Made by a program: the position numbers and the translations under genes | The notes under the pieces: model-generated | The model's input: the letters and a program-made list of their open reading frames with translations, nothing else | What the model was told of the DNA's origin: nothing | Databases searched by the model: none | Part shown: positions 1 to 64,000 of the stretch, piece by piece | Position numbering within the stretch: the first letter of the stretch is position 1 | How the letters are laid out: each line of letters begins with the position of its first letter | Sequence record: SRR22947725_1144 | Length of the DNA: 64,000 nucleotides | Strand: one strand, 5' to 3'

Positions 1-2
1 AT

Positions 3-287
3 GTCGCCCTGCTGGTCCCGGTGTGACCCATGTGTAACCAGACCGTGAGTCTGGCAGCAGCCGAATTGGAAAAACGAGGTATTGCAACAGTAACACTTCA
101 GTTCATGAAAGAGATTGCCCTTAAAGTGGGTCCCCCCCGAGCTCTGTGGGTCCCATTCCCTCACGGTTTTGCCTTGGGTAAGCCCGGAGACCATGCTGGG
201 CAAGAGAAAGTCTTGATGGCGGCCCTCTCCCTCCTGACCCGTAAAAATATCTCTCCTCGTCATTTGGAGCTGTACGAGACAAATTAA
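3..287 (+). CDS. Selenoprotein B family protein (glycine/betaine/sarcosine/D-proline reductase GrdB/PrdB-like), 5'-truncated by the window edge; Sec encoded by UGA at 24-26
   Basis: The frame of ORF 30..287 extends upstream as GTC GCC CTG CTG GTC CCG GTG TGA CCC ATG TGT = VALLVPV-U-PMC-NQTVSLAAAELEKRGIATV. This matches the U-x-x-C...E.GI.TV...PPRA.....P.G..LG pattern of the GrdB/PrdB family. A SECIS-like hairpin follows the UGA. Confidence 0.85.
38..54 (+). promoter_or_regulatory. Bacterial SECIS element (Sec insertion hairpin)
   Basis: CCAGAC-CGTGA-GTCTGG: a perfect 6-bp stem with a 5-nt loop that has G at loop position 2 followed by U. It starts exactly 11 nt after the UGA at 24-26, the geometry of the minimal E. 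coli fdhF SECIS. Confidence 0.75.
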
Positions 288-305
288 CGCAACTTTGCCT
301 GCTTT

Positions 306-1322
306 CTATGGAAGAAACTCAACATTCACACAATTTTTGGGGCTTTGCCCACTGAGGATACGCTTCAATTCCATTGCGGCTTTCGTCCTCATTTCAAGCA
401 GTCCGGCATCAGAATAAAAAGCGGTATGAGGAGTCACAATCAAATTGACAGGAGGCTGTGTGTCTTCTTGCCATAATTGAATGAGAGGCATATCGCTACG
501 GGCTGGCTCTTCGGGTAATACATCAATTCCAGCTCCGGCAATACTGCCCTCCCGCAATGCAACAGCGAGAGCATCCGCATCGACAACCGCACCACGCGCT
601 GTGTTGATGAGAATAGCTGTGGATTTCATTAGGTCCAACGCTTTTCCGTCGATCATTTGCCTGCTTTCCTCAGTCAAAGGAGTATGGACTGATACGACGT
701 CGCAGGTTCTGAGTAATTCCTCAAGTTCCACCAAAGGAACTCCCAAGAGCTTGTCCGTACCAGCTCGCACATATGGGTCATAGGCAACCACTTCCATCCT
801 CAATCCCTTGGCTCTAACTGCAGTCGCTCCACCAATGCGTCCAAGCCCAATAATACCCATTTTTGCGCCAGCCACACGGAAAACAGGCTGAATGGCTCTC
901 ATGTCCCACGGGTTTAATGAATGCCGTATTGCACGCTCTGCTTTGATCAGCCCGCGATTACAGGCTAACATCATGGCAATCGCATGGTCAGCAACTTCAT
1001 CCACGCCATAATCGGGCACATTGCAAACGTATATGCCCATCTCTCCTGCGGCTTTTCGATCGATGTTATCGAAGCCAACCCCACATCTAACAACCGCCCT
1101 GCAATGGTGCAGTTCCTGCAGGACCTCGCGCGTGATCGAGACTTCATGACAAAGGATCAACCCATCGGCATCTGTTAGTTTGCCAAACAAATCCTGTGTG
1201 CTTTTGGCCAGTAAACACTCTACCTCGGCTACACCTGCCAACACCTTGGATTCAATCTTGGCAGGTGGTTCCAGATAATCTGTTATGACAACACGTTTCA
1301 TGTGCACATGCTGCATGAGCAT
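306..1322 (-). CDS. D-isomer-specific 2-hydroxyacid dehydrogenase (CtBP/D-3-phosphoglycerate dehydrogenase-like)
   Basis: Motifs GVGFDNID, NVPDYG.DEVADHA, Rossmann GLGRIG, INTARG, DVL..EP and TPHTAFYS. The true start may be 1301 (MKRVVITD). Confidence 0.9.
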   Translation of the reverse strand: MLMQHVHMKRVVITDYLEPPAKIESKVLAGVAEVECLLAKSTQDLFGKLTDADGLILCHEVSITREVLQELHHCRAVVRCGVGFDNIDRKAAGEMGIYVCNVPDYGVDEVADHAIAMMLACNRGLIKAERAIRHSLNPWDMRAIQPVFRVAGAKMGIIGLGRIGGATAVRAKGLRMEVVAYDPYVRAGTDKLLGVPLVELEELLRTCDVVSVHTPLTEESRQMIDGKALDLMKSTAILINTARGAVVDADALAVALREGSIAGAGIDVLPEEPARSDMPLIQLWQEDTQPPVNLIVTPHTAFYSDAGLLEMRTKAAMELKRILSGQSPKNCVNVEFLP

Positions 1323-1663
1323 GCATAGTTTGACAATCAGCTATGATCCAGAACGCCAAAACTCGATTAAAAACAAATGAATTTGACTTGCATGTTCTGA
1401 TCAACTGCATGCCAGCCTTAAAATGGGCATCACGCAATTGTTGGTGATAAATGCACCAGAGAGGTCAGTTTTTTTGATGCACGACGTTATGTTTAAGGGA
1501 GCGATTATAGCGATTCAAACCCAACGTGATGATTTAGTCTATGCCTCGAAGGTTCTTTCTTGGATCCAAATCAACCTTTCTTCAAAAAATGAAATCCGAA
1601 TTTATTTTAAGGTTCAGGAAACTGAAAAAAGCATCCTTAAAGTAACAATGATTACAATATAAC

Positions 1664-1691
1664 TTGACCCCATAATCGGGACTTCTAGCAT
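1664..1691 (+). promoter_or_regulatory. Putative sigma70 promoter for carA
   Basis: TTGACC (1664-1669), 16-nt spacer, TAGCAT (1686-1691), 15 nt upstream of the carA start. Confidence 0.45.
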
Positions 1692-1706
1692 GGGCTTTTG
1701 TAATAA

Positions 1707-2876
1707 ATGATGATGGATGCTGTCTTAACTCTAGAGGATGGAACGATTTTTCGTGGAAAAGCGTTTGGCGCCAGGACTTCCCTTTGCGGCGAAGTCTGCT
1801 TCAACACTTCCATGACCGGATATCAGGAGATCCTGACAGATCCTTCCTACAAAGCGCAAATCGTCACCATGACCTGTCCCTTGATCGGAAATTACGGGGT
1901 GAACAAGGTCGACATAGAATCCTACAAACCTCATTTATCCGGCTTTGTCGTGAGAGAACTTTCGCCCATCGTGAGCAATTGGCGAGCGGACACGGATCTC
2001 GACACCTACCTTAAGGAGAATGGTATCCCGGGCATCGAAGGGATTGATACTCGTGCTTTGACAAAACGATTACGAGTAGAGGGCGCCATGAAAGGGTTCC
2101 TTTCAACAGAAGATATTTCCGATGCTGATGCAGTGGAGAAAGCCAAAAGCTGGCCTGGCCTTGTAGGTGTCGATTACGTCAAGGAAGTCACCCATCAAAA
2201 AGCTTTTGTCTGGGACGAAGATGATGAGCAAAGTGCTGATTTTCGTTTGGTCAATGACAACGAGAAGGGAGACCCTCGAACAGCCTCGCACCCACTGCCT
2301 GATGCCGACATCAATATTGTGGCTCTGGATTTCGGCATGAAATATAATATACTACGCCGGCTCCGCCAAAATGGATTCAAAACACACGTCCTTCCTGCAA
2401 ATACTTCAGCAGATACAATTAAATCTTTGAACCCTCAAGGCGTTTTCCTGTCAAATGGACCAGGAGATCCTTCAGCGGTGGGGTATGCTGTCAAAACCGC
2501 AAGGTCACTCATGGACCATGGCTATCCGATGTTTGGTATTTGCCTCGGCCATCAGATTCTGGGCCAGGCGATGGGGGGAACCACTTTTAAGATGAAATTC
2601 GGACATCGAGGCGGCAACCAACCCGTCAAGGACCTCGACACAGGATTGGTCGAAATCACATCGCAGAATCACGGATTCGCGCTGGATGCATCATCGATGG
2701 GATCCGATATCGAAGTGGATAGAATCAATTTGAATGATCAGACAGTCGAGGGGCTGAGGCACAAAACCAAGCCGATGTTCAGTGTGCAGTACCACCCGGA
2801 AGCCTCCCCCGGGCCGCACGATTCCTCGCCACTGTTCGCGAGGTTTCGAGAAACGATTGGAAGTAAAGGGAGCTGA
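1707..2876 (+). CDS. carA: Carbamoyl-phosphate synthase small (glutaminase) subunit
   Basis: Motifs LEDGT.F.G, FNTSMTGYQEILTDPSY, LSNGPGDP, catalytic GICLGHQ, SQNHGF and QYHPEASPGPHD. Confidence 0.97.
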   Translation: MMMDAVLTLEDGTIFRGKAFGARTSLCGEVCFNTSMTGYQEILTDPSYKAQIVTMTCPLIGNYGVNKVDIESYKPHLSGFVVRELSPIVSNWRADTDLDTYLKENGIPGIEGIDTRALTKRLRVEGAMKGFLSTEDISDADAVEKAKSWPGLVGVDYVKEVTHQKAFVWDEDDEQSADFRLVNDNEKGDPRTASHPLPDADINIVALDFGMKYNILRRLRQNGFKTHVLPANTSADTIKSLNPQGVFLSNGPGDPSAVGYAVKTARSLMDHGYPMFGICLGHQILGQAMGGTTFKMKFGHRGGNQPVKDLDTGLVEITSQNHGFALDASSMGSDIEVDRINLNDQTVEGLRHKTKPMFSVQYHPEASPGPHDSSPLFARFRETIGSKGS

Positions 2877-2956
2877 AGTATTTAATTAGATAACCCAGAA
2901 AACGGTTTGACTTGTGACTTATCCTCGGGATAATGACGATGTCAACCACACCGAAT

Positions 2957-3469
2957 ATGGCCAAACTTGTCGTTATAAGCGAAGGATTTACGGGGAAGAC
3001 AGTGGAATTGAAGGCGGACAAAGTCACGATTGGCCGCTCTGAGGATAACTCTTTTCAGATAGCTGAAAATTCGGTGTCGAGCCGCCACTGTGAACTCCAG
3101 CTCAAGGATGATATCGTCCACATCAAAGATTTGGGTTCCACAAATGGAACCTTCATTAATGATAAGAAAACCACCGGAGGCACACTTAAGCCTGGCCAGG
3201 TATTGAGACTCGGCTCCATTGAGTTGAGGTTCGCTGGGGATAACGGCGGAGATGCAAGCTCGGTCGCAGTAAAAACAGTGACTCTTCCTCAGGGAGGCGT
3301 CAAGTTGGATGACCTTGAAAAAGGATCTCAAGGAGTCAGCAAGGATGACAAAACCTTCACTAAGAAAAGCAACAAGGTGAACAAATTGTTCATTCTGGTT
3401 GGAGTCATCGCCACCATCATACTGATCGCGTCAGTGGCATTTGCAATGAGCAAGCTGAAGGGTCAGTAG
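2957..3469 (+). CDS. FHA domain protein with C-terminal transmembrane anchor
   Basis: FHA motifs IGR, VSSRH and DLGSTNGTF, plus a hydrophobic C-terminal helix. The ORF track starts at 2933, but a promoter TTGACT-16-GATAAT at 2907-2934 favours MAKLVV at 2957. Confidence 0.88.
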   Translation: MAKLVVISEGFTGKTVELKADKVTIGRSEDNSFQIAENSVSSRHCELQLKDDIVHIKDLGSTNGTFINDKKTTGGTLKPGQVLRLGSIELRFAGDNGGDASSVAVKTVTLPQGGVKLDDLEKGSQGVSKDDKTFTKKSNKVNKLFILVGVIATIILIASVAFAMSKLKGQ

Positions 3470-3485
3470 AATACCCCATTTTCAG

Positions 3486-3519
3486 AAAAAAGCCTCCCGG
3501 GTGAAAGGGAGGCTTTTTT
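3486..3519. terminator. Bidirectional intrinsic terminator
   Basis: AAAAAAGCCTCCC-GGGTGAAA-GGGAGGCTTTTTT between convergent genes. Confidence 0.85.
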
Positions 3520-3530
3520 ATTTGGAGGAC

Positions 3531-4856
3531 TTAATTCTGGTTCAAAACGATCGGTTGAACCCAAGCGCATTCCACTTCTCCTTCTTTATAAGGATTGATC
3601 ATGCTTTTGGTTGAAACCACTTTGGCTCGAACGTAAATTTCGTCTCCTTGGTAAGTGTAGGAAGGCGAAATACCATCTACTTTGGCCAGAACCGTTCCTA
3701 TGGAGTCACTGTAGCGATGTGTCACTCGAACGGGATCTCCGTTACCAGCCCGATAAGGTTCATGAGCTGGGTCAAAATCCTTGCGAGTTCCAATGAAGTA
3801 GGTTGTGTAGTGTTCATCGCTTATTTGTTCGATGGATAACTCGATCCCCTTGGCATCATGATTGATTTCATTGATAACTACACCCGATGAAGCATAAAAA
3901 TCGCCTACCTCCATCGCGCGGATCAAATGTTCCGGAGTCAGATATCTGGAGCGAACGACGACCCACCCCCGACCCGGATTACTCTTTCCGATGGCTTCAT
4001 CATGGTAATTGTGGGCATCATCAGTCGCTATTCCATACATGACGGGCAAATCGAGTACTCCGAGCCGCCAAGTCAAAACAATATCCCAAAAACGCTCCAT
4101 ACTTGCGTGCGTTCCATCCCCTTCGTTCCTGACTGAGGGGTGACCGTTGTACACTTCAAAGAATTTCTCCCCCTTCAGCTGCATGAACTCCTCAGCAGTG
4201 ACAGCCCATCCAAAATTTGGATGATTAAGGTGCGGCATCATGGGCTGCCCGGTGGCTTCACGTTGTGCAACAATGGCATCGATATTGTTCTGCATCACTT
4301 CCAGCACGGAATCCCCTCCTTGAGGCTTTAAAGTTTGCTGTGGATGGGTGACGTTGATGTGAATGGGAGCTGTTAAATATCGGTCCGTGACTTCTTCACT
4401 TTGAACAATGAGAAATCGGCCGGTTTCATCAAAAAGCGGCCGATATTCTGAGAGAGGTTTCAACCTGACCTGAAGCTTTCCCTCCTGGACGCGGGTGTCC
4501 ACCCAATCGGTCCCCCATTTGGCGACATACTTTTCATATGCGTCGGCTTTTCCGGCATTTGATGCCACACCGGACCAGCGTTCACCGATCTGGATGACAT
4601 TATGGTCGGAGAGAACGGCAAAATGATATCCCGTGGATTTATACCAATCCATGATCATCTCCGGATAATCATCACCATCACTCCACAAGGAATGCGTGTG
4701 AAGATTCCCCTTCCACCATCGAGGTTCCGGTTGAGCGGTGACGCGTATGGAAGCCTGAAATTGCGATACAATGAATACGAATAAAAGGAATCTTGAGTAA
4801 AGGCCCGAGCTCATGCTGTGGTTTATAATAAACCCCATGCAGACTTGCAAAGACAA
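3531..4856 (-). CDS. Secreted PHP-domain metallophosphoesterase (histidinol-phosphatase-like / CehA-McbA-related)
   Basis: Metal-binding motifs KGNLHTHS.WSDG, SDHN, NHPN, EVYNG and TDDAH; signal-peptide-like N-terminus. The true start may be 4814. Confidence 0.8.
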   Translation of the reverse strand: MSLQVCMGFIINHSMSSGLYSRFLLFVFIVSQFQASIRVTAQPEPRWWKGNLHTHSLWSDGDDYPEMIMDWYKSTGYHFAVLSDHNVIQIGERWSGVASNAGKADAYEKYVAKWGTDWVDTRVQEGKLQVRLKPLSEYRPLFDETGRFLIVQSEEVTDRYLTAPIHINVTHPQQTLKPQGGDSVLEVMQNNIDAIVAQREATGQPMMPHLNHPNFGWAVTAEEFMQLKGEKFFEVYNGHPSVRNEGDGTHASMERFWDIVLTWRLGVLDLPVMYGIATDDAHNYHDEAIGKSNPGRGWVVVRSRYLTPEHLIRAMEVGDFYASSGVVINEINHDAKGIELSIEQISDEHYTTYFIGTRKDFDPAHEPYRAGNGDPVRVTHRYSDSIGTVLAKVDGISPSYTYQGDEIYVRAKVVSTKSMINPYKEGEVECAWVQPIVLNQN

Positions 4857-4937
4857 TAGGGAGCATCCACTTCAAAAAATTTGGTGCATTTGGGAATGAA
4901 TAAGATATGCTGTAGATACCTCTAAAGGACAATAACA

Positions 4938-6005
4938 ATGACAAAAGCTAATATATTCTTCAAGAGCTGCATAGCAGTTTGGGCCCTGATGGGCATGCTT
5001 CAGACCTCACTGAACGCTTTCGCAGACGAAGCAGATGACCTCTGGAAAAAGGTTGAATCCTCAAGTCAGGTGAGGCCCTATCCTACTGAATGGCAAACCA
5101 AGCAACCTTCTCAGGAAGAGGTTACTGCGTTTCAGAAAGAAAACGGTAATATGGCCTTCGAGTCAGCAACGCTGGCGCGTGAGTTGATCACCAAATTCCC
5201 GGATCATCCGAAAGTGAGCGATGCTCAAGCATCCGAGAAGCAGATGCTCCGCGCGGCTTTGGAGTTCGGCCATGAAAAGGCAGCGGATAAATTGCTTAAG
5301 TTGAATCTACCGGACACTGAGCGCTTCCAAATCAAGAGCATCATCATGCAACAGAAAGCCATGGCCAAACAATCCGAAGGGCGCGAGGCTGTCCTTCTTG
5401 CCTTTGAAGAAGGAGTTCGGGAGCTGGAAAAAGAATTCCCAGCTAACGCCGAAATTCCGCAAATGCTGATGTATATCGCAGAAAATCTGGGAGGCACAAA
5501 AGGGAAGCAAATCGCAACCAAGCTGGCAGAAACTGCTTCTGATGAACAGATCAAGGCGGCGGCTCGCGGTCTTTTGGAGAAGCTCAGCCTTGCGGGCTCA
5601 AAGGTAGATATCAAGTTTACTGCTGTGGATGGTCGAGAAGTCGATATCCAGAAAATGAACGGTAAAGTGATTTTGATTGATTTCTGGGCAACCTGGTGCG
5701 GCCCTTGTGTCGCTGAATTACCCAACGTAAAAGCGGCCTACGATCGATTGCACTCAAAAGGATTTGAGATTGTAGGTATCAGCTTCGACAATACCAAAGG
5801 TAAGCTCACAAGCTTCGTGAAAAAGGAAGAAATGGCCTGGCCGCAGTATTTCGATGGACAAGGTTGGCAGAATGCTTTCGGCCAACGCTTTGGAATTCAG
5901 TCAATTCCCGCAATGTGGCTGATCAACAAGAAGGGCGAACTCGTCGATATGAATGCACGAGCCAATTTGGTGGAGAAAGTAGAAGCCTTGCTGGCTGAAA
6001 AATAA
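4938..6005 (+). CDS. TlpA/ResA-family thioredoxin-like disulfide reductase with N-terminal helical domain and signal peptide
   Basis: DFWATWCGPC active site, GISFD and IP cis-Pro motif; AFA signal cleavage; AGGA Shine-Dalgarno. Confidence 0.9.
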   Translation: MTKANIFFKSCIAVWALMGMLQTSLNAFADEADDLWKKVESSSQVRPYPTEWQTKQPSQEEVTAFQKENGNMAFESATLARELITKFPDHPKVSDAQASEKQMLRAALEFGHEKAADKLLKLNLPDTERFQIKSIIMQQKAMAKQSEGREAVLLAFEEGVRELEKEFPANAEIPQMLMYIAENLGGTKGKQIATKLAETASDEQIKAAARGLLEKLSLAGSKVDIKFTAVDGREVDIQKMNGKVILIDFWATWCGPCVAELPNVKAAYDRLHSKGFEIVGISFDNTKGKLTSFVKKEEMAWPQYFDGQGWQNAFGQRFGIQSIPAMWLINKKGELVDMNARANLVEKVEALLAEK

Positions 6006-6037
6006 CAATATCAATTCTCCTGTTTTGAATAAATCAC

Positions 6038-6067
6038 AAAAAGAGACGGTATCATGCCGTCTCTTTT
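6038..6067. terminator. Bidirectional intrinsic terminator
   Basis: AAAAAGAGACGG-TATCATG-CCGTCTCTTTTT between the convergent tlpA-like gene and surE. Confidence 0.85.
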
Positions 6068-6769
6068 TTATACCTTGATCAAAGAGGCGGTAATATCACC
6101 TCCAAAGCAGCAATCTGTATCACTCCCCTCACGGCGCAAACGATCTTGGTAGGACCCGCTGTAACTTGCCTCGGATTGATTCCCCTTGAACCCCACAGGC
6201 AAAGGTTCCTTGCAGGGCTCACAATATTTCACCATGGGCTCTGAGGCCCCATCTTCAAGATGTGGTAGATTCACATTCCAGAACTCACCTTTCTTGATGG
6301 GTTTGTCAGACACTTCGGAAATCATATGGCGCACCCGATCACTGGCAATGGACCAGTCAATGGGTAATCTGCGTTTGATGTAATGAGAAAAAGCCACCGA
6401 TTTCACACCCAGCAGAGTTGCCTCGCGTACTGCAGCAACTGTCCCAGAATAATAGATATCCACACCGAGATTACCTCCTTGATTGACTCCAGAAAACACC
6501 CAATCGAATGCCACACTTGGAAACAAATATTTCACAGCGACACGCACACAATCTGCAGGTGAACCGAATACCGCCCATTCCCTGTCGCGACGCTGCTCTA
6601 GCTTGAGCGGCCGTCTAGTCGTGATACGGTGTCCACATTCGGAGGCCTCTTCTCCAGGCGCCACAATCCAAACGTCCCCACCCACTGCATGCCGCAGACA
6701 TTTCAGACCTTCAGCATCAATTCCATCATCGTTGGTTAAAAGAATCTTCATTGGCTTTATCAAATTCAC
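6068..6769 (-). CDS. surE: 5'/3'-nucleotidase SurE
   Basis: Motifs ILLTNDDG, G.PADCV, SGVNQGGNLG.D..YSGTVAA and NVNLP. Likely start 6751. Confidence 0.93.
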   Translation of the reverse strand: MNLIKPMKILLTNDDGIDAEGLKCLRHAVGGDVWIVAPGEEASECGHRITTRRPLKLEQRRDREWAVFGSPADCVRVAVKYLFPSVAFDWVFSGVNQGGNLGVDIYYSGTVAAVREATLLGVKSVAFSHYIKRRLPIDWSIASDRVRHMISEVSDKPIKKGEFWNVNLPHLEDGASEPMVKYCEPCKEPLPVGFKGNQSEASYSGSYQDRLRREGSDTDCCFGGDITASLIKV

Positions 6770-6798
6770 TCATTAGGGTTCATTTATCTAAGGGCCTC

Positions 6799-7524
6799 AT
6801 GACAAAGGAAATCTCAAATCAAATGATCAAAGCGGCACGCAGCCTTTGCAAAAGTGTCGACCAAATGCAATTCCCTGCCCCGGTCGCATGGACCTACAAC
6901 CCGTTGGATTATGGGCGAACCGCTCATGAGGATTACCTTAAGCGCTATGCATCAAACCGCAAACGATACATTTTCCTGGGAATGAATCCCGGGCCCTTCG
7001 GCATGGTTCAAACAGGAGTGCCTTTTGGCGAGATCAGCTTTGTCAGAGATTGGCTGGGAATTTCAGAAATCAAAGAACAGCCCGAGCACACACATCCCAA
7101 ACGCCCGATTCAGGGGTTTGATTGTACCCGATCTGAAGTCAGCGGCAAAAGATTGTGGGGCTTGTTTCAAGAAAAGTTCGGAACCGCCCGCGCTTTCTCC
7201 CAAGAACATTTTGTCGCCAATTATTGTCCTCTGGCCTTTTTGGGAGAAACCGGACGCAATCTGACACCCGACAAACTTCCTTTGCAATTACGCAAGGAAC
7301 TTTACAGGCATTGCGCAGATCACCTTGAAAGAATACTGACCATTCTCCAACCAGAGAAAGTCATCGGTATCGGAAGATTCGCCTTTCAAAGAGCCTCAGA
7401 AATAGCAGATCCCATGGGAATCGAAACCATGGAGATACTGCATCCCAGTCCGGCAAGTCCGGCGGCTAATAAGGATTGGAAAGGTAAAGTAACCAACAAA
7501 TTGATTCTAGCCGACGTATGGTAA
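6799..7524 (+). CDS. SMUG1-type (family 3) single-strand-selective uracil-DNA glycosylase
   Basis: Motifs YNPLDY, GMNPGPFGMVQTGVPFG, RSEVSG.RLW, NYCPL and HPSP. The ORF track start of 6751 overlaps surE, so 6799 is more plausible. Confidence 0.9.
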   Translation: MTKEISNQMIKAARSLCKSVDQMQFPAPVAWTYNPLDYGRTAHEDYLKRYASNRKRYIFLGMNPGPFGMVQTGVPFGEISFVRDWLGISEIKEQPEHTHPKRPIQGFDCTRSEVSGKRLWGLFQEKFGTARAFSQEHFVANYCPLAFLGETGRNLTPDKLPLQLRKELYRHCADHLERILTILQPEKVIGIGRFAFQRASEIADPMGIETMEILHPSPASPAANKDWKGKVTNKLILADVW

Positions 7525-7530
7525 TGCCGT

Positions 7531-8382
7531 TCATTCGCTGGGGGCCACCAGCTCGAACTTGGTTGATTCACTTTTCATTTTGAAGCGGAACGTCTTAAAA
7601 AAAACTCGAACGTCAAAGAAAGCGGTAATTTCTTCGTCTACCCACAATTTGGGGTTCAACTGTTTCTGATCCAAGTCAATCTGAATATCTCTCAATAACC
7701 CTGCAAATCCTCCCAAAAAGGAAACAGGCTCATTGAGTTTCATTTCCAGACGGGCAACACGAAATTCTTCCTTATCAACCCATACTCTGGCTTGTATCTG
7801 ATTCATCAAGCGATCCACAAACATGTTTTCCAGCTTGTGCCTCTTGTTGGGTTTCAATTCAATCAGATAGGTCATTCGGTTTTTAAGCTTCTCTTCCCCC
7901 TTCAAGCTTGCCAAAAACTTGTCACGAAAAAGATCCATGTTTTTAGCCATCAGATCGTCGTTATTTTTATCTGATTGCTTGCTACTTTGACGATGAAGGA
8001 ATTTTTGTTGACGTTCCAAGTTGTGTGCCCGGTCCTTGGCTCGATCCCGGGCTGTTGATGGCTTACCGTCGATTGCCAGCAGTTGTTGATCCCGTCCATC
8101 GGTGTAAGCACGGTATAATTTCTGGGTTTTTTCCCGAATGCTACCGTCTTTTTTCAAATCATAAATATTCGCTTCTCTCAAGTATTTGAAATGTTGTCCC
8201 TCAACAGGAAGGCTATTCTTGGCGGCCTTGACTTTTTCAAGGATTTCGTCAGCGGAAAGGGAAGAAATCTGATCCGTGCGCTCAATCACCCCTGCTCTTG
8301 CCTCATCCTGCGGCATAAAGGCAAAGAACACACTGAACACTTGTAAAAAAATACGAACAAATTTCATCGACTCAAAGTACAA
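7531..8382 (-). CDS. Secreted hypothetical protein (LolA/LppX-like open beta-sheet fold plausible)
   Basis: 283 aa ORF with a signal-peptide-like N-terminus and a GEE.....TYLIEL.P...VWVDKE pattern. Confidence 0.6.
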   Translation of the reverse strand: MYFESMKFVRIFLQVFSVFFAFMPQDEARAGVIERTDQISSLSADEILEKVKAAKNSLPVEGQHFKYLREANIYDLKKDGSIREKTQKLYRAYTDGRDQQLLAIDGKPSTARDRAKDRAHNLERQQKFLHRQSSKQSDKNNDDLMAKNMDLFRDKFLASLKGEEKLKNRMTYLIELKPNKRHKLENMFVDRLMNQIQARVWVDKEEFRVARLEMKLNEPVSFLGGFAGLLRDIQIDLDQKQLNPKLWVDEEITAFFDVRVFFKTFRFKMKSESTKFELVAPSE

Positions 8383-8463
8383 CTACAAAGAGAAGATTAC
8401 TAATCCAAATACTGGTAGGCTGCAATCGACATTTTAAGTTTGTAACTGTAGGGTCGTCTTACC

Positions 8464-10776
8464 ATGAACCTCAAGCATCGAGCACGACCGAAACTGCCTG
8501 AATGGATCAGTCTCCTGACCTTTTGGCTTAGGTTCAATTTATTTTGCCTTGGCTTGGGAGCTCTTTCAGCCCAGCCGAATTTACATCACCTCATCGATGC
8601 GCAAACCGCGGAGCAAGCTTCAAAGGTTAGCGAGGGATGGTTATTGGTCAATGAACTTGGCTGTTTTCAATGCCATTCGAAACCACCGAAACGACTCACA
8701 GGATTACCTGCGTTCGACGCCCCTGTCCTGACCGAAGTCAATACACGATTGACCCCTGAGTTCGTCAATCAATTCATTCAGAACCCCAATCAATCGCACC
8801 ATGGAACACGCATGCCTGCCGTAATGGAACATTTGACCAAAGGTCAGAAATCTGAGGCAGCAAGGCATCTTACAGCTTTTTTGATGCATGATGGTTTTGA
8901 ACAAACTCGGGAGGACACAATTTTAGCTGTCCCTGAGCAAGTGAACGTCGATGAAGGGCGGAGATTATTTTCAGCAATAGGATGCACCGTGTGCCACCCA
9001 TTTCCGGAATCAGAGGACAAGACAATGCCTGACTCATTGATGCATGTAAGATCTAAATATCAATTTAAAGGTCTGCAGAACTTTCTACTTGAGCCCCAGA
9101 ACATTCGGAAAGGGTTTCGAATGCCCGACTTCAATCTCACCGAAGAGGAGTCCAATAAACTAGCGATCTTCTTGATGAGTTCGGAGCCGACTGCTCAGCC
9201 AGCTTTTAGCTCTACTGGCATAATCGAAAAAGGTGCCCTTTTATTTTCTGAATTGCTGTGCATTCAATGTCATACAAGTTCCGGGAAAGAGGAAATCAGG
9301 AAGGCCATCGTTCCCTTTCCCTCGTCAGATTCTCTGAATGAAGGATGTCTTGCCGAGATTCCCCACAAAAGACTGCCTAACTATGGTTTGAACCAAATTC
9401 AAATAGATTTGATTCGTTCAGCCCTGTCTCAAGCAAATCGCTCAGAAGAATCCATCTATCAGGCAGACATGCACCTTTACATGAAAATCCTAAGGTGCAA
9501 TGCCTGCCATGAGCGTCAGCCATTGACTCCGCCTCGATCTGACATGCGCGCTCACTTTACCAGCTCAGGGGAGGACTTGGGTGATGAGGGCCGAATACCA
9601 CCAGCTCTAAACGGCGTCGGAAGAAAGTTAACCCGAGGAGCATTGAAGAAAACGATTCAGGGAGCAATGCCTGTCCGTCCCTACATGAACACACGCATGC
9701 CAAATTGGGGAGATACTCATGCCGATATTTTGACAGAACATTTCATTGAATCTGATCTTGAAACAGACGAAAAACCAACTCCTCGAAAAGGCCGGGAAAA
9801 CCAAGTAGGACGCAATATGTGGGGGCGCGCACTCATGGGGATCGATGGGCTCGGATGCATTCAGTGCCACCCTTTGAATGGAAATCGATCTCTTGGAATT
9901 CAAGCGATGGATTTGAAGCATTCGAGTGGACGGCTGCGTGCTCCATGGTTTCGGGATTACCTGATGGATCCACCCAAGTTTCGTCCTGGCACTCGCATGC
10001 CATCCTTTTGGCCCAATGGCAATCCAAGTCTCAAAGGCCTTGGCGGAAGCACAGAAAGGCAAATCGACAGTCTCTGGGCTTACTTAAATGAATTAGGTCA
10101 ATCACGCTTACCTGAGGGGATGGAATCCAAAGGTGATTTCGTGCTCAAACCTGAACGTCGGCCAATGGTCTTTCGAACGTTCATGAAAGATGCAGGGTTG
10201 CATGCAATAGCGGTTGGTTTCTCCCAGAATTTTCATGTCGCTTTTGATTCAAAATCATGTCGCTGGATGCTTGCCTGGAGTGGCCCCTTTCTTGACGCTG
10301 AAGCCACCTGGGATGATCGCTTTACGCCACTCACCTCCCCATCCGGCGACCAACTACCGTGGTTCCCTCAATCAAATCCTTTTTGGAAACAGGAAGACAC
10401 AGGCAGGCAGGGCGCAAACCTGAAGATCAATGCCGTCTTTTCAGGGTATCGTTTGGATGAGCAGGGAATACCATCTTTTCATTACACTTTGGGAGGCGGT
10501 GTTGTGGAAGACCAAATTGAACCGTTACACAACGGAATTCAGCGGAGGGTAAAAGTATCGGCAGATTCCAGCATTAACAAGTGGCTCATTTACGAATCGG
10601 AACATATGAGCAAGGTAGACCGCCTCCTTTTTCAATCAGACCAAAAATTTTTGATCCGGATCGAAAAAGGTATCCCGCTCATTGTGGAGGAAGATCACAG
10701 AAAGCAGCTTTGGATTCAACTTTCTCCAGTATCCGGTATGGAATTCAAATATACGGTCAGAAGGCACACACCATGA
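8464..10776 (+). CDS. Multi-domain c-type cytochrome, five CXXCH motifs (PVC type)
   Basis: CFQCH, CTVCH, CIQCH, CNACH and CIQCH; four are followed by RMP (axial Met) motifs; signal peptide present. Confidence 0.88.
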   Translation: MNLKHRARPKLPEWISLLTFWLRFNLFCLGLGALSAQPNLHHLIDAQTAEQASKVSEGWLLVNELGCFQCHSKPPKRLTGLPAFDAPVLTEVNTRLTPEFVNQFIQNPNQSHHGTRMPAVMEHLTKGQKSEAARHLTAFLMHDGFEQTREDTILAVPEQVNVDEGRRLFSAIGCTVCHPFPESEDKTMPDSLMHVRSKYQFKGLQNFLLEPQNIRKGFRMPDFNLTEEESNKLAIFLMSSEPTAQPAFSSTGIIEKGALLFSELLCIQCHTSSGKEEIRKAIVPFPSSDSLNEGCLAEIPHKRLPNYGLNQIQIDLIRSALSQANRSEESIYQADMHLYMKILRCNACHERQPLTPPRSDMRAHFTSSGEDLGDEGRIPPALNGVGRKLTRGALKKTIQGAMPVRPYMNTRMPNWGDTHADILTEHFIESDLETDEKPTPRKGRENQVGRNMWGRALMGIDGLGCIQCHPLNGNRSLGIQAMDLKHSSGRLRAPWFRDYLMDPPKFRPGTRMPSFWPNGNPSLKGLGGSTERQIDSLWAYLNELGQSRLPEGMESKGDFVLKPERRPMVFRTFMKDAGLHAIAVGFSQNFHVAFDSKSCRWMLAWSGPFLDAEATWDDRFTPLTSPSGDQLPWFPQSNPFWKQEDTGRQGANLKINAVFSGYRLDEQGIPSFHYTLGGGVVEDQIEPLHNGIQRRVKVSADSSINKWLIYESEHMSKVDRLLFQSDQKFLIRIEKGIPLIVEEDHRKQLWIQLSPVSGMEFKYTVRRHTP

Positions 10777-12272
10777 TACGATTCATTGTTTCGATCACAG
10801 CAATTTCCTTGGTCAATTTTTGGCCTGATTCTGGCAAAGCGCTTAATGCCGCAGCATCTGGCGTTTCGAATGCAAAAGCGGCTTATACACTCTCGACTTT
10901 TGAAATTCCCGAGCAGTTGAAACTTGAAGTCAGCGGGCTTGCTCCACTGCCGGACGGTCGGCTTGCTATAGCCATTCGTAAAGGAGAAATCTGGATTGCC
11001 GATCAAACCAGGCACCCTGAATCCACCCTTTACACCCCGTTTGCCAAAGGCCTCCACGAACCACTTGGCCTGGCTTTTCATAAGGACGCATTATACACGG
11101 TGCAACGCACCGAACTCACGCGTATCAGAGACCTGGACCATGATGGCATTGCCGATGAATATTGGACGGTTGCCAAAGGCTGGGGTGTTACCGGGAATTA
11201 TCACGAATATGCTTATGGACCTCAATTCGATCTGGAGGGTCACGCATGGATCACGCTGAACATAGGCATCGGTAGAGGCTCCGTACCTGATGACAATGCA
11301 TGGCGAGGTTGGAGCATCAAAATTTCACCAGATGGATCCTGGAGTCCCGTCTCTGCAGGATTCCGCTCTCCAAGCGGTATTGGCATGAATACAGCAGGAG
11401 ATATTTTTGCCACGGATCAACAAGGCAACTGGTTCCCTACTTGCCCACTGATACATGTCAAACAAGGTTCTTTTCATGGCCATGCGGATGCATTGGAACA
11501 CACCCGGCGACCTGAGTCTTCATTGCAGTGGAGCAAAGAAATACCCAGCGGAATGTCTGTTGTAGAAGCTGCCAAACATTTGCAATCCTATCAATTACCT
11601 GCCATTTGGTTTCCCTATCGCAAGATGGGGATGAGCGCGACCGATGTGCTTTGGAATACGACAAAAGGAAAGTTTGGTCCCTTTGATGATCAAGCGATCG
11701 TGGGTGAGTTCACGATGTCCATGCTGCTTCGAGTCTATCTTGAAGAAATTGACGGTATTTATCAGGGGGCATGCTTTCGTTTTTTTGAAGGGCTCCAATG
11801 CGGTGTTCTGAGACTCGCCTGGGACAATGAGGGTGATCTCATTGTAGGAGAAAGTAATCGTGGGTGGAATTCTCTGGGTAATAGATCCTATGGAATGGAG
11901 AAATTGACATGGACAGGCGAGATGCCATTTGAAATGCAGCGGATCAATGCCCTTCATGATGGATTTCGAATATCTTTCACCCAACCTCTCAGTAAAAACA
12001 CGTCCATTACACCGAATCATGTAAAAATTCAGAGTTACACATATCACTACCATGCCAGTTATGGGAGTGATGAAATCCTGAAATCAAATCTTGAAATTAC
12101 AGATATCGTTCTGGCGCATGATCGAAAATCTCTCGACGTGCAGGTAAAGGGATTGAGGGAGGGGTTTGTTCATGAAATTGAATTGGAGGGGTTCAAATCG
12201 AATGAAGAAAAAAAACTAATGCATACTATTGCCGCTTACACACTTAACAAAATCCCGAAGCAAACTGACTGA
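10773..12272 (+). CDS. Secreted beta-propeller dehydrogenase-like protein (glucose/sorbosone dehydrogenase-like, PVC family)
   Basis: Motifs LEVSGL, GLHEPLGL, D.D.DG.AD, YHEYAYG, G.RSP.GIG and TDQQGNW. The ATG at 10773 overlaps the upstream stop (ATGA); the ORF-track start of 10581 is an over-extension. Confidence 0.78.
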   Translation: MIRFIVSITAISLVNFWPDSGKALNAAASGVSNAKAAYTLSTFEIPEQLKLEVSGLAPLPDGRLAIAIRKGEIWIADQTRHPESTLYTPFAKGLHEPLGLAFHKDALYTVQRTELTRIRDLDHDGIADEYWTVAKGWGVTGNYHEYAYGPQFDLEGHAWITLNIGIGRGSVPDDNAWRGWSIKISPDGSWSPVSAGFRSPSGIGMNTAGDIFATDQQGNWFPTCPLIHVKQGSFHGHADALEHTRRPESSLQWSKEIPSGMSVVEAAKHLQSYQLPAIWFPYRKMGMSATDVLWNTTKGKFGPFDDQAIVGEFTMSMLLRVYLEEIDGIYQGACFRFFEGLQCGVLRLAWDNEGDLIVGESNRGWNSLGNRSYGMEKLTWTGEMPFEMQRINALHDGFRISFTQPLSKNTSITPNHVKIQSYTYHYHASYGSDEILKSNLEITDIVLAHDRKSLDVQVKGLREGFVHEIELEGFKSNEEKKLMHTIAAYTLNKIPKQTD

Positions 12273-12406
12273 GACCCCATCAACACGGTCACGTGATTGA
12301 ATCCAGACAGTAGATGATGGCGCATGCATACCCCTCTTGAAATACTGCATGGAGACGAAAAAACCATTGTAAGGCAAGAACCTTTTGTTTGCTGTCAATT
12401 TGCTCT

Positions 12407-12434
12407 TTGGCTCCAACTCGGCAGCGGCTATAAT
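12407..12434 (+). promoter_or_regulatory. Putative promoter giving a leaderless dnaE mRNA
   Basis: TTGGCT-16-TATAAT (12429-12434), then 7 nt, then the ATG at 12442; no Shine-Dalgarno. Confidence 0.6.
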
Positions 12435-12441
12435 ATCTTCC

Positions 12442-15400
12442 ATGGGGAAAGCCGAATTCGTCCATTTACACCTTCATACAGAGTATTCACTGTTGGATGC
12501 AGCCTGCCGGATCGACCGGCTTATGGAGCATGCGTCCAAACTGGAGTTTCCTGCCATGGCAATGACAGATCACGGTGTCATGTATGGGGCAATCGAGTTC
12601 TACCAGGCGGCACGAAAAGCCGGTATCAAACCCATCATTGGATGCGAAGTTTACGTCGCACCCGGTAGTCGACTGGAAAAGAAATCCAGTATAGGCGGCA
12701 AGGAGGTTTACAACCATCTTGTGCTTTTGGCGCAAAACGAGATTGGCTACAAGAATCTGGTCAGACTGGTATCAGACGCACATCTTGAAGGTTACTATTA
12801 CAAACCCCGCATCGATAAGGATATTCTGGGGGAGCACAAGGAAGGTTTGATAGCTCTTTCCGGGTGCCTGGCCAGTGAAATACCTGCCTTGATCACTCAT
12901 GAGAAACTCAAGGAGGCTCGCAATGCCATCGACTGGTTCAAACAAACTTTTGGACAGGAAAACTTTTTCCTGGAACTCCAGAATCACGGCATTCCTGAAC
13001 AGCAAATTGTCAACCGGCAACTGATCAATTGGGCGGATGATTTCGGCCTCAAAATGGTTGCAACAAATGATGTCCATTATGTTAAGAAGGAACATTCACA
13101 TGCGCATGACTCTCTGATTTGCATCGGCACACAGTCACAGCTGAACGATACAAAGCGTATGAGCTATGTCCCCGAGCAATTCTATCTACGCTCAGCGGAA
13201 GAAATGGCCGAGTTGTTCAAGGAAATACCCGATGCCGTCAAGAACACGCTGGAAATCGCGGAAAAGTGTGACCTGGAAATAAATTTTGGCGAACTCCATT
13301 ATCCTGTCTTTGAAGCGCCTGAACATTTCACGCGTGAAGGCTACCTTCGTCACCTCCTCGCCAAGGGAATGTATAAGCGCTATGAAATGGATGTTCGCGT
13401 TGATGGTGAAAAATTCATCGTCGAGCGAGTGGTGGATCCAACTAAACTACCTACTTACAAAGGCCTGAAGGAAACCAAGGATCAACCTGATTACAAACCC
13501 GAAAAAGCGATGGAGGATACCGAAATCGCAGCAGCTGCCAAGGTATTGACGGAAAGACTCGATTCGGAAATGAGTGTTATCGAGCAAATGGGGTTTGTCA
13601 GTTACTTTTTGATTGTGGGTGATTTTGTTCAATACGGTCGAGAAAAAGGAATAGCCTGTGTCGCCCGCGGATCTGCCGCAGGATCCTTGGTCACCTATCT
13701 TCTGGAAATCAGCAATGTGGATCCAATCAGATATGGATTACTCTTTGAAAGGTTTTTGAATCCAGAACGCGTCAATCCTCCGGATATTGATATCGATTTT
13801 GCAGATGATCAGCGCGCAGACGTCATCGAATATACACGGCAAAAGTATGGTCGGGAGTGTGTCGCCCAGATTGGCACCTTTGGTACGATGGGAGCTAAAT
13901 CTGTGATTCGAGATGTAGGTCGAGTGATGGGATTAAGCTATGGAGAAGTAGATCGACTGGCCAAAATGGTTCCTAACGATCTCAAGATTAACCTGACCAA
14001 ATCACTTGAGAAATCTCCCGATCTCAAGCAAGCCTACGATAGTGAGGAGGTTACAAGGGAACTCATCGATACAGCTTTTGTTCTGGAGGACGTATCACGT
14101 AATTGCTCGGTTCACGCAGCAGCTGTGGTGATTGGCGCCGAACCTCTTTATAATGTTCTCCCCCTGAAACAGGACGACGAGGGCGGCACAGTCACGCAAT
14201 ACGCCATGAATCCAGTAGGTGATCTCGGCCTTCTGAAAATGGATTTTCTTGGGTTGAAAACACTGTCCGTCATTCGAAATTGCTGTGAGATGGTCAAATT
14301 AACGAAAGGAATAGACATCGATGTGGAACTCCTGCCTCTTGATGATCAGGACACTTATGATTTGCTGAACAAAGGCAATACCGTCGGAGTATTTCAGTTG
14401 GAATCGGGTGGCATGCGTGACCTGTGCCGTAAATTTCAGATCGCTTCCGTGGAGCACATCACGGCATTGGTATCTCTGTATCGTCCTGGACCAATGGATC
14501 TGATACCCGACTTTATCAGGCGAAGACATGGAGAGGTGAACATTGAGTATCCGCATGCCTTGCTTGAACCCATTTGTAACGAAACCTATGGGATCATGAT
14601 TTATCAGGAACAGGTCATGCAGGCAGCTCAAATTCTTGCCGGTTATACGCTCGGAGGAGCCGATCTTTTACGTCGAGCCATGGGCAAGAAAAAGGTCGAG
14701 GTCATGCAGGAACACCGAAAACTGTTCGTTGAAGGCTGTGCTGAATGTAATAAAATTCCCGCAAGCAAAGCCAATGAAGTTTTCGATCTATTGGAAAAAT
14801 TTGCAGGATACGGATTCAACAAATCTCATGCTGCCGCTTACGCAGTTGTTGCCTATCAGACCGCTTACTTGAAAGCACATTACCCGGTGGAATTTCTGGC
14901 GGCGATGATGACCAATGACATGGGTGATACTGCCAAGTTGACTATCCTTATCGAGGAAGCCAAGCAGATGGGTGTGGAGGTTCAGCCACCGGATGTCAAT
15001 GAAAGCCGAGTGGTTTTTGCTCCCGCTCAAGGGGGAAAAGTCATCCGTTTCGGTATGGCAGCGATCAAAGGAGTAGGTGAGGTAGCCGTTCAGCAAATCT
15101 TGACAGCGCGGGATGAGGGAGAAAAGTTCACGACGCTATATGATCTTTGCATGCGTGTCGATGGTCGGTCGCTGGGACGCAAAGTACTGGAAGCTTTGAT
15201 CAAGTCAGGTGCTTGTGATTGTCTTGGTTTAAATAGGGCCTCTTTGTTTGGTCTTGTTGATAAAGCCTTGTCGAGAGCCGCAAGCGTGGCGGCCGATCGT
15301 TCCAAAGGGCAGACTTCACTCTTCGGAGCCATGGATGAACCGGAGAATATTGAGATTACAGAGTCTGACATGTTGAAGGAATGGCCAATCAGTGAAAGGC

Positions 15401-16089
15401 TGTTGGCCGAAAAAGAGCTGTTGGGTTTTTATGTGTCTGGTCATCCACTGAATCCGTTTGAATGGATATTGAAGCATTATAGTTTGGGCAATTCGAAAAC
15501 TATCGGAGAATTACCCGATCGAAGCATGACTCGAATCGGTGGAATGATATCAGCCATTCAGCAGGGCTTTTCCAAAAAAAGCGGTAAACCCTATGCCATG
15601 ATCACTCTTGAGGATCTGGAGGGTACCGTCCAGATCCTGTGCATGAACGAAAACTATGACCGGTATCGACATTTGTTTGAACCCAACAAGACGCTTATGG
15701 TGATTGGAGAAGTCAATAACGCCGAGGATCGCCCTAAACTTTTCCCTCAGGAGCTTCTTCCACTTGAGGACGCACCCAAACGATTTACCCAGCAGATCCA
15801 CTTCAGGATACCGATGAACACTTTTTCCGCCGAAAAGCTTGAGTCATTGGTGCAACTCGTTCAGACACACAAGGGAAGCTGTCCTATTATTCTATGTTTC
15901 ACAAAACCAAACGGGCGTTTTGCTTTTCTCGAACCTCATGAAAAATATCAGGTTCACCCCAGCACCAAAATCCAGCAAGCCATCGAAACGCTCTTCGGAA
16001 AACAAGCCTATTACGTCAAGGTGGACAAAGAACTGCCTGAACGTGCAAAACCCAGATGGGAGAAAAAACGCAGGGAGGAATCCGACTGA
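12442..16089 (+). CDS. dnaE: DNA polymerase III alpha subunit
   Basis: PHP domain FVHLHLHTEYSLLD, RGSAAGS, catalytic PDIDIDF, KMDFLGL, YGFNKSH and a C-terminal OB fold. Start MGKAEFVHL at 12442. Confidence 0.98.
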   Translation: MGKAEFVHLHLHTEYSLLDAACRIDRLMEHASKLEFPAMAMTDHGVMYGAIEFYQAARKAGIKPIIGCEVYVAPGSRLEKKSSIGGKEVYNHLVLLAQNEIGYKNLVRLVSDAHLEGYYYKPRIDKDILGEHKEGLIALSGCLASEIPALITHEKLKEARNAIDWFKQTFGQENFFLELQNHGIPEQQIVNRQLINWADDFGLKMVATNDVHYVKKEHSHAHDSLICIGTQSQLNDTKRMSYVPEQFYLRSAEEMAELFKEIPDAVKNTLEIAEKCDLEINFGELHYPVFEAPEHFTREGYLRHLLAKGMYKRYEMDVRVDGEKFIVERVVDPTKLPTYKGLKETKDQPDYKPEKAMEDTEIAAAAKVLTERLDSEMSVIEQMGFVSYFLIVGDFVQYGREKGIACVARGSAAGSLVTYLLEISNVDPIRYGLLFERFLNPERVNPPDIDIDFADDQRADVIEYTRQKYGRECVAQIGTFGTMGAKSVIRDVGRVMGLSYGEVDRLAKMVPNDLKINLTKSLEKSPDLKQAYDSEEVTRELIDTAFVLEDVSRNCSVHAAAVVIGAEPLYNVLPLKQDDEGGTVTQYAMNPVGDLGLLKMDFLGLKTLSVIRNCCEMVKLTKGIDIDVELLPLDDQDTYDLLNKGNTVGVFQLESGGMRDLCRKFQIASVEHITALVSLYRPGPMDLIPDFIRRRHGEVNIEYPHALLEPICNETYGIMIYQEQVMQAAQILAGYTLGGADLLRRAMGKKKVEVMQEHRKLFVEGCAECNKIPASKANEVFDLLEKFAGYGFNKSHAAAYAVVAYQTAYLKAHYPVEFLAAMMTNDMGDTAKLTILIEEAKQMGVEVQPPDVNESRVVFAPAQGGKVIRFGMAAIKGVGEVAVQQILTARDEGEKFTTLYDLCMRVDGRSLGRKVLEALIKSGACDCLGLNRASLFGLVDKALSRAASVAADRSKGQTSLFGAMDEPENIEITESDMLKEWPISERLLAEKELLGFYVSGHPLNPFEWILKHYSLGNSKTIGELPDRSMTRIGGMISAIQQGFSKKSGKPYAMITLEDLEGTVQILCMNENYDRYRHLFEPNKTLMVIGEVNNAEDRPKLFPQELLPLEDAPKRFTQQIHFRIPMNTFSAEKLESLVQLVQTHKGSCPIILCFTKPNGRFAFLEPHEKYQVHPSTKIQQAIETLFGKQAYYVKVDKELPERAKPRWEKKRREESD

Positions 16090-16439
16090 TTGAAAAGGCA
16101 ACACGCACCGTCAAAATGGATTTGATAGTTCAGTCAAAGTGAAGACTGATTAATATAGGCATGATACTTATGGCTGAAGTTAGGACTGTGGAATTGATTA
16201 TACAAATTACTTGTCTGGAGACAGACTTTTACAGGCGATGCCACTTTCAAATTCTGCCATGAATCGGACAAGGCCCGAACAGAGGTAGCGATTGAGCTTT
16301 ACCAAAGGCCATCAAGCATGACATTTACTCCAACTCAAATTAGATGAGTGGCCTGATACAATTGAAAATACGATCGTGAGCGCAAATTACAGTTACCACG
16401 CATAGGCAGCAGTTGCATCATTGCATGATGATATGATTA

Positions 16440-17351
16440 TTATTTCAATGTGCTTGCTTGCAACAACACTGGTCTGGGTTTGCTCGTCCAGAAAGAGAAC
16501 CCTTTCAAGCGAAATGAATACCCGAGATCCAGTTCATTTAACCAACGAAAAATGGATTCTGCGTGATCATCCTGGTGATATGTTGTGACTGCAATTTGTG
16601 GTCTGCAGGTTTGGATTACATGACGAGCCCCCTTCAGGACATCGAAATCACTGCCTTCAGCATCAATTTTGATCAGGTCTGAAGAGCTTAATTTCAGCCC
16701 GATTTCATCACAGTAATTATCCAGGCTGTTGGACTTGATCGCACCCAGGTCATCGTGAGAACTAGGTATGACACGTCCCGCATCCGGTGACTCGGATGCC
16801 ACGAATTTTACAAAACCCTTTTGATCCAGAAGTGCATCGGATTCTACTAGCACAGAATCCGATACGCCATTCATCCTTGCTCCCTCGTGTATCAAATCAG
16901 CCATGATTGGACTGGGTTCAAAGCAGTGGACCTTTACTTGATCAATTAATTTTGCCATTCGAAAGGCAAACAAGCCTTCGCATGCGCCAACATCAATGAC
17001 GTGACGTGTGTCATTGATTTGAATGGGAAACGTTGTGTAGCAGTGTGGATTCAGATCGGAGCATTCCTGTTCCACCATGAAGAATAAATTGTTATCAAGG
17101 ATACCATTCCACAGAAAATCAAGTTGAAGGGATTTACAATGGATTTGGACATGTTGATCACTTTTGGTGTTATCAGTAATCCGTAAGATGCGCTTGAAAC
17201 CTTTGCTGGCTAAGAAGTCATTCAGTCGAGCCGGAAAAGCCACACGATGAATTTGAAGCAAAGCATCAGAGAGTGAAAACAAACCGGTATAATGACGCAA
17301 ATGACTCCATGTCCGGTAGCATTGAAGGAGATGCCGTGCGCTATTTTTCAT
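16440..17351 (-). CDS. FkbM family SAM-dependent methyltransferase
   Basis: Motifs VIDVGACEG, FEPSP and KIDAEG.D..VLKGA; overlaps the flippase stop by 11 nt. Confidence 0.9.
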   Translation of the reverse strand: MKNSARHLLQCYRTWSHLRHYTGLFSLSDALLQIHRVAFPARLNDFLASKGFKRILRITDNTKSDQHVQIHCKSLQLDFLWNGILDNNLFFMVEQECSDLNPHCYTTFPIQINDTRHVIDVGACEGLFAFRMAKLIDQVKVHCFEPSPIMADLIHEGARMNGVSDSVLVESDALLDQKGFVKFVASESPDAGRVIPSSHDDLGAIKSNSLDNYCDEIGLKLSSSDLIKIDAEGSDFDVLKGARHVIQTCRPQIAVTTYHQDDHAESIFRWLNELDLGYSFRLKGFSFWTSKPRPVLLQASTLK

Positions 17352-18627
17352 GACTGGGTTTTAGAATTTGTTTCTTCAAGTGAATGAATGCGGCAAAACA
17401 ACATATAAAAAGCCCAAGCTCTCCACCTACATATAACCATGTGGTTGCAACTAAACCATACCGAGGCACAAAATAAAAATGTAATATGACACTGACCAAT
17501 ACCGGTACAATGGCGCATTGAACAGTCAGCCAGTCTCTGTGGTACGCAAGTAAACTCCAAACAAGAATACCACTAGTCAGTCCTAGAAAACGTCCAAAGA
17601 CAGTGATGGAAAGATAAGGCCCGGCTGAATGAAATATTTCATCGGGGAATAACAAGGGATACAACCACGGGTATGCCAGATGTAAAACCCCACAACTCAG
17701 CAGGCCGGCAAGAATAACCATTCCACATATCAGTGTTACTCTGAAAAAGAAGTCGCTTCTTTCGTTTCTCCAGACAACCACCCGTGTATAGATAACCGAC
17801 CCTCCAAAGGCCAGGATCATTTGTGTTGCCATGGCAATGCGCGATAGATTGGCATAAGAATCATCCTGATTTGCAAAGTCTCCGGTTGAAGTAAGACTTT
17901 TGATACTCAACATTCCAAAAGTAATCAGTGTGTTGTAAAAAAGACCAAATATCCAGTTCGGTAGACCTTCGACTACAAATTGAAGTAGTTTTTTGATATC
18001 ACTGAAGTTAATGAGATAAACACGCCATTGGCATCGTATGTAGTACCAGGAACCAATGGTAACGAAAGCCTGTACGATACCCATTACCCATAAATCAGCT
18101 CCCATATTAATACCAGGTCTGAATACCAGAAGAAAATAGAAGGCTATGACAATAGAGGTCAGCGATTGAATCAATGAGAACAGAGGCATTTTTTGGAGCC
18201 CTTGAAAAACCCACTGAAAATTCATACCAAGCACAAAGAGATTCAAGATTGCAGCGCACCATAGAATTGATTCCTCTGGTGACAAATTCATGGACCATAA
18301 CCCCATGAACCAAAGGATGGATGTTATCCCATAAAGACAAAGTCGTATGGTAAACAAACTCGAGATTAACTGTTCAAAGATTATGGATTTCGCAGCCAGA
18401 TGGCGCACAGCTACGATATCTAAACCAAAAGTGAGTATGAATTGGACATATTGTGCAGAGACCAAGGCTTTGTTTGATTCCCCATTCAAGTCGCCATAAC
18501 AATTAGCGACATGAAACATGCCAAGCATTTGAAAGAGTCGAGCAATAAGCTGTAGCAAGACCGTTAAACTCAAGTCTTTCAATAACCGGCCGTTCAAAAA
18601 GCCAACAATTTTTTTAATCCACACCAT
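17341..18627 (-). CDS. Wzx-like oligosaccharide flippase (MOP superfamily)
   Basis: About 12 hydrophobic segments, FGLD..AVR and WVFQGLQKM patterns, and a C-terminal P.YGLVA; GGAG Shine-Dalgarno. Confidence 0.8.
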   Translation of the reverse strand: MVWIKKIVGFLNGRLLKDLSLTVLLQLIARLFQMLGMFHVANCYGDLNGESNKALVSAQYVQFILTFGLDIVAVRHLAAKSIIFEQLISSLFTIRLCLYGITSILWFMGLWSMNLSPEESILWCAAILNLFVLGMNFQWVFQGLQKMPLFSLIQSLTSIVIAFYFLLVFRPGINMGADLWVMGIVQAFVTIGSWYYIRCQWRVYLINFSDIKKLLQFVVEGLPNWIFGLFYNTLITFGMLSIKSLTSTGDFANQDDSYANLSRIAMATQMILAFGGSVIYTRVVVWRNERSDFFFRVTLICGMVILAGLLSCGVLHLAYPWLYPLLFPDEIFHSAGPYLSITVFGRFLGLTSGILVWSLLAYHRDWLTVQCAIVPVLVSVILHFYFVPRYGLVATTWLYVGGELGLFICCFAAFIHLKKQILKPSHEK

Positions 18628-18647
18628 ATCTGACTCCGTTTTTGGAC

Positions 18648-18681
18648 AAAAAAAGACCAGGGGCAGACGAACTGCCCCTGG
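18648..18681 (-). terminator. Intrinsic terminator of the giant surface protein gene
   Basis: 10-bp stem CCAGGGGCAG/CTGCCCCTGG with a 5-nt loop and a U7 tract on the minus strand. Confidence 0.85.
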
Positions 18682-18716
18682 CTTGCATGATAAAGTTATG
18701 AAACGCTAATACTAGG

Positions 18717-21700
18717 TTACTTCACTTGGAAGAACCGTTGATCTGCATCGGAAGCGGTATTGTATGAACCCTTGCCATCAGCATCTAGCACGATTTTGAC
18801 GATTGGCTTGAATTCAGCGTCCACCACAGATGCGGAGTAAATGCTCAATGACTCGAATGGGCTTCCAGAGACACCAAGACTGACAGATCCATCGTCATTC
18901 AAAGAAGCTTCGGTTTGGGCTGCTCCCAGAGGAACACCTGTTCCGGTAACTTCGAATGAGCGAACAACTTCGTCTGCAGGCAGGTAATTTTCATTACCCA
19001 GCTGTTGAGCAGTCAGAGAAATCAATCCTGGTTGTGAGATGGTCAAAAGGTTGCCATCAACTGTTGCTCCACCTCTCAGAACAATATATTTCACAGGCAA
19101 TCCTGAATTTGAAGTAGCACTCAACACCAGGATGACTGGGTTGCCGCTAATCGCCAAATTAGGAATGGCTGGGAACGTAATGGTTTGAGCAGATTTCCCA
19201 ATAGTAAACGTAGCCGATTGTGAACCTCTGACGTTACGGTCATTGATAATGGCTGTGACTTCGTATTCACCCGGTGTGGAAGGAAGTTCCAAACTACCAT
19301 TGTAAGTCATCCGAACATCAAGACCAGCAGGGTCAGTAGTGACCTGTGGAGCTTGGACATTATTCCAAGGCGCCTGCAGGGAACTAGCAACAAAGGTGAT
19401 CGTAGCCGTTGATGACTTGGTGATTTCGAATACTGCCTTCTCCGAACCGCTGTAGGTTGCGTCCTGAATATTGGCAACTACCTCGTATGTTCCTGCTTCA
19501 TGTGGAGCAGCAGGGTTTTTGTTATACGTCACATTAACCGTCAAACCAGCTGGAGTGGTAGTGATCGTTGGAGTCAAAGGATCACCTGTATACGTAGCCA
19601 ATAGACCATCAATGCTGATGGTAGCGGCTTCAAGTATAGTCAATGTTCCCTCTGCACTACCGTCGTAGTCAGCGCTTTGAACTGTGACGCTTACTGCGTA
19701 GGTTCCGACAGCGGATGGGGCAGTCGCAGCTCCATCGTAAGTCACGACGGTTGTGAGCCCGGCAGGTGAAGTAGAAACTCCAACCGCTCTTGCGCTACCA
19801 TTAGCAACCTGAGATAGGTTGGACAGAGCTATTTGAGCTACGCCTTTGCCAATTACAAGAGTGCCAGTTGCTGATCCAGTGAAGTTAGGATCTGTGACAG
19901 ATGCCTCGATACTGTAAGAACCGGCTTGTGTGGGTCCAGCTGGATTGTTGTTGTATGTTAATCCGACTGCAACACCTGCAGGATCCGTTGTCACTGAAGC
20001 TGATTTGCCAGTGCCATCATAGTTCTGAGCTAGATCGCCTAGAGTAACAGTCGCAGCAGCAGGACTGATCACTATGGTCGTTTCAAGCGACCCTGAGTGA
20101 CTTGCTCCACTGACTTCAACTGCCACAGCGTAGGTCCCAGCGTTGATGGGCAATGCAGCTTCACCGTTGTAGGTAACAGCGGTAGCTAAACCAGCTGGCA
20201 CGGTTTCAATCGTGACCGATTTTGCGGTGCCGTCATACGTAGCTGCGGTGCCTGCTACATTGATGGTGGCGGCAGCTTTGCCGACAACCAATGTGCCAGT
20301 TGCGTGAGTTACTGTATAGTTATCTCCAAAGGCACCGTTCGCAAAAATGGTGTAACTTTGGGGCGCCAATGTGGCAATATCGGCTTGTCCACTCAGGAAT
20401 GCGAATCCTGCGTTGGAAAGACTATCACCTGTTTCATTGGGTGCCAGATTTGTGTATTCAAGGCCGAGAGGAACTGAAACACCAAAAGTGGTCGCAGTGT
20501 CAGCAGCTTTGACCGTGATAGGCCTTCTTGCTATAGCCATGGTTCCTTCAATGAAGTCTACGTTATAGTTCTTTGCATCACCCATTTGACCGAAAAAGGT
20601 AATTGCCGGTGAGTTTGCAACAGTAAACCCGCCATCTACAATCCCTGCTCCAGGTTTGATCGCAACCACGGGCTGAGTTCCTCCATTGGATGGATTGAAT
20701 ACGCTACTATCATCGCCGTTCACAAACCCCAGATTACCGTTGCCGTCGCCGTAAACCAATTCGGTCAACGCTATGTTCGGTAAGGGATCTCCATAGATAT
20801 AATTGCTCACAGCCGGAATAGTTACCCGCAAATTAGCAGGATCGACAGTAAGTTCCATGGTCGCTGTGTTTGGAGTAAATGCATTGGCATTATCCGCATG
20901 AGGTGTGTAAGTCACATGTAGAATGTGTTTACCAGCATCCAACATGGCACCAAGTGCCGACTCGCCAGAGGCATCACCAACGCGGTAATTGTAAGAACCA
21001 CCTTTGTCTGCTGCATTGAGTGGAGCCTCTTGAACAGAAGCGTTTAACTCAGCAGCAGCGATTCCTGCGCCGTATGTGATGGTAGCATCTGCCCAAGTGA
21101 TGGTGGGTGCTGCTTTACCGACAGTGTATTTGCCAGATGTGTTAACACCTAGAGTGTAGTTACTTCCCACTGATATACCACCAGCTGGATCCGTATCTAG
21201 AACAGTATTGATGTCGAATTCAGCAGCGACCGTGTTGGCAAAACCAGTTACCGCGATTTGTGGTAACTTGCCGGCATTGAAAACACGTCCAAGTAGGTCA
21301 AGACCAATGACGCTGGCGTGTAGGCCAGAATCAGTGTTGTTGTACTTGGTGTCAGCATCAATGACGAGCTCATTAGCAGTATGGGCAGTAGTCACTTGGG
21401 CAACTGTGAGCTCCACGCCGTTTAGGACAGCGGCTTCAGCTTTCAGACCAGAAAGCCTGAGGCTGCCAGCCGTTTCAACCTGTCCGACACCACTTGAAAC
21501 ATCGAGTGTTTCAATATTCAGTGTTGCTTGGGTCACGTTGATCCTGTTGTCTTCTCCAGAACTCAACTTGATCGTGTAGTTCCTCAGACGTCCGAGGCTG
21601 TCTTCGTATTCCGCAGTAATAAAATAAACACCTACATCACTGCCCTGAACAGCATCCGTGCTGAATGTGGTAACGATACCGTCTCCATCGAGGAAACCAC

Positions 21701-24122
21701 CGTTAGCTTCGTCAGAAGTTCCACTGATACCCGGCAGGGTGTCACCAAACACCATGTCGAAACCAGTAGGGACAACAGATGCCTCTCTGCGAACAACGTG
21801 GATGGTCTTGGTAAGCGTTGAGCCCTTGTAGTTAGGTGAGGTTGGTGTGAACGTAGCGACCACATCGTTTGTTGGAACAGTAAGCGCACGAGCGTCGCTC
21901 GTGTTCACGCTGTAGGATATGGCACCCGCGACACCGGCTGGTCCTGCTGCATTGAGATTAGCTGTTGCGTTCAATGCTGTTCCGTAAGTGACAGCCTTGG
22001 CTGGATCACCAGCTTCAGGTGCCCAAGCCACTGCTGTGTCTGCTTGAGTAATGGTCAGTTTTCCAGACACGTAATTGAAGGCGTAATTTGCTGATACACC
22101 AGCAGAAGGAATGATGGGATAATCAGCCACATCACTACCTGCACTTGTTGGATCGGCGACTGTGGGAGCCGTGCCAAGATCGTTGGCATCATCTCCAAGA
22201 AGAAAACCATCATAAGTGACAGCATTACCGTTGAATGCAACAGCACCAAAGACTCGAGTCTGGTCGTCGGCGGTTACCTTGAGAGATGCTTTTCCAATGG
22301 TGATGGTGCGTGTGAACGTTCCATTCGCGAACTCTACAAACTGGCCAGGAGTAGGCGTGAAGGTAGCGGTCACCGCGTATGTGCCGGCAGGTGGTTCTTG
22401 GCCTGCAACAAGTACGACTGGGTTACCGTTTGCATCTGGAGTAGTGTAAACAGTTGTTCCTGTCAGATTTTGCAAGGTGCCACCGCCATCCACATAAGTA
22501 GTAGATGTAGTCGCATTCAAATGCTTATCGGCCTCCAACGCATCGCCATAAGTCAATGTGGTAGATGTGGGATTCCAAACAACTTGTGCAGGCTGTAAGG
22601 TCACGACCAATTTACCATTTGTGGTAACGATGTTGTAATTGGTGGTTGTTGGAACGCCATCAAAGATGATTGCATTGTTGTAAGTTCCCTGCACAACAGA
22701 AGGACCATCGTTCAGTGCGGGGAAATTAACGACATCGTATTTCAATGCGGGAGGATACGGATCGAAAATAGCTTCAACCGTGTCACCGTGTTTCAACTGA
22801 TTTGCACTGTCAGGAAATATAACTGCAAGACTTGGCAATTCAGCACCGGTAATTTTGTTCCTGTCCGCTGCTTTGACGTCAAGAGTAGCTTTGCTGACAA
22901 GCAATGTTTCCTTGTTGCGAATCAAATTGAAATTCCCACCAAAGACAACAGCGCCAGAGGTAGTGATGTCATAAGGAGCCGCAGAGGCGTCTGAATTAGC
23001 TGCTGGAAGGTTCAGTGATTCAGGTGTCGTGAACAAACCTTCCACCACTTCGAGAGGGTTGCCAGTTGTGGCCACAGCCAGATCCCAAGGTGCAACCGTA
23101 TCGATTACATATTGAGGCACGATCGGAGGTAATTCGGCACCATAGGTGATTAGCTCCCCGCCGAGCACTGTGTCAGCATTGACGACAACATCACGCTTGA
23201 TGACATTGTAAGAACCGTTGTTGATCTGAACATCATAATTGTCAAGAACACCTGCTTGAACCTGATCCAAGTTCACGGTGATATCATATGAGCCAACACC
23301 GTTTTCAGCAGTCACTGCATGAACTTGATTGACTTTGACCTGGGTTTCTTCAGCGTTTTCCCAACCATTGCCACGACCGAAACCGACCGCTCCAAATACG
23401 CCATCGTTTTGGACGTCGAGATCATTGGCAAGCGGATTTTCACCATATACCTTAGTCTGATCCACCAAGGTAAAAACGAGGGGCTTCTTTGTAACAGTCA
23501 ATGTGCCATTAACTGTTGTGATGTTGTAGTTGTTAGCTACTGGGGATGTTGCGAAAGTCACAGGCTTAGAACTACCAGCGTTGGTAGTCGCATCTGCAGC
23601 AACCTCGAGCACTGGTAAGACGGTTATGTCGCTTTCATCATCAGTGATGACCCCGTTGTTTACAAACCCAGTATAAGTGACATTGGCATTACCGGGCAAA
23701 ATCAAGTTAGCCCTGAGGTTTGCAACTGCCACACCATATTGAGGAGTCCCGCTTGCTGCAGTAGCAGTAAGTGGAGCTTGAGCAACATTGACGAAAACAG
23801 TGTCCGTCTGTTGGGCCAAACCAGCGTCGTTGGGCGTGAAAGTCACCGTAAGCGCTTGACCATTTCCGGCATCCAGAAAGGTGCCGTCCGATGGGGAGTA
23901 GATTGTAGTCCCCTGCAACTGGGCACCGGTGTCTGAGTGTGTAAAAGAAGCATTTAGCTGAGTAGAACTCAGCCCTGTGCCGTATACAATATCAGCCGGA
24001 TTATCCCAGGTTATTACGGCATCTGCCGCAAACAACTGGGCCACACTGGCGAGTGTGGCAACGAAGGCCGCCAGAAATGTCCGGCAACCGCCTGATGGTT
24101 TTAGTTTCATAACTCTATTCAT
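18717..24122 (-). CDS. Giant secreted MBG/Ig-like repeat surface protein (adhesin or S-layer-like), ~1800 aa
   Basis: Signal peptide ending LFA; many YG-containing MBG-type modules; Thr/Ala/Val/Gly-rich; C-terminal ...RFFQVK domain. The ORF track starts at 24170; 24122 or 24110 is more likely. Confidence 0.85.
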   Translation of the reverse strand: MNRVMKLKPSGGCRTFLAAFVATLASVAQLFAADAVITWDNPADIVYGTGLSSTQLNASFTHSDTGAQLQGTTIYSPSDGTFLDAGNGQALTVTFTPNDAGLAQQTDTVFVNVAQAPLTATAASGTPQYGVAVANLRANLILPGNANVTYTGFVNNGVITDDESDITVLPVLEVAADATTNAGSSKPVTFATSPVANNYNITTVNGTLTVTKKPLVFTLVDQTKVYGENPLANDLDVQNDGVFGAVGFGRGNGWENAEETQVKVNQVHAVTAENGVGSYDITVNLDQVQAGVLDNYDVQINNGSYNVIKRDVVVNADTVLGGELITYGAELPPIVPQYVIDTVAPWDLAVATTGNPLEVVEGLFTTPESLNLPAANSDASAAPYDITTSGAVVFGGNFNLIRNKETLLVSKATLDVKAADRNKITGAELPSLAVIFPDSANQLKHGDTVEAIFDPYPPALKYDVVNFPALNDGPSVVQGTYNNAIIFDGVPTTTNYNIVTTNGKLVVTLQPAQVVWNPTSTTLTYGDALEADKHLNATTSTTYVDGGGTLQNLTGTTVYTTPDANGNPVVLVAGQEPPAGTYAVTATFTPTPGQFVEFANGTFTRTITIGKASLKVTADDQTRVFGAVAFNGNAVTYDGFLLGDDANDLGTAPTVADPTSAGSDVADYPIIPSAGVSANYAFNYVSGKLTITQADTAVAWAPEAGDPAKAVTYGTALNATANLNAAGPAGVAGAISYSVNTSDARALTVPTNDVVATFTPTSPNYKGSTLTKTIHVVRREASVVPTGFDMVFGDTLPGISGTSDEANGGFLDGDGIVTTFSTDAVQGSDVGVYFITAEYEDSLGRLRNYTIKLSSGEDNRINVTQATLNIETLDVSSGVGQVETAGSLRLSGLKAEAAVLNGVELTVAQVTTAHTANELVIDADTKYNNTDSGLHASVIGLDLLGRVFNAGKLPQIAVTGFANTVAAEFDINTVLDTDPAGGISVGSNYTLGVNTSGKYTVGKAAPTITWADATITYGAGIAAAELNASVQEAPLNAADKGGSYNYRVGDASGESALGAMLDAGKHILHVTYTPHADNANAFTPNTATMELTVDPANLRVTIPAVSNYIYGDPLPNIALTELVYGDGNGNLGFVNGDDSSVFNPSNGGTQPVVAIKPGAGIVDGGFTVANSPAITFFGQMGDAKNYNVDFIEGTMAIARRPITVKAADTATTFGVSVPLGLEYTNLAPNETGDSLSNAGFAFLSGQADIATLAPQSYTIFANGAFGDNYTVTHATGTLVVGKAAATINVAGTAATYDGTAKSVTIETVPAGLATAVTYNGEAALPINAGTYAVAVEVSGASHSGSLETTIVISPAAATVTLGDLAQNYDGTGKSASVTTDPAGVAVGLTYNNNPAGPTQAGSYSIEASVTDPNFTGSATGTLVIGKGVAQIALSNLSQVANGSARAVGVSTSPAGLTTVVTYDGAATAPSAVGTYAVSVTVQSADYDGSAEGTLTILEAATISIDGLLATYTGDPLTPTITTTPAGLTVNVTYNKNPAAPHEAGTYEVVANIQDATYSGSEKAVFEITKSSTATITFVASSLQAPWNNVQAPQVTTDPAGLDVRMTYNGSLELPSTPGEYEVTAIINDRNVRGSQSATFTIGKSAQTITFPAIPNLAISGNPVILVLSATSNSGLPVKYIVLRGGATVDGNLLTISQPGLISLTAQQLGNENYLPADEVVRSFEVTGTGVPLGAAQTEASLNDDGSVSLGVSGSPFESLSIYSASVVDAEFKPIVKIVLDADGKGSYNTASDADQRFFQVK
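19201..20283 (-). repeat. Five tandem ~71-aa MBG-like protein repeats within the giant protein
   Basis: Repeat unit approx. T.PAGL...vTYnG...P..aGtY.V...v.d..y.GS..gtl.I seen five times; diverged at the DNA level. Confidence 0.8.
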
Positions 24123-24503
24123 GTTAGTACGTGCGTTTTCCCAATAAAATTGGAACTCAATCTGCATCACTTCAAGCCAATCGTCAAATTATTTCTATTT
24201 AAAATACTTTTAAACAGGCATAAGTAAGAAGTGGATACATGTTTAAAATACATCAATTCTAGGAAATAGCAAAATTCAGGCCAACTTTATTTCTATTTTG
24301 TTTAGTTATATCGTTCATTTCATGAGATTTGTCGGCCTTGAATATCCCATATAATCACGAACGAAAGTCCTGACAGGCTCTACAACTAGCCCAAAAGCCA
24401 AAAGTGATTCTTTCATCATTCCCATCTCGTATAGAACTCAGTAGAATCATTAACCCTCATACACTGCAAAAATCAAAATACGTTTTCACCTAGTTGTAAT
24501 GAG

Positions 24504-24546
24504 AAGTCGACACTGACCCAAAAGTAATTTGGGTCAGTGTCGACTT
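24504..24546. repeat. Perfect 19-bp inverted repeat with 5-nt spacer
   Basis: AAGTCGACACTGACCCAAA-AGTAA-TTTGGGTCAGTGTCGACTT in the AT-rich intergenic region upstream of the giant protein; no long flanking U tract. Confidence 0.9.
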
Positions 24547-24694
24547 ATTCAAGATTAAACACTTTCAATATTTTCTTCCAACTTGAAGAAAACCTTTTCT
24601 ATAAAAGTAACTTTACTTCAACTCCAACTCTATTAGCCCCATTCAACCTTTGCTGGATCGTTGCTCAGAACTCTAATTTTGCGACCAACCAATC

Positions 24695-24727
24695 AAAAAA
24701 AAGCCGCCCTCGGATTGAGGACGGCTT
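24695..24727 (-). terminator. Intrinsic terminator of the PEP-CTERM operon
   Basis: GCCGCCCTC-GGATT-GAGGACGGC hairpin with an A8 tract on the + strand (U tract on the minus strand), about 25 nt after the stop. Confidence 0.8.
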
Positions 24728-24749
24728 GATGAGAACGGTAAAGTTCAAA

Positions 24750-25217
24750 TTACTTTCTGCGGCGGAAGAACAATGCTGCGCCACCGAGAACTGCCAAAGC
24801 AATTGTGGAAGGCTCAGGAACAGCAACAGTTGAGATGTTCAATCCAGAGAAATCTCCAGGCAATGCAGCTGCAGGAGAAGGAGGAGTTCCAGCTCCACCA
24901 AGAGAAACAGTGAAAGGATCAGAGAAGGAGTAAGCAGCTCCGTCAACTGTTCCAGCAAGTTTCAGTGTTACTTCGCCAGTCAATCCGTCAAGAGTGGTAG
25001 ATCCTCCGGAGAAGAATCCAGCACCAAGAATGGAAGCAGTGCCACCAACCAGGTTGTTGTTAGCATCAGCATACTGAACAGTGGCAGAGCCAGGTCCGGC
25101 AGGAGCGCCATCGATTGATACGATGCCTTTGCCAATGTTTGACAATTGAATGGTTCCTTGTGCGAAAGCACTTACAGAAACTAGTGCGCATAGCGCCGTT
25201 AATACGAATTTTTTCAT
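24750..25217 (-). CDS. PEP-CTERM sorting domain protein (exosortase target)
   Basis: Signal peptide ...SAFA-QG and C-terminal VPEPSTIALAVLGGAALFFRRRK. Confidence 0.95.
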   Translation of the reverse strand: MKKFVLTALCALVSVSAFAQGTIQLSNIGKGIVSIDGAPAGPGSATVQYADANNNLVGGTASILGAGFFSGGSTTLDGLTGEVTLKLAGTVDGAAYSFSDPFTVSLGGAGTPPSPAAALPGDFSGLNISTVAVPEPSTIALAVLGGAALFFRRRK

Positions 25218-25261
25218 AGCTATATTAGTGTCCGATAGGGTTTGTTTGGTATGTTAACAAG

Positions 25262-25903
25262 TTAGTTGATGGAGAAATTACGATCCCATGCACCACCTTC
25301 TGCTTTGTCAACGAAGACAGCATCAGCGACACCCAAGGTAGGATCAGCTGGCTGCCAGCCTTCCAAAACTCCAGGGATGACTACATATTCAGCAGAGTCG
25401 AATCCTGCACCGTTCCATGAGAAAACGACATCGCCTGAACCAGCAGGGAAACCGTGATCTGTCATTGTTCCGGAAACAGGAACAGTTGAGCCTTGGATGC
25501 TCAAGCCAGCAGGAACGTCTTTGTTACTGTCACCACCTTGAAGGACTTCACCAACAAAAGTGATTGTGGTTGCTTCGGCTGATTGGATGAAAAATCCGTC
25601 ACCGACAGGAAGACTGAGGTCAGCAGGCTGCCATCCGGACAATACGCCAGGAATAACAACAAACTGTGAAGAATCATATCCAGCACCATTCCATGCGAAA
25701 ACAACTGATCCGGAAGGAGCAGTAGGAATCACGTCACCAATGGCGTTACCACCGTTGGAGAGAGGGTTAGAAACTAGATTCAAGCCAGCAGCTAGATCTT
25801 TGTTAACGTAACCAACAGCGTTCACTGAGGTCACCTGCGCAGAAGCGGAAGCTAGTCCCGCTGCACCTAGCACAGCCGCGATAAGTAGTGTTTTTGTTCT
25901 CAT
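25262..25903 (-). CDS. Secreted protein of the verrucomicrobial MRTKTLL/SVNAVGYVN type with an internal duplication; function unknown
   Basis: Signal peptide ...ASA-Q; mature N-terminus VTSVNAVGYVN; two copies of SG.VVF.WNGAG[YF]DS..[FY]VVIPGVL.GWQPAD; C-terminal W.R.F. Confidence 0.85.
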   Translation of the reverse strand: MRTKTLLIAAVLGAAGLASASAQVTSVNAVGYVNKDLAAGLNLVSNPLSNGGNAIGDVIPTAPSGSVVFAWNGAGYDSSQFVVIPGVLSGWQPADLSLPVGDGFFIQSAEATTITFVGEVLQGGDSNKDVPAGLSIQGSTVPVSGTMTDHGFPAGSGDVVFSWNGAGFDSAEYVVIPGVLEGWQPADPTLGVADAVFVDKAEGGAWDRNFSIN

Positions 25904-26018
25904 TGCTTTTATTCTCGTTACCGTGTGTGACGATAATTTCTGAAAGATTCAAACATTTGTCAATGCTTTTTTTCTTTTGCGATACGAAATAAAGGATTTC
26001 GAAGATCGAATGGGACAT

Positions 26019-26047
26019 AATATAGGACTCTGACCGATTTTTGTCAA
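26019..26047 (-). promoter_or_regulatory. Near-consensus sigma70 promoter for the 25903/PEP-CTERM operon
   Basis: Minus strand TTGACA (26047-26042), 17 nt, TATATT (26024-26019). A second TTGACA lies at 25963-25958. Confidence 0.75.
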
Positions 26048-26229
26048 TCGCGTCCCTGTCATATCTTTAATAACCCCTAAATGAATGAAACTTGAATTAT
26101 TGATTGAAATGAGTGGGATCGGTTTTCGTTTGATTGGCGTAGTAACTCACTTTTTTTTTAGTTCCTTGAAAATGTCTTCATTTTGGCTTTTTCTTTTTTT
26201 CACGCGGTATAGCGTTACCGCCGTGTTTT

Positions 26230-27369
26230 ATGAGATGGCTTTATAAAAAATTGGTTCGACCAGTTTTGTTCCAGATCCTGGCTGAGCAAGCCCACAATCA
26301 TTCACTGACGCTGCTTTCTGGTGCAACTGAATCAGGTGCGCTCATGAATATGATGGAATCCTTTGCAAGCAGCCCGCCTTTGAGAACAAAACTCCAGCAT
26401 ATTCATTTTCCAAATCCACTGGGCCTGGCCGCTGGTATGGACAAAAACGGAATTGCCCTTCCTGTTTGGGAAAAGTTGGGCTTTGGCTTTTGTGAAATCG
26501 GAGGAATCACTGGTCACCCACAACCCGGAAACCCAAAACCTCGAATGTTTCGAGCGCCCGGTGATCTAGCCATCATCAATCGCATGGGTTTTAACAACGA
26601 TGGGCTCGAAAAAATCATCAAAAAGATGGCCCACTGGAAAACCAACGGGCAATGGCCTTCTTCCCCTGTAGCAATCAATCTGGGCAAATCCAAAATCACA
26701 CCACTTGATGAAGCACCCGCAGAGTATTTACAATTATTGAAGGCGCTTTGGCCTTACGGTGATTTTTTTGTCGTGAATGTAAGCTCACCAAATACACCTG
26801 ATCTGCGTAAGCTACAACAAACTGAGGCATTGAGAGAGATCCTTCGAACATTGCAACAAGGACAGAATTCACTTCAAAAAGAACATCCACAATTGCCTAA
26901 ACGCCCCATTTTCCTCAAGATCGACCCTGACATGTCGCGCAGCAATCTTGATGAAATCATTGATGTTGTTCAGGGGGCAGCACTTGAAGGTATCGTTGCC
27001 ACGAACACCACCCTTTCAAGACCAGAAACGAAAGATGGACCAAATTACCCAGACATTTATTCCGAATCAGGCGGCATGAGCGGAAAACCACTCAAAAAAC
27101 GCAGTACTGAAATTATCCGCCACATTTACGCCCGCACCAAAGGCGAACTCTCCATCATTGGAGTCGGTGGCATTTTTAATGCTCGGGATGCCTGGGAAAA
27201 GATAGGAGCAGGAGCAAGTTTGATTCAGGTCTACAGCGGTATGGTTTATGAAGGCCCCAGCATGGCTCGATCCATTATCGAAGGAATTCGCGATCAAATG
27301 GAACTACACGGGTTTAATTCCATTCAAGATATTGTTGGCAAAGAACTTGAATTTATTGAAGAAACTTAA
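26230..27369 (+). CDS. pyrD: Quinone-dependent dihydroorotate dehydrogenase (class 2)
   Basis: Motifs NPLGLAAGMDKNG, QPGNPKPRMFR, INRMGFNN, NVSSPNTP, TNTT, GG.SG.PL and GVGGI. Confidence 0.96.
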   Translation: MRWLYKKLVRPVLFQILAEQAHNHSLTLLSGATESGALMNMMESFASSPPLRTKLQHIHFPNPLGLAAGMDKNGIALPVWEKLGFGFCEIGGITGHPQPGNPKPRMFRAPGDLAIINRMGFNNDGLEKIIKKMAHWKTNGQWPSSPVAINLGKSKITPLDEAPAEYLQLLKALWPYGDFFVVNVSSPNTPDLRKLQQTEALREILRTLQQGQNSLQKEHPQLPKRPIFLKIDPDMSRSNLDEIIDVVQGAALEGIVATNTTLSRPETKDGPNYPDIYSESGGMSGKPLKKRSTEIIRHIYARTKGELSIIGVGGIFNARDAWEKIGAGASLIQVYSGMVYEGPSMARSIIEGIRDQMELHGFNSIQDIVGKELEFIEET

Positions 27370-27833
27370 TTCACCTTTTCCATGACTGAACCTGGTCCTT
27401 GCACATGCGCATGTAAGTATCTAGACATAAAAAGGTAAGCTTTGGAAAGTTCGATGTATCTTGAACAACCATAATTGCGTTCAAGTTCACAGCGGGCAAT
27501 CGTAAATATAACCGATTTTTATGGCGCCAAGAGAGTACTCTGACGCCTCCAGGCGATGAAGGGTTTCTTTTTGCCTCTGCAAATCAATTTGATGAAGGAG
27601 GCAGTGGTGAGATGATCAGAGGCTCATCTCACGTCTTTCCAGTGAGTGGATTGCTCAACGCGATATCCCCAACCAGCTTGGAGTTCGACATTCAGCGTTA
27701 CTTTTCAACTCGGGCCCAAATGGATGAACAAAGTTTGTTCTCAGACATCCAGCTAGGAAGCCTACATCAAAAACACATAACCTACTCAGCGATAACGATT
27801 GATTAACATGCTGCTCTTCAGTTATTTAAAATT

Positions 27834-29075
27834 TTAGTTTACCAGTTTAATAAAATCCTTTCCCGATGGCTCCTGAAACGCCTGCAGGTCAAATTCTGGT
27901 AAAACAGCAAGGAAGTGGTCAAACAAGTCGGATTGAATATCTTCGTAGGGAACCCAGCGCTTTTCCTTGGAAAAAATGTAGATTTGTATGGGGAGGCCAT
28001 GTGGCGTGGGTTCCAGTTGTCGCACAAGCAGGGTCAGGTTTTGATTAACCTGGGGGTGATTTCGCAGATAGGCTCCGATGTAGGCTCGGAAGGTGCCGAT
28101 ATTCGTCATTCTGCGCCCATTGGCAAGGCTTGAGTTGTCAACTCTCCGTTCTTTGTTATGTTTTGAGACCTCTTGTTTTGTTTGATCGATATATTCTTTT
28201 ATGAATTGAATTTTTGAAAAGCGCTCTAGCATTTCTTCATCGCAAAAGCGTATCGTGCTGATATCCAAATAAAGAGACCGTTTGATGCGTCGACCATCGG
28301 ATTCAGTCATTCCACGCCAATTTTTGAAGGCATCACTGATCAAGGCGTAAGTCGGAATAGTAGTGATCGTGTTATCCCAGTTTTGAACTTTGACTGTTGT
28401 CAGTGTGATTTCTAATACGTCACCGTCTGCGCCATATTTAGGCATTTCCAACCAGTCCCCGATAGCGAGCATTCGATTGGTTGTTAACTGAATACCAGCG
28501 GTTAAACCAAGAATAGCATCTTTGAAAACGAGCATTAATACTGCAGTCAAAGCCCCGAGACTCCCAAACAATACGGCAGGATTTTTGTCCATGATAGTCG
28601 CCACGATGTAGAGCCCGCCTATGAAAAAAACGATTAGTTTGAAAACTTGCAGGAAGCTCTTAATGGGCACCTGTTTAGACCACTTGAATCCTCGGTAGAT
28701 ATCCTGAAGTGCTCCCAATAGGGAATCCACCACCATTAAAACGATGACAGTGATGTATATTTTGATTCCTGACTCGATGATCTTGCCCCCATCAGACTGC
28801 ACGCCCCAGATCACGGGAAGGAACCTGGATAATACAATAATAGGCGCAAGGTGCGAGAGCTTGTGGAGTACTTTGCGCTGAGCCAGTTTGTCATCCCACT
28901 TGATTTTGGATTTTCGAATGAACAGGTGAAGGACACGAACAATGAGGTTCTTGGCAAGATAATTAACAAAAACAGAAATGCAGATTACCCCCAAGGTAGC
29001 CACCCATTTGACGAGGGCGGGCGCCCATTCCCCAGGCACACCACTTTCCATGAATAAATCAATCAACCATTGCAT
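27834..29075 (-). CDS. MscS-family mechanosensitive channel (YbdG-like)
   Basis: Motifs LGALTAVLMLVFKD.ILG, GDWLEMPKYGADGDV, FKNWRGM.ES.GRRIKRS and TNIGTFRAY. Confidence 0.93.
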   Translation of the reverse strand: MQWLIDLFMESGVPGEWAPALVKWVATLGVICISVFVNYLAKNLIVRVLHLFIRKSKIKWDDKLAQRKVLHKLSHLAPIIVLSRFLPVIWGVQSDGGKIIESGIKIYITVIVLMVVDSLLGALQDIYRGFKWSKQVPIKSFLQVFKLIVFFIGGLYIVATIMDKNPAVLFGSLGALTAVLMLVFKDAILGLTAGIQLTTNRMLAIGDWLEMPKYGADGDVLEITLTTVKVQNWDNTITTIPTYALISDAFKNWRGMTESDGRRIKRSLYLDISTIRFCDEEMLERFSKIQFIKEYIDQTKQEVSKHNKERRVDNSSLANGRRMTNIGTFRAYIGAYLRNHPQVNQNLTLLVRQLEPTPHGLPIQIYIFSKEKRWVPYEDIQSDLFDHFLAVLPEFDLQAFQEPSGKDFIKLVN

Positions 29076-29091
29076 GCCCCGGATAATAGCA
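29076..29091 (-). promoter_or_regulatory. Extended -10 promoter giving a leaderless mscS-family mRNA
   Basis: Minus strand TG-C-TATTAT-CCGGGGC-ATG. Confidence 0.55.
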
Positions 29092-29114
29092 ATTAAGAAC
29101 CATAAGAAAACATA

Positions 29115-30554
29115 TTACCTTAATTTAAAAGAGGCGGAAGCATGATTCAGAGTCAAGAAACGCCCTAACTGACGCTGCACCACAAGATCGATTCGGACCA
29201 TATCACCCGATTTCAAGACATGCAGCTGCTTTGCAAGTGTTACGAGATCGTTGGCGCTGCGCTGGTTTACTTTCAAGATGATGAAACCTGTTCTGATGCC
29301 GGCCTTTTCTGCCGGGCTTCCCTCTTCAACATCAGCTACGATCATTCCCTCACTTGATTCCAGATTTAAATGACGAGCCAACTGAGGTGTGATCCCCTGC
29401 AAGGTCAAGCCCGTTCGCTCAGCAATCAACTGAGCATTGAAAAAGTCCGATTCCGGTTGAAGCTGAACTTGCAGACGAATCAGATCACCGTTTCGCTCCA
29501 CATCCAGCTCCACGGGAGCCTCACCTTCTGATTCTGTAAGTCGCTCGTAAAAGTCAATGATGTGATCCGCCTGAGCCCCGTTCAAACGAAGGACCGTGTC
29601 TCCCTGAAGAAGACCAGCTGATGCAGCAGGACTGGACTCGGCAACTTGCCCTATTACGAGCGGAACCTTGCCACCCTCAACTTTGGCCCCAAACCACAAA
29701 TCATGAAGCACTTCTGGGGTCATGATCGCAGTAATGGCATCGTTGACCCGCTTGATCGGTATTGCAAAGCCAATTCCTTGTCCCTCTTTGAAAACCGCCA
29801 CATTCAGGCCGATCATCTGACCAACAAGATTGATCAAAGGACCTCCACTATTTCCTGGATTGATTGCAGCATCGGTCTGCAGCCAGTCTTCAATATCGAG
29901 AGGCTTATCCTCCATGGGAGGGCGACGGTTTTTGGAACTGAGTATCCCGCGACTGACTGAACTTCCGAGCCCAAAAGGGTTTCCTAGAGCAAGAACAGTC
30001 TCGCCCAGCATCAGATCGTCTTCCGAAGCAAAATCAATGGACTGAAACGGGGGCAGAGGCTTTTCATCCTGAATTCTGAGCAGGGCGATGTCAGTGGATC
30101 GCATGCCAGCAACAGGATCGGCATCATAGCGGGTTCCGTCATGTAGAATGACTTCGACCCTGCTGGCTCTGTTGATGACATGTGCGTTCGTCAAAATATA
30201 GCCAGACTTGTGAATAATAACGCCAGACCCCAGGCTGTAGGTTGATTCAGCAGGCCGCCCCCGATAGTAAGGACCGAAATATTCCCAGAGCAGATCGTAG
30301 TAAAAATCTCTTCTCTCAAGAAGGATCTCAGTGCGGATGTTAACCACACTCGGCATGACTTTCTCGACTGCCTTGACCGTAGCGTCTCTTCGAATTTTCT
30401 CATCAGCCAGACCTGGGTATATCTCTGATCCAGTCAGGAAAAGAAGCACCGTGATGATACAACGATGAGTTCTCGAAGCAAAAAAAACGACTGATTTTCT
30501 GCAGGACTGATATGGATCCAGCAAACCTGATCCGCTGATTCTTACAATACTCAT
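29115..30554 (-). CDS. HtrA/DegP-family serine protease with two PDZ domains
   Basis: Motifs GSGVI, TNAHV (His), TDIAL (Asp), QTDAAINPGNSGGPL (Ser), and two SPA..AG PDZ motifs. The start codon is uncertain. Confidence 0.93.
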   Translation of the reverse strand: MSIVRISGSGLLDPYQSCRKSVVFFASRTHRCIITVLLFLTGSEIYPGLADEKIRRDATVKAVEKVMPSVVNIRTEILLERRDFYYDLLWEYFGPYYRGRPAESTYSLGSGVIIHKSGYILTNAHVINRASRVEVILHDGTRYDADPVAGMRSTDIALLRIQDEKPLPPFQSIDFASEDDLMLGETVLALGNPFGLGSSVSRGILSSKNRRPPMEDKPLDIEDWLQTDAAINPGNSGGPLINLVGQMIGLNVAVFKEGQGIGFAIPIKRVNDAITAIMTPEVLHDLWFGAKVEGGKVPLVIGQVAESSPAASAGLLQGDTVLRLNGAQADHIIDFYERLTESEGEAPVELDVERNGDLIRLQVQLQPESDFFNAQLIAERTGLTLQGITPQLARHLNLESSEGMIVADVEEGSPAEKAGIRTGFIILKVNQRSANDLVTLAKQLHVLKSGDMVRIDLVVQRQLGRFLTLNHASASFKLR

Positions 30555-30682
30555 TTTGCGACTTATCTACTGAATTTGCGACGCCTTAACGCATTCTTTA
30601 TCAACTATTAATAAATATTTAAGTTTTTATTTTTATAGCTTGACATATTATTAATAATTGCCCATTTCAGAACGGTAATATC

Positions 30683-32143
30683 ATGACTTCTTCGAGAAAA
30701 TTTTACCAGCAGTGGCGCTCCTGCGCAATGGCTTCCATGCAGCTGAAAGAATCAGCCACTAGTTCATTTTCAGAAAGAATATTGCACATGATTTGGATGC
30801 ATCAACGATTCAGGAATGAAAAATGCACGACAACTGACGGTCATCCCCTGGCGATTCTGCACCCCGGTTTCTGGAACTATGGTCCGGGTCCAGATTTCAG
30901 ATCTGCGGTCATTTCGGTAAACGGCAAGAAAATGAACAAAGCTGATATTGAAATTGATGTCAAAGCTTCCTATTGGCGCAGCCATCGACATGATTTGAAT
31001 CCCTCTTTCAACAAAGTTTGTTTACACGTCATTTGGGAAGGTCCCGTTCCCCCAAACCATCCACTCCCTGTTCTGGAGTTATCGAAGTATGTCAGAGAAA
31101 GCGAAATCGATCTCAAAAAGTGGGCGAACCAGAGTCTGCCTGAAATATGGCCTGAGCTCATCCAGGGAAAGTGCAGTGCTCCGCTGGCGAGACTGGACGA
31201 AGAATCATTGCAAATCTTGACGTGCCAAGCCTCTCTCATACGTCTCAGGATCAGGACAAGAGAAATTGAAGAGGAAGCAAAGCGAGTAGGGTTTGAAGAT
31301 GCCTTATGGTTGCCTTTGGTTGCTGGACTGGGTTACCGAAACAATCAATGGCCGCTGCTTCAGATTGGTAGAATGAAGAAAATACTTATCGAGGGTTTAA
31401 GTCGGCTTGATTATGAAAATGCGTTGATGACTCTGCAGGCAAGACTGTTGGGGGTTTCCAGTTTATTACCTGAAAAGATTCCAGCGAGCCAGAAACCCAA
31501 CCAGAAGTATCTGAAAAAAATCTGGACCATCTGGTGGCGGGAAAGAGATAAATTTGAACCAAACATACTACCGGTCAGCATTTGGAACATGCAGGCAATT
31601 CGCCCCGCTAACCACCCTGCTCGTCGCCTGGCTACGGTTGCACACTGGATGCTGGACAAGCGATTTTTCAAGAGGCTGGAAGATTGGTTCAACAAACCCA
31701 AGCAAGCCCGAACAGCCATGCAAGAAATGATGGAACTTCTTGGAAGCTACCCGGATGAGTTCTGGTCATGTCATTGGAGCTTGAAGGGGGACGCCATGAG
31801 GAGGCCCACACTTTTAATGGGAGGACAGCGTGCAAGTGACTTGGTCATTAACACCATCTTACCCTGGTTTCTGGCGCGGATCATTCAGTCTGGCCAAGAA
31901 GATTTGAAGAAACGCGTTGAACGTCTGTATTTGACTTGGCCTCGTCTAGCCGACAATCAATCTCTCAAATTAATACGGCGAAGGCTGTTGAAAGGGCAGC
32001 GGTGTGACTGGATTAAATCGGCCGCGCATCAGCAAGGTCTTTTGCAGATTATGAAGGATTTTTGTCATCACTCCAATGCTGTGTGCGAGCAATGTTTATT
32101 TCCCGAGGTCGCGCGCTCATTGAAAAACAATCCACCATCTTGA
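30683..32143 (+). CDS. DUF2851 family protein
   Basis: Motifs E..L..IW, G..N..GPDF, EI....S.W..H.H, LHVIW and RPANHP.RRLA; C-terminal C-x6-C-x2-C. Confidence 0.8.
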   Translation: MTSSRKFYQQWRSCAMASMQLKESATSSFSERILHMIWMHQRFRNEKCTTTDGHPLAILHPGFWNYGPGPDFRSAVISVNGKKMNKADIEIDVKASYWRSHRHDLNPSFNKVCLHVIWEGPVPPNHPLPVLELSKYVRESEIDLKKWANQSLPEIWPELIQGKCSAPLARLDEESLQILTCQASLIRLRIRTREIEEEAKRVGFEDALWLPLVAGLGYRNNQWPLLQIGRMKKILIEGLSRLDYENALMTLQARLLGVSSLLPEKIPASQKPNQKYLKKIWTIWWRERDKFEPNILPVSIWNMQAIRPANHPARRLATVAHWMLDKRFFKRLEDWFNKPKQARTAMQEMMELLGSYPDEFWSCHWSLKGDAMRRPTLLMGGQRASDLVINTILPWFLARIIQSGQEDLKKRVERLYLTWPRLADNQSLKLIRRRLLKGQRCDWIKSAAHQQGLLQIMKDFCHHSNAVCEQCLFPEVARSLKNNPPS

Positions 32144-32181
32144 GCTACCGTCAATCTGGAAAAATATGTTCCTAAAAGATC

Positions 32182-34098
32182 CTATTGAATATCCGAATAA
32201 TAAGGATTTCCGGTAACGGGATCCAGAAGGGGCGGAAGGCCAAGGTGCTTTTTGAGAATGATCAAGTGCTTCTGAGCCAAAAAATTCCCATACCATCTGA
32301 GATTCCAGGATTGCTCGAAGTAATCATGAGCCGATTTAAAATCTCCCCGCTCAAGTTCATGCAACCCCATGTAGGCAACCACAAAGATATTGTTGGGATC
32401 CAATAACAGTGCTTTTTCAAAATAAGGGGTAGCTTCTTCAATGCGCCCCAGGGAATCCAGGCACCTGCCAATCATGGCGTATGGATAGGAGTAATCTGAC
32501 CAAGTCTCCAGACTCTTTTCAAACCACTGAATGGCAACTTCCAACTCCTCCTCATAGCCAGGCTCAAACTGCCTTCCCATTTGCATCAGTATCTCACCGA
32601 CCTGATAGGGCGTTTCGAAATTGGACGGCTTAACTTGAGCAGCTTGAACAAGAGCGTTCATCCTGATTGAGGAAAAAGGTTCGGCTTCATTGGCCTTTCT
32701 CAGCAATCCAGCTTCCTGGAAACGAGCAGACAAGGGAGCACTCATGAAAAAGGCAATCAACAGGATCAGGGCAGATGCAAACACACGATTGAAAAGATTC
32801 GATTTCCACCAGTGCCTTTCAGTGGTAAACCGAAGCTGGCTGACCAGTATTCCAGCCAATGCGACAGCCAACAACCCATTGGCAGGTATATACAGATTAA
32901 AATCAAATAGAGAGTGTACACTGATTGCCAGCAATGAGATGGAACAACCAAGCACACAAGCGGCGCGATTACTGTGTCGATTCTTACCAAAGTCTCGCGC
33001 CTCTCGTAACACATACTTACGGGTTTTCCATGCCCCAGCGGCGAGCAGGGCAAGCCCTGAGCCAATGAGTCCAAACCCGATGACTCCATACTCTGCCAGT
33101 AATTGAAGAAAATCGTTGTGAACCCAACCAGGCCGCTCCTGAACTTCGGAATGCCGATAATACTGGAAAGCATGGTCAAATTGCCCAGGGCCTACTCCAA
33201 CCCACCGATGATCTTTCCACATATCAACGGTGGATTCCCAAATCAAGGAACGGACACTCACGGGCGCGCTGGAATCTCTTGCCAATGTCTGATTCAATCG
33301 TTCCTTGAGTCCTTCAGACCGATCAAAGACAAGAAAACCTCCGATCAACAAACAAAGTAAAGCCACCCCAGCCTGAATCCTGTATTTGCGATACCCAAGC
33401 AGCATCACCAGGAAAGCCATGATTGAAATCCCAGTCGCCAGCCAGCCACCACGTGACATGGTAACACCAATGCCAGCGATGATCACAAGACAGGCGTATC
33501 CAAGGAACACCTTGAATGTTGTATTGAGCCTCCCGGCAAATAAGTAAGCCAATCCCAGGGGAAGCACCATTTCCAGAAATCCCGCAAGGTGATTTGGGCA
33601 AATGTAAGTGCCGCCACCTCTCCCCATGTATTGAGTGGGTTTGGTGATGTACAGGACTTTGTCGGAGTAAGTGAAGTATTGAAATAAGGCGTATGAGGCA
33701 AGGATCATTCCGAGAAAAACAAGAATCAAAGAAAGGAATTGAGTCGTTTCTTGCCCATGCAGAAAGTTAACAGCGAGCATGAAAACAGCAGCATACAGAA
33801 ATACACGCATGATTTCGTATTCTGCAGAATACGAAACCGGGGCAAAACGAAACTCCCAGAGTGAGTAGGCAAGAAACCCCAAAATGATCCAACAAATTGG
33901 AGGCCAGAGGAGTCGATACCGTTTACCGCTTAATATCAAGATCAACCAGAGGCCAAGCGCAGTGGAAACCAAACTAATCAGCAATAAGAAACCAGAGGCA
34001 TAGGCACCACCAAAGATCAAAGGGCCCAGACAGAGAATGAGCCCCAGTAAAGCAATGATGCTCCATTCAAGAGGGCCGTCTTTCCTTTGCCTTGGCAT
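32182..34098 (-). CDS. O-antigen ligase family protein with C-terminal TPR repeats
   Basis: Multiple TM helices with PNHLAG, SRGG, R..IW, G.GPG.F and HND.LQ.LAE.G; TPR-like tail. True start MPRQR at 34098 (the ORF-track start of 34293 overlaps the next gene). Confidence 0.88.
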   Translation of the reverse strand: MPRQRKDGPLEWSIIALLGLILCLGPLIFGGAYASGFLLLISLVSTALGLWLILILSGKRYRLLWPPICWIILGFLAYSLWEFRFAPVSYSAEYEIMRVFLYAAVFMLAVNFLHGQETTQFLSLILVFLGMILASYALFQYFTYSDKVLYITKPTQYMGRGGGTYICPNHLAGFLEMVLPLGLAYLFAGRLNTTFKVFLGYACLVIIAGIGVTMSRGGWLATGISIMAFLVMLLGYRKYRIQAGVALLCLLIGGFLVFDRSEGLKERLNQTLARDSSAPVSVRSLIWESTVDMWKDHRWVGVGPGQFDHAFQYYRHSEVQERPGWVHNDFLQLLAEYGVIGFGLIGSGLALLAAGAWKTRKYVLREARDFGKNRHSNRAACVLGCSISLLAISVHSLFDFNLYIPANGLLAVALAGILVSQLRFTTERHWWKSNLFNRVFASALILLIAFFMSAPLSARFQEAGLLRKANEAEPFSSIRMNALVQAAQVKPSNFETPYQVGEILMQMGRQFEPGYEEELEVAIQWFEKSLETWSDYSYPYAMIGRCLDSLGRIEEATPYFEKALLLDPNNIFVVAYMGLHELERGDFKSAHDYFEQSWNLRWYGNFLAQKHLIILKKHLGLPPLLDPVTGNPYYSDIQ

Positions 34099-34103
34099 GG
34101 GAA

Positions 34104-34859
34104 CTATTTCCAAGCGTGCACGACAATACGGTCGAATCGAAGTCCACTCCAGAACTGGTGGCCTCGTTTCCACTTGTAATAAGCAGCTTTGGCAATGCGC
34201 CAAGGTAGGGAACGCACTCCAGAAACGACTTCCACCCGCTTGAAACCTACAGTCTTGAGCATGCCAACGACGGCAGCTGTATTGGGACCGCACCAGTTTG
34301 TCGGATCAGACCCCACTTCGTCTGTGGGATAAAATGCAATGGCCGGGCGTCGATGCCACAACATGTCAACTGCCGTCTCAAGGATGACCATTTCTTTGGT
34401 CACACTCGCAACCTTTTCGAGAGACAACAAGGGGTGCCGCATGTGATAAAGCACTCCCAAAAAGAAGACGACATCATGCATCTCAACCGTTTCAGGTGAG
34501 ATATCCAAAATGTCAACCACCTGCTCGTCCACTTTAGAATTCAGGACGCGCTTGGCCAAATCAAATCCTTGTTTACCCGCCCAATCAACACTCCCTTGCC
34601 ATATGAAACTATCCGTGGCTAAGACTTTCTCAGCTCCTCGACGCTCAGCTTCAAATGCAAAAAAACCATCCCAGGACCCAATATCAAGCACCGTTTTCCC
34701 CTTGAAGGACTCAGGAAAATTCAGTCGCTTCATTTTCTTGGCGCTGTTGTCCTGCCCTGGCGTCACGATACCATTCCCGAGATCGATGGAGTGATGCCAT
34801 TTTAAAGCCTCGACTTCTTTGCGAATTTGATCAACCGATGGATTGGAAGCGTTACTCAT
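34104..34859 (-). CDS. Class I SAM-dependent methyltransferase (DUF1698/CmoB-like fold)
   Basis: Motifs W.HSIDLG.G..TPG, VLDIGSWDGFF.FEAERRGA and FLGVLYH.RHP. Confidence 0.88.
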   Translation of the reverse strand: MSNASNPSVDQIRKEVEALKWHHSIDLGNGIVTPGQDNSAKKMKRLNFPESFKGKTVLDIGSWDGFFAFEAERRGAEKVLATDSFIWQGSVDWAGKQGFDLAKRVLNSKVDEQVVDILDISPETVEMHDVVFFLGVLYHMRHPLLSLEKVASVTKEMVILETAVDMLWHRRPAIAFYPTDEVGSDPTNWCGPNTAAVVGMLKTVGFKRVEVVSGVRSLPWRIAKAAYYKWKRGHQFWSGLRFDRIVVHAWK

Positions 34860-34886
34860 AAGGATGTGTCAGGTATTTTGTAGGTA

Positions 34887-36473
34887 TCAGGAAATCACAG
34901 GAATTGGATTAATTTTTCTCGATGCTACTGGGATTTGGTCTGCATCCTCTTCCCCCTCTTCAGATGTTTTTTCAATGGCATGACGTGCCAATAGATTGCG
35001 CCTGCATGCCAGCATCATCCCTATCTGCAATGAGAAGGTTTTCATCGCGTATTCGGCATCCCCATGGAAGATAAAGAACGCGATGATGTTTGCCATCCAT
35101 GTACTGGCCACAATGCATGTCACGCGGGAAAAATTGTCATGAACGCCATATATCCTCAGATACTTGATCAATCGCCAGGCAACGAGGGACCCCGAGCCAA
35201 GAAACAAGGTCATGAAAATCGTTCCGAACAAGCCCGTATTGACCATTAATCCAATAAATCCGTTATAGAAACGTCCTTGATTCACGTGGATTGTGACCTG
35301 TGTTGGATCCCATAGGTGGGAAAAATCCTGATTGGGCATACCAAAGCCACGCCCCATCCAGACATATTCCGGAATCAATCTCGTGCCCGCGTCTCTTAAC
35401 AGCCGGCGCGTTTCGAGAGTACCCGAACTATCCGAGCGGGCCATGCTGTTGATCTTCACTCCTGGAATGTAGGACAAGGCTCGCTGGGCCGAGAGAGGCA
35501 TGCGCTGTATATTTGCAATCACGATCACAAGCCCAAGCAACATGGCTGCCCCCACCAGGGCAATATCGGTTAACCGATAAAACTTCTGCGTGAAGGCAAT
35601 GAAGAAGAAGGCCACGATCAGGATCAGGGATAGATATCTGTGGCCACTCAAAAGGCCCATGGAAAAAAACATGATGGTCAAGGGCACCAGGTAAAATCCC
35701 TTGCGCGAGAAGAAATCACGGAAATTATGGAAAACGAGAATCAGGAAAATCAAACCCTGACTAACGATGTTGAGGGATTGATAACGTCGAATCCCGCCCA
35801 TTTGCGCCATGCGCTCAAAATTGGCCGCGTCACCGGGTAATTCAAAGAAATTCAAAATAAACCAAAGACCAGCCGCTTTTCCCGAGGCGAATACGAAGTC
35901 AGACACAAAAAATGTCGACGTAAGCAAACATTGTATGATGAAAAGCTTCAGAAGAGTCTTTTCGTTTATTTTCAACAGGATGAACAGGACAGGAAAAATG
36001 GCGCATGAAAACTGCTGAAAGTAAAACCGCCCCCCCATTTGATCACTTCCAATGATACGCAGCCCGACTCCACGATAAAACATGGTTATCATCAAAACAA
36101 CGCAGTAACCAATGATCCCAAGAAACAACCACCTGTGTCTGCGTAAAACCTCTCCGGCGTCAGGAGAGAATTTACGCAAAGATATCAGGATGATCAGTCC
36201 ACTCCAACCCAACAGTGCCGCAAACTCCCACAGGTAAGGTCGCCCAGGGAAGTAAGGAAGAATCAAAGCGGAAGTGTAGGTGGTCAGTGAAAGCCATGCA
36301 GACAGGTTCGCATGATAGGGCAGCAGGAAAAGCCATGCAATGGCGATGATACCAAAGGCCAATGTGAATATATTGGAAGCTAGATAAAAGCCAATCATCA
36401 AGGCACAAATGCCAATGACACCAAACCAAAAAATTTGCTGGAATTTGATTCTACTTTCTAAACTGCTGGCCAC
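34887..36473 (-). CDS. O-antigen ligase/Wzy polymerase-like polytopic membrane protein
   Basis: More than 10 TM segments, SGHR, a periplasmic loop with QRALS, and G.GFG and (H/Y)NG...L....G.FG motifs; GTG start. Confidence 0.72.
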   Translation of the reverse strand: MASSLESRIKFQQIFWFGVIGICALMIGFYLASNIFTLAFGIIAIAWLFLLPYHANLSAWLSLTTYTSALILPYFPGRPYLWEFAALLGWSGLIILISLRKFSPDAGEVLRRHRWLFLGIIGYCVVLMITMFYRGVGLRIIGSDQMGGRFYFQQFSCAIFPVLFILLKINEKTLLKLFIIQCLLTSTFFVSDFVFASGKAAGLWFILNFFELPGDAANFERMAQMGGIRRYQSLNIVSQGLIFLILVFHNFRDFFSRKGFYLVPLTIMFFSMGLLSGHRYLSLILIVAFFFIAFTQKFYRLTDIALVGAAMLLGLVIVIANIQRMPLSAQRALSYIPGVKINSMARSDSSGTLETRRLLRDAGTRLIPEYVWMGRGFGMPNQDFSHLWDPTQVTIHVNQGRFYNGFIGLMVNTGLFGTIFMTLFLGSGSLVAWRLIKYLRIYGVHDNFSRVTCIVASTWMANIIAFFIFHGDAEYAMKTFSLQIGMMLACRRNLLARHAIEKTSEEGEEDADQIPVASRKINPIPVIS

Positions 36474-36891
36474 CGCTCTTTACTTAGAGACTAAAGTCAT
36501 CAATGCAATCTTTTTCTTGGAAAAGCATGAGGCACAGGTTCGTTGGAGATCCAGCGCGCTGCCATTGGCACGCAGCCCAAACGCACCTTTGGGAAGAAAT
36601 TCCTGCCAGCGTTTGCAACAAAAATCAAAATCCGTTCATATTGGATCAAACGAGTGCAGTCACGTGTTCATTTGCCTTTGCAAAAGACTACAGGAGAACC
36701 CTCAATTGACACACATTTGAATATGGGATGTGGATGTTTTCCTTGGGTATTCTTTGGTCAATTAGGCACCATTTTGTTGTGCTTTTAAATCCCTGCACCT
36801 CGCCATGGACGAAAGCTTTCTCAAGCGTTTGATTGCTGTCGCCAACAATTGAGGTGCAAAGGGGGCATTTACTCATTAATCTTGAGCCACA

Positions 36892-38649
36892 ATGCAAACA
36901 TCATTCACCCAGCTGATTCCCCTGCTGCCTGAAGGCGCCATTTGGATCATCCCATTGTCCCTGATCCTGCTAATCGCAGGCTGGATGAGTTCCATCGCGA
37001 TTGCAGTGAAAAGCAAATGGCTGGCATTGTTTGCCATTTTCCCTCTGACCAACCCTATTGCGATCATGGGAATGATTTACAGAAACAGATCAAAATCAAT
37101 GATTCCCATCGGTTTATATGCGCTGGCCTTGATGGTGTGGTTCACGGGAAGCAATCGGTCTTACAAAATTGAATTTGAACGTCTGATCGCTTACGAAGCA
37201 GGGCTCATCGAGCAAGGCGAACCGATCAAGCCGAGTGATATTCCTGATCCCAAGGTGAATGCGGATGAGAATGTTTGGGAGCACCCTTTCTTGAAACCGC
37301 TGACAATGGCAGGCAGACCAGGCAAAATAGGTGATGTCGCTCGCGAAAAATTGGATGCATTTTATGAGCCGCTTCAATTGCCAAAGCACCGAGTGAGATT
37401 GAAATACGAGGAAACTTCACCCGAAAGACTCCCCATGTTTTTGCCTACTAGAAAACTGGTTGAATTATCCGTGGGAATCAAACTCCAAGCAAATCAGGCA
37501 ACACTCACGGAGGATCTACCCCGTTCCCCAATAGAAGCAGCCCGTGCTTTGGAGCCATTCTTCAAAACGATTCAACCAGATATCAGCCTTCTCGCGGAAG
37601 CGGTTTACCGGAAAGGAGATGCCTATCCATTCGCCTGGGACCAGGGATTCAATTTACAACTTCCACACCTCACCAAGATGCGTGACTTCAGCCAAATAGC
37701 TCACATGGATTCCATCATGCACAGCACGCTTGGTCATTCAAACGAGTCTTTCAAAAGCGCAAAGCTGGCCTTCCAGTTATCGGAAACCGGAGATTCAGAT
37801 ATCCTCATCTCCAGGCTCGTGCAGATGGCTCAACAAACCATTGCTCTGGACACGCTTGTCGCAGCACAAAACCACCACGTATGGAACGAAGCTCAATGGA
37901 TCGAAATTCGTAACAAGCTTGACTCGATCAACATGATTCAGCTCATGCCGGACAGCCTGAGAGTAGAGCGTGTCATGGGGAGAGCCTCTATCAGCCCCCT
38001 TCTTGAACAAACTTGGAGTGACGCCATGCACACCATCGCTAATATGGGGAGCGGAGACCGCTTGCCGATAGAAGGCATGGTTAAGTCTGCATTGGATTTT
38101 TTCGGTTCCAATTTTTCCGGAGCATTCCTGACAAAACAATGGCGATTGTGTCAGGAGGCTTATAGCTTGATGATAGATGATCTGGAAAAGGCTGCAGAAG
38201 CGTCAAAATCGCAAGCGTGGAAGGATGTTCAGATTAGCTGGGATGATGCGGACCTCAGACAATACGGTTTATTTGCCGCATTATTGTTACCCGCTTTGGA
38301 CAAAGCTCTGAATAAAGCCATTCTTCAGCAGGCAAAACTGGAATTGGCCAAGGCAAGCATCGATATCGAACTTTACTTCCTCAAAAACAAGGTTTACCCG
38401 GAAAATCTGGATGCTCTTGTTCCAGGCTACACCGATTCCATTCCTCTGGACCCAATGTCAGGAATAAGCTTTAACTACAAACAATTGTCGAAAGACAGTT
38501 TCGAGATCTATTCGGTGGGGTGGAACGGAAGGGATGATGGCGGTAACCGGGCAAAAAAACATCGCAAAGATGACACTGTCCCAACAGATGATTTTCTTTG
38601 GGTGATCGGCGATGCAACCAAAGGGATCCCGCCTTACACAATTAAGTAG
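36892..38649 (+). CDS. Membrane-anchored hypothetical protein with a C-terminal GspG/pseudopilin-like motif (PVC family)
   Basis: About three N-terminal TM segments; C-terminal YP..L..LVP.Y....P.DP.SG..F.Y....F.IYSVG.N..DDGG. Confidence 0.65.
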   Translation: MQTSFTQLIPLLPEGAIWIIPLSLILLIAGWMSSIAIAVKSKWLALFAIFPLTNPIAIMGMIYRNRSKSMIPIGLYALALMVWFTGSNRSYKIEFERLIAYEAGLIEQGEPIKPSDIPDPKVNADENVWEHPFLKPLTMAGRPGKIGDVAREKLDAFYEPLQLPKHRVRLKYEETSPERLPMFLPTRKLVELSVGIKLQANQATLTEDLPRSPIEAARALEPFFKTIQPDISLLAEAVYRKGDAYPFAWDQGFNLQLPHLTKMRDFSQIAHMDSIMHSTLGHSNESFKSAKLAFQLSETGDSDILISRLVQMAQQTIALDTLVAAQNHHVWNEAQWIEIRNKLDSINMIQLMPDSLRVERVMGRASISPLLEQTWSDAMHTIANMGSGDRLPIEGMVKSALDFFGSNFSGAFLTKQWRLCQEAYSLMIDDLEKAAEASKSQAWKDVQISWDDADLRQYGLFAALLLPALDKALNKAILQQAKLELAKASIDIELYFLKNKVYPENLDALVPGYTDSIPLDPMSGISFNYKQLSKDSFEIYSVGWNGRDDGGNRAKKHRKDDTVPTDDFLWVIGDATKGIPPYTIK

Positions 38650-38722
38650 CATTGTTCGCTGATATAACTGGTCTCTTGGGGGTTTTTCTGGTAAGTTTGG
38701 TTTGTATAAAGGGTTATATTAT

Positions 38723-39835
38723 ATGGCGTTTATTTATAACGAGAAGCAGCTAAGTGACATTTCCACCAAATTTCATATTTATGGTGAAATCCATCATGCA
38801 GAGGCATGCAAGATTGGCCACATTAATGAGACCTACACCGCAACTTACGGTCAAGGCGGAAACTTGGTTCGATACATTCACCAGAAAATCAACGGAAATG
38901 TATTCAAAAGACCCGTTCAGGTCATGGAGAATGTCGATCGGGTCACAAGACATATTCGAAGCAAACTCGTGGCCAATGGAGAGAAAAATGTCACGCGCAA
39001 AGTGCTGATCATCGTACCCGCTCGTGACGGCAAATGCTATTTCAAGGATCCAGAAGGAAATTTCTGGAGGACTTTTGTGTTCATCGAAAACATCCGCACC
39101 TATGAATCCGTCAACTCTTCCATGCAGGCTTTTGAAGCCGGTAAAGCGTTCGGCAAATTTGTAAGTCATTTGTCGGATATGGAGGGTCCGCGACTCCATG
39201 AAACCATCCCGAACTTCCACAATGTCAGAATGCGATTTGATGGTTTTATCAAAGCACTGCAGAAAGACCGTTTCAATCGAGCCACGAACGCCGCCGAAGA
39301 AATTAAATTTTTTACAGAGCACGAAGCCATCGTTAGAAAGCTGGAGAAGGCGCTCTCTTCGGGTGGTCTACCTGAACGAATCACGCATAACGACACTAAA
39401 TTCAACAATGTTCTACTGGATGTAGAGACAGACAAAGAACAGTGCGTTGTTGATTTGGATACTGTCATGCCCGGCAACATCCTGTATGACTTTGGAGATA
39501 TGGTCAGAACCACCACCAGCCCAACAATGGAGGACGAGCTGGATTTGACCAAGGTCAAGTTGCGATTGCCTCTTTTCAAAGCATTAGCCAGAGGTTATTT
39601 GAAATCAACAAAAGATATCCTGACCAAGAAGGAAAAAAAACTCATCGCTTTCTCGGGAAAAATGATGACCTTCACCATCGGACTGCGATTCCTGACCGAT
39701 TATCTCTCTGGAGATACTTACTTCCGCGTTCACCGTCCCCGACACAACCTTGACCGCACGCGAACTCAAATCAAACTGATTCAGTCCATTGAGAAGCAGG
39801 AGGATAAAATGCAGGCCTACGTGGATAGCCTTTGA
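38723..39835 (+). CDS. Aminoglycoside-phosphotransferase-fold sugar kinase (N-acetylhexosamine 1-kinase/NahK-like)
   Basis: Motifs GHINETY, Q.IN..VF, LHETIP.FH, R.THNDTK.NN, VDLDTVMPG, DFGD.VR and RFLTDYL.GD.YF. Confidence 0.85.
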   Translation: MAFIYNEKQLSDISTKFHIYGEIHHAEACKIGHINETYTATYGQGGNLVRYIHQKINGNVFKRPVQVMENVDRVTRHIRSKLVANGEKNVTRKVLIIVPARDGKCYFKDPEGNFWRTFVFIENIRTYESVNSSMQAFEAGKAFGKFVSHLSDMEGPRLHETIPNFHNVRMRFDGFIKALQKDRFNRATNAAEEIKFFTEHEAIVRKLEKALSSGGLPERITHNDTKFNNVLLDVETDKEQCVVDLDTVMPGNILYDFGDMVRTTTSPTMEDELDLTKVKLRLPLFKALARGYLKSTKDILTKKEKKLIAFSGKMMTFTIGLRFLTDYLSGDTYFRVHRPRHNLDRTRTQIKLIQSIEKQEDKMQAYVDSL

Positions 39836-40162
39836 GCTGCGAGCTGATCTGTAGAAGCCACTCGGAAGGAGAGGTCATCCATGATATTTTTCCACAGGGT
39901 TGAGTCATGCCTGCCCCTCTGTGAAATTCGGTGCACACAATTACGTTCTAGTCAAATACAGTTTTTCATGTTAGATGATGGTTATTGAGTCTGCCTGAGG
40001 AAATTCCTCCCCTCATTTCCTTTGGCCTCAGGTAAACCTTGGTGAACTGGTCAATTTATGAAAGACGTATTTGAAGTGATGGAGAGTTGGCATTATGACT
40101 TGTGGAAACGCGGAGGAATTCACAAGAACAGTGAAATTTTTCTGATAGACGCAACCCACTCG

Positions 40163-43100
40163 ATGGCGCTGATAAATGGCGCGGTAAAAGCCATGGTATT
40201 CGGTGCAGCCATTATGATTTTCTGCGACGCCTCTGCTCAGGCATTACTGGATTCAGATGGAGATGGTATTCCAAATACGCAAGAGATAGCCGATTACAGA
40301 ACTAACCCTTTCAATGCCGACACCGATGAGGATGGTATCCCGGACCCTGAGGAGATCTCTAATCCAGACTTGGACCCGAGAAACCCAGAAAGCTATCAAG
40401 CGCGACGACTCTTTCATCTGTCGTTTGAGACATCCAACGGCTCAAACCCACACAACCTGAATCCTATTACTGCTGAAAACGTAGGGTTAGAGGATGGATT
40501 CATCTTCAAGGGAAACCATTTTTCTCAAGAAAGCCAATCCAAGCTTCAATTCCCATATCGCGGCGAGGATCTGGCGCCGCTGGTGACTCTCAGGCGTGGA
40601 TCCATTCGATTTTGGTACCGTCCTGACTGGTCAAGCAAATCAGCCGGTGGCAGGGGGCCGGGCACATTTGCGCGGTTGCTCGAAATAGGGGAACTTTCAA
40701 GTGACTTCGACAAGGGTTGGTGGGCACTTTACCTGAACTCCTTTACCGACCGGATACATTTTGCGAGTAAAAGTTTTGGTTTCATCAACCCTCAAATCAG
40801 TCATCAAATCGAATTTAAAGAAGGAGAATGGTACCAAATCTCACTGACTTACGAGCCATCTCGATCAAAGTTATACATCAACGGCGAAGAGATCGCCAAC
40901 GGCCCTGGGATTTTCAGTTACCCCTCCCCAACGGATCGTCAAGAAAGTGGACTTTGGATTGGTTCCTCTGCCACTGGCTCCTTTCAAGCCAACGGTACTC
41001 TGGACGAATTGGAGACCTTCAACTACGTCTTACTCGAGGATGATATTCGCTCAAGCTATGAAATCACGCGCATTGACAGTGATGATGACGGGATCACCGA
41101 TTTCCAGGAAACGATGATTTATGGAACAGACCCCCATCAATCTGATAGCGATGGAGATGGAGTCCAGGACCTGATCGAGATTCAAGCAGGCACTGAACCC
41201 AATAATGCCAGTGATTTCCCAGCCCTGAGATTGGCTTTATTTGAATTCAATACAGGAACCTTTCAAGGTGAACGAGGGCAGCTACCGACTCAAAAGCTTA
41301 ATATCGACTGGATTAGAAGCTGGAATACCGCAGCCATCAATGTGGGGACACAATCGCCCTCTGTCATTTCATATGCTTTTCAAGAAGACGATCTTTCTAC
41401 CAATTTCAACCCTGCAAGGGGTACTGTCAGGTTTTGGATTTCTCCCAATTGGCATTCTGGATCCGATCATACATTGGATGGTCGCATCCTTGAATTGGGA
41501 GAGTGGTCTCCAGACGGGTCAAACGGATGGTGGGCTCTTCAATTCAATGCAAATCGCGATAAATTGAACTTCATTACCCAAGGCAATGGGCAAAGAGAAT
41601 TTAATATTTCCCATCCGATCAATTGGAGACCTGACCGCTGGTACCATGTCAGTGTGACATACGGACTTTTCGAATCCACGCTTTTCATCAATGGCGAATT
41701 GGTGGCTAGAGGGAGCGGCGTCTCTGCCTATCCTTCACATCAGACAGCGCTGGCAAGTGGGATCCATATTGGAGGATCTGCGCAAGGTGAATTCAGCGCT
41801 GATGTCAGACTGGATGATTTCGAAACGTTCAATTATGCACTGAGCGAGTCAGATAATCTGGATTACTATCTCGCAACTCGCCCCGATGAAGATGGTGATG
41901 GTATCATCACCTATGATGAAAACCTGTTCCATCTGACCGACCCACACAATCCGGACTCCGACTACGACGGTGTAAGTGATGGGATAGAGTTGGATGAGGG
42001 CACAGATCCAAATTATGAATTCGATGGACGCCCAAGGCAGTTGGCTGCCTTCGATTTTGAGGGTGCCCGCCTGGAAGGTAATCGCAATCAGATACCAATC
42101 ATCTCCGGGCAAGCCCCACAGGTTCCTGGTTGGAAAGGGTATGGCATTCAACTTTCAAGCGAATTGATAGATGCTTTTAATTACAAAGACGTGGAGTTGA
42201 GCGGCGCACCAAATATCAATGTCAGGCGTGGAAGCATTCGTTTCTGGTTTCAACCTGAATGGAACGTAGGAGAAGGCCCCGGAGGTGTCGTTCCGATTAT
42301 TGAAATGGGAGAACAGTCCAACGACCAAAGATACGGCTGGTGGAGCCTTCACTTCCATGAAAATGGAAGCCGCATCCGGCTTCAAATGCAGGGTAGGGGC
42401 AGGACATTTTCAGGCTTTGACCAGAGTCTCGACTGGAAAGCAGGTGAATGGCATCACGTGATAGTTACCTTCAGTATCAGTGGCAGTGCTCTTTGGATTG
42501 ATGGACAAAAGATGGCTAGTGGAATCGGCACGATTGAGTTTCCGAAATTGGAAGCAAGGACTGAATCAGGCATGGTCCTCGGAACGGATGTCAAAAGCGG
42601 TCAGGCAATCAATGGTGTATTGGATGAGTTAGTCACTTTCAATTACGAACTCTCTCAAAATCAGATTCTTAATGACTATTCCCCGACTCCTCCGGACTCA
42701 GATGGCGATGGCTTGAGCGATCTTGAGGAATTGACCATTTACAACACAAACCCCAATGATCCCGATACAGACGCAGACGGAATACCTGATGGGCAAGAGA
42801 TTGCGGATGGAAGCAACCCCCTGGATGCATACCTGTTCAAACCCCAAATGCTCAGTCAATTTTCTTTTAATGAAGAAAATCTGGTTGGAAACAATGCGCA
42901 GTTGCCTCTCGTGTCGAGAGCAATAAAACTCGAAGACTCTTTTGAAATGGGTGGCATGGGGTATCAATCGAAAGAAGGCAGCCAGTTAATTTATAAAGTA
43001 CGCGAAGAGAACGGCGCACTGAATATCGACCTCCGCCGTGGCTCTATCCGTTTCTGGATGAAGCCAAACTGGAGCACGGGAGATGTGGGGCACCCTTTTG

Positions 43101-45262
43101 GCTCGCGTGTGCTGGAAATCGGACGGATCAACACACGAAGCAGTCAAAGTGAAGGGTGGTGGGGGCTCTATATGGACCAGGACCGATCTACCATGTATCT
43201 GGCATCTCAAGCACCGAACGAACGGCAGTGGCACGTTCACCTGACATCCGACCGCTTAGATTTCGAAAAAGATCAATGGTATGAGATTGAACTTAATTAT
43301 GGTCCAAAGACAGTTTTTGCATACGGGGTTAACACCCCTCAAAATGCTCAAACATTCGCGAATTCCTTCCTGTACATTAACGGAATACAACGAGGATCCG
43401 GCCCCGGAATAGATCCGATTACGCTTCCGGGGCCTGAAGCGTTGGCGAAAGGATTTGCCGTTGGCAGTCAACTCGATGGAGCATTGAATGTGGATGCCAC
43501 TATTGAAGAACTTACGTGCTATAATTTCCCCCAGAATATTTGGAATAAAGTCGTCGTCCAGGATCGATCATGGGCTGCTGAAACATCCCTTTCGCCACCA
43601 ATGGTTCGCCTCTCAAGGATCAATAGAGTTTCAGCAAAAGGGCTCAACTCTGTTTACATAGAGCGGAGAAGATTAGGGGAATATGAGTGGCGTATCCTGG
43701 AAGAGAACTATACAGAGGCTTCCTGGATAGATGATGATATTCAAGAAGGGGGCATTTATGAATACCGATTACGCGATACGGATTTCGACAATGCAGATTT
43801 CCGCAGAGTCACACTGACAGTAGGCATTAATTTGCAGCCTGTACATTTCAGGGGGAATGTCATTTTAGTCTCTGAGGCTGGTTTACCTCAGTCATTGGAC
43901 TTAGATTACGAGCAATTCAAATCAGACCTGACGGGAGATGGCTGGCACCTGATTGAATTGGTTGCGCAAAGCCATAACGAAACCAACTGGCTGCAAAATG
44001 CCACGGAAATTCACCGTATCCGCGCAGAGGCAAGGGCTGTGTACGAGAGAGCTCCGGAGTACCCGAACGTCATGTTGCTTCTAGGGCATGTCCCCGTTCC
44101 TCGCTCAGGTCTGGAGGCGTTTGATGGTCATGAAAACCACCGGGGCGCCTGGGCCGCTGATAGTTATTACGGGAGTTTCGATGACGATTTTTGGACCGAT
44201 AAAGCAACTCGCCTTTCACGGGCAAACCCGCGCCTGGAAAACCGACCCAACGATAAAAAATGGGACCCCGATTACCTTCCGCGGGTTATTGAAATTCCGG
44301 TTGGTCGTATTGACTTTTCAAATCTTCACTCGTTCGGAGAGTCCGATTTCCTTGATCTCAGCGATGAAAAACCTTGGACACTTGAAGTCGCATTAACCCG
44401 CCAATACCTGCAAAAAAACCACCGTTACAGGCACGGACTGACTCCCGTGGAGAAACGCATAAGTTACTTCAATGGCCTGGGTTTCCTGCCTTTGAACAAC
44501 GGGGAATTCCAAGCCGTCAATTTGGCTTCGTCTTTATTTGGTTTGGGCGAAGCACATGCCGTTGCGTCACGCCCCCTGTATGAAAATGTGCCCGTCATGT
44601 TTGGCTATCACGAAATGCGTGCATCACCTTTCGGCATCCAATTAGGCTGGGAATATGGGCGCGCCTCCAACACCTACAACCATTACACCTGGCATTTGAA
44701 TCAAGCACAAAACGAACCATCAATCCTGTTCTACATGATGTTTGGTTCTTGGTTTGGTGACTGGAACCTGACTGATGAAAACTGGCTGCGTGGTGTCCTG
44801 GCAACACCTAACTATGGCTTGATATCCGCTTACTACCCAAAATTCTGGAAACTGCAGAAAATGGCACTGGGTGCTCCCTTCGCTGTGGCCATGCTTGAAA
44901 TGGGTGATTTAACGGACAATTACAGAGAAGCACCTCGAATGCTGAGCATCATGGGCGACCCTACACTGAGAATTCATACTCTGACACCACCTCGCGCGGT
45001 CAAGGCGAGACTTGTGAATAACCAGATCGCGTTGAATTGGGAGGGCTCGACTGAGGAAGGATGCCGCTATTTCATCTACCGCAGGCATCCAGCAGAGGGA
45101 TATCAATTACTGAACGACACACCAACAGAAGCGACTTCTTTCGTGGATGATAATCCTTGGTTCGTGGAGCCGAAATACATGGTGCGTGCGATGAAACCTC
45201 AATCAAGCGGAAGTGGAAGCTACCGTAATTTAAGTCAAGCTGCCTATTCAAACATGGAGTAA
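40163..45262 (+). CDS. Large secreted protein: 4x (DxDxDG Ca-binding repeats + LamG-like jellyroll), FN3-like, gingipain/C25-fold-like and FN3-like domains
   Basis: Four blocks of DSDGDG..D..E....T.P...DTD, each followed by GSIRFW..P.W...W..i.vty....LYING...LDEL..FNY. The C-terminal part has LLLGHVPV, GRIDF and MGDPTLR. The ORF track starts at 40058; the signal peptide fits 40163. Confidence 0.8.
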   Translation: MALINGAVKAMVFGAAIMIFCDASAQALLDSDGDGIPNTQEIADYRTNPFNADTDEDGIPDPEEISNPDLDPRNPESYQARRLFHLSFETSNGSNPHNLNPITAENVGLEDGFIFKGNHFSQESQSKLQFPYRGEDLAPLVTLRRGSIRFWYRPDWSSKSAGGRGPGTFARLLEIGELSSDFDKGWWALYLNSFTDRIHFASKSFGFINPQISHQIEFKEGEWYQISLTYEPSRSKLYINGEEIANGPGIFSYPSPTDRQESGLWIGSSATGSFQANGTLDELETFNYVLLEDDIRSSYEITRIDSDDDGITDFQETMIYGTDPHQSDSDGDGVQDLIEIQAGTEPNNASDFPALRLALFEFNTGTFQGERGQLPTQKLNIDWIRSWNTAAINVGTQSPSVISYAFQEDDLSTNFNPARGTVRFWISPNWHSGSDHTLDGRILELGEWSPDGSNGWWALQFNANRDKLNFITQGNGQREFNISHPINWRPDRWYHVSVTYGLFESTLFINGELVARGSGVSAYPSHQTALASGIHIGGSAQGEFSADVRLDDFETFNYALSESDNLDYYLATRPDEDGDGIITYDENLFHLTDPHNPDSDYDGVSDGIELDEGTDPNYEFDGRPRQLAAFDFEGARLEGNRNQIPIISGQAPQVPGWKGYGIQLSSELIDAFNYKDVELSGAPNINVRRGSIRFWFQPEWNVGEGPGGVVPIIEMGEQSNDQRYGWWSLHFHENGSRIRLQMQGRGRTFSGFDQSLDWKAGEWHHVIVTFSISGSALWIDGQKMASGIGTIEFPKLEARTESGMVLGTDVKSGQAINGVLDELVTFNYELSQNQILNDYSPTPPDSDGDGLSDLEELTIYNTNPNDPDTDADGIPDGQEIADGSNPLDAYLFKPQMLSQFSFNEENLVGNNAQLPLVSRAIKLEDSFEMGGMGYQSKEGSQLIYKVREENGALNIDLRRGSIRFWMKPNWSTGDVGHPFGSRVLEIGRINTRSSQSEGWWGLYMDQDRSTMYLASQAPNERQWHVHLTSDRLDFEKDQWYEIELNYGPKTVFAYGVNTPQNAQTFANSFLYINGIQRGSGPGIDPITLPGPEALAKGFAVGSQLDGALNVDATIEELTCYNFPQNIWNKVVVQDRSWAAETSLSPPMVRLSRINRVSAKGLNSVYIERRRLGEYEWRILEENYTEASWIDDDIQEGGIYEYRLRDTDFDNADFRRVTLTVGINLQPVHFRGNVILVSEAGLPQSLDLDYEQFKSDLTGDGWHLIELVAQSHNETNWLQNATEIHRIRAEARAVYERAPEYPNVMLLLGHVPVPRSGLEAFDGHENHRGAWAADSYYGSFDDDFWTDKATRLSRANPRLENRPNDKKWDPDYLPRVIEIPVGRIDFSNLHSFGESDFLDLSDEKPWTLEVALTRQYLQKNHRYRHGLTPVEKRISYFNGLGFLPLNNGEFQAVNLASSLFGLGEAHAVASRPLYENVPVMFGYHEMRASPFGIQLGWEYGRASNTYNHYTWHLNQAQNEPSILFYMMFGSWFGDWNLTDENWLRGVLATPNYGLISAYYPKFWKLQKMALGAPFAVAMLEMGDLTDNYREAPRMLSIMGDPTLRIHTLTPPRAVKARLVNNQIALNWEGSTEEGCRYFIYRRHPAEGYQLLNDTPTEATSFVDDNPWFVEPKYMVRAMKPQSSGSGSYRNLSQAAYSNME

Positions 45263-47575
45263 TCAAGGTGCAAGAAATGCCACTTTACTGCGATCATCGC
45301 GGCATTCTTTGATCAATTTTTGATACGTTTGTCGTGCGTGATCATATGCACTCAGTGCCTCCTGCATTTCATTTTTTGCAATGAATCGCTCTTTATTTTT
45401 CCAGCATTGATTCACCCCGGCCAAACACCATTCAGCGCTTCGGCGACTTGCACGAATGGGTTTGTCATCGACAACCACAAAAACGGGGTTGGTGTGTGCA
45501 CTTGGCAGGATTCGAACAGCGACCCAGCTACTGAACTGAAGTGGCACATTGAATTCCAAATCGTTCAACTTGCCGTCAGCAACAATATCCTGCCGCGCAA
45601 CAGGGTAACCGTTGACGATCAATTCAACCGGGACTGTTCTGGTGTCACCAATTCGAGCGCGCTCTACATGCCAATAAGGCTTTTGCTGATAAGGTCGGTC
45701 TCTGAGGCTTGGATTTATCTGCTCGTCAAGGCGTGCTGCAGCACGCACTTTGACAGAAACCTCTTTTCCCGTATCCAACTTCAATTCACTACCCAATTCG
45801 CCCATGGCACGGTTTTCCACTTTGAAATCCATTAAATGACTGAGGCCGTCACTCACATAGTTTTTCCCTTCACGAATTCCTTCACACCAAGCTTCGTAAT
45901 TTAAATGACCTTCAAGTTTGACATAACTTCGCCCCAAACCAACGCGCTCCCCGTAAATGCATGGAAAGTCCGTCTCACCGCTGATGCGAGTACGATAACC
46001 GACATTCAATGTGTGATACCAGATATTCAACTCCCAGGCATAAGGCGTATCCACCGTGGAAATAAAATCCACCGCTGGCACTAAACGCCCATCAGGATCA
46101 GGAACCTGATGGGTAACATCAACGATGTATTCATTGGCACCGATACCATTGAACGGTGGCACTTCGTAATTAGGCAAAGCAGCGCCCGCCACTTCAAGAC
46201 CCCAACCTGAATGAGCAGGGCCCACCAAAGCACCTTGGGTTTTGGCCCATCGGAGTGTGTTCAAACAAAGCGTTGGCCAATGGTGCTTGGAATCACCTCC
46301 GGGATAAATCTGTTCCTTTAGGCGCAGTAAACACAGATGACCCGATTGGTGCGACCCGAAACCCGAAACCTCAACATCATAGCGGAGTAAATAGGGATAA
46401 CGTGAAACCGCATCGTCTTCTCCGGTAAAAAATTGTTTCTGGTAATCAAAACAGGGCCCCCAGGTCAAGTTCGCCCCCACTTTCAAATCTTCTCCCAGAA
46501 TATGACGCAGCATGTCAGGCGCATGCACACCCTCAGTGGGATCTGTGTAATGTGCGCATCCGGCAGCATGGATATGGTGATCGCCGCTCCAATAACCAAA
46601 AAGTGAGGGGTCAATCCATCGCTGGACTGAAAAATGCAAATCACGTGTCTTTTCAGTGACCTTCACAATCCGCTTGGTCGGAATTGATTCTGGCCCGCGA
46701 GCAAATTTTATTTCATAGGTACCGGACGGTAACAGGAGCTTCTCGCCATCATTCCGATAAATCTGGGGATGAAAGGAAAAATCAGGAGCAAGGCGTTTGG
46801 CTTGAGAAGGGTAAACCCGCCCGAGAGCATCACGAATTTCAAACGTTCCTGTCGTGGGTTGCCCTTCTTCGTCTTTGACATTGAGCGTAATTTCAACTGC
46901 CGGACGACAGGTAAACAAAATATCAATTTCATTTCGAAACCCGATGTCCTGCGTCCCCTGCCCCACATTGAATCCCATCCTTGCTTCACGCTTGCCTGCA
47001 TCGCGGCTGTAAAGCTGAACCAATCTGTACTCAAGCTCCAAACCTGACAGGGTTTTGGTCAGGGGCTGCGCGTCGAATGTTTGAACCTCCAGCCAGCGAT
47101 CATCAACCGCTTCTGCAGGTGAGTTATGAAGCCGAACAGCATTGGGGCTCTGAGTCTTCAATGCTGCTGTGACTCCAGCCTGATTATTGACTTTCACAAG
47201 GAACTGAGTCCATCCGTGCTGCATGAGATACGGATCTGCGGGTCCCTGGGCTACTTTCACTCGCATCTCGGGATTGATATTGACCAAGTAAAGACAGTGC
47301 TGGTCTAGGATCGCTTGAATCTGACTGGAACCATATTCTGGATCCTTTGCCTTCATCGCAGATTCGATGGCATTTTTTTCTGTAGTGGAAAATGGAACAC
47401 CCAGATAATCAGTCGCTTCAATCAACCTCCTAACCTGAGCTCTCAGTGGTTGCCATGCCACGCCCGCAATCACAGGTAATTCCGCAGAAACCACGGAGAA
47501 GGATGGGATTGTCAGTGATAAGAAAAGCATCCAGACAAGAACGCTACCTCGTGAGAAAAAACATTGATTCCGCAT
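45263..47575 (-). CDS. CehA/McbA family secreted metallohydrolase (PHP-like domain)
   Basis: Signal peptide; RGPE; SGDHHIHAAGC; E.SGF....GH; WY..LN.G.R....GETDFPC; AHTNPV. Confidence 0.85.
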   Translation of the reverse strand: MRNQCFFSRGSVLVWMLFLSLTIPSFSVVSAELPVIAGVAWQPLRAQVRRLIEATDYLGVPFSTTEKNAIESAMKAKDPEYGSSQIQAILDQHCLYLVNINPEMRVKVAQGPADPYLMQHGWTQFLVKVNNQAGVTAALKTQSPNAVRLHNSPAEAVDDRWLEVQTFDAQPLTKTLSGLELEYRLVQLYSRDAGKREARMGFNVGQGTQDIGFRNEIDILFTCRPAVEITLNVKDEEGQPTTGTFEIRDALGRVYPSQAKRLAPDFSFHPQIYRNDGEKLLLPSGTYEIKFARGPESIPTKRIVKVTEKTRDLHFSVQRWIDPSLFGYWSGDHHIHAAGCAHYTDPTEGVHAPDMLRHILGEDLKVGANLTWGPCFDYQKQFFTGEDDAVSRYPYLLRYDVEVSGFGSHQSGHLCLLRLKEQIYPGGDSKHHWPTLCLNTLRWAKTQGALVGPAHSGWGLEVAGAALPNYEVPPFNGIGANEYIVDVTHQVPDPDGRLVPAVDFISTVDTPYAWELNIWYHTLNVGYRTRISGETDFPCIYGERVGLGRSYVKLEGHLNYEAWCEGIREGKNYVSDGLSHLMDFKVENRAMGELGSELKLDTGKEVSVKVRAAARLDEQINPSLRDRPYQQKPYWHVERARIGDTRTVPVELIVNGYPVARQDIVADGKLNDLEFNVPLQFSSWVAVRILPSAHTNPVFVVVDDKPIRASRRSAEWCLAGVNQCWKNKERFIAKNEMQEALSAYDHARQTYQKLIKECRDDRSKVAFLAP

Positions 47576-47747
47576 GGTAATTTAGTTCGGGTTAGATTGT
47601 TGATATTATCAGGAAATAGGGGATTGTCATGAGTTTTTTTGAGTTGCGCGAGGGTATGACACATCCCTTGCGGCACCCCTTTTCTCTCGATGCCAGTATA
47701 AGCAGCCCTTGTATCCGGACTCAAATGGGGTTATCGGTGTGCTCTGA

Positions 47748-48608
47748 ATGGATACGAGATTTAGATCTGCAACATTGATATTGGCAATACACGGTTCTAC
47801 CGAGGACACTCGGCCTGAGGAGGCCGGAAACAGCCTTGCCGCTTCTATTCGCAGCAAGGGCGTCTTTGGTGAGGTTAAAGCTGCTTATCACAAACACAGA
47901 CCGTTACTTCTGGATTCATTGACTCAAGCAAATGGAAAGCTGGTCATCATCGTCCCCATGCTGATGAGCAAAGGGTATTTCACTGAAAAAGTTTTTCCCG
48001 ACGCCTTCCAACTGCAGGCAACACCCGATGTGGCCTTTCCTTGGGTTTCTATATTTGAAGACAAAAAAGTTATTTATGCAGGACCTATAGGACTTCATCC
48101 AGGTATGGAAAGCCTGGTGCTCGAATCCGCAGATCGAGTACTGAAAGAGCATCCATTCCCCATCAAAATCCCTTTATCCAATGCATCCATTGCACTGATC
48201 GGACACGGAACCTCGCGTCATGCTAAATCACGCGAATCAGTGGATAAATTAGCTGGAAAGTTGGCTATGGACTCAAAAAAATGCCAAGGGGTTCGCACTT
48301 TTTTTATCGAAGAGGAACCCGCCATTGAAGCGATCTATGAATGGAACACTCCCAACGAAAACGTCGTCGTTGTGCCTTTCATGCTCGCGGATGGACCGCA
48401 TGCAGCGCAGGATATTCCTGTTGCGCTCGGACAAACGGAAAAAGAATTGAAACGTAGTCTCAAGCAAGGAACCTCGACTTGGCGTAACCCAACAGAACGT
48501 CACGGAAAACGCATCTGGATCAGCACCCCTGTAGGTTTATCTCCGCTTTTGCCCGATCTGATATTGGAATACGTTTCCAATGAAATCTCAGGGATTTTGA
48601 TGGATTGA
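47748..48608 (+). CDS. CbiX/SirB family tetrapyrrole chelatase
   Basis: Two domains with HGS and HGT motifs, VVP...S.GYF, F..EEP and VVVPF...DG.H...DIP. Confidence 0.82.
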   Translation: MDTRFRSATLILAIHGSTEDTRPEEAGNSLAASIRSKGVFGEVKAAYHKHRPLLLDSLTQANGKLVIIVPMLMSKGYFTEKVFPDAFQLQATPDVAFPWVSIFEDKKVIYAGPIGLHPGMESLVLESADRVLKEHPFPIKIPLSNASIALIGHGTSRHAKSRESVDKLAGKLAMDSKKCQGVRTFFIEEEPAIEAIYEWNTPNENVVVVPFMLADGPHAAQDIPVALGQTEKELKRSLKQGTSTWRNPTERHGKRIWISTPVGLSPLLPDLILEYVSNEISGILMD

Positions 48609-48691
48609 TTCGTTCTTTGAATCCATATAGTCTTTGGGGTGCGTGGGGGATTTCTTTGACGAATACTGCAAATCACCCTGCCAGCAGGACG

Positions 48692-49588
48692 ATGGAGTGG
48701 AACAAAGTTAGTTTATTGGGATTAGGCCTTTTGGGAGGCTCTCTTGGAAAATCACTGATCGCCGGCAACCATGCAAAAAGGGTCGCCGGTTTTGTGCGTC
48801 GTAATGAACGAATTCATGAAGCCCTCCATGCCGGAGTGGCCCACGAGGCTTCCATGAACCTGGAAGAAGTGGTGAGGGACGCAGATCTGGTGGTGCTCTG
48901 CACTCCGGTGTTGAAAATGCTGCCTGTCACCGAGGCAATGCAAAGCTACTTGAAGCCCGGGGCACTTGTCACGGACGTCGGGAGTGTCAAAGGCCCTCTA
49001 GTTCAATTACTTGAACCTTTAATCGCAAAGGCAAACGCCACTTATATAGGCTCACACCCTATGGCGGGCAGTGAGCAGCAGGGGCTTGCGCACGCCAGAT
49101 CCGATCTTTTCCAGGGTGCTACCTGCGTGGTTACTCCAACACAAAATTCACCCGAGAAGGCCATCGAAAAAATTCAACATCTGTGGAAACAAGTAGAAGG
49201 TATCCCCGAACTCATGGACGCGAAGGAGCATGACATCAGGGTAGCACGCTGCAGTCATTTACCCCACGTGACTGCAACCATGTTAGCGGACTGGATACTG
49301 GCCCCGGAACACGGCGATCAGCAGGCCAAGCTCTGCAGCACTGGGTTCAAAGACACCACGCGTGTCGCATCCGGTTCACCCGAGATGTGGTGCGACATTC
49401 TGGCATCCAATAAGATCGCACTTTTAAATTCATTGGATTCTTTCGAGGAACAGTGCCAGAAAGTCAGGAAATGGATCCATGAAGAGGACGATACTGCACT
49501 CTATCACTGGCTGAAAGAGGGTAAATCCAAACGCGATTCCTGGCTGAAAACTTTCAATAAACGCAGACTCGACCAGGATGTGAAATAA
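48692..49588 (+). CDS. tyrA: Prephenate/arogenate dehydrogenase
   Basis: Motifs GLGLLGGS, TDVGSVK, GSHPMAGSE, HD...A..SHLPH and GFKDTTRVASG.P.MW. Start MEWNK at 48692. Confidence 0.92.
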   Translation: MEWNKVSLLGLGLLGGSLGKSLIAGNHAKRVAGFVRRNERIHEALHAGVAHEASMNLEEVVRDADLVVLCTPVLKMLPVTEAMQSYLKPGALVTDVGSVKGPLVQLLEPLIAKANATYIGSHPMAGSEQQGLAHARSDLFQGATCVVTPTQNSPEKAIEKIQHLWKQVEGIPELMDAKEHDIRVARCSHLPHVTATMLADWILAPEHGDQQAKLCSTGFKDTTRVASGSPEMWCDILASNKIALLNSLDSFEEQCQKVRKWIHEEDDTALYHWLKEGKSKRDSWLKTFNKRRLDQDVK

Positions 49589-49629
49589 CAGGTTATTCAG
49601 ACCACTTCCACCCATTCTTCATTACTGTT

Positions 49630-50919
49630 ATGCCACTACCTGAAGCCATCCTCCTTCACCCAATACAAACACCTGTGAAAGTCAGGTTAGGCGTACCTGG
49701 ATCAAAAAGCATCACGAACCGCGCCTTGATTCTCGCCGCCCTCAGTCATGGAACAAGGACCCTTGAAGGCGCTTTGTGGAGCGAGGACACGCAGGTCATG
49801 GTCAATTGCCTTCGTAAAATTGGATTCGATATCAGCATTTTAGAGGATTCGAGTGACGAAGCCAACCGCCGAATCCAAGTTCACGGTTCAGGGGGTCGTT
49901 TACCATCTCAAGCATGTTTGAACACACCACTGGACTTACATGTGGGAAATGCTGGAACAGCCGCCCGTTTTCTTCTGGCAATGACTTGTCTGGGCCATGG
50001 TCAATACCGGTTGTCCGGTGTGGACAGAATGCATGAACGTCCACAGAAGGAACTGATCATGGCACTGAGAGAACTTGGATATCAGATTGTTTCCGAAAAC
50101 GGAAATCTACCAGCCGTCGTTCATGGTCAGGGTCCCAGGCCTGGTAGCTCATGCACGGTTTCCATACGGGAAAGCTCTCAGTTTGCCTCTGCCCTGTTAT
50201 TATCCGCCAAAGCAGGCGGGTGGGACATCAACACTCCGTTGGAACAATCAGAACACGCACCTTACGTGGAAATGACTCGATCCATGATTGAGGCATTTCC
50301 ACAAAATGAAGGTACTGCCTGTCAAATCGAACCGGACGCATCGGGCGGAAGCTATTTTTGGGCGATCAAACATTTGATGAGCAAGTACGGAAGCAATCCC
50401 TCTGAAAATATTCAAATCACTCATTGGCCTCAAACCGATTGGCAGATTGATACAGAATTCCCCAAGTTCCTGCCATTGCCGCCACAGATTTCGCGTGAGC
50501 AAGACCTAGGTGACAGCATCATGACATCTATTGTGATGGCTCCATGGTCGTCTCATTCAACCACTTTTTCTGAGTTGGGACGCCTGCGTGTTCAGGAATG
50601 TGAACGTGTTAAAGCACTGAAAACAGAACTTACCAAGTGCGGCGCTCAAGTAGAAGAGCATGGGGACACACTCAAGATTCACCCAGGTCGACTGCACGGG
50701 GCCAGTATTGATACTTATAATGACCATCGTATGGCGATGTGCTTTGCAGTTGTCGGGACTCAAATACCCGGCATCGTCATTAAAAACCCTGCTTGTGTGA
50801 AAAAAACTTTTCCAAATTTCTTTCAAAAGTTAGCTTCTCCAGCCCCGGAAGGGCTGAGCATGAAGATTTGTAACGCTTCAACCGGGGAGTTACTGAGTCC
50901 GAACGATTTGATTGCCTGA
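49630..50919 (+). CDS. aroA: 3-phosphoshikimate 1-carboxyvinyltransferase (EPSP synthase)
   Basis: Motifs PGSKSITNRAL, GNAGTAARF, RM.ERP, SSQF.S, LR.QE.ER, DHRMAM and CV.KTFP.F. Confidence 0.95.
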   Translation: MPLPEAILLHPIQTPVKVRLGVPGSKSITNRALILAALSHGTRTLEGALWSEDTQVMVNCLRKIGFDISILEDSSDEANRRIQVHGSGGRLPSQACLNTPLDLHVGNAGTAARFLLAMTCLGHGQYRLSGVDRMHERPQKELIMALRELGYQIVSENGNLPAVVHGQGPRPGSSCTVSIRESSQFASALLLSAKAGGWDINTPLEQSEHAPYVEMTRSMIEAFPQNEGTACQIEPDASGGSYFWAIKHLMSKYGSNPSENIQITHWPQTDWQIDTEFPKFLPLPPQISREQDLGDSIMTSIVMAPWSSHSTTFSELGRLRVQECERVKALKTELTKCGAQVEEHGDTLKIHPGRLHGASIDTYNDHRMAMCFAVVGTQIPGIVIKNPACVKKTFPNFFQKLASPAPEGLSMKICNASTGELLSPNDLIA

Positions 50920-50927
50920 AAGAACCC

Positions 50928-51608
50928 ATGAAGAAAACATCCCCCAATGTGATTGCCATCGATGGCACAAGCGCAAGCGGCAAGAGCACCAATGCAAAAC
51001 TTGTCGCCAGTAAATTGGGTTTTACTTATGTGGATACCGGCGCCATGTTCCGCACCTTGGCTTGGTATTGCCTTAAATCTCGCGTCGACATCCACGATCC
51101 GAAAGCCGTGGCTCAACTCTGTAAAAAGTGGAAAACCAAATTGATGTGTATTGAGGGCAAGGTCAGATTGCTGGTAGATGGATATTTTCCAGAGTCAGAG
51201 ATTCGGACTGCGGAAACGAGCGCAGCCGTCCCTCATGTCGCCGCAGTACCGAAAGTAAGAGAATGGATGAAGCTCAAACAGCGCGATTGTATCGATTTTG
51301 GTTCTCTCGTGATGGAGGGACGTGATATCGGTACTCAAATTTTCCCTGAAACCGAACATAAGTTTTATCTGGATGCCAATCTGGCAGAACGTTCCAAACG
51401 ACGTGAAGCCGAAGGTGTGCAAGAAGATCTTGCCAAACGTGATCAAAGAGACAGCCAGCGATCCACCGCTCCTCTAATGGTCCCTCTGGGAGCGCTGGTG
51501 GTGAATACATCCGGCTTGTCACCTGAAGAATCCAGCCGGCTGATCATTGATGCCATCACTGAAAAAGCTCCTGAGATTAAAGAAGCTTGCAAAAACCAGG
51601 CGCGATAA
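50928..51608 (+). CDS. cmk: Cytidylate kinase
   Basis: Motifs IAIDG.SASGKST, DTGAM.R, VMEGRDIGT and RD.RD..R..APL. Confidence 0.95.
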   Translation: MKKTSPNVIAIDGTSASGKSTNAKLVASKLGFTYVDTGAMFRTLAWYCLKSRVDIHDPKAVAQLCKKWKTKLMCIEGKVRLLVDGYFPESEIRTAETSAAVPHVAAVPKVREWMKLKQRDCIDFGSLVMEGRDIGTQIFPETEHKFYLDANLAERSKRREAEGVQEDLAKRDQRDSQRSTAPLMVPLGALVVNTSGLSPEESSRLIIDAITEKAPEIKEACKNQAR

Positions 51609-51654
51609 TGAAGTTCGCGATCAAGCATTAAGCAACGATTAAGATGGATAGAAA

Positions 51655-52311
51655 ATGCGATTCGGTTATTTTTTATTTTGGTGTGCTTTTCGAGCAATGT
51701 TCAAGGTCCTCTTCGATTGCCGGATATATCACGCAGACCGTGTTCCACTGAATGGGCCGGTTCTGCTTGCAGCCAACCATGCCAGTTTCATGGACCCTCC
51801 CTTGATTGGCTCCTGTCTAAATCGCGAAACACATTACCTGGCACGCAACACTTTATTTCGTTTCCCAATATTCAAAAACATACTGGATTACATTAATGTC
51901 ATTCCCGTTGATCGCAATGGAAGAAGCCCAAAAGGACTCAGGGCAGTAACAAATAGCCTGAAAAAAAACCATTCTGTGATCCTGTTTCCAGAAGGAACCC
52001 GAAGCCATGACGGCAAATTGCAGCGAGCAAAATCGGGTGTCGGATTATTGGCCATAAAATCCGAGGCTCCTGTCGTGCCAATCCGCGTATTTGGAACTTT
52101 CGAGTCTTATGGGCGCCACCTCAAGTGGCCAAGACCAAAGCGTTTGCACGTCAAAATGGGAAATCCTATGTGGCTAAATGATTTACGCACCGAAGCAAGA
52201 ACCGCAGATAAAGAACGAACGAAGCAAATTTACCAGGAAGCAGCGGATCAAATCATGACTGCTATCGATAAGTTGACACCTAACGCAGATTGCAAAACTT
52301 TCGGAAATTAA
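51655..52311 (+). CDS. plsC: 1-acyl-sn-glycerol-3-phosphate acyltransferase
   Basis: NHASFMD (HX4D) and FPEGTRS motifs; follows cmk. Confidence 0.9.
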   Translation: MRFGYFLFWCAFRAMFKVLFDCRIYHADRVPLNGPVLLAANHASFMDPPLIGSCLNRETHYLARNTLFRFPIFKNILDYINVIPVDRNGRSPKGLRAVTNSLKKNHSVILFPEGTRSHDGKLQRAKSGVGLLAIKSEAPVVPIRVFGTFESYGRHLKWPRPKRLHVKMGNPMWLNDLRTEARTADKERTKQIYQEAADQIMTAIDKLTPNADCKTFGN

Positions 52312-52368
52312 TGCAGCGTGGGTTGTCGCTTGCTTCCATTTCTTCTCACAGGCAGGATTCATAAAATA

Positions 52369-53181
52369 ATGTCCGACAAAAATAAAAAATTCATTCATCT
52401 GACATCACATGCACACGAGCTATCCTGGAAAACGGAGGTCATCGGTGAGGCAGATACATGGATTTGCCTGAACAAGCAAACACACCTCGGAACGGAACAT
52501 GACCACCATCATCAAGATCGTCCGCACATGCAGGCAATTGTTGAGCAGGACATCAAGCGGCAGGCTGGATGGATGCGTGAGCGTGGTATCGACTATTTGA
52601 AACCAGCAAACATTCTGGACTTTGAAACGACAGGAGCCAGCTTGTGGGGCAAAAATGAATCTGGCGCACTAGCTTTGAAAGATTGTATCCATTCCGAAAA
52701 GCCTAATCGTTTCTTCCATGCCCTTGTTCACGGCAGCCCTGAAGAGGAACAATTCGAAGTCGACCTCAGGCTGACGCCACATCGTTTTCAACCCTGGATC
52801 ATGAAGGCGAGCAAAGAAGGTAAAAAAACCGTCACTCAGTTTGAAGTTCTGGAGAAATTCCAGGGCTACACTCTATTAAAATGTATTCCCGTCACAGAGC
52901 GCTACCACCAGGTCCGGGCGCACCTGGGATGCAGACAGCTTCCAGTTGTAGGAGATGCAATTTACGGCGGAGGTTTGTTGATGCTGTCGGAAATGAAACG
53001 TAATTACCGCCAAAAGAAAGATCGCCCCGAACGCCCACTGCTGGACCGGGCCGCCATCCATTTGGCAGAAGTACATTTCCCTGACCCCATTTCAGGTGAA
53101 GATCGGAAAGTCCAGGCCCCCATGCAGCATGATTGGGAAGTCGCTTTCAAATACCTTCGAAAATACGCCACTGGCAATTGA
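52369..53181 (+). CDS. RluA-family pseudouridine synthase-like protein with a degenerate catalytic motif
   Basis: Motifs LD.ETTG, GK...T.F.VLE, T.R.HQVR.HL, PVVGD..YG and LH-like IH. The canonical HRLD reads NILD. Confidence 0.8.
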   Translation: MSDKNKKFIHLTSHAHELSWKTEVIGEADTWICLNKQTHLGTEHDHHHQDRPHMQAIVEQDIKRQAGWMRERGIDYLKPANILDFETTGASLWGKNESGALALKDCIHSEKPNRFFHALVHGSPEEEQFEVDLRLTPHRFQPWIMKASKEGKKTVTQFEVLEKFQGYTLLKCIPVTERYHQVRAHLGCRQLPVVGDAIYGGGLLMLSEMKRNYRQKKDRPERPLLDRAAIHLAEVHFPDPISGEDRKVQAPMQHDWEVAFKYLRKYATGN

Positions 53182-53194
53182 CCCAACACACTTC

Positions 53195-54463
53195 TTAGAG
53201 TCGAAAAAATGCTTTGGCATTATGCGAAAGTATTTTCTGTCCAAGCTGAAGTGCTTGCTCCGCTCGCAGGTAACCGTTGGAAACTTTTTCATCCAGAACT
53301 TCGATCAACAAACTTCTGAAGCTTTGCATGGATCCAACCGTTTCTTCAACGTGCCAATTGTCACCGCCTAACATTATCCTTCCCTCGTCCGGCAATATCT
53401 CAATAGCTTCGTGCAACGCGAGTTTAAAATGTGAGGGGCTCAGCAGCCAGGACCAGGTAAGATCAATCCAGATATTTCGATAAACAAAGGCCATGCCAAG
53501 CAGATCGCGGCTCCAGGGATATGCCAGGTGCATCAGCAGGAATCGTGTACCAGGATGGCGTTCAATCAAACCCGCCACATGCATGGGATGTGAACTTCGT
53601 ATGAGAGCCGTTCCTAGATGCATCTGCATGGGAATGTCCATTTCTGCCCCAAGGTGACAAATAAAATCCACCACATAATCTCCAAAAGCTTGTTTTTCCT
53701 CTTCACTTGGATGACTTTTTCCCCAGGCACGCTTGGCTAGTAATTTATTTGGCACCTGAAATTCAATATTGCGATCATAAGCTAGCGCATTCTTGAAGGC
53801 TACCTGCCCGCGTGATTTCATTTTCCCAGCCAATCCACGAATGGCTTCCAGATAATCATCGAAAGATTCAGGGTGAAAACCGGCTTTACTCAAGATAGCA
53901 GCTGCCGAGTTCCCATTATGATCCTTAGATTTCGAATGCCACCCCAAAGCAAAAGCATTTATCCTGACCACAGATTGATACTGCGATCCCAGAGATTCCC
54001 GGGCATTCAGCATTGGGTTCGTATAATCATCCGTGATCACTTGGATCAAATTGGACTGGAAGAGAGATTTTGATTGAAAACCAATTTCAATGCGGCTTGC
54101 GATAACACGTGCATTCACTGATTCCCAATTGCCTTCATCGATCCAGATCCAATCGGAATTTCCATGAAGTGCAAGGATCCCTTGGGTCAGATTCCGAACA
54201 AAATTGTTGGAACCCCGCTCCACCAGATAGGGCCTAAGCTCATCCCAACCGAAAAGTTTCAATGTGGGGCTCAATGAAGATTCCTCCTGATGTTCGCCTG
54301 GCAATGGATAGGGTCTTTTCACCGTCCATCCCGCGTAGCTTTGTTGAAATAATGCTAAAAGATTTGTCTTGGATGACAAATATATTTCAGGGATGTGATG
54401 TTCATGTACATCCAATATAGGTGCGTTTCGCAACGATTCATGCCATGACTCCTTGGGATGCAT
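53195..54463 (-). CDS. Amidohydrolase-superfamily protein (uronate-isomerase-like TIM barrel)
   Basis: Metal-binding motifs D.HEHH, K..LAY.R, Q.H.G, LMH..YP and GGD. Confidence 0.8.
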   Translation of the reverse strand: MHPKESWHESLRNAPILDVHEHHIPEIYLSSKTNLLALFQQSYAGWTVKRPYPLPGEHQEESSLSPTLKLFGWDELRPYLVERGSNNFVRNLTQGILALHGNSDWIWIDEGNWESVNARVIASRIEIGFQSKSLFQSNLIQVITDDYTNPMLNARESLGSQYQSVVRINAFALGWHSKSKDHNGNSAAAILSKAGFHPESFDDYLEAIRGLAGKMKSRGQVAFKNALAYDRNIEFQVPNKLLAKRAWGKSHPSEEEKQAFGDYVVDFICHLGAEMDIPMQMHLGTALIRSSHPMHVAGLIERHPGTRFLLMHLAYPWSRDLLGMAFVYRNIWIDLTWSWLLSPSHFKLALHEAIEILPDEGRIMLGGDNWHVEETVGSMQSFRSLLIEVLDEKVSNGYLRAEQALQLGQKILSHNAKAFFRL

Positions 54464-54523
54464 TATCGAGTGTAAAAATAAACCTTACCACCGCTAGTTT
54501 AACCGCAAACAGCTTTGTATGAT

Positions 54524-55777
54524 TCAGTTTTTGAATTTGAAGATCTGTGAAACAGTTCTCACATACATGGAATCCTCATCAAACGCAGGTGTTGAATGGG
54601 TTTTTGTATCGAGATCAATGCGATTCAGTATCTCAAATTTATCACTTGCTGCAGTCACTACAATTTCGCCCGTGGTTGATACGCAGGCGATTTCACTTCC
54701 ATTGGATACAGGGGACCCAAAATACCTTCCACGAACGCGCTCCTGATAATGGATCTTACCACTTTCCGGGTTGGCACATGTCAGGATACCTCCATCACTC
54801 CAGAAAAAAGCCAGACCATCGACTGCGATAGGCGTAGGAACATAATTCGCGGAACGCTTGATTGTATAGGCAAGTTTAGGTTTTGCCTGTGGGCCTGCAG
54901 GAGGATCGATCGCAACAACGAAATTACCACCACCACCACTACCACAGGAACCAAAAATCCGGCCTCCGGCAACAATTGGAGAGCTGCAACTGCGCTTATC
55001 AAAGGCATCGGCATAAGACCAAAGAACTTTTCCATTATCTGGATCAAGACCGCTAACACCATCGGCTGCGCTATTAAAAATTAATTGATCTTTCCCATCA
55101 GGTCTGCGGTAGACACAAGGTGTCGAATAGGCAGCTTTATCACTTCGTCTTTTTGTTTTCCAGATGGTACTCCCACTTGTTTTATCCAAAGCAACGATGA
55201 AACTCTGCCCCAGCTGATCATTTGCGATGATTAATTTATCTTGATATAGAACAGGAGAAACACCCACACCGTGTTGGCTTCTGAAGGGCCCCAGGTCCTT
55301 CTTCCACAACCATTCTCCAGCATGATCCAATGCAGCAACAAAGTAATGCTTGGGTGTGGCCCAGGATAGATAAACCCGATCTTTATCAACCGTAGCTGAA
55401 GGCGAGGCAAAGCTGTTGAAGTCATGCTTTGAAAACGTCTGATAGGCCATTTCACGATTCCAGCTGATATTGCCAGTTTCTCGATGAATAGAGAGCACAT
55501 GAAAATTGGATGAATCTTCATTCATGCAAGTCAGATATAGAAAGCCCCCCCAAATCACTGGCGAAGAATGCCCTTTACCGGGAAGATCTAATTTCCATGC
55601 GATATCGCCTTTTTTAAGGTCTCTTAGCTTGATAGTTGAATCTGCGATACCTGTTCCATTGGAGCCACGAAAACGATTCCAATATTCTGCCGCAGAAGAA
55701 AAAAGAGGTGTCAGTATATAGAGAAAAATGCACACCCAATGAAGGAGGTAAGTCTTACGTGTTTGCATTGGCTTCAT
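54524..55777 (-). CDS. Secreted PQQ-binding-like (BamB-like) beta-propeller protein, PVC family
   Basis: W..FRG..G.G, W...LPG.G.SSP, and repeated A.D..tG...W blades; signal peptide present. Confidence 0.85.
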   Translation of the reverse strand: MKPMQTRKTYLLHWVCIFLYILTPLFSSAAEYWNRFRGSNGTGIADSTIKLRDLKKGDIAWKLDLPGKGHSSPVIWGGFLYLTCMNEDSSNFHVLSIHRETGNISWNREMAYQTFSKHDFNSFASPSATVDKDRVYLSWATPKHYFVAALDHAGEWLWKKDLGPFRSQHGVGVSPVLYQDKLIIANDQLGQSFIVALDKTSGSTIWKTKRRSDKAAYSTPCVYRRPDGKDQLIFNSAADGVSGLDPDNGKVLWSYADAFDKRSCSSPIVAGGRIFGSCGSGGGGNFVVAIDPPAGPQAKPKLAYTIKRSANYVPTPIAVDGLAFFWSDGGILTCANPESGKIHYQERVRGRYFGSPVSNGSEIACVSTTGEIVVTAASDKFEILNRIDLDTKTHSTPAFDEDSMYVRTVSQIFKFKN

Positions 55778-56210
55778 GGTGGATAATAGTCGCTACCTTG
55801 AGCTGAGAATCAAGGTAAAACCGATCTATTAGCCCCACTTGAGCAATCCTGCCTATACCCAGTTTGGACAATTGGCAACGCAGATATCAACCATTCAGAA
55901 TTTCAATAAAGAAAGCGTCAGAGACCAAACCTGGATCCGGGTTTGCCGATAACCCTTGGTTTTCTGTCGATGCCATGAGCTTCATATCATCTTGAGGAAT
56001 CTCTCACCAAGAACTTCTCACTGGTAATTGAGATGAGAAGTTTTGGGGGATCAATCCCCCACATTGAAAAGATCACGTCATGGAATGCCGCTGCAATTAA
56101 TGGTGTATTCAAATTGAAGTTTAAACGCGTTGGAGAATTTTTACGGCAGATCATAAACAGCGCTGAAACTACACTCCCGAAGGCACTCGTTGTAATCGGG
56201 AGAAAGTCAA

Positions 56211-57104
56211 CTAGGATGGTTTTTCCGCTGAAGGTGATTCAACATCGTTGAGCTGAGCCCCCACTTGTTCACCGGCTATCATGGCATCACGGATTTGACC
56301 TGCCAGATCATTCATATGCCCGGGTGAATGAGGAATCATGATGGTATTCGTTCTAGATTGGTTCCCCAAATCCTTCAGGGTATCGAAATACTGGGTCATC
56401 AACACCATGTTCATGACATCAGCAGCACTGGCTGAACGGATGGTCTTTTGAAATTCGTCCACGGATTCCCTCAACCCTTCAACAATCGCCCGCCTCTGAT
56501 CCGCAATGCCTTTACCCGAGAGGGCTTTGCTTTCGGCTTCAGCTTCGGCTGCTTTGACACTCAAAATCTTGTCTGCCTCGCCTTTTTCAGTCGCTGCGAC
56601 TCTGAGGCGTGTGGCCGCGTTGATTTCGTTCATGGCTGCCTTGACCTTGGCATCAGGATCAATGTCAGTCACAAGTGCTTTCAAGATACCATACCCAAAA
56701 TCATCCATCACCTGCTGAAGTTCGTTTTTCACGACATCGGCAATTTCATCTTTCTTCTCAAAAACATCGTCCAAACGAATCCGAGGCACTCGTGCACGTA
56801 CCACATCAAAGACAAACGATTTGATCTGCCGTTCGGGATTTTCAAGTCTGTAAAAGGCCTCGTAAATTTTTTCTGGAAGCACGTAAAATTGCACAGAAAC
56901 AAGCACTTTTACAAAAACATTATCAGCAGTCTTGGTCTCAACCTCGACGTCTAATTGGCGCACCCGCAGGTTGACATATCCTGCAACTCGCTCAAGGAAA
57001 GGGATCAGGAAATTTAGACCAGGGTCGGCAATGCGCGTGAATTTACCAAATCGAGTGACGACGCCCGCTGTTTGCTGTTTGACAGTAAAAAATGGAATAA
57101 ACAT
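56211..57104 (-). CDS. SPFH/band 7 domain protein (HIR-like subfamily)
   Basis: Motifs RFGKF....PGL, ETKT.DNVFV, LVTDIDPD..VK.AMNEIN, G.GIA.QR.AI..GL and TQYFDTL. Confidence 0.92.
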   Translation of the reverse strand: MFIPFFTVKQQTAGVVTRFGKFTRIADPGLNFLIPFLERVAGYVNLRVRQLDVEVETKTADNVFVKVLVSVQFYVLPEKIYEAFYRLENPERQIKSFVFDVVRARVPRIRLDDVFEKKDEIADVVKNELQQVMDDFGYGILKALVTDIDPDAKVKAAMNEINAATRLRVAATEKGEADKILSVKAAEAEAESKALSGKGIADQRRAIVEGLRESVDEFQKTIRSASAADVMNMVLMTQYFDTLKDLGNQSRTNTIMIPHSPGHMNDLAGQIRDAMIAGEQVGAQLNDVESPSAEKPS

Positions 57105-57280
57105 AAGTACACGTTCCTTTTGAAGTTATATGACAAGTTTGGGTCATTTAACAGTTACAGCAATTATAATAAGGAGACTAGATTGTAATCCAATATTATA
57201 AAGATCGTGATGGATAAGGTGATGGAAGGATAGCCATGGAACCCAATGCCCTTCCTACAGAAGTGAGGGATAATTTCAGA

Positions 57281-58054
57281 TTAGGGGGCAGTCTTGATTG
57301 ACTTGTTATCAAATTCTAGAACTGACATGGATTTATCACGAAGATTTCGGATTCTCAAACCTTTCAGATACCAGAGGCCCTCAATTTTTTCCACTCCGGC
57401 GACCTCAAACACTTTCATTTTGCGATCGTTGATATCGAATGCTTCAGCATAGACGATGCCTCCATTTTCAATTGAAATCCAAGATCGAACCTTATAATAG
57501 CCGCTTAAAGATCGCGTGGGTCGCGAGCTTTCGAGCAGCTTGCAGGCAACTCCCTTGCGTCGTTTGATTTTGGACTGGAAAATACGTTGATCTGGCCAGT
57601 GGAGAAAATCCAATCCCAAGTCAACGATCCAAAAGTCGCTCTCGCCTATGGATACCATTGCCTGCTCGGAGTTAAGGTTCCGGAAGTCGTCAGGGGCTGT
57701 GGGTAATTGCCGTGAAACCGCTAGTTTGTAACTGGGAGAAGCACCCGCAGAATGATTGATCCAGAGCCATTCACTCTCAGCGTTGGAATCTTTGCTGATC
57801 TGAAACAAATCTCTCCAACCATTTTCGAATTGTTCTGTGTGCTTTTGAACGTAATGCTCGATTCGAGTTCCATCACGTTTTCTTATTTTGAACGTTGCAG
57901 TAATCGGTCCGGGAATACCTAGTTGAACCAATCGCAGTTCCTTTGCTAAAGCCTGTCCTTCACGAATGGGATCAGCACACAAAGAGGTAAGACAAGCAAG
58001 GAAACCAGCAAAAAAAAGACCTAAACGAACAAGACTCCACTTTTTCATTTGCAA
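57281..58054 (-). CDS. Outer-membrane lipoprotein-sorting (LolA-like) periplasmic protein
   Basis: Signal peptide; SDF...DL; Y..V..WI; AE.FD.....K.F....V.KI.G.W pattern. Confidence 0.6.
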   Translation of the reverse strand: MQMKKWSLVRLGLFFAGFLACLTSLCADPIREGQALAKELRLVQLGIPGPITATFKIRKRDGTRIEHYVQKHTEQFENGWRDLFQISKDSNAESEWLWINHSAGASPSYKLAVSRQLPTAPDDFRNLNSEQAMVSIGESDFWIVDLGLDFLHWPDQRIFQSKIKRRKGVACKLLESSRPTRSLSGYYKVRSWISIENGGIVYAEAFDINDRKMKVFEVAGVEKIEGLWYLKGLRIRNLRDKSMSVLEFDNKSIKTAP

Positions 58055-58078
58055 CCTTTTTTGAAGTAAGACAGAGAT

Positions 58079-60493
58079 TCAATTCCGTTTTGCTTTATTC
58101 CCGAACATAACGGGTAACATCTCTTCGACGTGACGCACCCAGTGAATCTTCAATTTCTTTTGGACTTCAGCTGGTGCCTCAATCCAATCCTTTTTGTTTG
58201 CCTCGGGCAGTATAATCTCTTTGATCCCAGATCTGGCGGCAGCCAGAAGTTTTTCCTTGATACCACCCACAGGCAACACTCTGCCTCTCAAACTTATTTC
58301 ACCGGTCATCGCCATGCGCGATGAAATGAGTGTTTGGGTAAACAAGGATGCAAGCGCAGCAAAGATCGCAATGCCAGCACTCGGTCCATCTTTAGGAGTA
58401 GCACCGGCAGGTACGTGAATGTGAATGTCCAGATTCTCTATGCTGGGCAGGGCAAGCCCCATCGACTTGGCTTGGCTTCTGAGGTGCGTCAACGCAGCTT
58501 GAGCGCTTTCTTTCATGACCTCGCCCAACGAGCCTGTCAGTATTAGTTTCCCTTTGCCCGGTAAGGAAGTTGCCTCGACAAAGAGAATTTCTCCCCCGCT
58601 GGGTGTCCACCCCAAGCCAACCGCGATACCACTGTCTTCGATCGTTTCGTGATCCGGGGCTGGATGCTTGGGTTGCCCCAGTTGTGTTTGAATCCATGCT
58701 TCGGATATCGTTATCTTTCCTTGGCAGTCGGGAGATTCAAGTTGTTCTCTTGCGGCTTTGCGCAACGTCGATGCAATGGTCCTCTCCAGTTGTCTGACAC
58801 CTGCTTCACGGGTGTATAGATCGACCAACATACGTATGCTGGCGGATGGAAGTTTAATCTGGCGAGTTTTAAGACCATGATCTTTGAGTAATCTGGGGAG
58901 AAGATGTCGTCTCGTGATTTTTATTTTCTCAGCCGTCGTGTAGCTGGGAAGTTCAATCACCTCCAGACGATCACGTAGAGCAGGATGAACAGGGTCGAGC
59001 CAATTGGCAGTCGTGATGAAAAGAATTTCACTCAGATCAAACGGTAATTCCAGATAATGGTCACTGAAATGTTTGTTTTGCTGAGGGTCCAAGACCTCTA
59101 AAAGCGCAGAAGCAGGGTCACCTCTGAAATCGGAACCCAATTTATCGATCTCATCGAGCAAGATAACGGGATTCTTGACTTTCAGTCGCTTCAAGGTCTG
59201 GAGTATGCGACCGGGCATGGATCCAACATAAGTTCGACGGTGCCCCCGTATTTCACCTTCATCGCGTACTCCACCAAGTGAAATGCGTGCAAAGGGGCGA
59301 CCCAAAGCTTCGGCGATACTTCGCCCCATGGATGTTTTGCCTACCCCCGGCGGCCCTACCAAACATAGGATCGGACCACGCACGGGATTTTGAAGTTTCA
59401 TCACGGCAAGGTGCTCCAACAAGCGGTTCTTGACCTGCTTGAGCCCAAAATGCTGAGCGTCCAGAATCCGGGATGCCTCTTGTAGATCCAATTGGTCTTT
59501 TACCGATTGACTCCACGGCAATGATGCCAGCCATTCCACGTAATGCCGGGCTACCGTATATTCGGGCAACGATGTGGGAATGGTTTTCAGTCGATCAAGC
59601 TCCTTAAGTGCAATTTCCTGAGTATCGGCAGGCATCCCACTTTCCTCAATGAGAGCCTTTAAAACTGCCATTTCCCTACCGGCCGAATCATCTTCACCTA
59701 ATTCACGCTGAATGACCCGAAGTTGTTCCCGCAGGTAGTAGTCCCGCTGACTCTTGGAAACAGAAGCTGTTACTTCCTTCTGGATACGCGCCCCTATCGA
59801 TTGAAGCTCCAGCTCATGCTTGAGTAGGGGCAGTAGAATCTTGAGTCTTTCTGTGACGACATGAGCACTCAAAAGCTTTTGATGATCAGCAAGACCAAGA
59901 TTGAGGTTGGCCCCTATGAGGTCAGATAGTTTCTCCGGATCTTCCGTATTCAGATTCGAGGACTTAACCTGATCGGTGAGCGTCGGAGATTTTTCAAGTA
60001 TGGCTTCAAACAGTTTCTTGGCACTCCTGACAAGCGCCTTGGCCTCTAAGCTTGCTTCGGCAGGCTCATGAAAATACTCCACATTGGCAAGCAAGTAGGG
60101 ATCAGTTTGCTTAAAATCGAGTAAACGGATTCGTTTCAGACCCTCAATCAGGATCCTGACTGAATTGTTGGACTGCTTCACCATTTTTTGAACTCGAGCC
60201 ATGCAGCCGTATGGGTGCAAGTCCTTGGGCTCTGGTTCTTCGACATCTGGTGTCGTTTGAAGCACCAAGCCGATGAGTCGATTGCCCGAAACAACATCGT
60301 CTACCAAACCTGAGCTTGGCGCGGATTCAATCAACAAGGGCGCAACCATGCCCGGAAAAATCACAATGTCTGATAAGCCAAGGATCGGAAGCTGCTCTGG
60401 AAGTGTTGCCTTAGGGCGCTTTTGAGGGTCCTCTACTGCTTTTGTAGAAGCCTTGATCTTAAGAATGTCTATGATGTCCTGATCCAAATGCAT
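58079..60493 (-). CDS. lon: ATP-dependent protease La
   Basis: LON N-domain, Walker A GPPGVGKT, IRGHRRTYVG, catalytic PKDGPSAG and GGIKEK. Confidence 0.97.
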   Translation of the reverse strand: MHLDQDIIDILKIKASTKAVEDPQKRPKATLPEQLPILGLSDIVIFPGMVAPLLIESAPSSGLVDDVVSGNRLIGLVLQTTPDVEEPEPKDLHPYGCMARVQKMVKQSNNSVRILIEGLKRIRLLDFKQTDPYLLANVEYFHEPAEASLEAKALVRSAKKLFEAILEKSPTLTDQVKSSNLNTEDPEKLSDLIGANLNLGLADHQKLLSAHVVTERLKILLPLLKHELELQSIGARIQKEVTASVSKSQRDYYLREQLRVIQRELGEDDSAGREMAVLKALIEESGMPADTQEIALKELDRLKTIPTSLPEYTVARHYVEWLASLPWSQSVKDQLDLQEASRILDAQHFGLKQVKNRLLEHLAVMKLQNPVRGPILCLVGPPGVGKTSMGRSIAEALGRPFARISLGGVRDEGEIRGHRRTYVGSMPGRILQTLKRLKVKNPVILLDEIDKLGSDFRGDPASALLEVLDPQQNKHFSDHYLELPFDLSEILFITTANWLDPVHPALRDRLEVIELPSYTTAEKIKITRRHLLPRLLKDHGLKTRQIKLPSASIRMLVDLYTREAGVRQLERTIASTLRKAAREQLESPDCQGKITISEAWIQTQLGQPKHPAPDHETIEDSGIAVGLGWTPSGGEILFVEATSLPGKGKLILTGSLGEVMKESAQAALTHLRSQAKSMGLALPSIENLDIHIHVPAGATPKDGPSAGIAIFAALASLFTQTLISSRMAMTGEISLRGRVLPVGGIKEKLLAAARSGIKEIILPEANKKDWIEAPAEVQKKLKIHWVRHVEEMLPVMFGNKAKRN

Positions 60494-60695
60494 GCCGCTT
60501 GAGGGCAGGAAGAAAATTATACGACGACTCCCTCGCCTATCGTGGGTTGAAGGTATCCGATCTTCGCTCGACTTGACGAGGGAAAAGTCGATAATTCGGT
60601 ATAAATGGAATTTTAGAGCAATTTTAAGGTATTTTTTTCAAGTCAGGCTTTGCACATCGTCAGAGAACCGTATACTCAGTTGTCTTTGGAATAGT

Positions 60696-61757
60696 ATGAT
60701 ACAGGATACAGACGATTTAAGAATACAATCATTACACCCGCTACTTTCGCCAGCCATTCTTAAGGAGGAGATTCCCCTTTCGGAAAAAGCTTCAGTGGTT
60801 GTTTCAAATGCCAGAATTGAGGCGGAGCAGATTGTGCGCGGTCAAAGTGACCGACTACTGGTGATCGTTGGCCCTTGCTCAATTCATGACACCGAAGCAG
60901 CGATGGAATACGCGGAACATCTCAAGGAATCCTGCGATCGGTTTCGTGATAACCTGTGTATCCTCATGCGTGTTTATTTTGAAAAACCCAGAACAACCGT
61001 TGGTTGGAAGGGATTGATCAATGACCCCAATATCGATAATAGTTTTAAGATTAACCAAGGACTCAGGCAAGGAAGACAACTTTTGCAGAATCTGGCAGGA
61101 ATGGGCATTCCTGCGGCCACAGAATTTCTGGACACAATCGTACCTCAGTTTATTGCGGATCTGATTGCATGGGGAGCCATAGGGGCTCGTACTACTGAAA
61201 GTCAGGTCCATCGTGAGTTGGCTTCGGGCTTATCGATGCCCGTTGGCTTTAAAAACGGCACTGACGGCAATGTCCAGATAGCTATCGATGCAGTTAGCGC
61301 GTCTCGCCAACCTCATCATTTTCTTTCGGTGACAAAACAAGGGATAGCAGCCATCGTGCAAACGAAAGGCAACGATAGCTGCCACTTGATACTTCGAGGA
61401 TCGAAGGCTGGCCCCAATTACGATGAAGAGAGTATTCAAACAGTCTGCAAAGCTTTGCAGAAAAGCCAATTGCACCAAGCGGTAATGGTCGATTGCAGCC
61501 ACGGAAATTCGGCTAAAGATCATCTAAAACAGCCTGGCGTAGCTGAATCCATAGCAAAGCAAATTGCTTCAGGATCTACCCGCATTTCTGGCGTCATGCT
61601 GGAGAGCCATTTGGTTGAAGGTAATCAATCCTATAAGCAAGATGGTTCGGCAGTGTACGGAAAAAGCATCACTGATGCATGCATGTCATGGAACCAAACG
61701 CTACCCGTCCTTGAAAAGCTGGCGGAGGCGGTCAGCAAACGGCGCCAATCTCAATAA
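60696..61757 (+). CDS. aroG: Class I-alpha DAHP synthase (AroG/AroF/AroH type; feedback specificity not determinable)
   Basis: Motifs GPCSIHD, RVYFEKPRTTVGWKG, IGARTTESQ.HR, DCSHGNS and SITDAC. Start MIQDTDDLRI at 60696. Confidence 0.93.
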   Translation: MIQDTDDLRIQSLHPLLSPAILKEEIPLSEKASVVVSNARIEAEQIVRGQSDRLLVIVGPCSIHDTEAAMEYAEHLKESCDRFRDNLCILMRVYFEKPRTTVGWKGLINDPNIDNSFKINQGLRQGRQLLQNLAGMGIPAATEFLDTIVPQFIADLIAWGAIGARTTESQVHRELASGLSMPVGFKNGTDGNVQIAIDAVSASRQPHHFLSVTKQGIAAIVQTKGNDSCHLILRGSKAGPNYDEESIQTVCKALQKSQLHQAVMVDCSHGNSAKDHLKQPGVAESIAKQIASGSTRISGVMLESHLVEGNQSYKQDGSAVYGKSITDACMSWNQTLPVLEKLAEAVSKRRQSQ

Positions 61758-62359
61758 CTTCCCTTTAGTTCATCAATGCTGGCAAATCCATCGGCCCCTA
61801 AACGGGCCAATGGGTTCACTGCTTTGGCACATACAGATGGGACTGGCGAATCTCCTTCGACCGATGCCACTTTGTCATCCAGAAATAAGAGTTTGATCTT
61901 TCCCAGAACTAGAGCTTGAGGCCCATCACCAAGCAGGATGATGCTGTGCTTTTCGCAATAAAAGGCAACAGGAGCTGATTCGACACGCGGAAGAGGTGAG
62001 CCATCAAAAGCCACTAGGTCTAATTTTGTGTCTTCGACTTCTGAAATACCATGATCAAGCGGTCGAGACGATTGAAGCAATGGATCAACATCGTGGGTAT
62101 TTGGAATATGAACCACGAAATGAGAGCGTTCCTCAATATTCACCCAGGTATCTTTTTTTAAACCGTTCTTTTTATGTCCAATGGAGATCGAAAGCATTGG
62201 CGGACGACTACATACGGCGTTAAAATACGAAAAAGGTGCTAGATTTAATTTTCCATTTCCATGATCGCTCAAAACCCATGCAATGGGTCTGGGAATAATA
62301 GCCTGAGTCATGGTGAAATACGCCTGACTGGATGAGAGTTGATCAAAATCGATTACCAT
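61751..62359 (-). CDS. Flavin reductase-like FMN-binding protein
   Basis: Motifs PRPIAWV, NLAPFSYFN, KKDT..NI and PLARLG. Confidence 0.9.
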   Translation of the reverse strand: MVIDFDQLSSSQAYFTMTQAIIPRPIAWVLSDHGNGKLNLAPFSYFNAVCSRPPMLSISIGHKKNGLKKDTWVNIEERSHFVVHIPNTHDVDPLLQSSRPLDHGISEVEDTKLDLVAFDGSPLPRVESAPVAFYCEKHSIILLGDGPQALVLGKIKLLFLDDKVASVEGDSPVPSVCAKAVNPLARLGADGFASIDELKGSY

Positions 62360-62448
62360 GGCTTTGATTAGACTGGATTATTGGGATAAGGCATAACCTC
62401 CATCTGATTGTGTGGTTCAGTAACATGCGCTGCAACAGGCGAAAGCAC

Positions 62449-62478
62449 AAAAAAGCCCTTTGGGAATTCCCAAAGGGC
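62449..62478 (-). terminator. Intrinsic terminator of the FecR-like gene
   Basis: GCCCTTTGGG-AATT-CCCAAAGGGC with an A6 tract on the + strand (U tract on the minus strand). Confidence 0.85.
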
Positions 62479-62552
62479 CTTGCTGAAAATTTATAATTTG
62501 AGATTGGTTAAAATAAGGTCGTTAACGCTCCCAAACGGAAGTTCCCCTGGTT

Positions 62553-63278
62553 TTACTGTTGTTTGGAAGGGGAAATAAAGAAATTAAAAGGACGTGTAAA
62601 CGTTTCGGTAGGAGGAGTAACGACGCCTTCCGGCAATGCAGCGATCTTAACACTTACATCGTTGATTACCTCTGGAGCGATCGGAGTGATGCCTCCTGTT
62701 GTGGGGTTGAACTGATTACCACCTCCAATGCGAACGCTTCTGACAACTCCATCTCTGGTGTAAACAAACACACCGTAACCGGCAAGAACGTCAACCCTGT
62801 CAGGGGTGGAAATTTGATAACTTGTTTGCTCGTCACCTGCGTCGATGCCGATGACGCCCATGGGAACTTTAACTTCAAACTTGGAAAGTGCAGAAGAAAA
62901 CTTGTTAACTATACCGAGAATGCTCCCGTCACGCAGGTCAATCTGGGTGTCGGATACGATACCAGCACCTGTCTTCTCGATGCTCAGACGATCCACAACG
63001 ACAGTCGTGTTGGAATCAACGACCATTGAGCCGATGTCATTGCCAAGTGCCAGAGTAACTTCTCCACCCTCGGCAGTGCTAATGACGCTGCCAGGAGTCA
63101 AGGTTGCGCCCTCGGTAATTGCTGCAGCACCGCTGCCGTTGTCAAACGTAGCACGCCCATCAACTGAGGTGACAGTTAAACTAGCTGTTTCGGCGTGTGT
63201 TGACACGCAAAGTCCTATGGTGAGCAGCGTAATCGCCGTCAGGAGGAGTTTCGGTTGGATACGAGTCTTGTTAATCAT
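62553..63278 (-). CDS. Secreted FecR-domain-like protein
   Basis: Signal peptide; V..V.G; G..L..G..I.T; L..G.I.G.V.K; FEVK.P.GV.GI pattern; GGAG Shine-Dalgarno. Confidence 0.7.
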   Translation of the reverse strand: MINKTRIQPKLLLTAITLLTIGLCVSTHAETASLTVTSVDGRATFDNGSGAAAITEGATLTPGSVISTAEGGEVTLALGNDIGSMVVDSNTTVVVDRLSIEKTGAGIVSDTQIDLRDGSILGIVNKFSSALSKFEVKVPMGVIGIDAGDEQTSYQISTPDRVDVLAGYGVFVYTRDGVVRSVRIGGGNQFNPTTGGITPIAPEVINDVSVKIAALPEGVVTPPTETFTRPFNFFISPSKQQ

Positions 63279-63859
63279 ATATGCTCCTACAGTGATCGAT
63301 GTGATTTCGATTTGTTATAATTCTGCAATTTTTTTTAATAATGTCAATCAGATTCCATTGTATCTACCGTAATGGGGGCAGAGCTGGACGGAAGTATTTA
63401 CAACTTGGGAAAAACTATATTAAGTAAAGTTGAGGATCAAGAAAGTAATGGGGAATAAAACGTTTGTTGGAAAAACACAAAAGGAAAACACGGCTCACTA
63501 AAGCATGGGGCATCATCGGACTTTGTTATTTCCAAAGACGGGGTCAGGGCAGCGTTCCAACTATTCTCATTTTCTAGTTGATAGCTATCATGCCAAAGTG
63601 GAAATTTATGTTCCTACAAACCAAAAGTTTGGCAGATTTGAGATAAAACTGTGGTGCTAATGTTTGCAAGAACCTCGCAAACCTTTCATAACCAACTTAG
63701 AAAGTTCAATTCAAGTGATCATCACACCCAATGCTAAGACGAAATAATCGCAAAAAAAAGTTGTCACTTTTGAGAAAATGCACCAAGCTATAACAAATGC
63801 GGTCACTGGTCCCTAATGGAACCGGGGACCTAATTTGTTAATAACTTAGAGGAACTGAT

Positions 63860-64000
63860 ATGAAACTTAACAAATGGACAGTCGCACTAGCCGCCGCAGG
63901 GCTGGTTAGTTTGGGACAAAACGCACAAGCGGAAGAAGCCGGCAATGCCGTGATGACCGCTTTCTCAAAAACAACCCTTAGCGGGTTTGTGGATACGTCA
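63860..64000 (+). CDS. Outer-membrane beta-barrel porin-like protein, 3'-truncated (not in the ORF track)
   Basis: GAGGA SD at 63849-63853, then MKLNKWTVALAAAGLVSLGQNAQA-EEAGNAVMTAFSKTTLSGFVDTS running off the edge. The TTLSG.VD pattern is typical of BBP2/DUF1597-type porins. Confidence 0.7.
   Translation, partial: MKLNKWTVALAAAGLVSLGQNAQAEEAGNAVMTAFSKTTLSGFVDTS

Follow-up and report, generated by a model that had tools for sequence, protein, structure and literature searches.

Among the systems described so far that lie closest to the gene analysed here are the D-proline and glycine reductases, whose selenoprotein subunits PrdB and GrdB carry a UxxC motif. The wider family is a familiar entry in selenoprotein surveys. 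The Sargasso Sea survey places a ‘proline reductase (prdB)’ family with a UXXC motif third among its selenoprotein families by abundance and counts 42 Sec forms and one Cys form (PMC1088965), and the GOS survey lists 235 Sec and 110 Cys members of pfam07355 with a UxxC motif, often placing the family among the top three of a sample (PMC2398784). A survey of 2006 reports ‘proline reductase’ selenoproteins from Anaeromyxobacter and Geobacter, a family that it classes as homologous to thiol-based oxidoreductases (PMC1794560). The surveys apply the clostridial enzyme's name with no test for a PrdA partner, and the GOS paper does not contain the term ‘PrdA’ at all (PMC2398784). Reviews of 2022 and 2026 describe only the clostridial proline reductase. 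A functional study of the orphan PrdB-like branch was not found in the literature searched, and survey supplements (e.g. Table S1 of PMC2398784) may list sequences.

Here, we describe a PrdB-like gene at the 5′ edge of a stretch of 64,000 nucleotides from sequence record SRR22947725_1144, referred to as the window. With the survey family it shares pfam07355 membership, the UxxC motif, a marine metagenomic origin and a preponderance of Sec over Cys forms; compared by family and motif rather than through the survey sequences, the two show no difference of substance. The find is real but ordinary, since the pfam07355 UxxC family is an already known selenoprotein, listed in surveys of ocean microbes since 2005, and not a new kind of system. 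The initial annotation, which had presented the gene as a hidden selenoprotein, therefore overrated its novelty, at least against what these surveys list (PMC1088965, PMC2398784).

For comparison with operon-linked PrdB, three of the 24 records matched were opened, namely those with a prdB annotation. These plasmid loci, from Terrisporobacter glycolicus (pTG1), Enterococcus gilvus and Ligilactobacillus salivarius, encode PrdB proteins that are 29–32% identical to the window protein, and two of the three annotated genes read encode Sec by TGA (codon 151). Both kinds of protein have about 240 aa and can be aligned end to end, the columns of the Sec/Cys-x-x-Cys motif (161 and 164) are invariant against three PrdB or PrdB-family proteins, and D89, D96, N98, P102, G116, G127, D153, E176, R199, G208 and Q220 are invariant in common. 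The motif itself differs, being U-P-M-C in the window protein and U-G-T-C in operon-linked PrdB, and so does the gene context. In all three plasmid loci, prdA and a small gene of the CBO2463 family stand directly upstream of prdB; prdC is found upstream in Terrisporobacter and Enterococcus gilvus, and in Ligilactobacillus prdD and a proline racemase gene follow. By contrast, the window gene has none of prdA, prdC, prdD and the racemase gene beside it. With GrdB, GrdF and GrdH (TIGR01917, TIGR01918) the homology covers the C-terminal half of GrdB, including the UxxC selenocysteine; GrdB-type proteins of about 430 aa possess an extra N-terminal half, whereas the window protein has 247 aa and matches positions 216–410 of 431.

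The reading frame around the UGA

The window enters the gene late, as its plus strand from position 3 to 287 holds the last 94 of 247 codons and the first 153 lie off-window (Table 1). From position 3 the frame runs GTC GCC CTG CTG GTC CCG GTG TGA CCC ATG TGT, and its translation across the TGA, V-A-L-L-V-P-V, TGA, P-M-C-N-Q-T-V-S-L, confirms the initial annotation, which had read VALLVPV-TGA-P in frame ahead of an 85-aa ORF and thus a U-P-M-C motif. That ORF (30–287, called under table 11) begins at the Met within the motif. The 5′ two-thirds of the gene and all of the Sec machinery discussed below were read not from the window's own assembly but from the nearest genome (G001), which is 79% complete and has 91% of sampled words in common with the window. 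G001 and the window are 100% identical over window positions 1–1400. The extension in the 5′ direction that had been proposed does uncover a homologous open frame: in G001 no stop interrupts the 160 codons from an ATG to the TGA, so that the protein comprises 247 aa, with Sec at position 161 (L002:1114–1857, minus strand). As for the window at large, its GC content is 46.9%, no tRNA genes were found in its 64 kb, and a loose screen for other in-frame TGA candidates returned 36 unspecific matches.

Table 1. Features at the 5′ edge of the window (positions are those of the window)
Feature	Position	Strand	Remarks
3′ part of PrdB-like selenoprotein gene	1..287	+	2 nt of codon 153, then codons 154–247; stop TAA 285–287
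In-frame TGA, read as selenocysteine 161	24..26	+	TGA in 79/80 loci kept, TGC in 1
U-P-M-C redox motif (Sec161, Cys164)	24..35	+	C161 (= U), P162 and C164 invariant, n = 43 sequences
Predicted SECIS hairpin, 17 nt	38..54	+	stem CCAGAC 38–43 / GUCUGG 49–54, loop CGUGA 44–48
Possible 3-bp lower extension, 2x2 internal loop	33..59 (33–35 with 57–59)	+	minimum-free-energy fold
D-isomer-specific 2-hydroxyacid dehydrogenase, convergent neighbour	306..1322	-	Pfam 2-Hacid_dh_C, E = 5.7e-52

Gene callers had been expected to split such a gene, and they do. A word-indexed protein search returned 2296 relatives at E ≤ 0.001, and most of the best 120, which were inspected, are database entries of 160 aa that end just before the TGA; the source names among these 120 include Verrucomicrobia, Myxococcota, Deltaproteobacteria, Chloroflexi and Acidobacteriota. 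The same cut is visible in Pfam. The suggested search with the GRDB family (PF07355) gave a match over residues 21–158 at 40.6 bits, against a gathering cut-off of 22, and this match stops at profile position 345 of 347, just before Sec (window positions 3–17 hold its end), as it also does in at least 20 relatives. The GRDB model looks as if it had been built from sequences truncated at the UGA, and since its match goes no further than the residue preceding Sec, annotation routinely loses the catalytic motif together with the C-terminal third of the protein.

Public gene calls that end at the TGA would also be expected if the codon simply terminated translation and the 85-aa ORF were a separate or dead remnant, and TGA is the commonest stop of long ORFs in the window, ending 14 of the 32 that reach at least 250 aa. 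Conservation argues against both a pseudogene and a split gene. A scan of species-representative genomes yielded 391 relatives, and in the 80 loci kept for analysis the Sec column holds TGA in 79 and TGC in one (L092); the record titles of these loci name Verrucomicrobiota, Acidobacteriota, Desulfobacterales, Myxococcota, Nitrospirota, Gemmatimonadota and others, and a TGA kept at one column across many phyla cannot be decay. Among 17 full-length database homologues aligned, column 161 is Cys in 16 and W in one (P0013), so that homologues do carry Cys or Sec at the UGA column, a check that the initial annotation had called for. Past the TGA, a set of 43 sequences that includes Cys forms shows no variation at P162, C164, Q166, E176, P197, P198, R199, H207, G208 and Q220. 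These 86 downstream codons remain in frame, and their conservation together with the Cys forms excludes a pseudogene; judged by this pattern, the region 3′ of the TGA is translated. With a covarying hairpin at the SECIS position and the full Sec machinery of the nearest genome added (see below), it is extremely improbable that the gene is decayed or split.

Could the TGA be read as Trp, Cys or Gly instead, through a reassigned code or near-cognate suppression? The W written at the Sec column of P0013 is what such a reading would predict, although this protein retains a Sec-type downstream peptide, NQAVCL, for which reason its W most simply, and probably, reflects a gene call that applied another code and rendered the TGA as Trp. 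That TGA ends 14 of the 32 long ORFs of the window marks it as an ordinary stop codon of the standard code and the site in question as one of local recoding. In homologues that lack the TGA, moreover, the column holds Cys, the chemical analogue of Sec, and genomes with the TGA form have genes for Sec insertion: selA was found in all six TGA-form genomes searched, and selB, selD and tRNA-Sec in G001. Readthrough with an ordinary residue is accordingly hardly credible, and Sec remains the preferred reading of the codon.

Two loci are recorded here as observations. L041, titled Candidatus Binatia, has two PrdB-like UxxC genes in the same orientation, separated by about 4 kb and with their Sec codons at 6469 and 10652. 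On plasmid p546-2 of the alphaproteobacterium Roseomonas haemaphysalidis (L107, 3911–6296), a 302-aa Cys-form protein of the GRDB family is encoded convergently to an annotated SelO, the product being a protein adenylyltransferase; this is a single case.

The hairpin and the selenocysteine machinery

The initial annotation had also pointed to a perfect CCAGAC/GTCTGG hairpin with a CGUGA loop, and this structure was recovered at 38–54: six base pairs and a 5-nt loop, starting 11 nt after the TGA and thus within the coding sequence, present in both the minimum-free-energy and the centroid fold. Taken by itself, the hairpin does not stand out thermodynamically (z = -0.21 for the 63-nt stretch), as 79 of 200 shuffles fold as well or better. 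What raises it above chance is not folding energy but comparison with relatives, namely the TGA column and the covariation of the stem.

For this comparison, 80 sequences, 75 of them distinct, were aligned from the TGA onward. Among the distinct sequences, pair 15–31 is CG in 57, UA in 11 and UG in five, and pair 19–27 is AU in 37, GC in 34 and GU in three; compensatory changes have occurred many times at these two stem pairs, and all six pairs are kept almost everywhere. Pairing extends to 94.8% of stem cells, compared to 18–51% when the 3′ partner is slid by 1–3 columns, and the observed covariation score was attained by 0 of 500 shuffles. Protein selection alone does not explain the covariation of column 27 because this is a synonymous third-codon position, which tracks the first position of a Thr/Ala codon. 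The loop is conserved as well. All 80 sequences have G22 and U23, and the Val codon that makes the loop GU occurs in 79 of 79 Sec forms vs none of 16 Cys forms. The sole Cys-form DNA examined (L092) cannot form the hairpin, and its loss in Cys forms is read from this one locus together with the peptide pattern of the 16 proteins.

The covariation and the G in a small apical loop support the prediction that this hairpin is a SECIS element. It differs from the SECIS of E. coli fdhF type in that its stem lacks a bulged U. The minimal E. coli element, in work attributed to Liu et al. in 1998, is said to comprise 17 nt at a distance of 11 nt from the UGA, and the hairpin of the window fits these dimensions. 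A 3-bp lower extension (Table 1) is a weakly supported candidate, its outermost pair being unpaired in 28 of the 75 distinct sequences and no pair changing on both sides. An Rfam scan of the gene region gave no match at E up to 10.

Recoding needs dedicated factors, and the search for sel genes bears out the proposal that the organism decodes Sec. On contig C11 of G001, selB (284.6 bits) and selA (468.3 bits) are adjacent, and the genome further encodes selD (397.6 bits) and a tRNA-Sec (64.3 bits; anticodon tca by ARAGORN), all over their cut-offs. selD is itself a second selenoprotein gene in G001, with an in-frame TGA at the active-site column in the context HCAG-U-AAK (L012, G001:C4:96996–97916, minus strand), which we take to be the usual Sec/Cys position of SelD. 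In each of five further carriers of the TGA form, selA exceeds its cut-off, making six of six with G001; among these six genomes, the search for selB, selD and tRNA-Sec covered G001. The genomic evidence strongly supports the in-frame TGA as a genuine Sec codon, with UGA161 predicted to be recoded via SelB and tRNA-Sec under the direction of the in-frame hairpin.

Family placement and genomic neighbourhood

The most serious rival to a stand-alone enzyme is a genuine PrdB of D-proline (Stickland) reductase, with PrdA, PrdC and its other partners either located at other sites of the genome or missing from the assembly. PrdB (TIGR04483) is indeed the best NCBIfam model for the protein, matched over nearly the full profile (positions 14–219 of 238, E = 7.6e-35); the U-x-x-C columns coincide with those of operon-linked PrdB, and selenoproteome surveys class such genes as ‘proline reductase PrdB’. 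The score, however, is 120.5 bits and falls far short of the equivalog cut-off of 300. The models for GrdB, GrdF, GrdH and a subfamily are all below their cut-offs too (57.6 vs 602.2 and, for the subfamily, 53.7 vs 65.45). A quick maximum-likelihood tree of 80 rows, midpoint-rooted, with SH-aLRT support only and several long branches, sets the clade apart from PrdB: a branch with 98% SH-aLRT support delimits 43 clade members and two representatives, and annotated PrdB makes up a clade of its own (100% support) in the midst of further short GRDB-family proteins.

The neighbourhood tells against a PrdB subunit as well. In the three annotated plasmid loci prdA stands directly upstream, whereas clustering of 2265 neighbouring ORFs revealed a conserved partner in none of the 80 loci kept, the best non-self cluster, a TOBE-domain ABC ATPase, being present at 11 of 80. 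The gene that follows in the window is convergent, as the initial annotation had stated, and encodes the D-2-hydroxyacid dehydrogenase at 306–1322 on the minus strand, which is context only. Upstream in G001 lie a divergent 85-aa ORF and then PNPase, the latter identified from the matching cluster in relatives. We take the divergent ORF to be rpsO from reading its sequence. Local synteny around the gene, window positions 306–2876 included, is found for pnp (nine of 80 loci), the 2-hydroxyacid dehydrogenase (nine of 80) and carA (eight of 80); loci in this group include L021, L022 and L046, the last titled Pedosphaera sp. and also with the dehydrogenase as neighbour. The syntenic pnp, dehydrogenase, carA and rpsO serve housekeeping roles that do not obviously connect them with a reductase, and both the dehydrogenase and PNPase, each at nine of 80, were rejected as partners and attributed to local synteny.

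At the level of whole genomes, neither PF09338 (PrdA/GrdE) nor PF04723 (GrdA) had a match in four of five carrier genomes (G001, G002, G004 and G005). G001 is just 79% complete, so partners could be missing from it, and little can be concluded from the lack of PrdA in such an incomplete MAG; firm evidence comes only from G002, a record titled complete genome (6.1 Mb, Verrucomicrobiota) that carries a close homologue. In the Desulfobacterales chromosome G003, a GrdE-type PF09338 gene and a PF04723 gene for GrdA lie side by side, about 0.7 Mb from the PrdB-like gene, and a GrdB-type match is found elsewhere on the chromosome; this cluster is of the glycine-reductase type. Low score, separate clade and missing partners together render a genuine PrdB very unlikely. 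Apart from the shared active-site motif, the protein lacks the tested defining features of both PrdB and GrdB and, to judge from its sequence and surroundings, does not qualify as a classic subunit of proline reductase. The suspicion that it is a stand-alone enzyme rather than a Stickland subunit thus agrees with the presumed divergent rpsO upstream and with the lack of PrdA/GrdE or GrdA in four of five carriers. As an interpretation, the initial annotation was sound in all the parts open to testing: frame, GRDB match, Sec/Cys column, sel genes, split calls and stand-alone status.

Structure was explored with an AF2 model computed from the 43-sequence alignment (mean pLDDT 91.6, pTM 0.91), which shows an alpha/beta domain with U161 in a turn between strand 154–158 and helix 164–177. 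A turn between strand and helix is the usual setting for a redox-active CxxC. Solved structures brought little: a sequence-profile search of the PDB had 0 matches at E up to 1, Foldseek against the PDB had none at E ≤ 0.001, and in a wide VIA-align search the best hit reached Z = 9.1 (137 residues at an rmsd of 3.3 Å), followed by a flat list of further hits. LacI-type and SDR Rossmann-like matches were considered as a functional lead and rejected because this arrangement is common and the best Z is 9.1. As there is no closely similar solved structure, the fold offers no functional lead.

Several relatives of 380–420 aa (P0130, P0132, P0141, P0144, P0156, P0175 and others) combine an N-terminal PrdB-like CxxC domain with a C-terminal extension of about 150–170 aa, and P0197 has an N-terminal HTH_3 domain in its place. 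In 25 longer relatives the extra 150–170 residues were unmatched in Pfam, bar one N-terminal HTH and one sub-threshold UGSC. The extension of these CxxC proteins may be the missing partner in fused form.

Proposed chemistry and wider meaning

Viewed as a whole, an account in which a stand-alone PrdB-like selenoprotein is produced by hairpin-directed recoding of UGA161 and performs partner-free Sec/Cys redox chemistry is very probably correct. The mechanism outlined here draws on PrdB/GrdB chemistry, as given in a review, and on the position of the UxxC motif. The protein would be a single-domain alpha/beta enzyme with Sec161-x-x-Cys164 at the N-terminus of a helix, and the Sec161/Cys164 pair would cycle between selenolate/thiol and selenenylsulfide. 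As in PrdB and GrdB, the nucleophilic selenolate would attack the substrate, Cys164 would resolve the adduct to give the selenenylsulfide, and a cellular dithiol, e.g. thioredoxin, would re-reduce the Se–S bond, all of this operating with no pyruvoyl PrdA/GrdE partner. By analogy with the clostridial enzyme, the substrate is probably not D-proline because a pyruvoyl partner is lacking. The many invariant polar residues (R21, Q53, D64, R68, S85, H90, D96, N98, R121, S128, T130, D150, R199 and H207; n = 43) are more in keeping with a defined pocket for a substrate than with a general disulfide reductase. The reaction might be a reductive cleavage of C–N, C–S or C–X bonds or, alternatively, a dedicated selenol/thiol redox relay.

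For annotation, the consequence is practical: with the gene cut at the UGA in most of the best 120 database entries, leaving 160-aa stubs, reading on through the codon is a sound fix. It matters for a family that both surveys rank with the most abundant selenoproteins in metagenomes of the surface ocean (PMC1088965, PMC2398784). The name ‘proline reductase’ is probably a misnomer for the orphan branch, given that this branch has neither a PrdA partner nor a known substrate. The window adds one more member to the family rather than a new lead. Somewhat better than even, in our estimate, are the chances that the orphan PrdB-like clade as such, with Sec kept in 79 of 80 loci across many phyla, represents a widespread self-contained selenoenzyme that applies PrdB-type Sec/Cys chemistry to a substrate other than proline with no pyruvoyl partner. 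That Sec has been retained over Cys almost everywhere suggests that the chemistry of this branch needs selenium, and why it should do so is a question that is not new but worthwhile.
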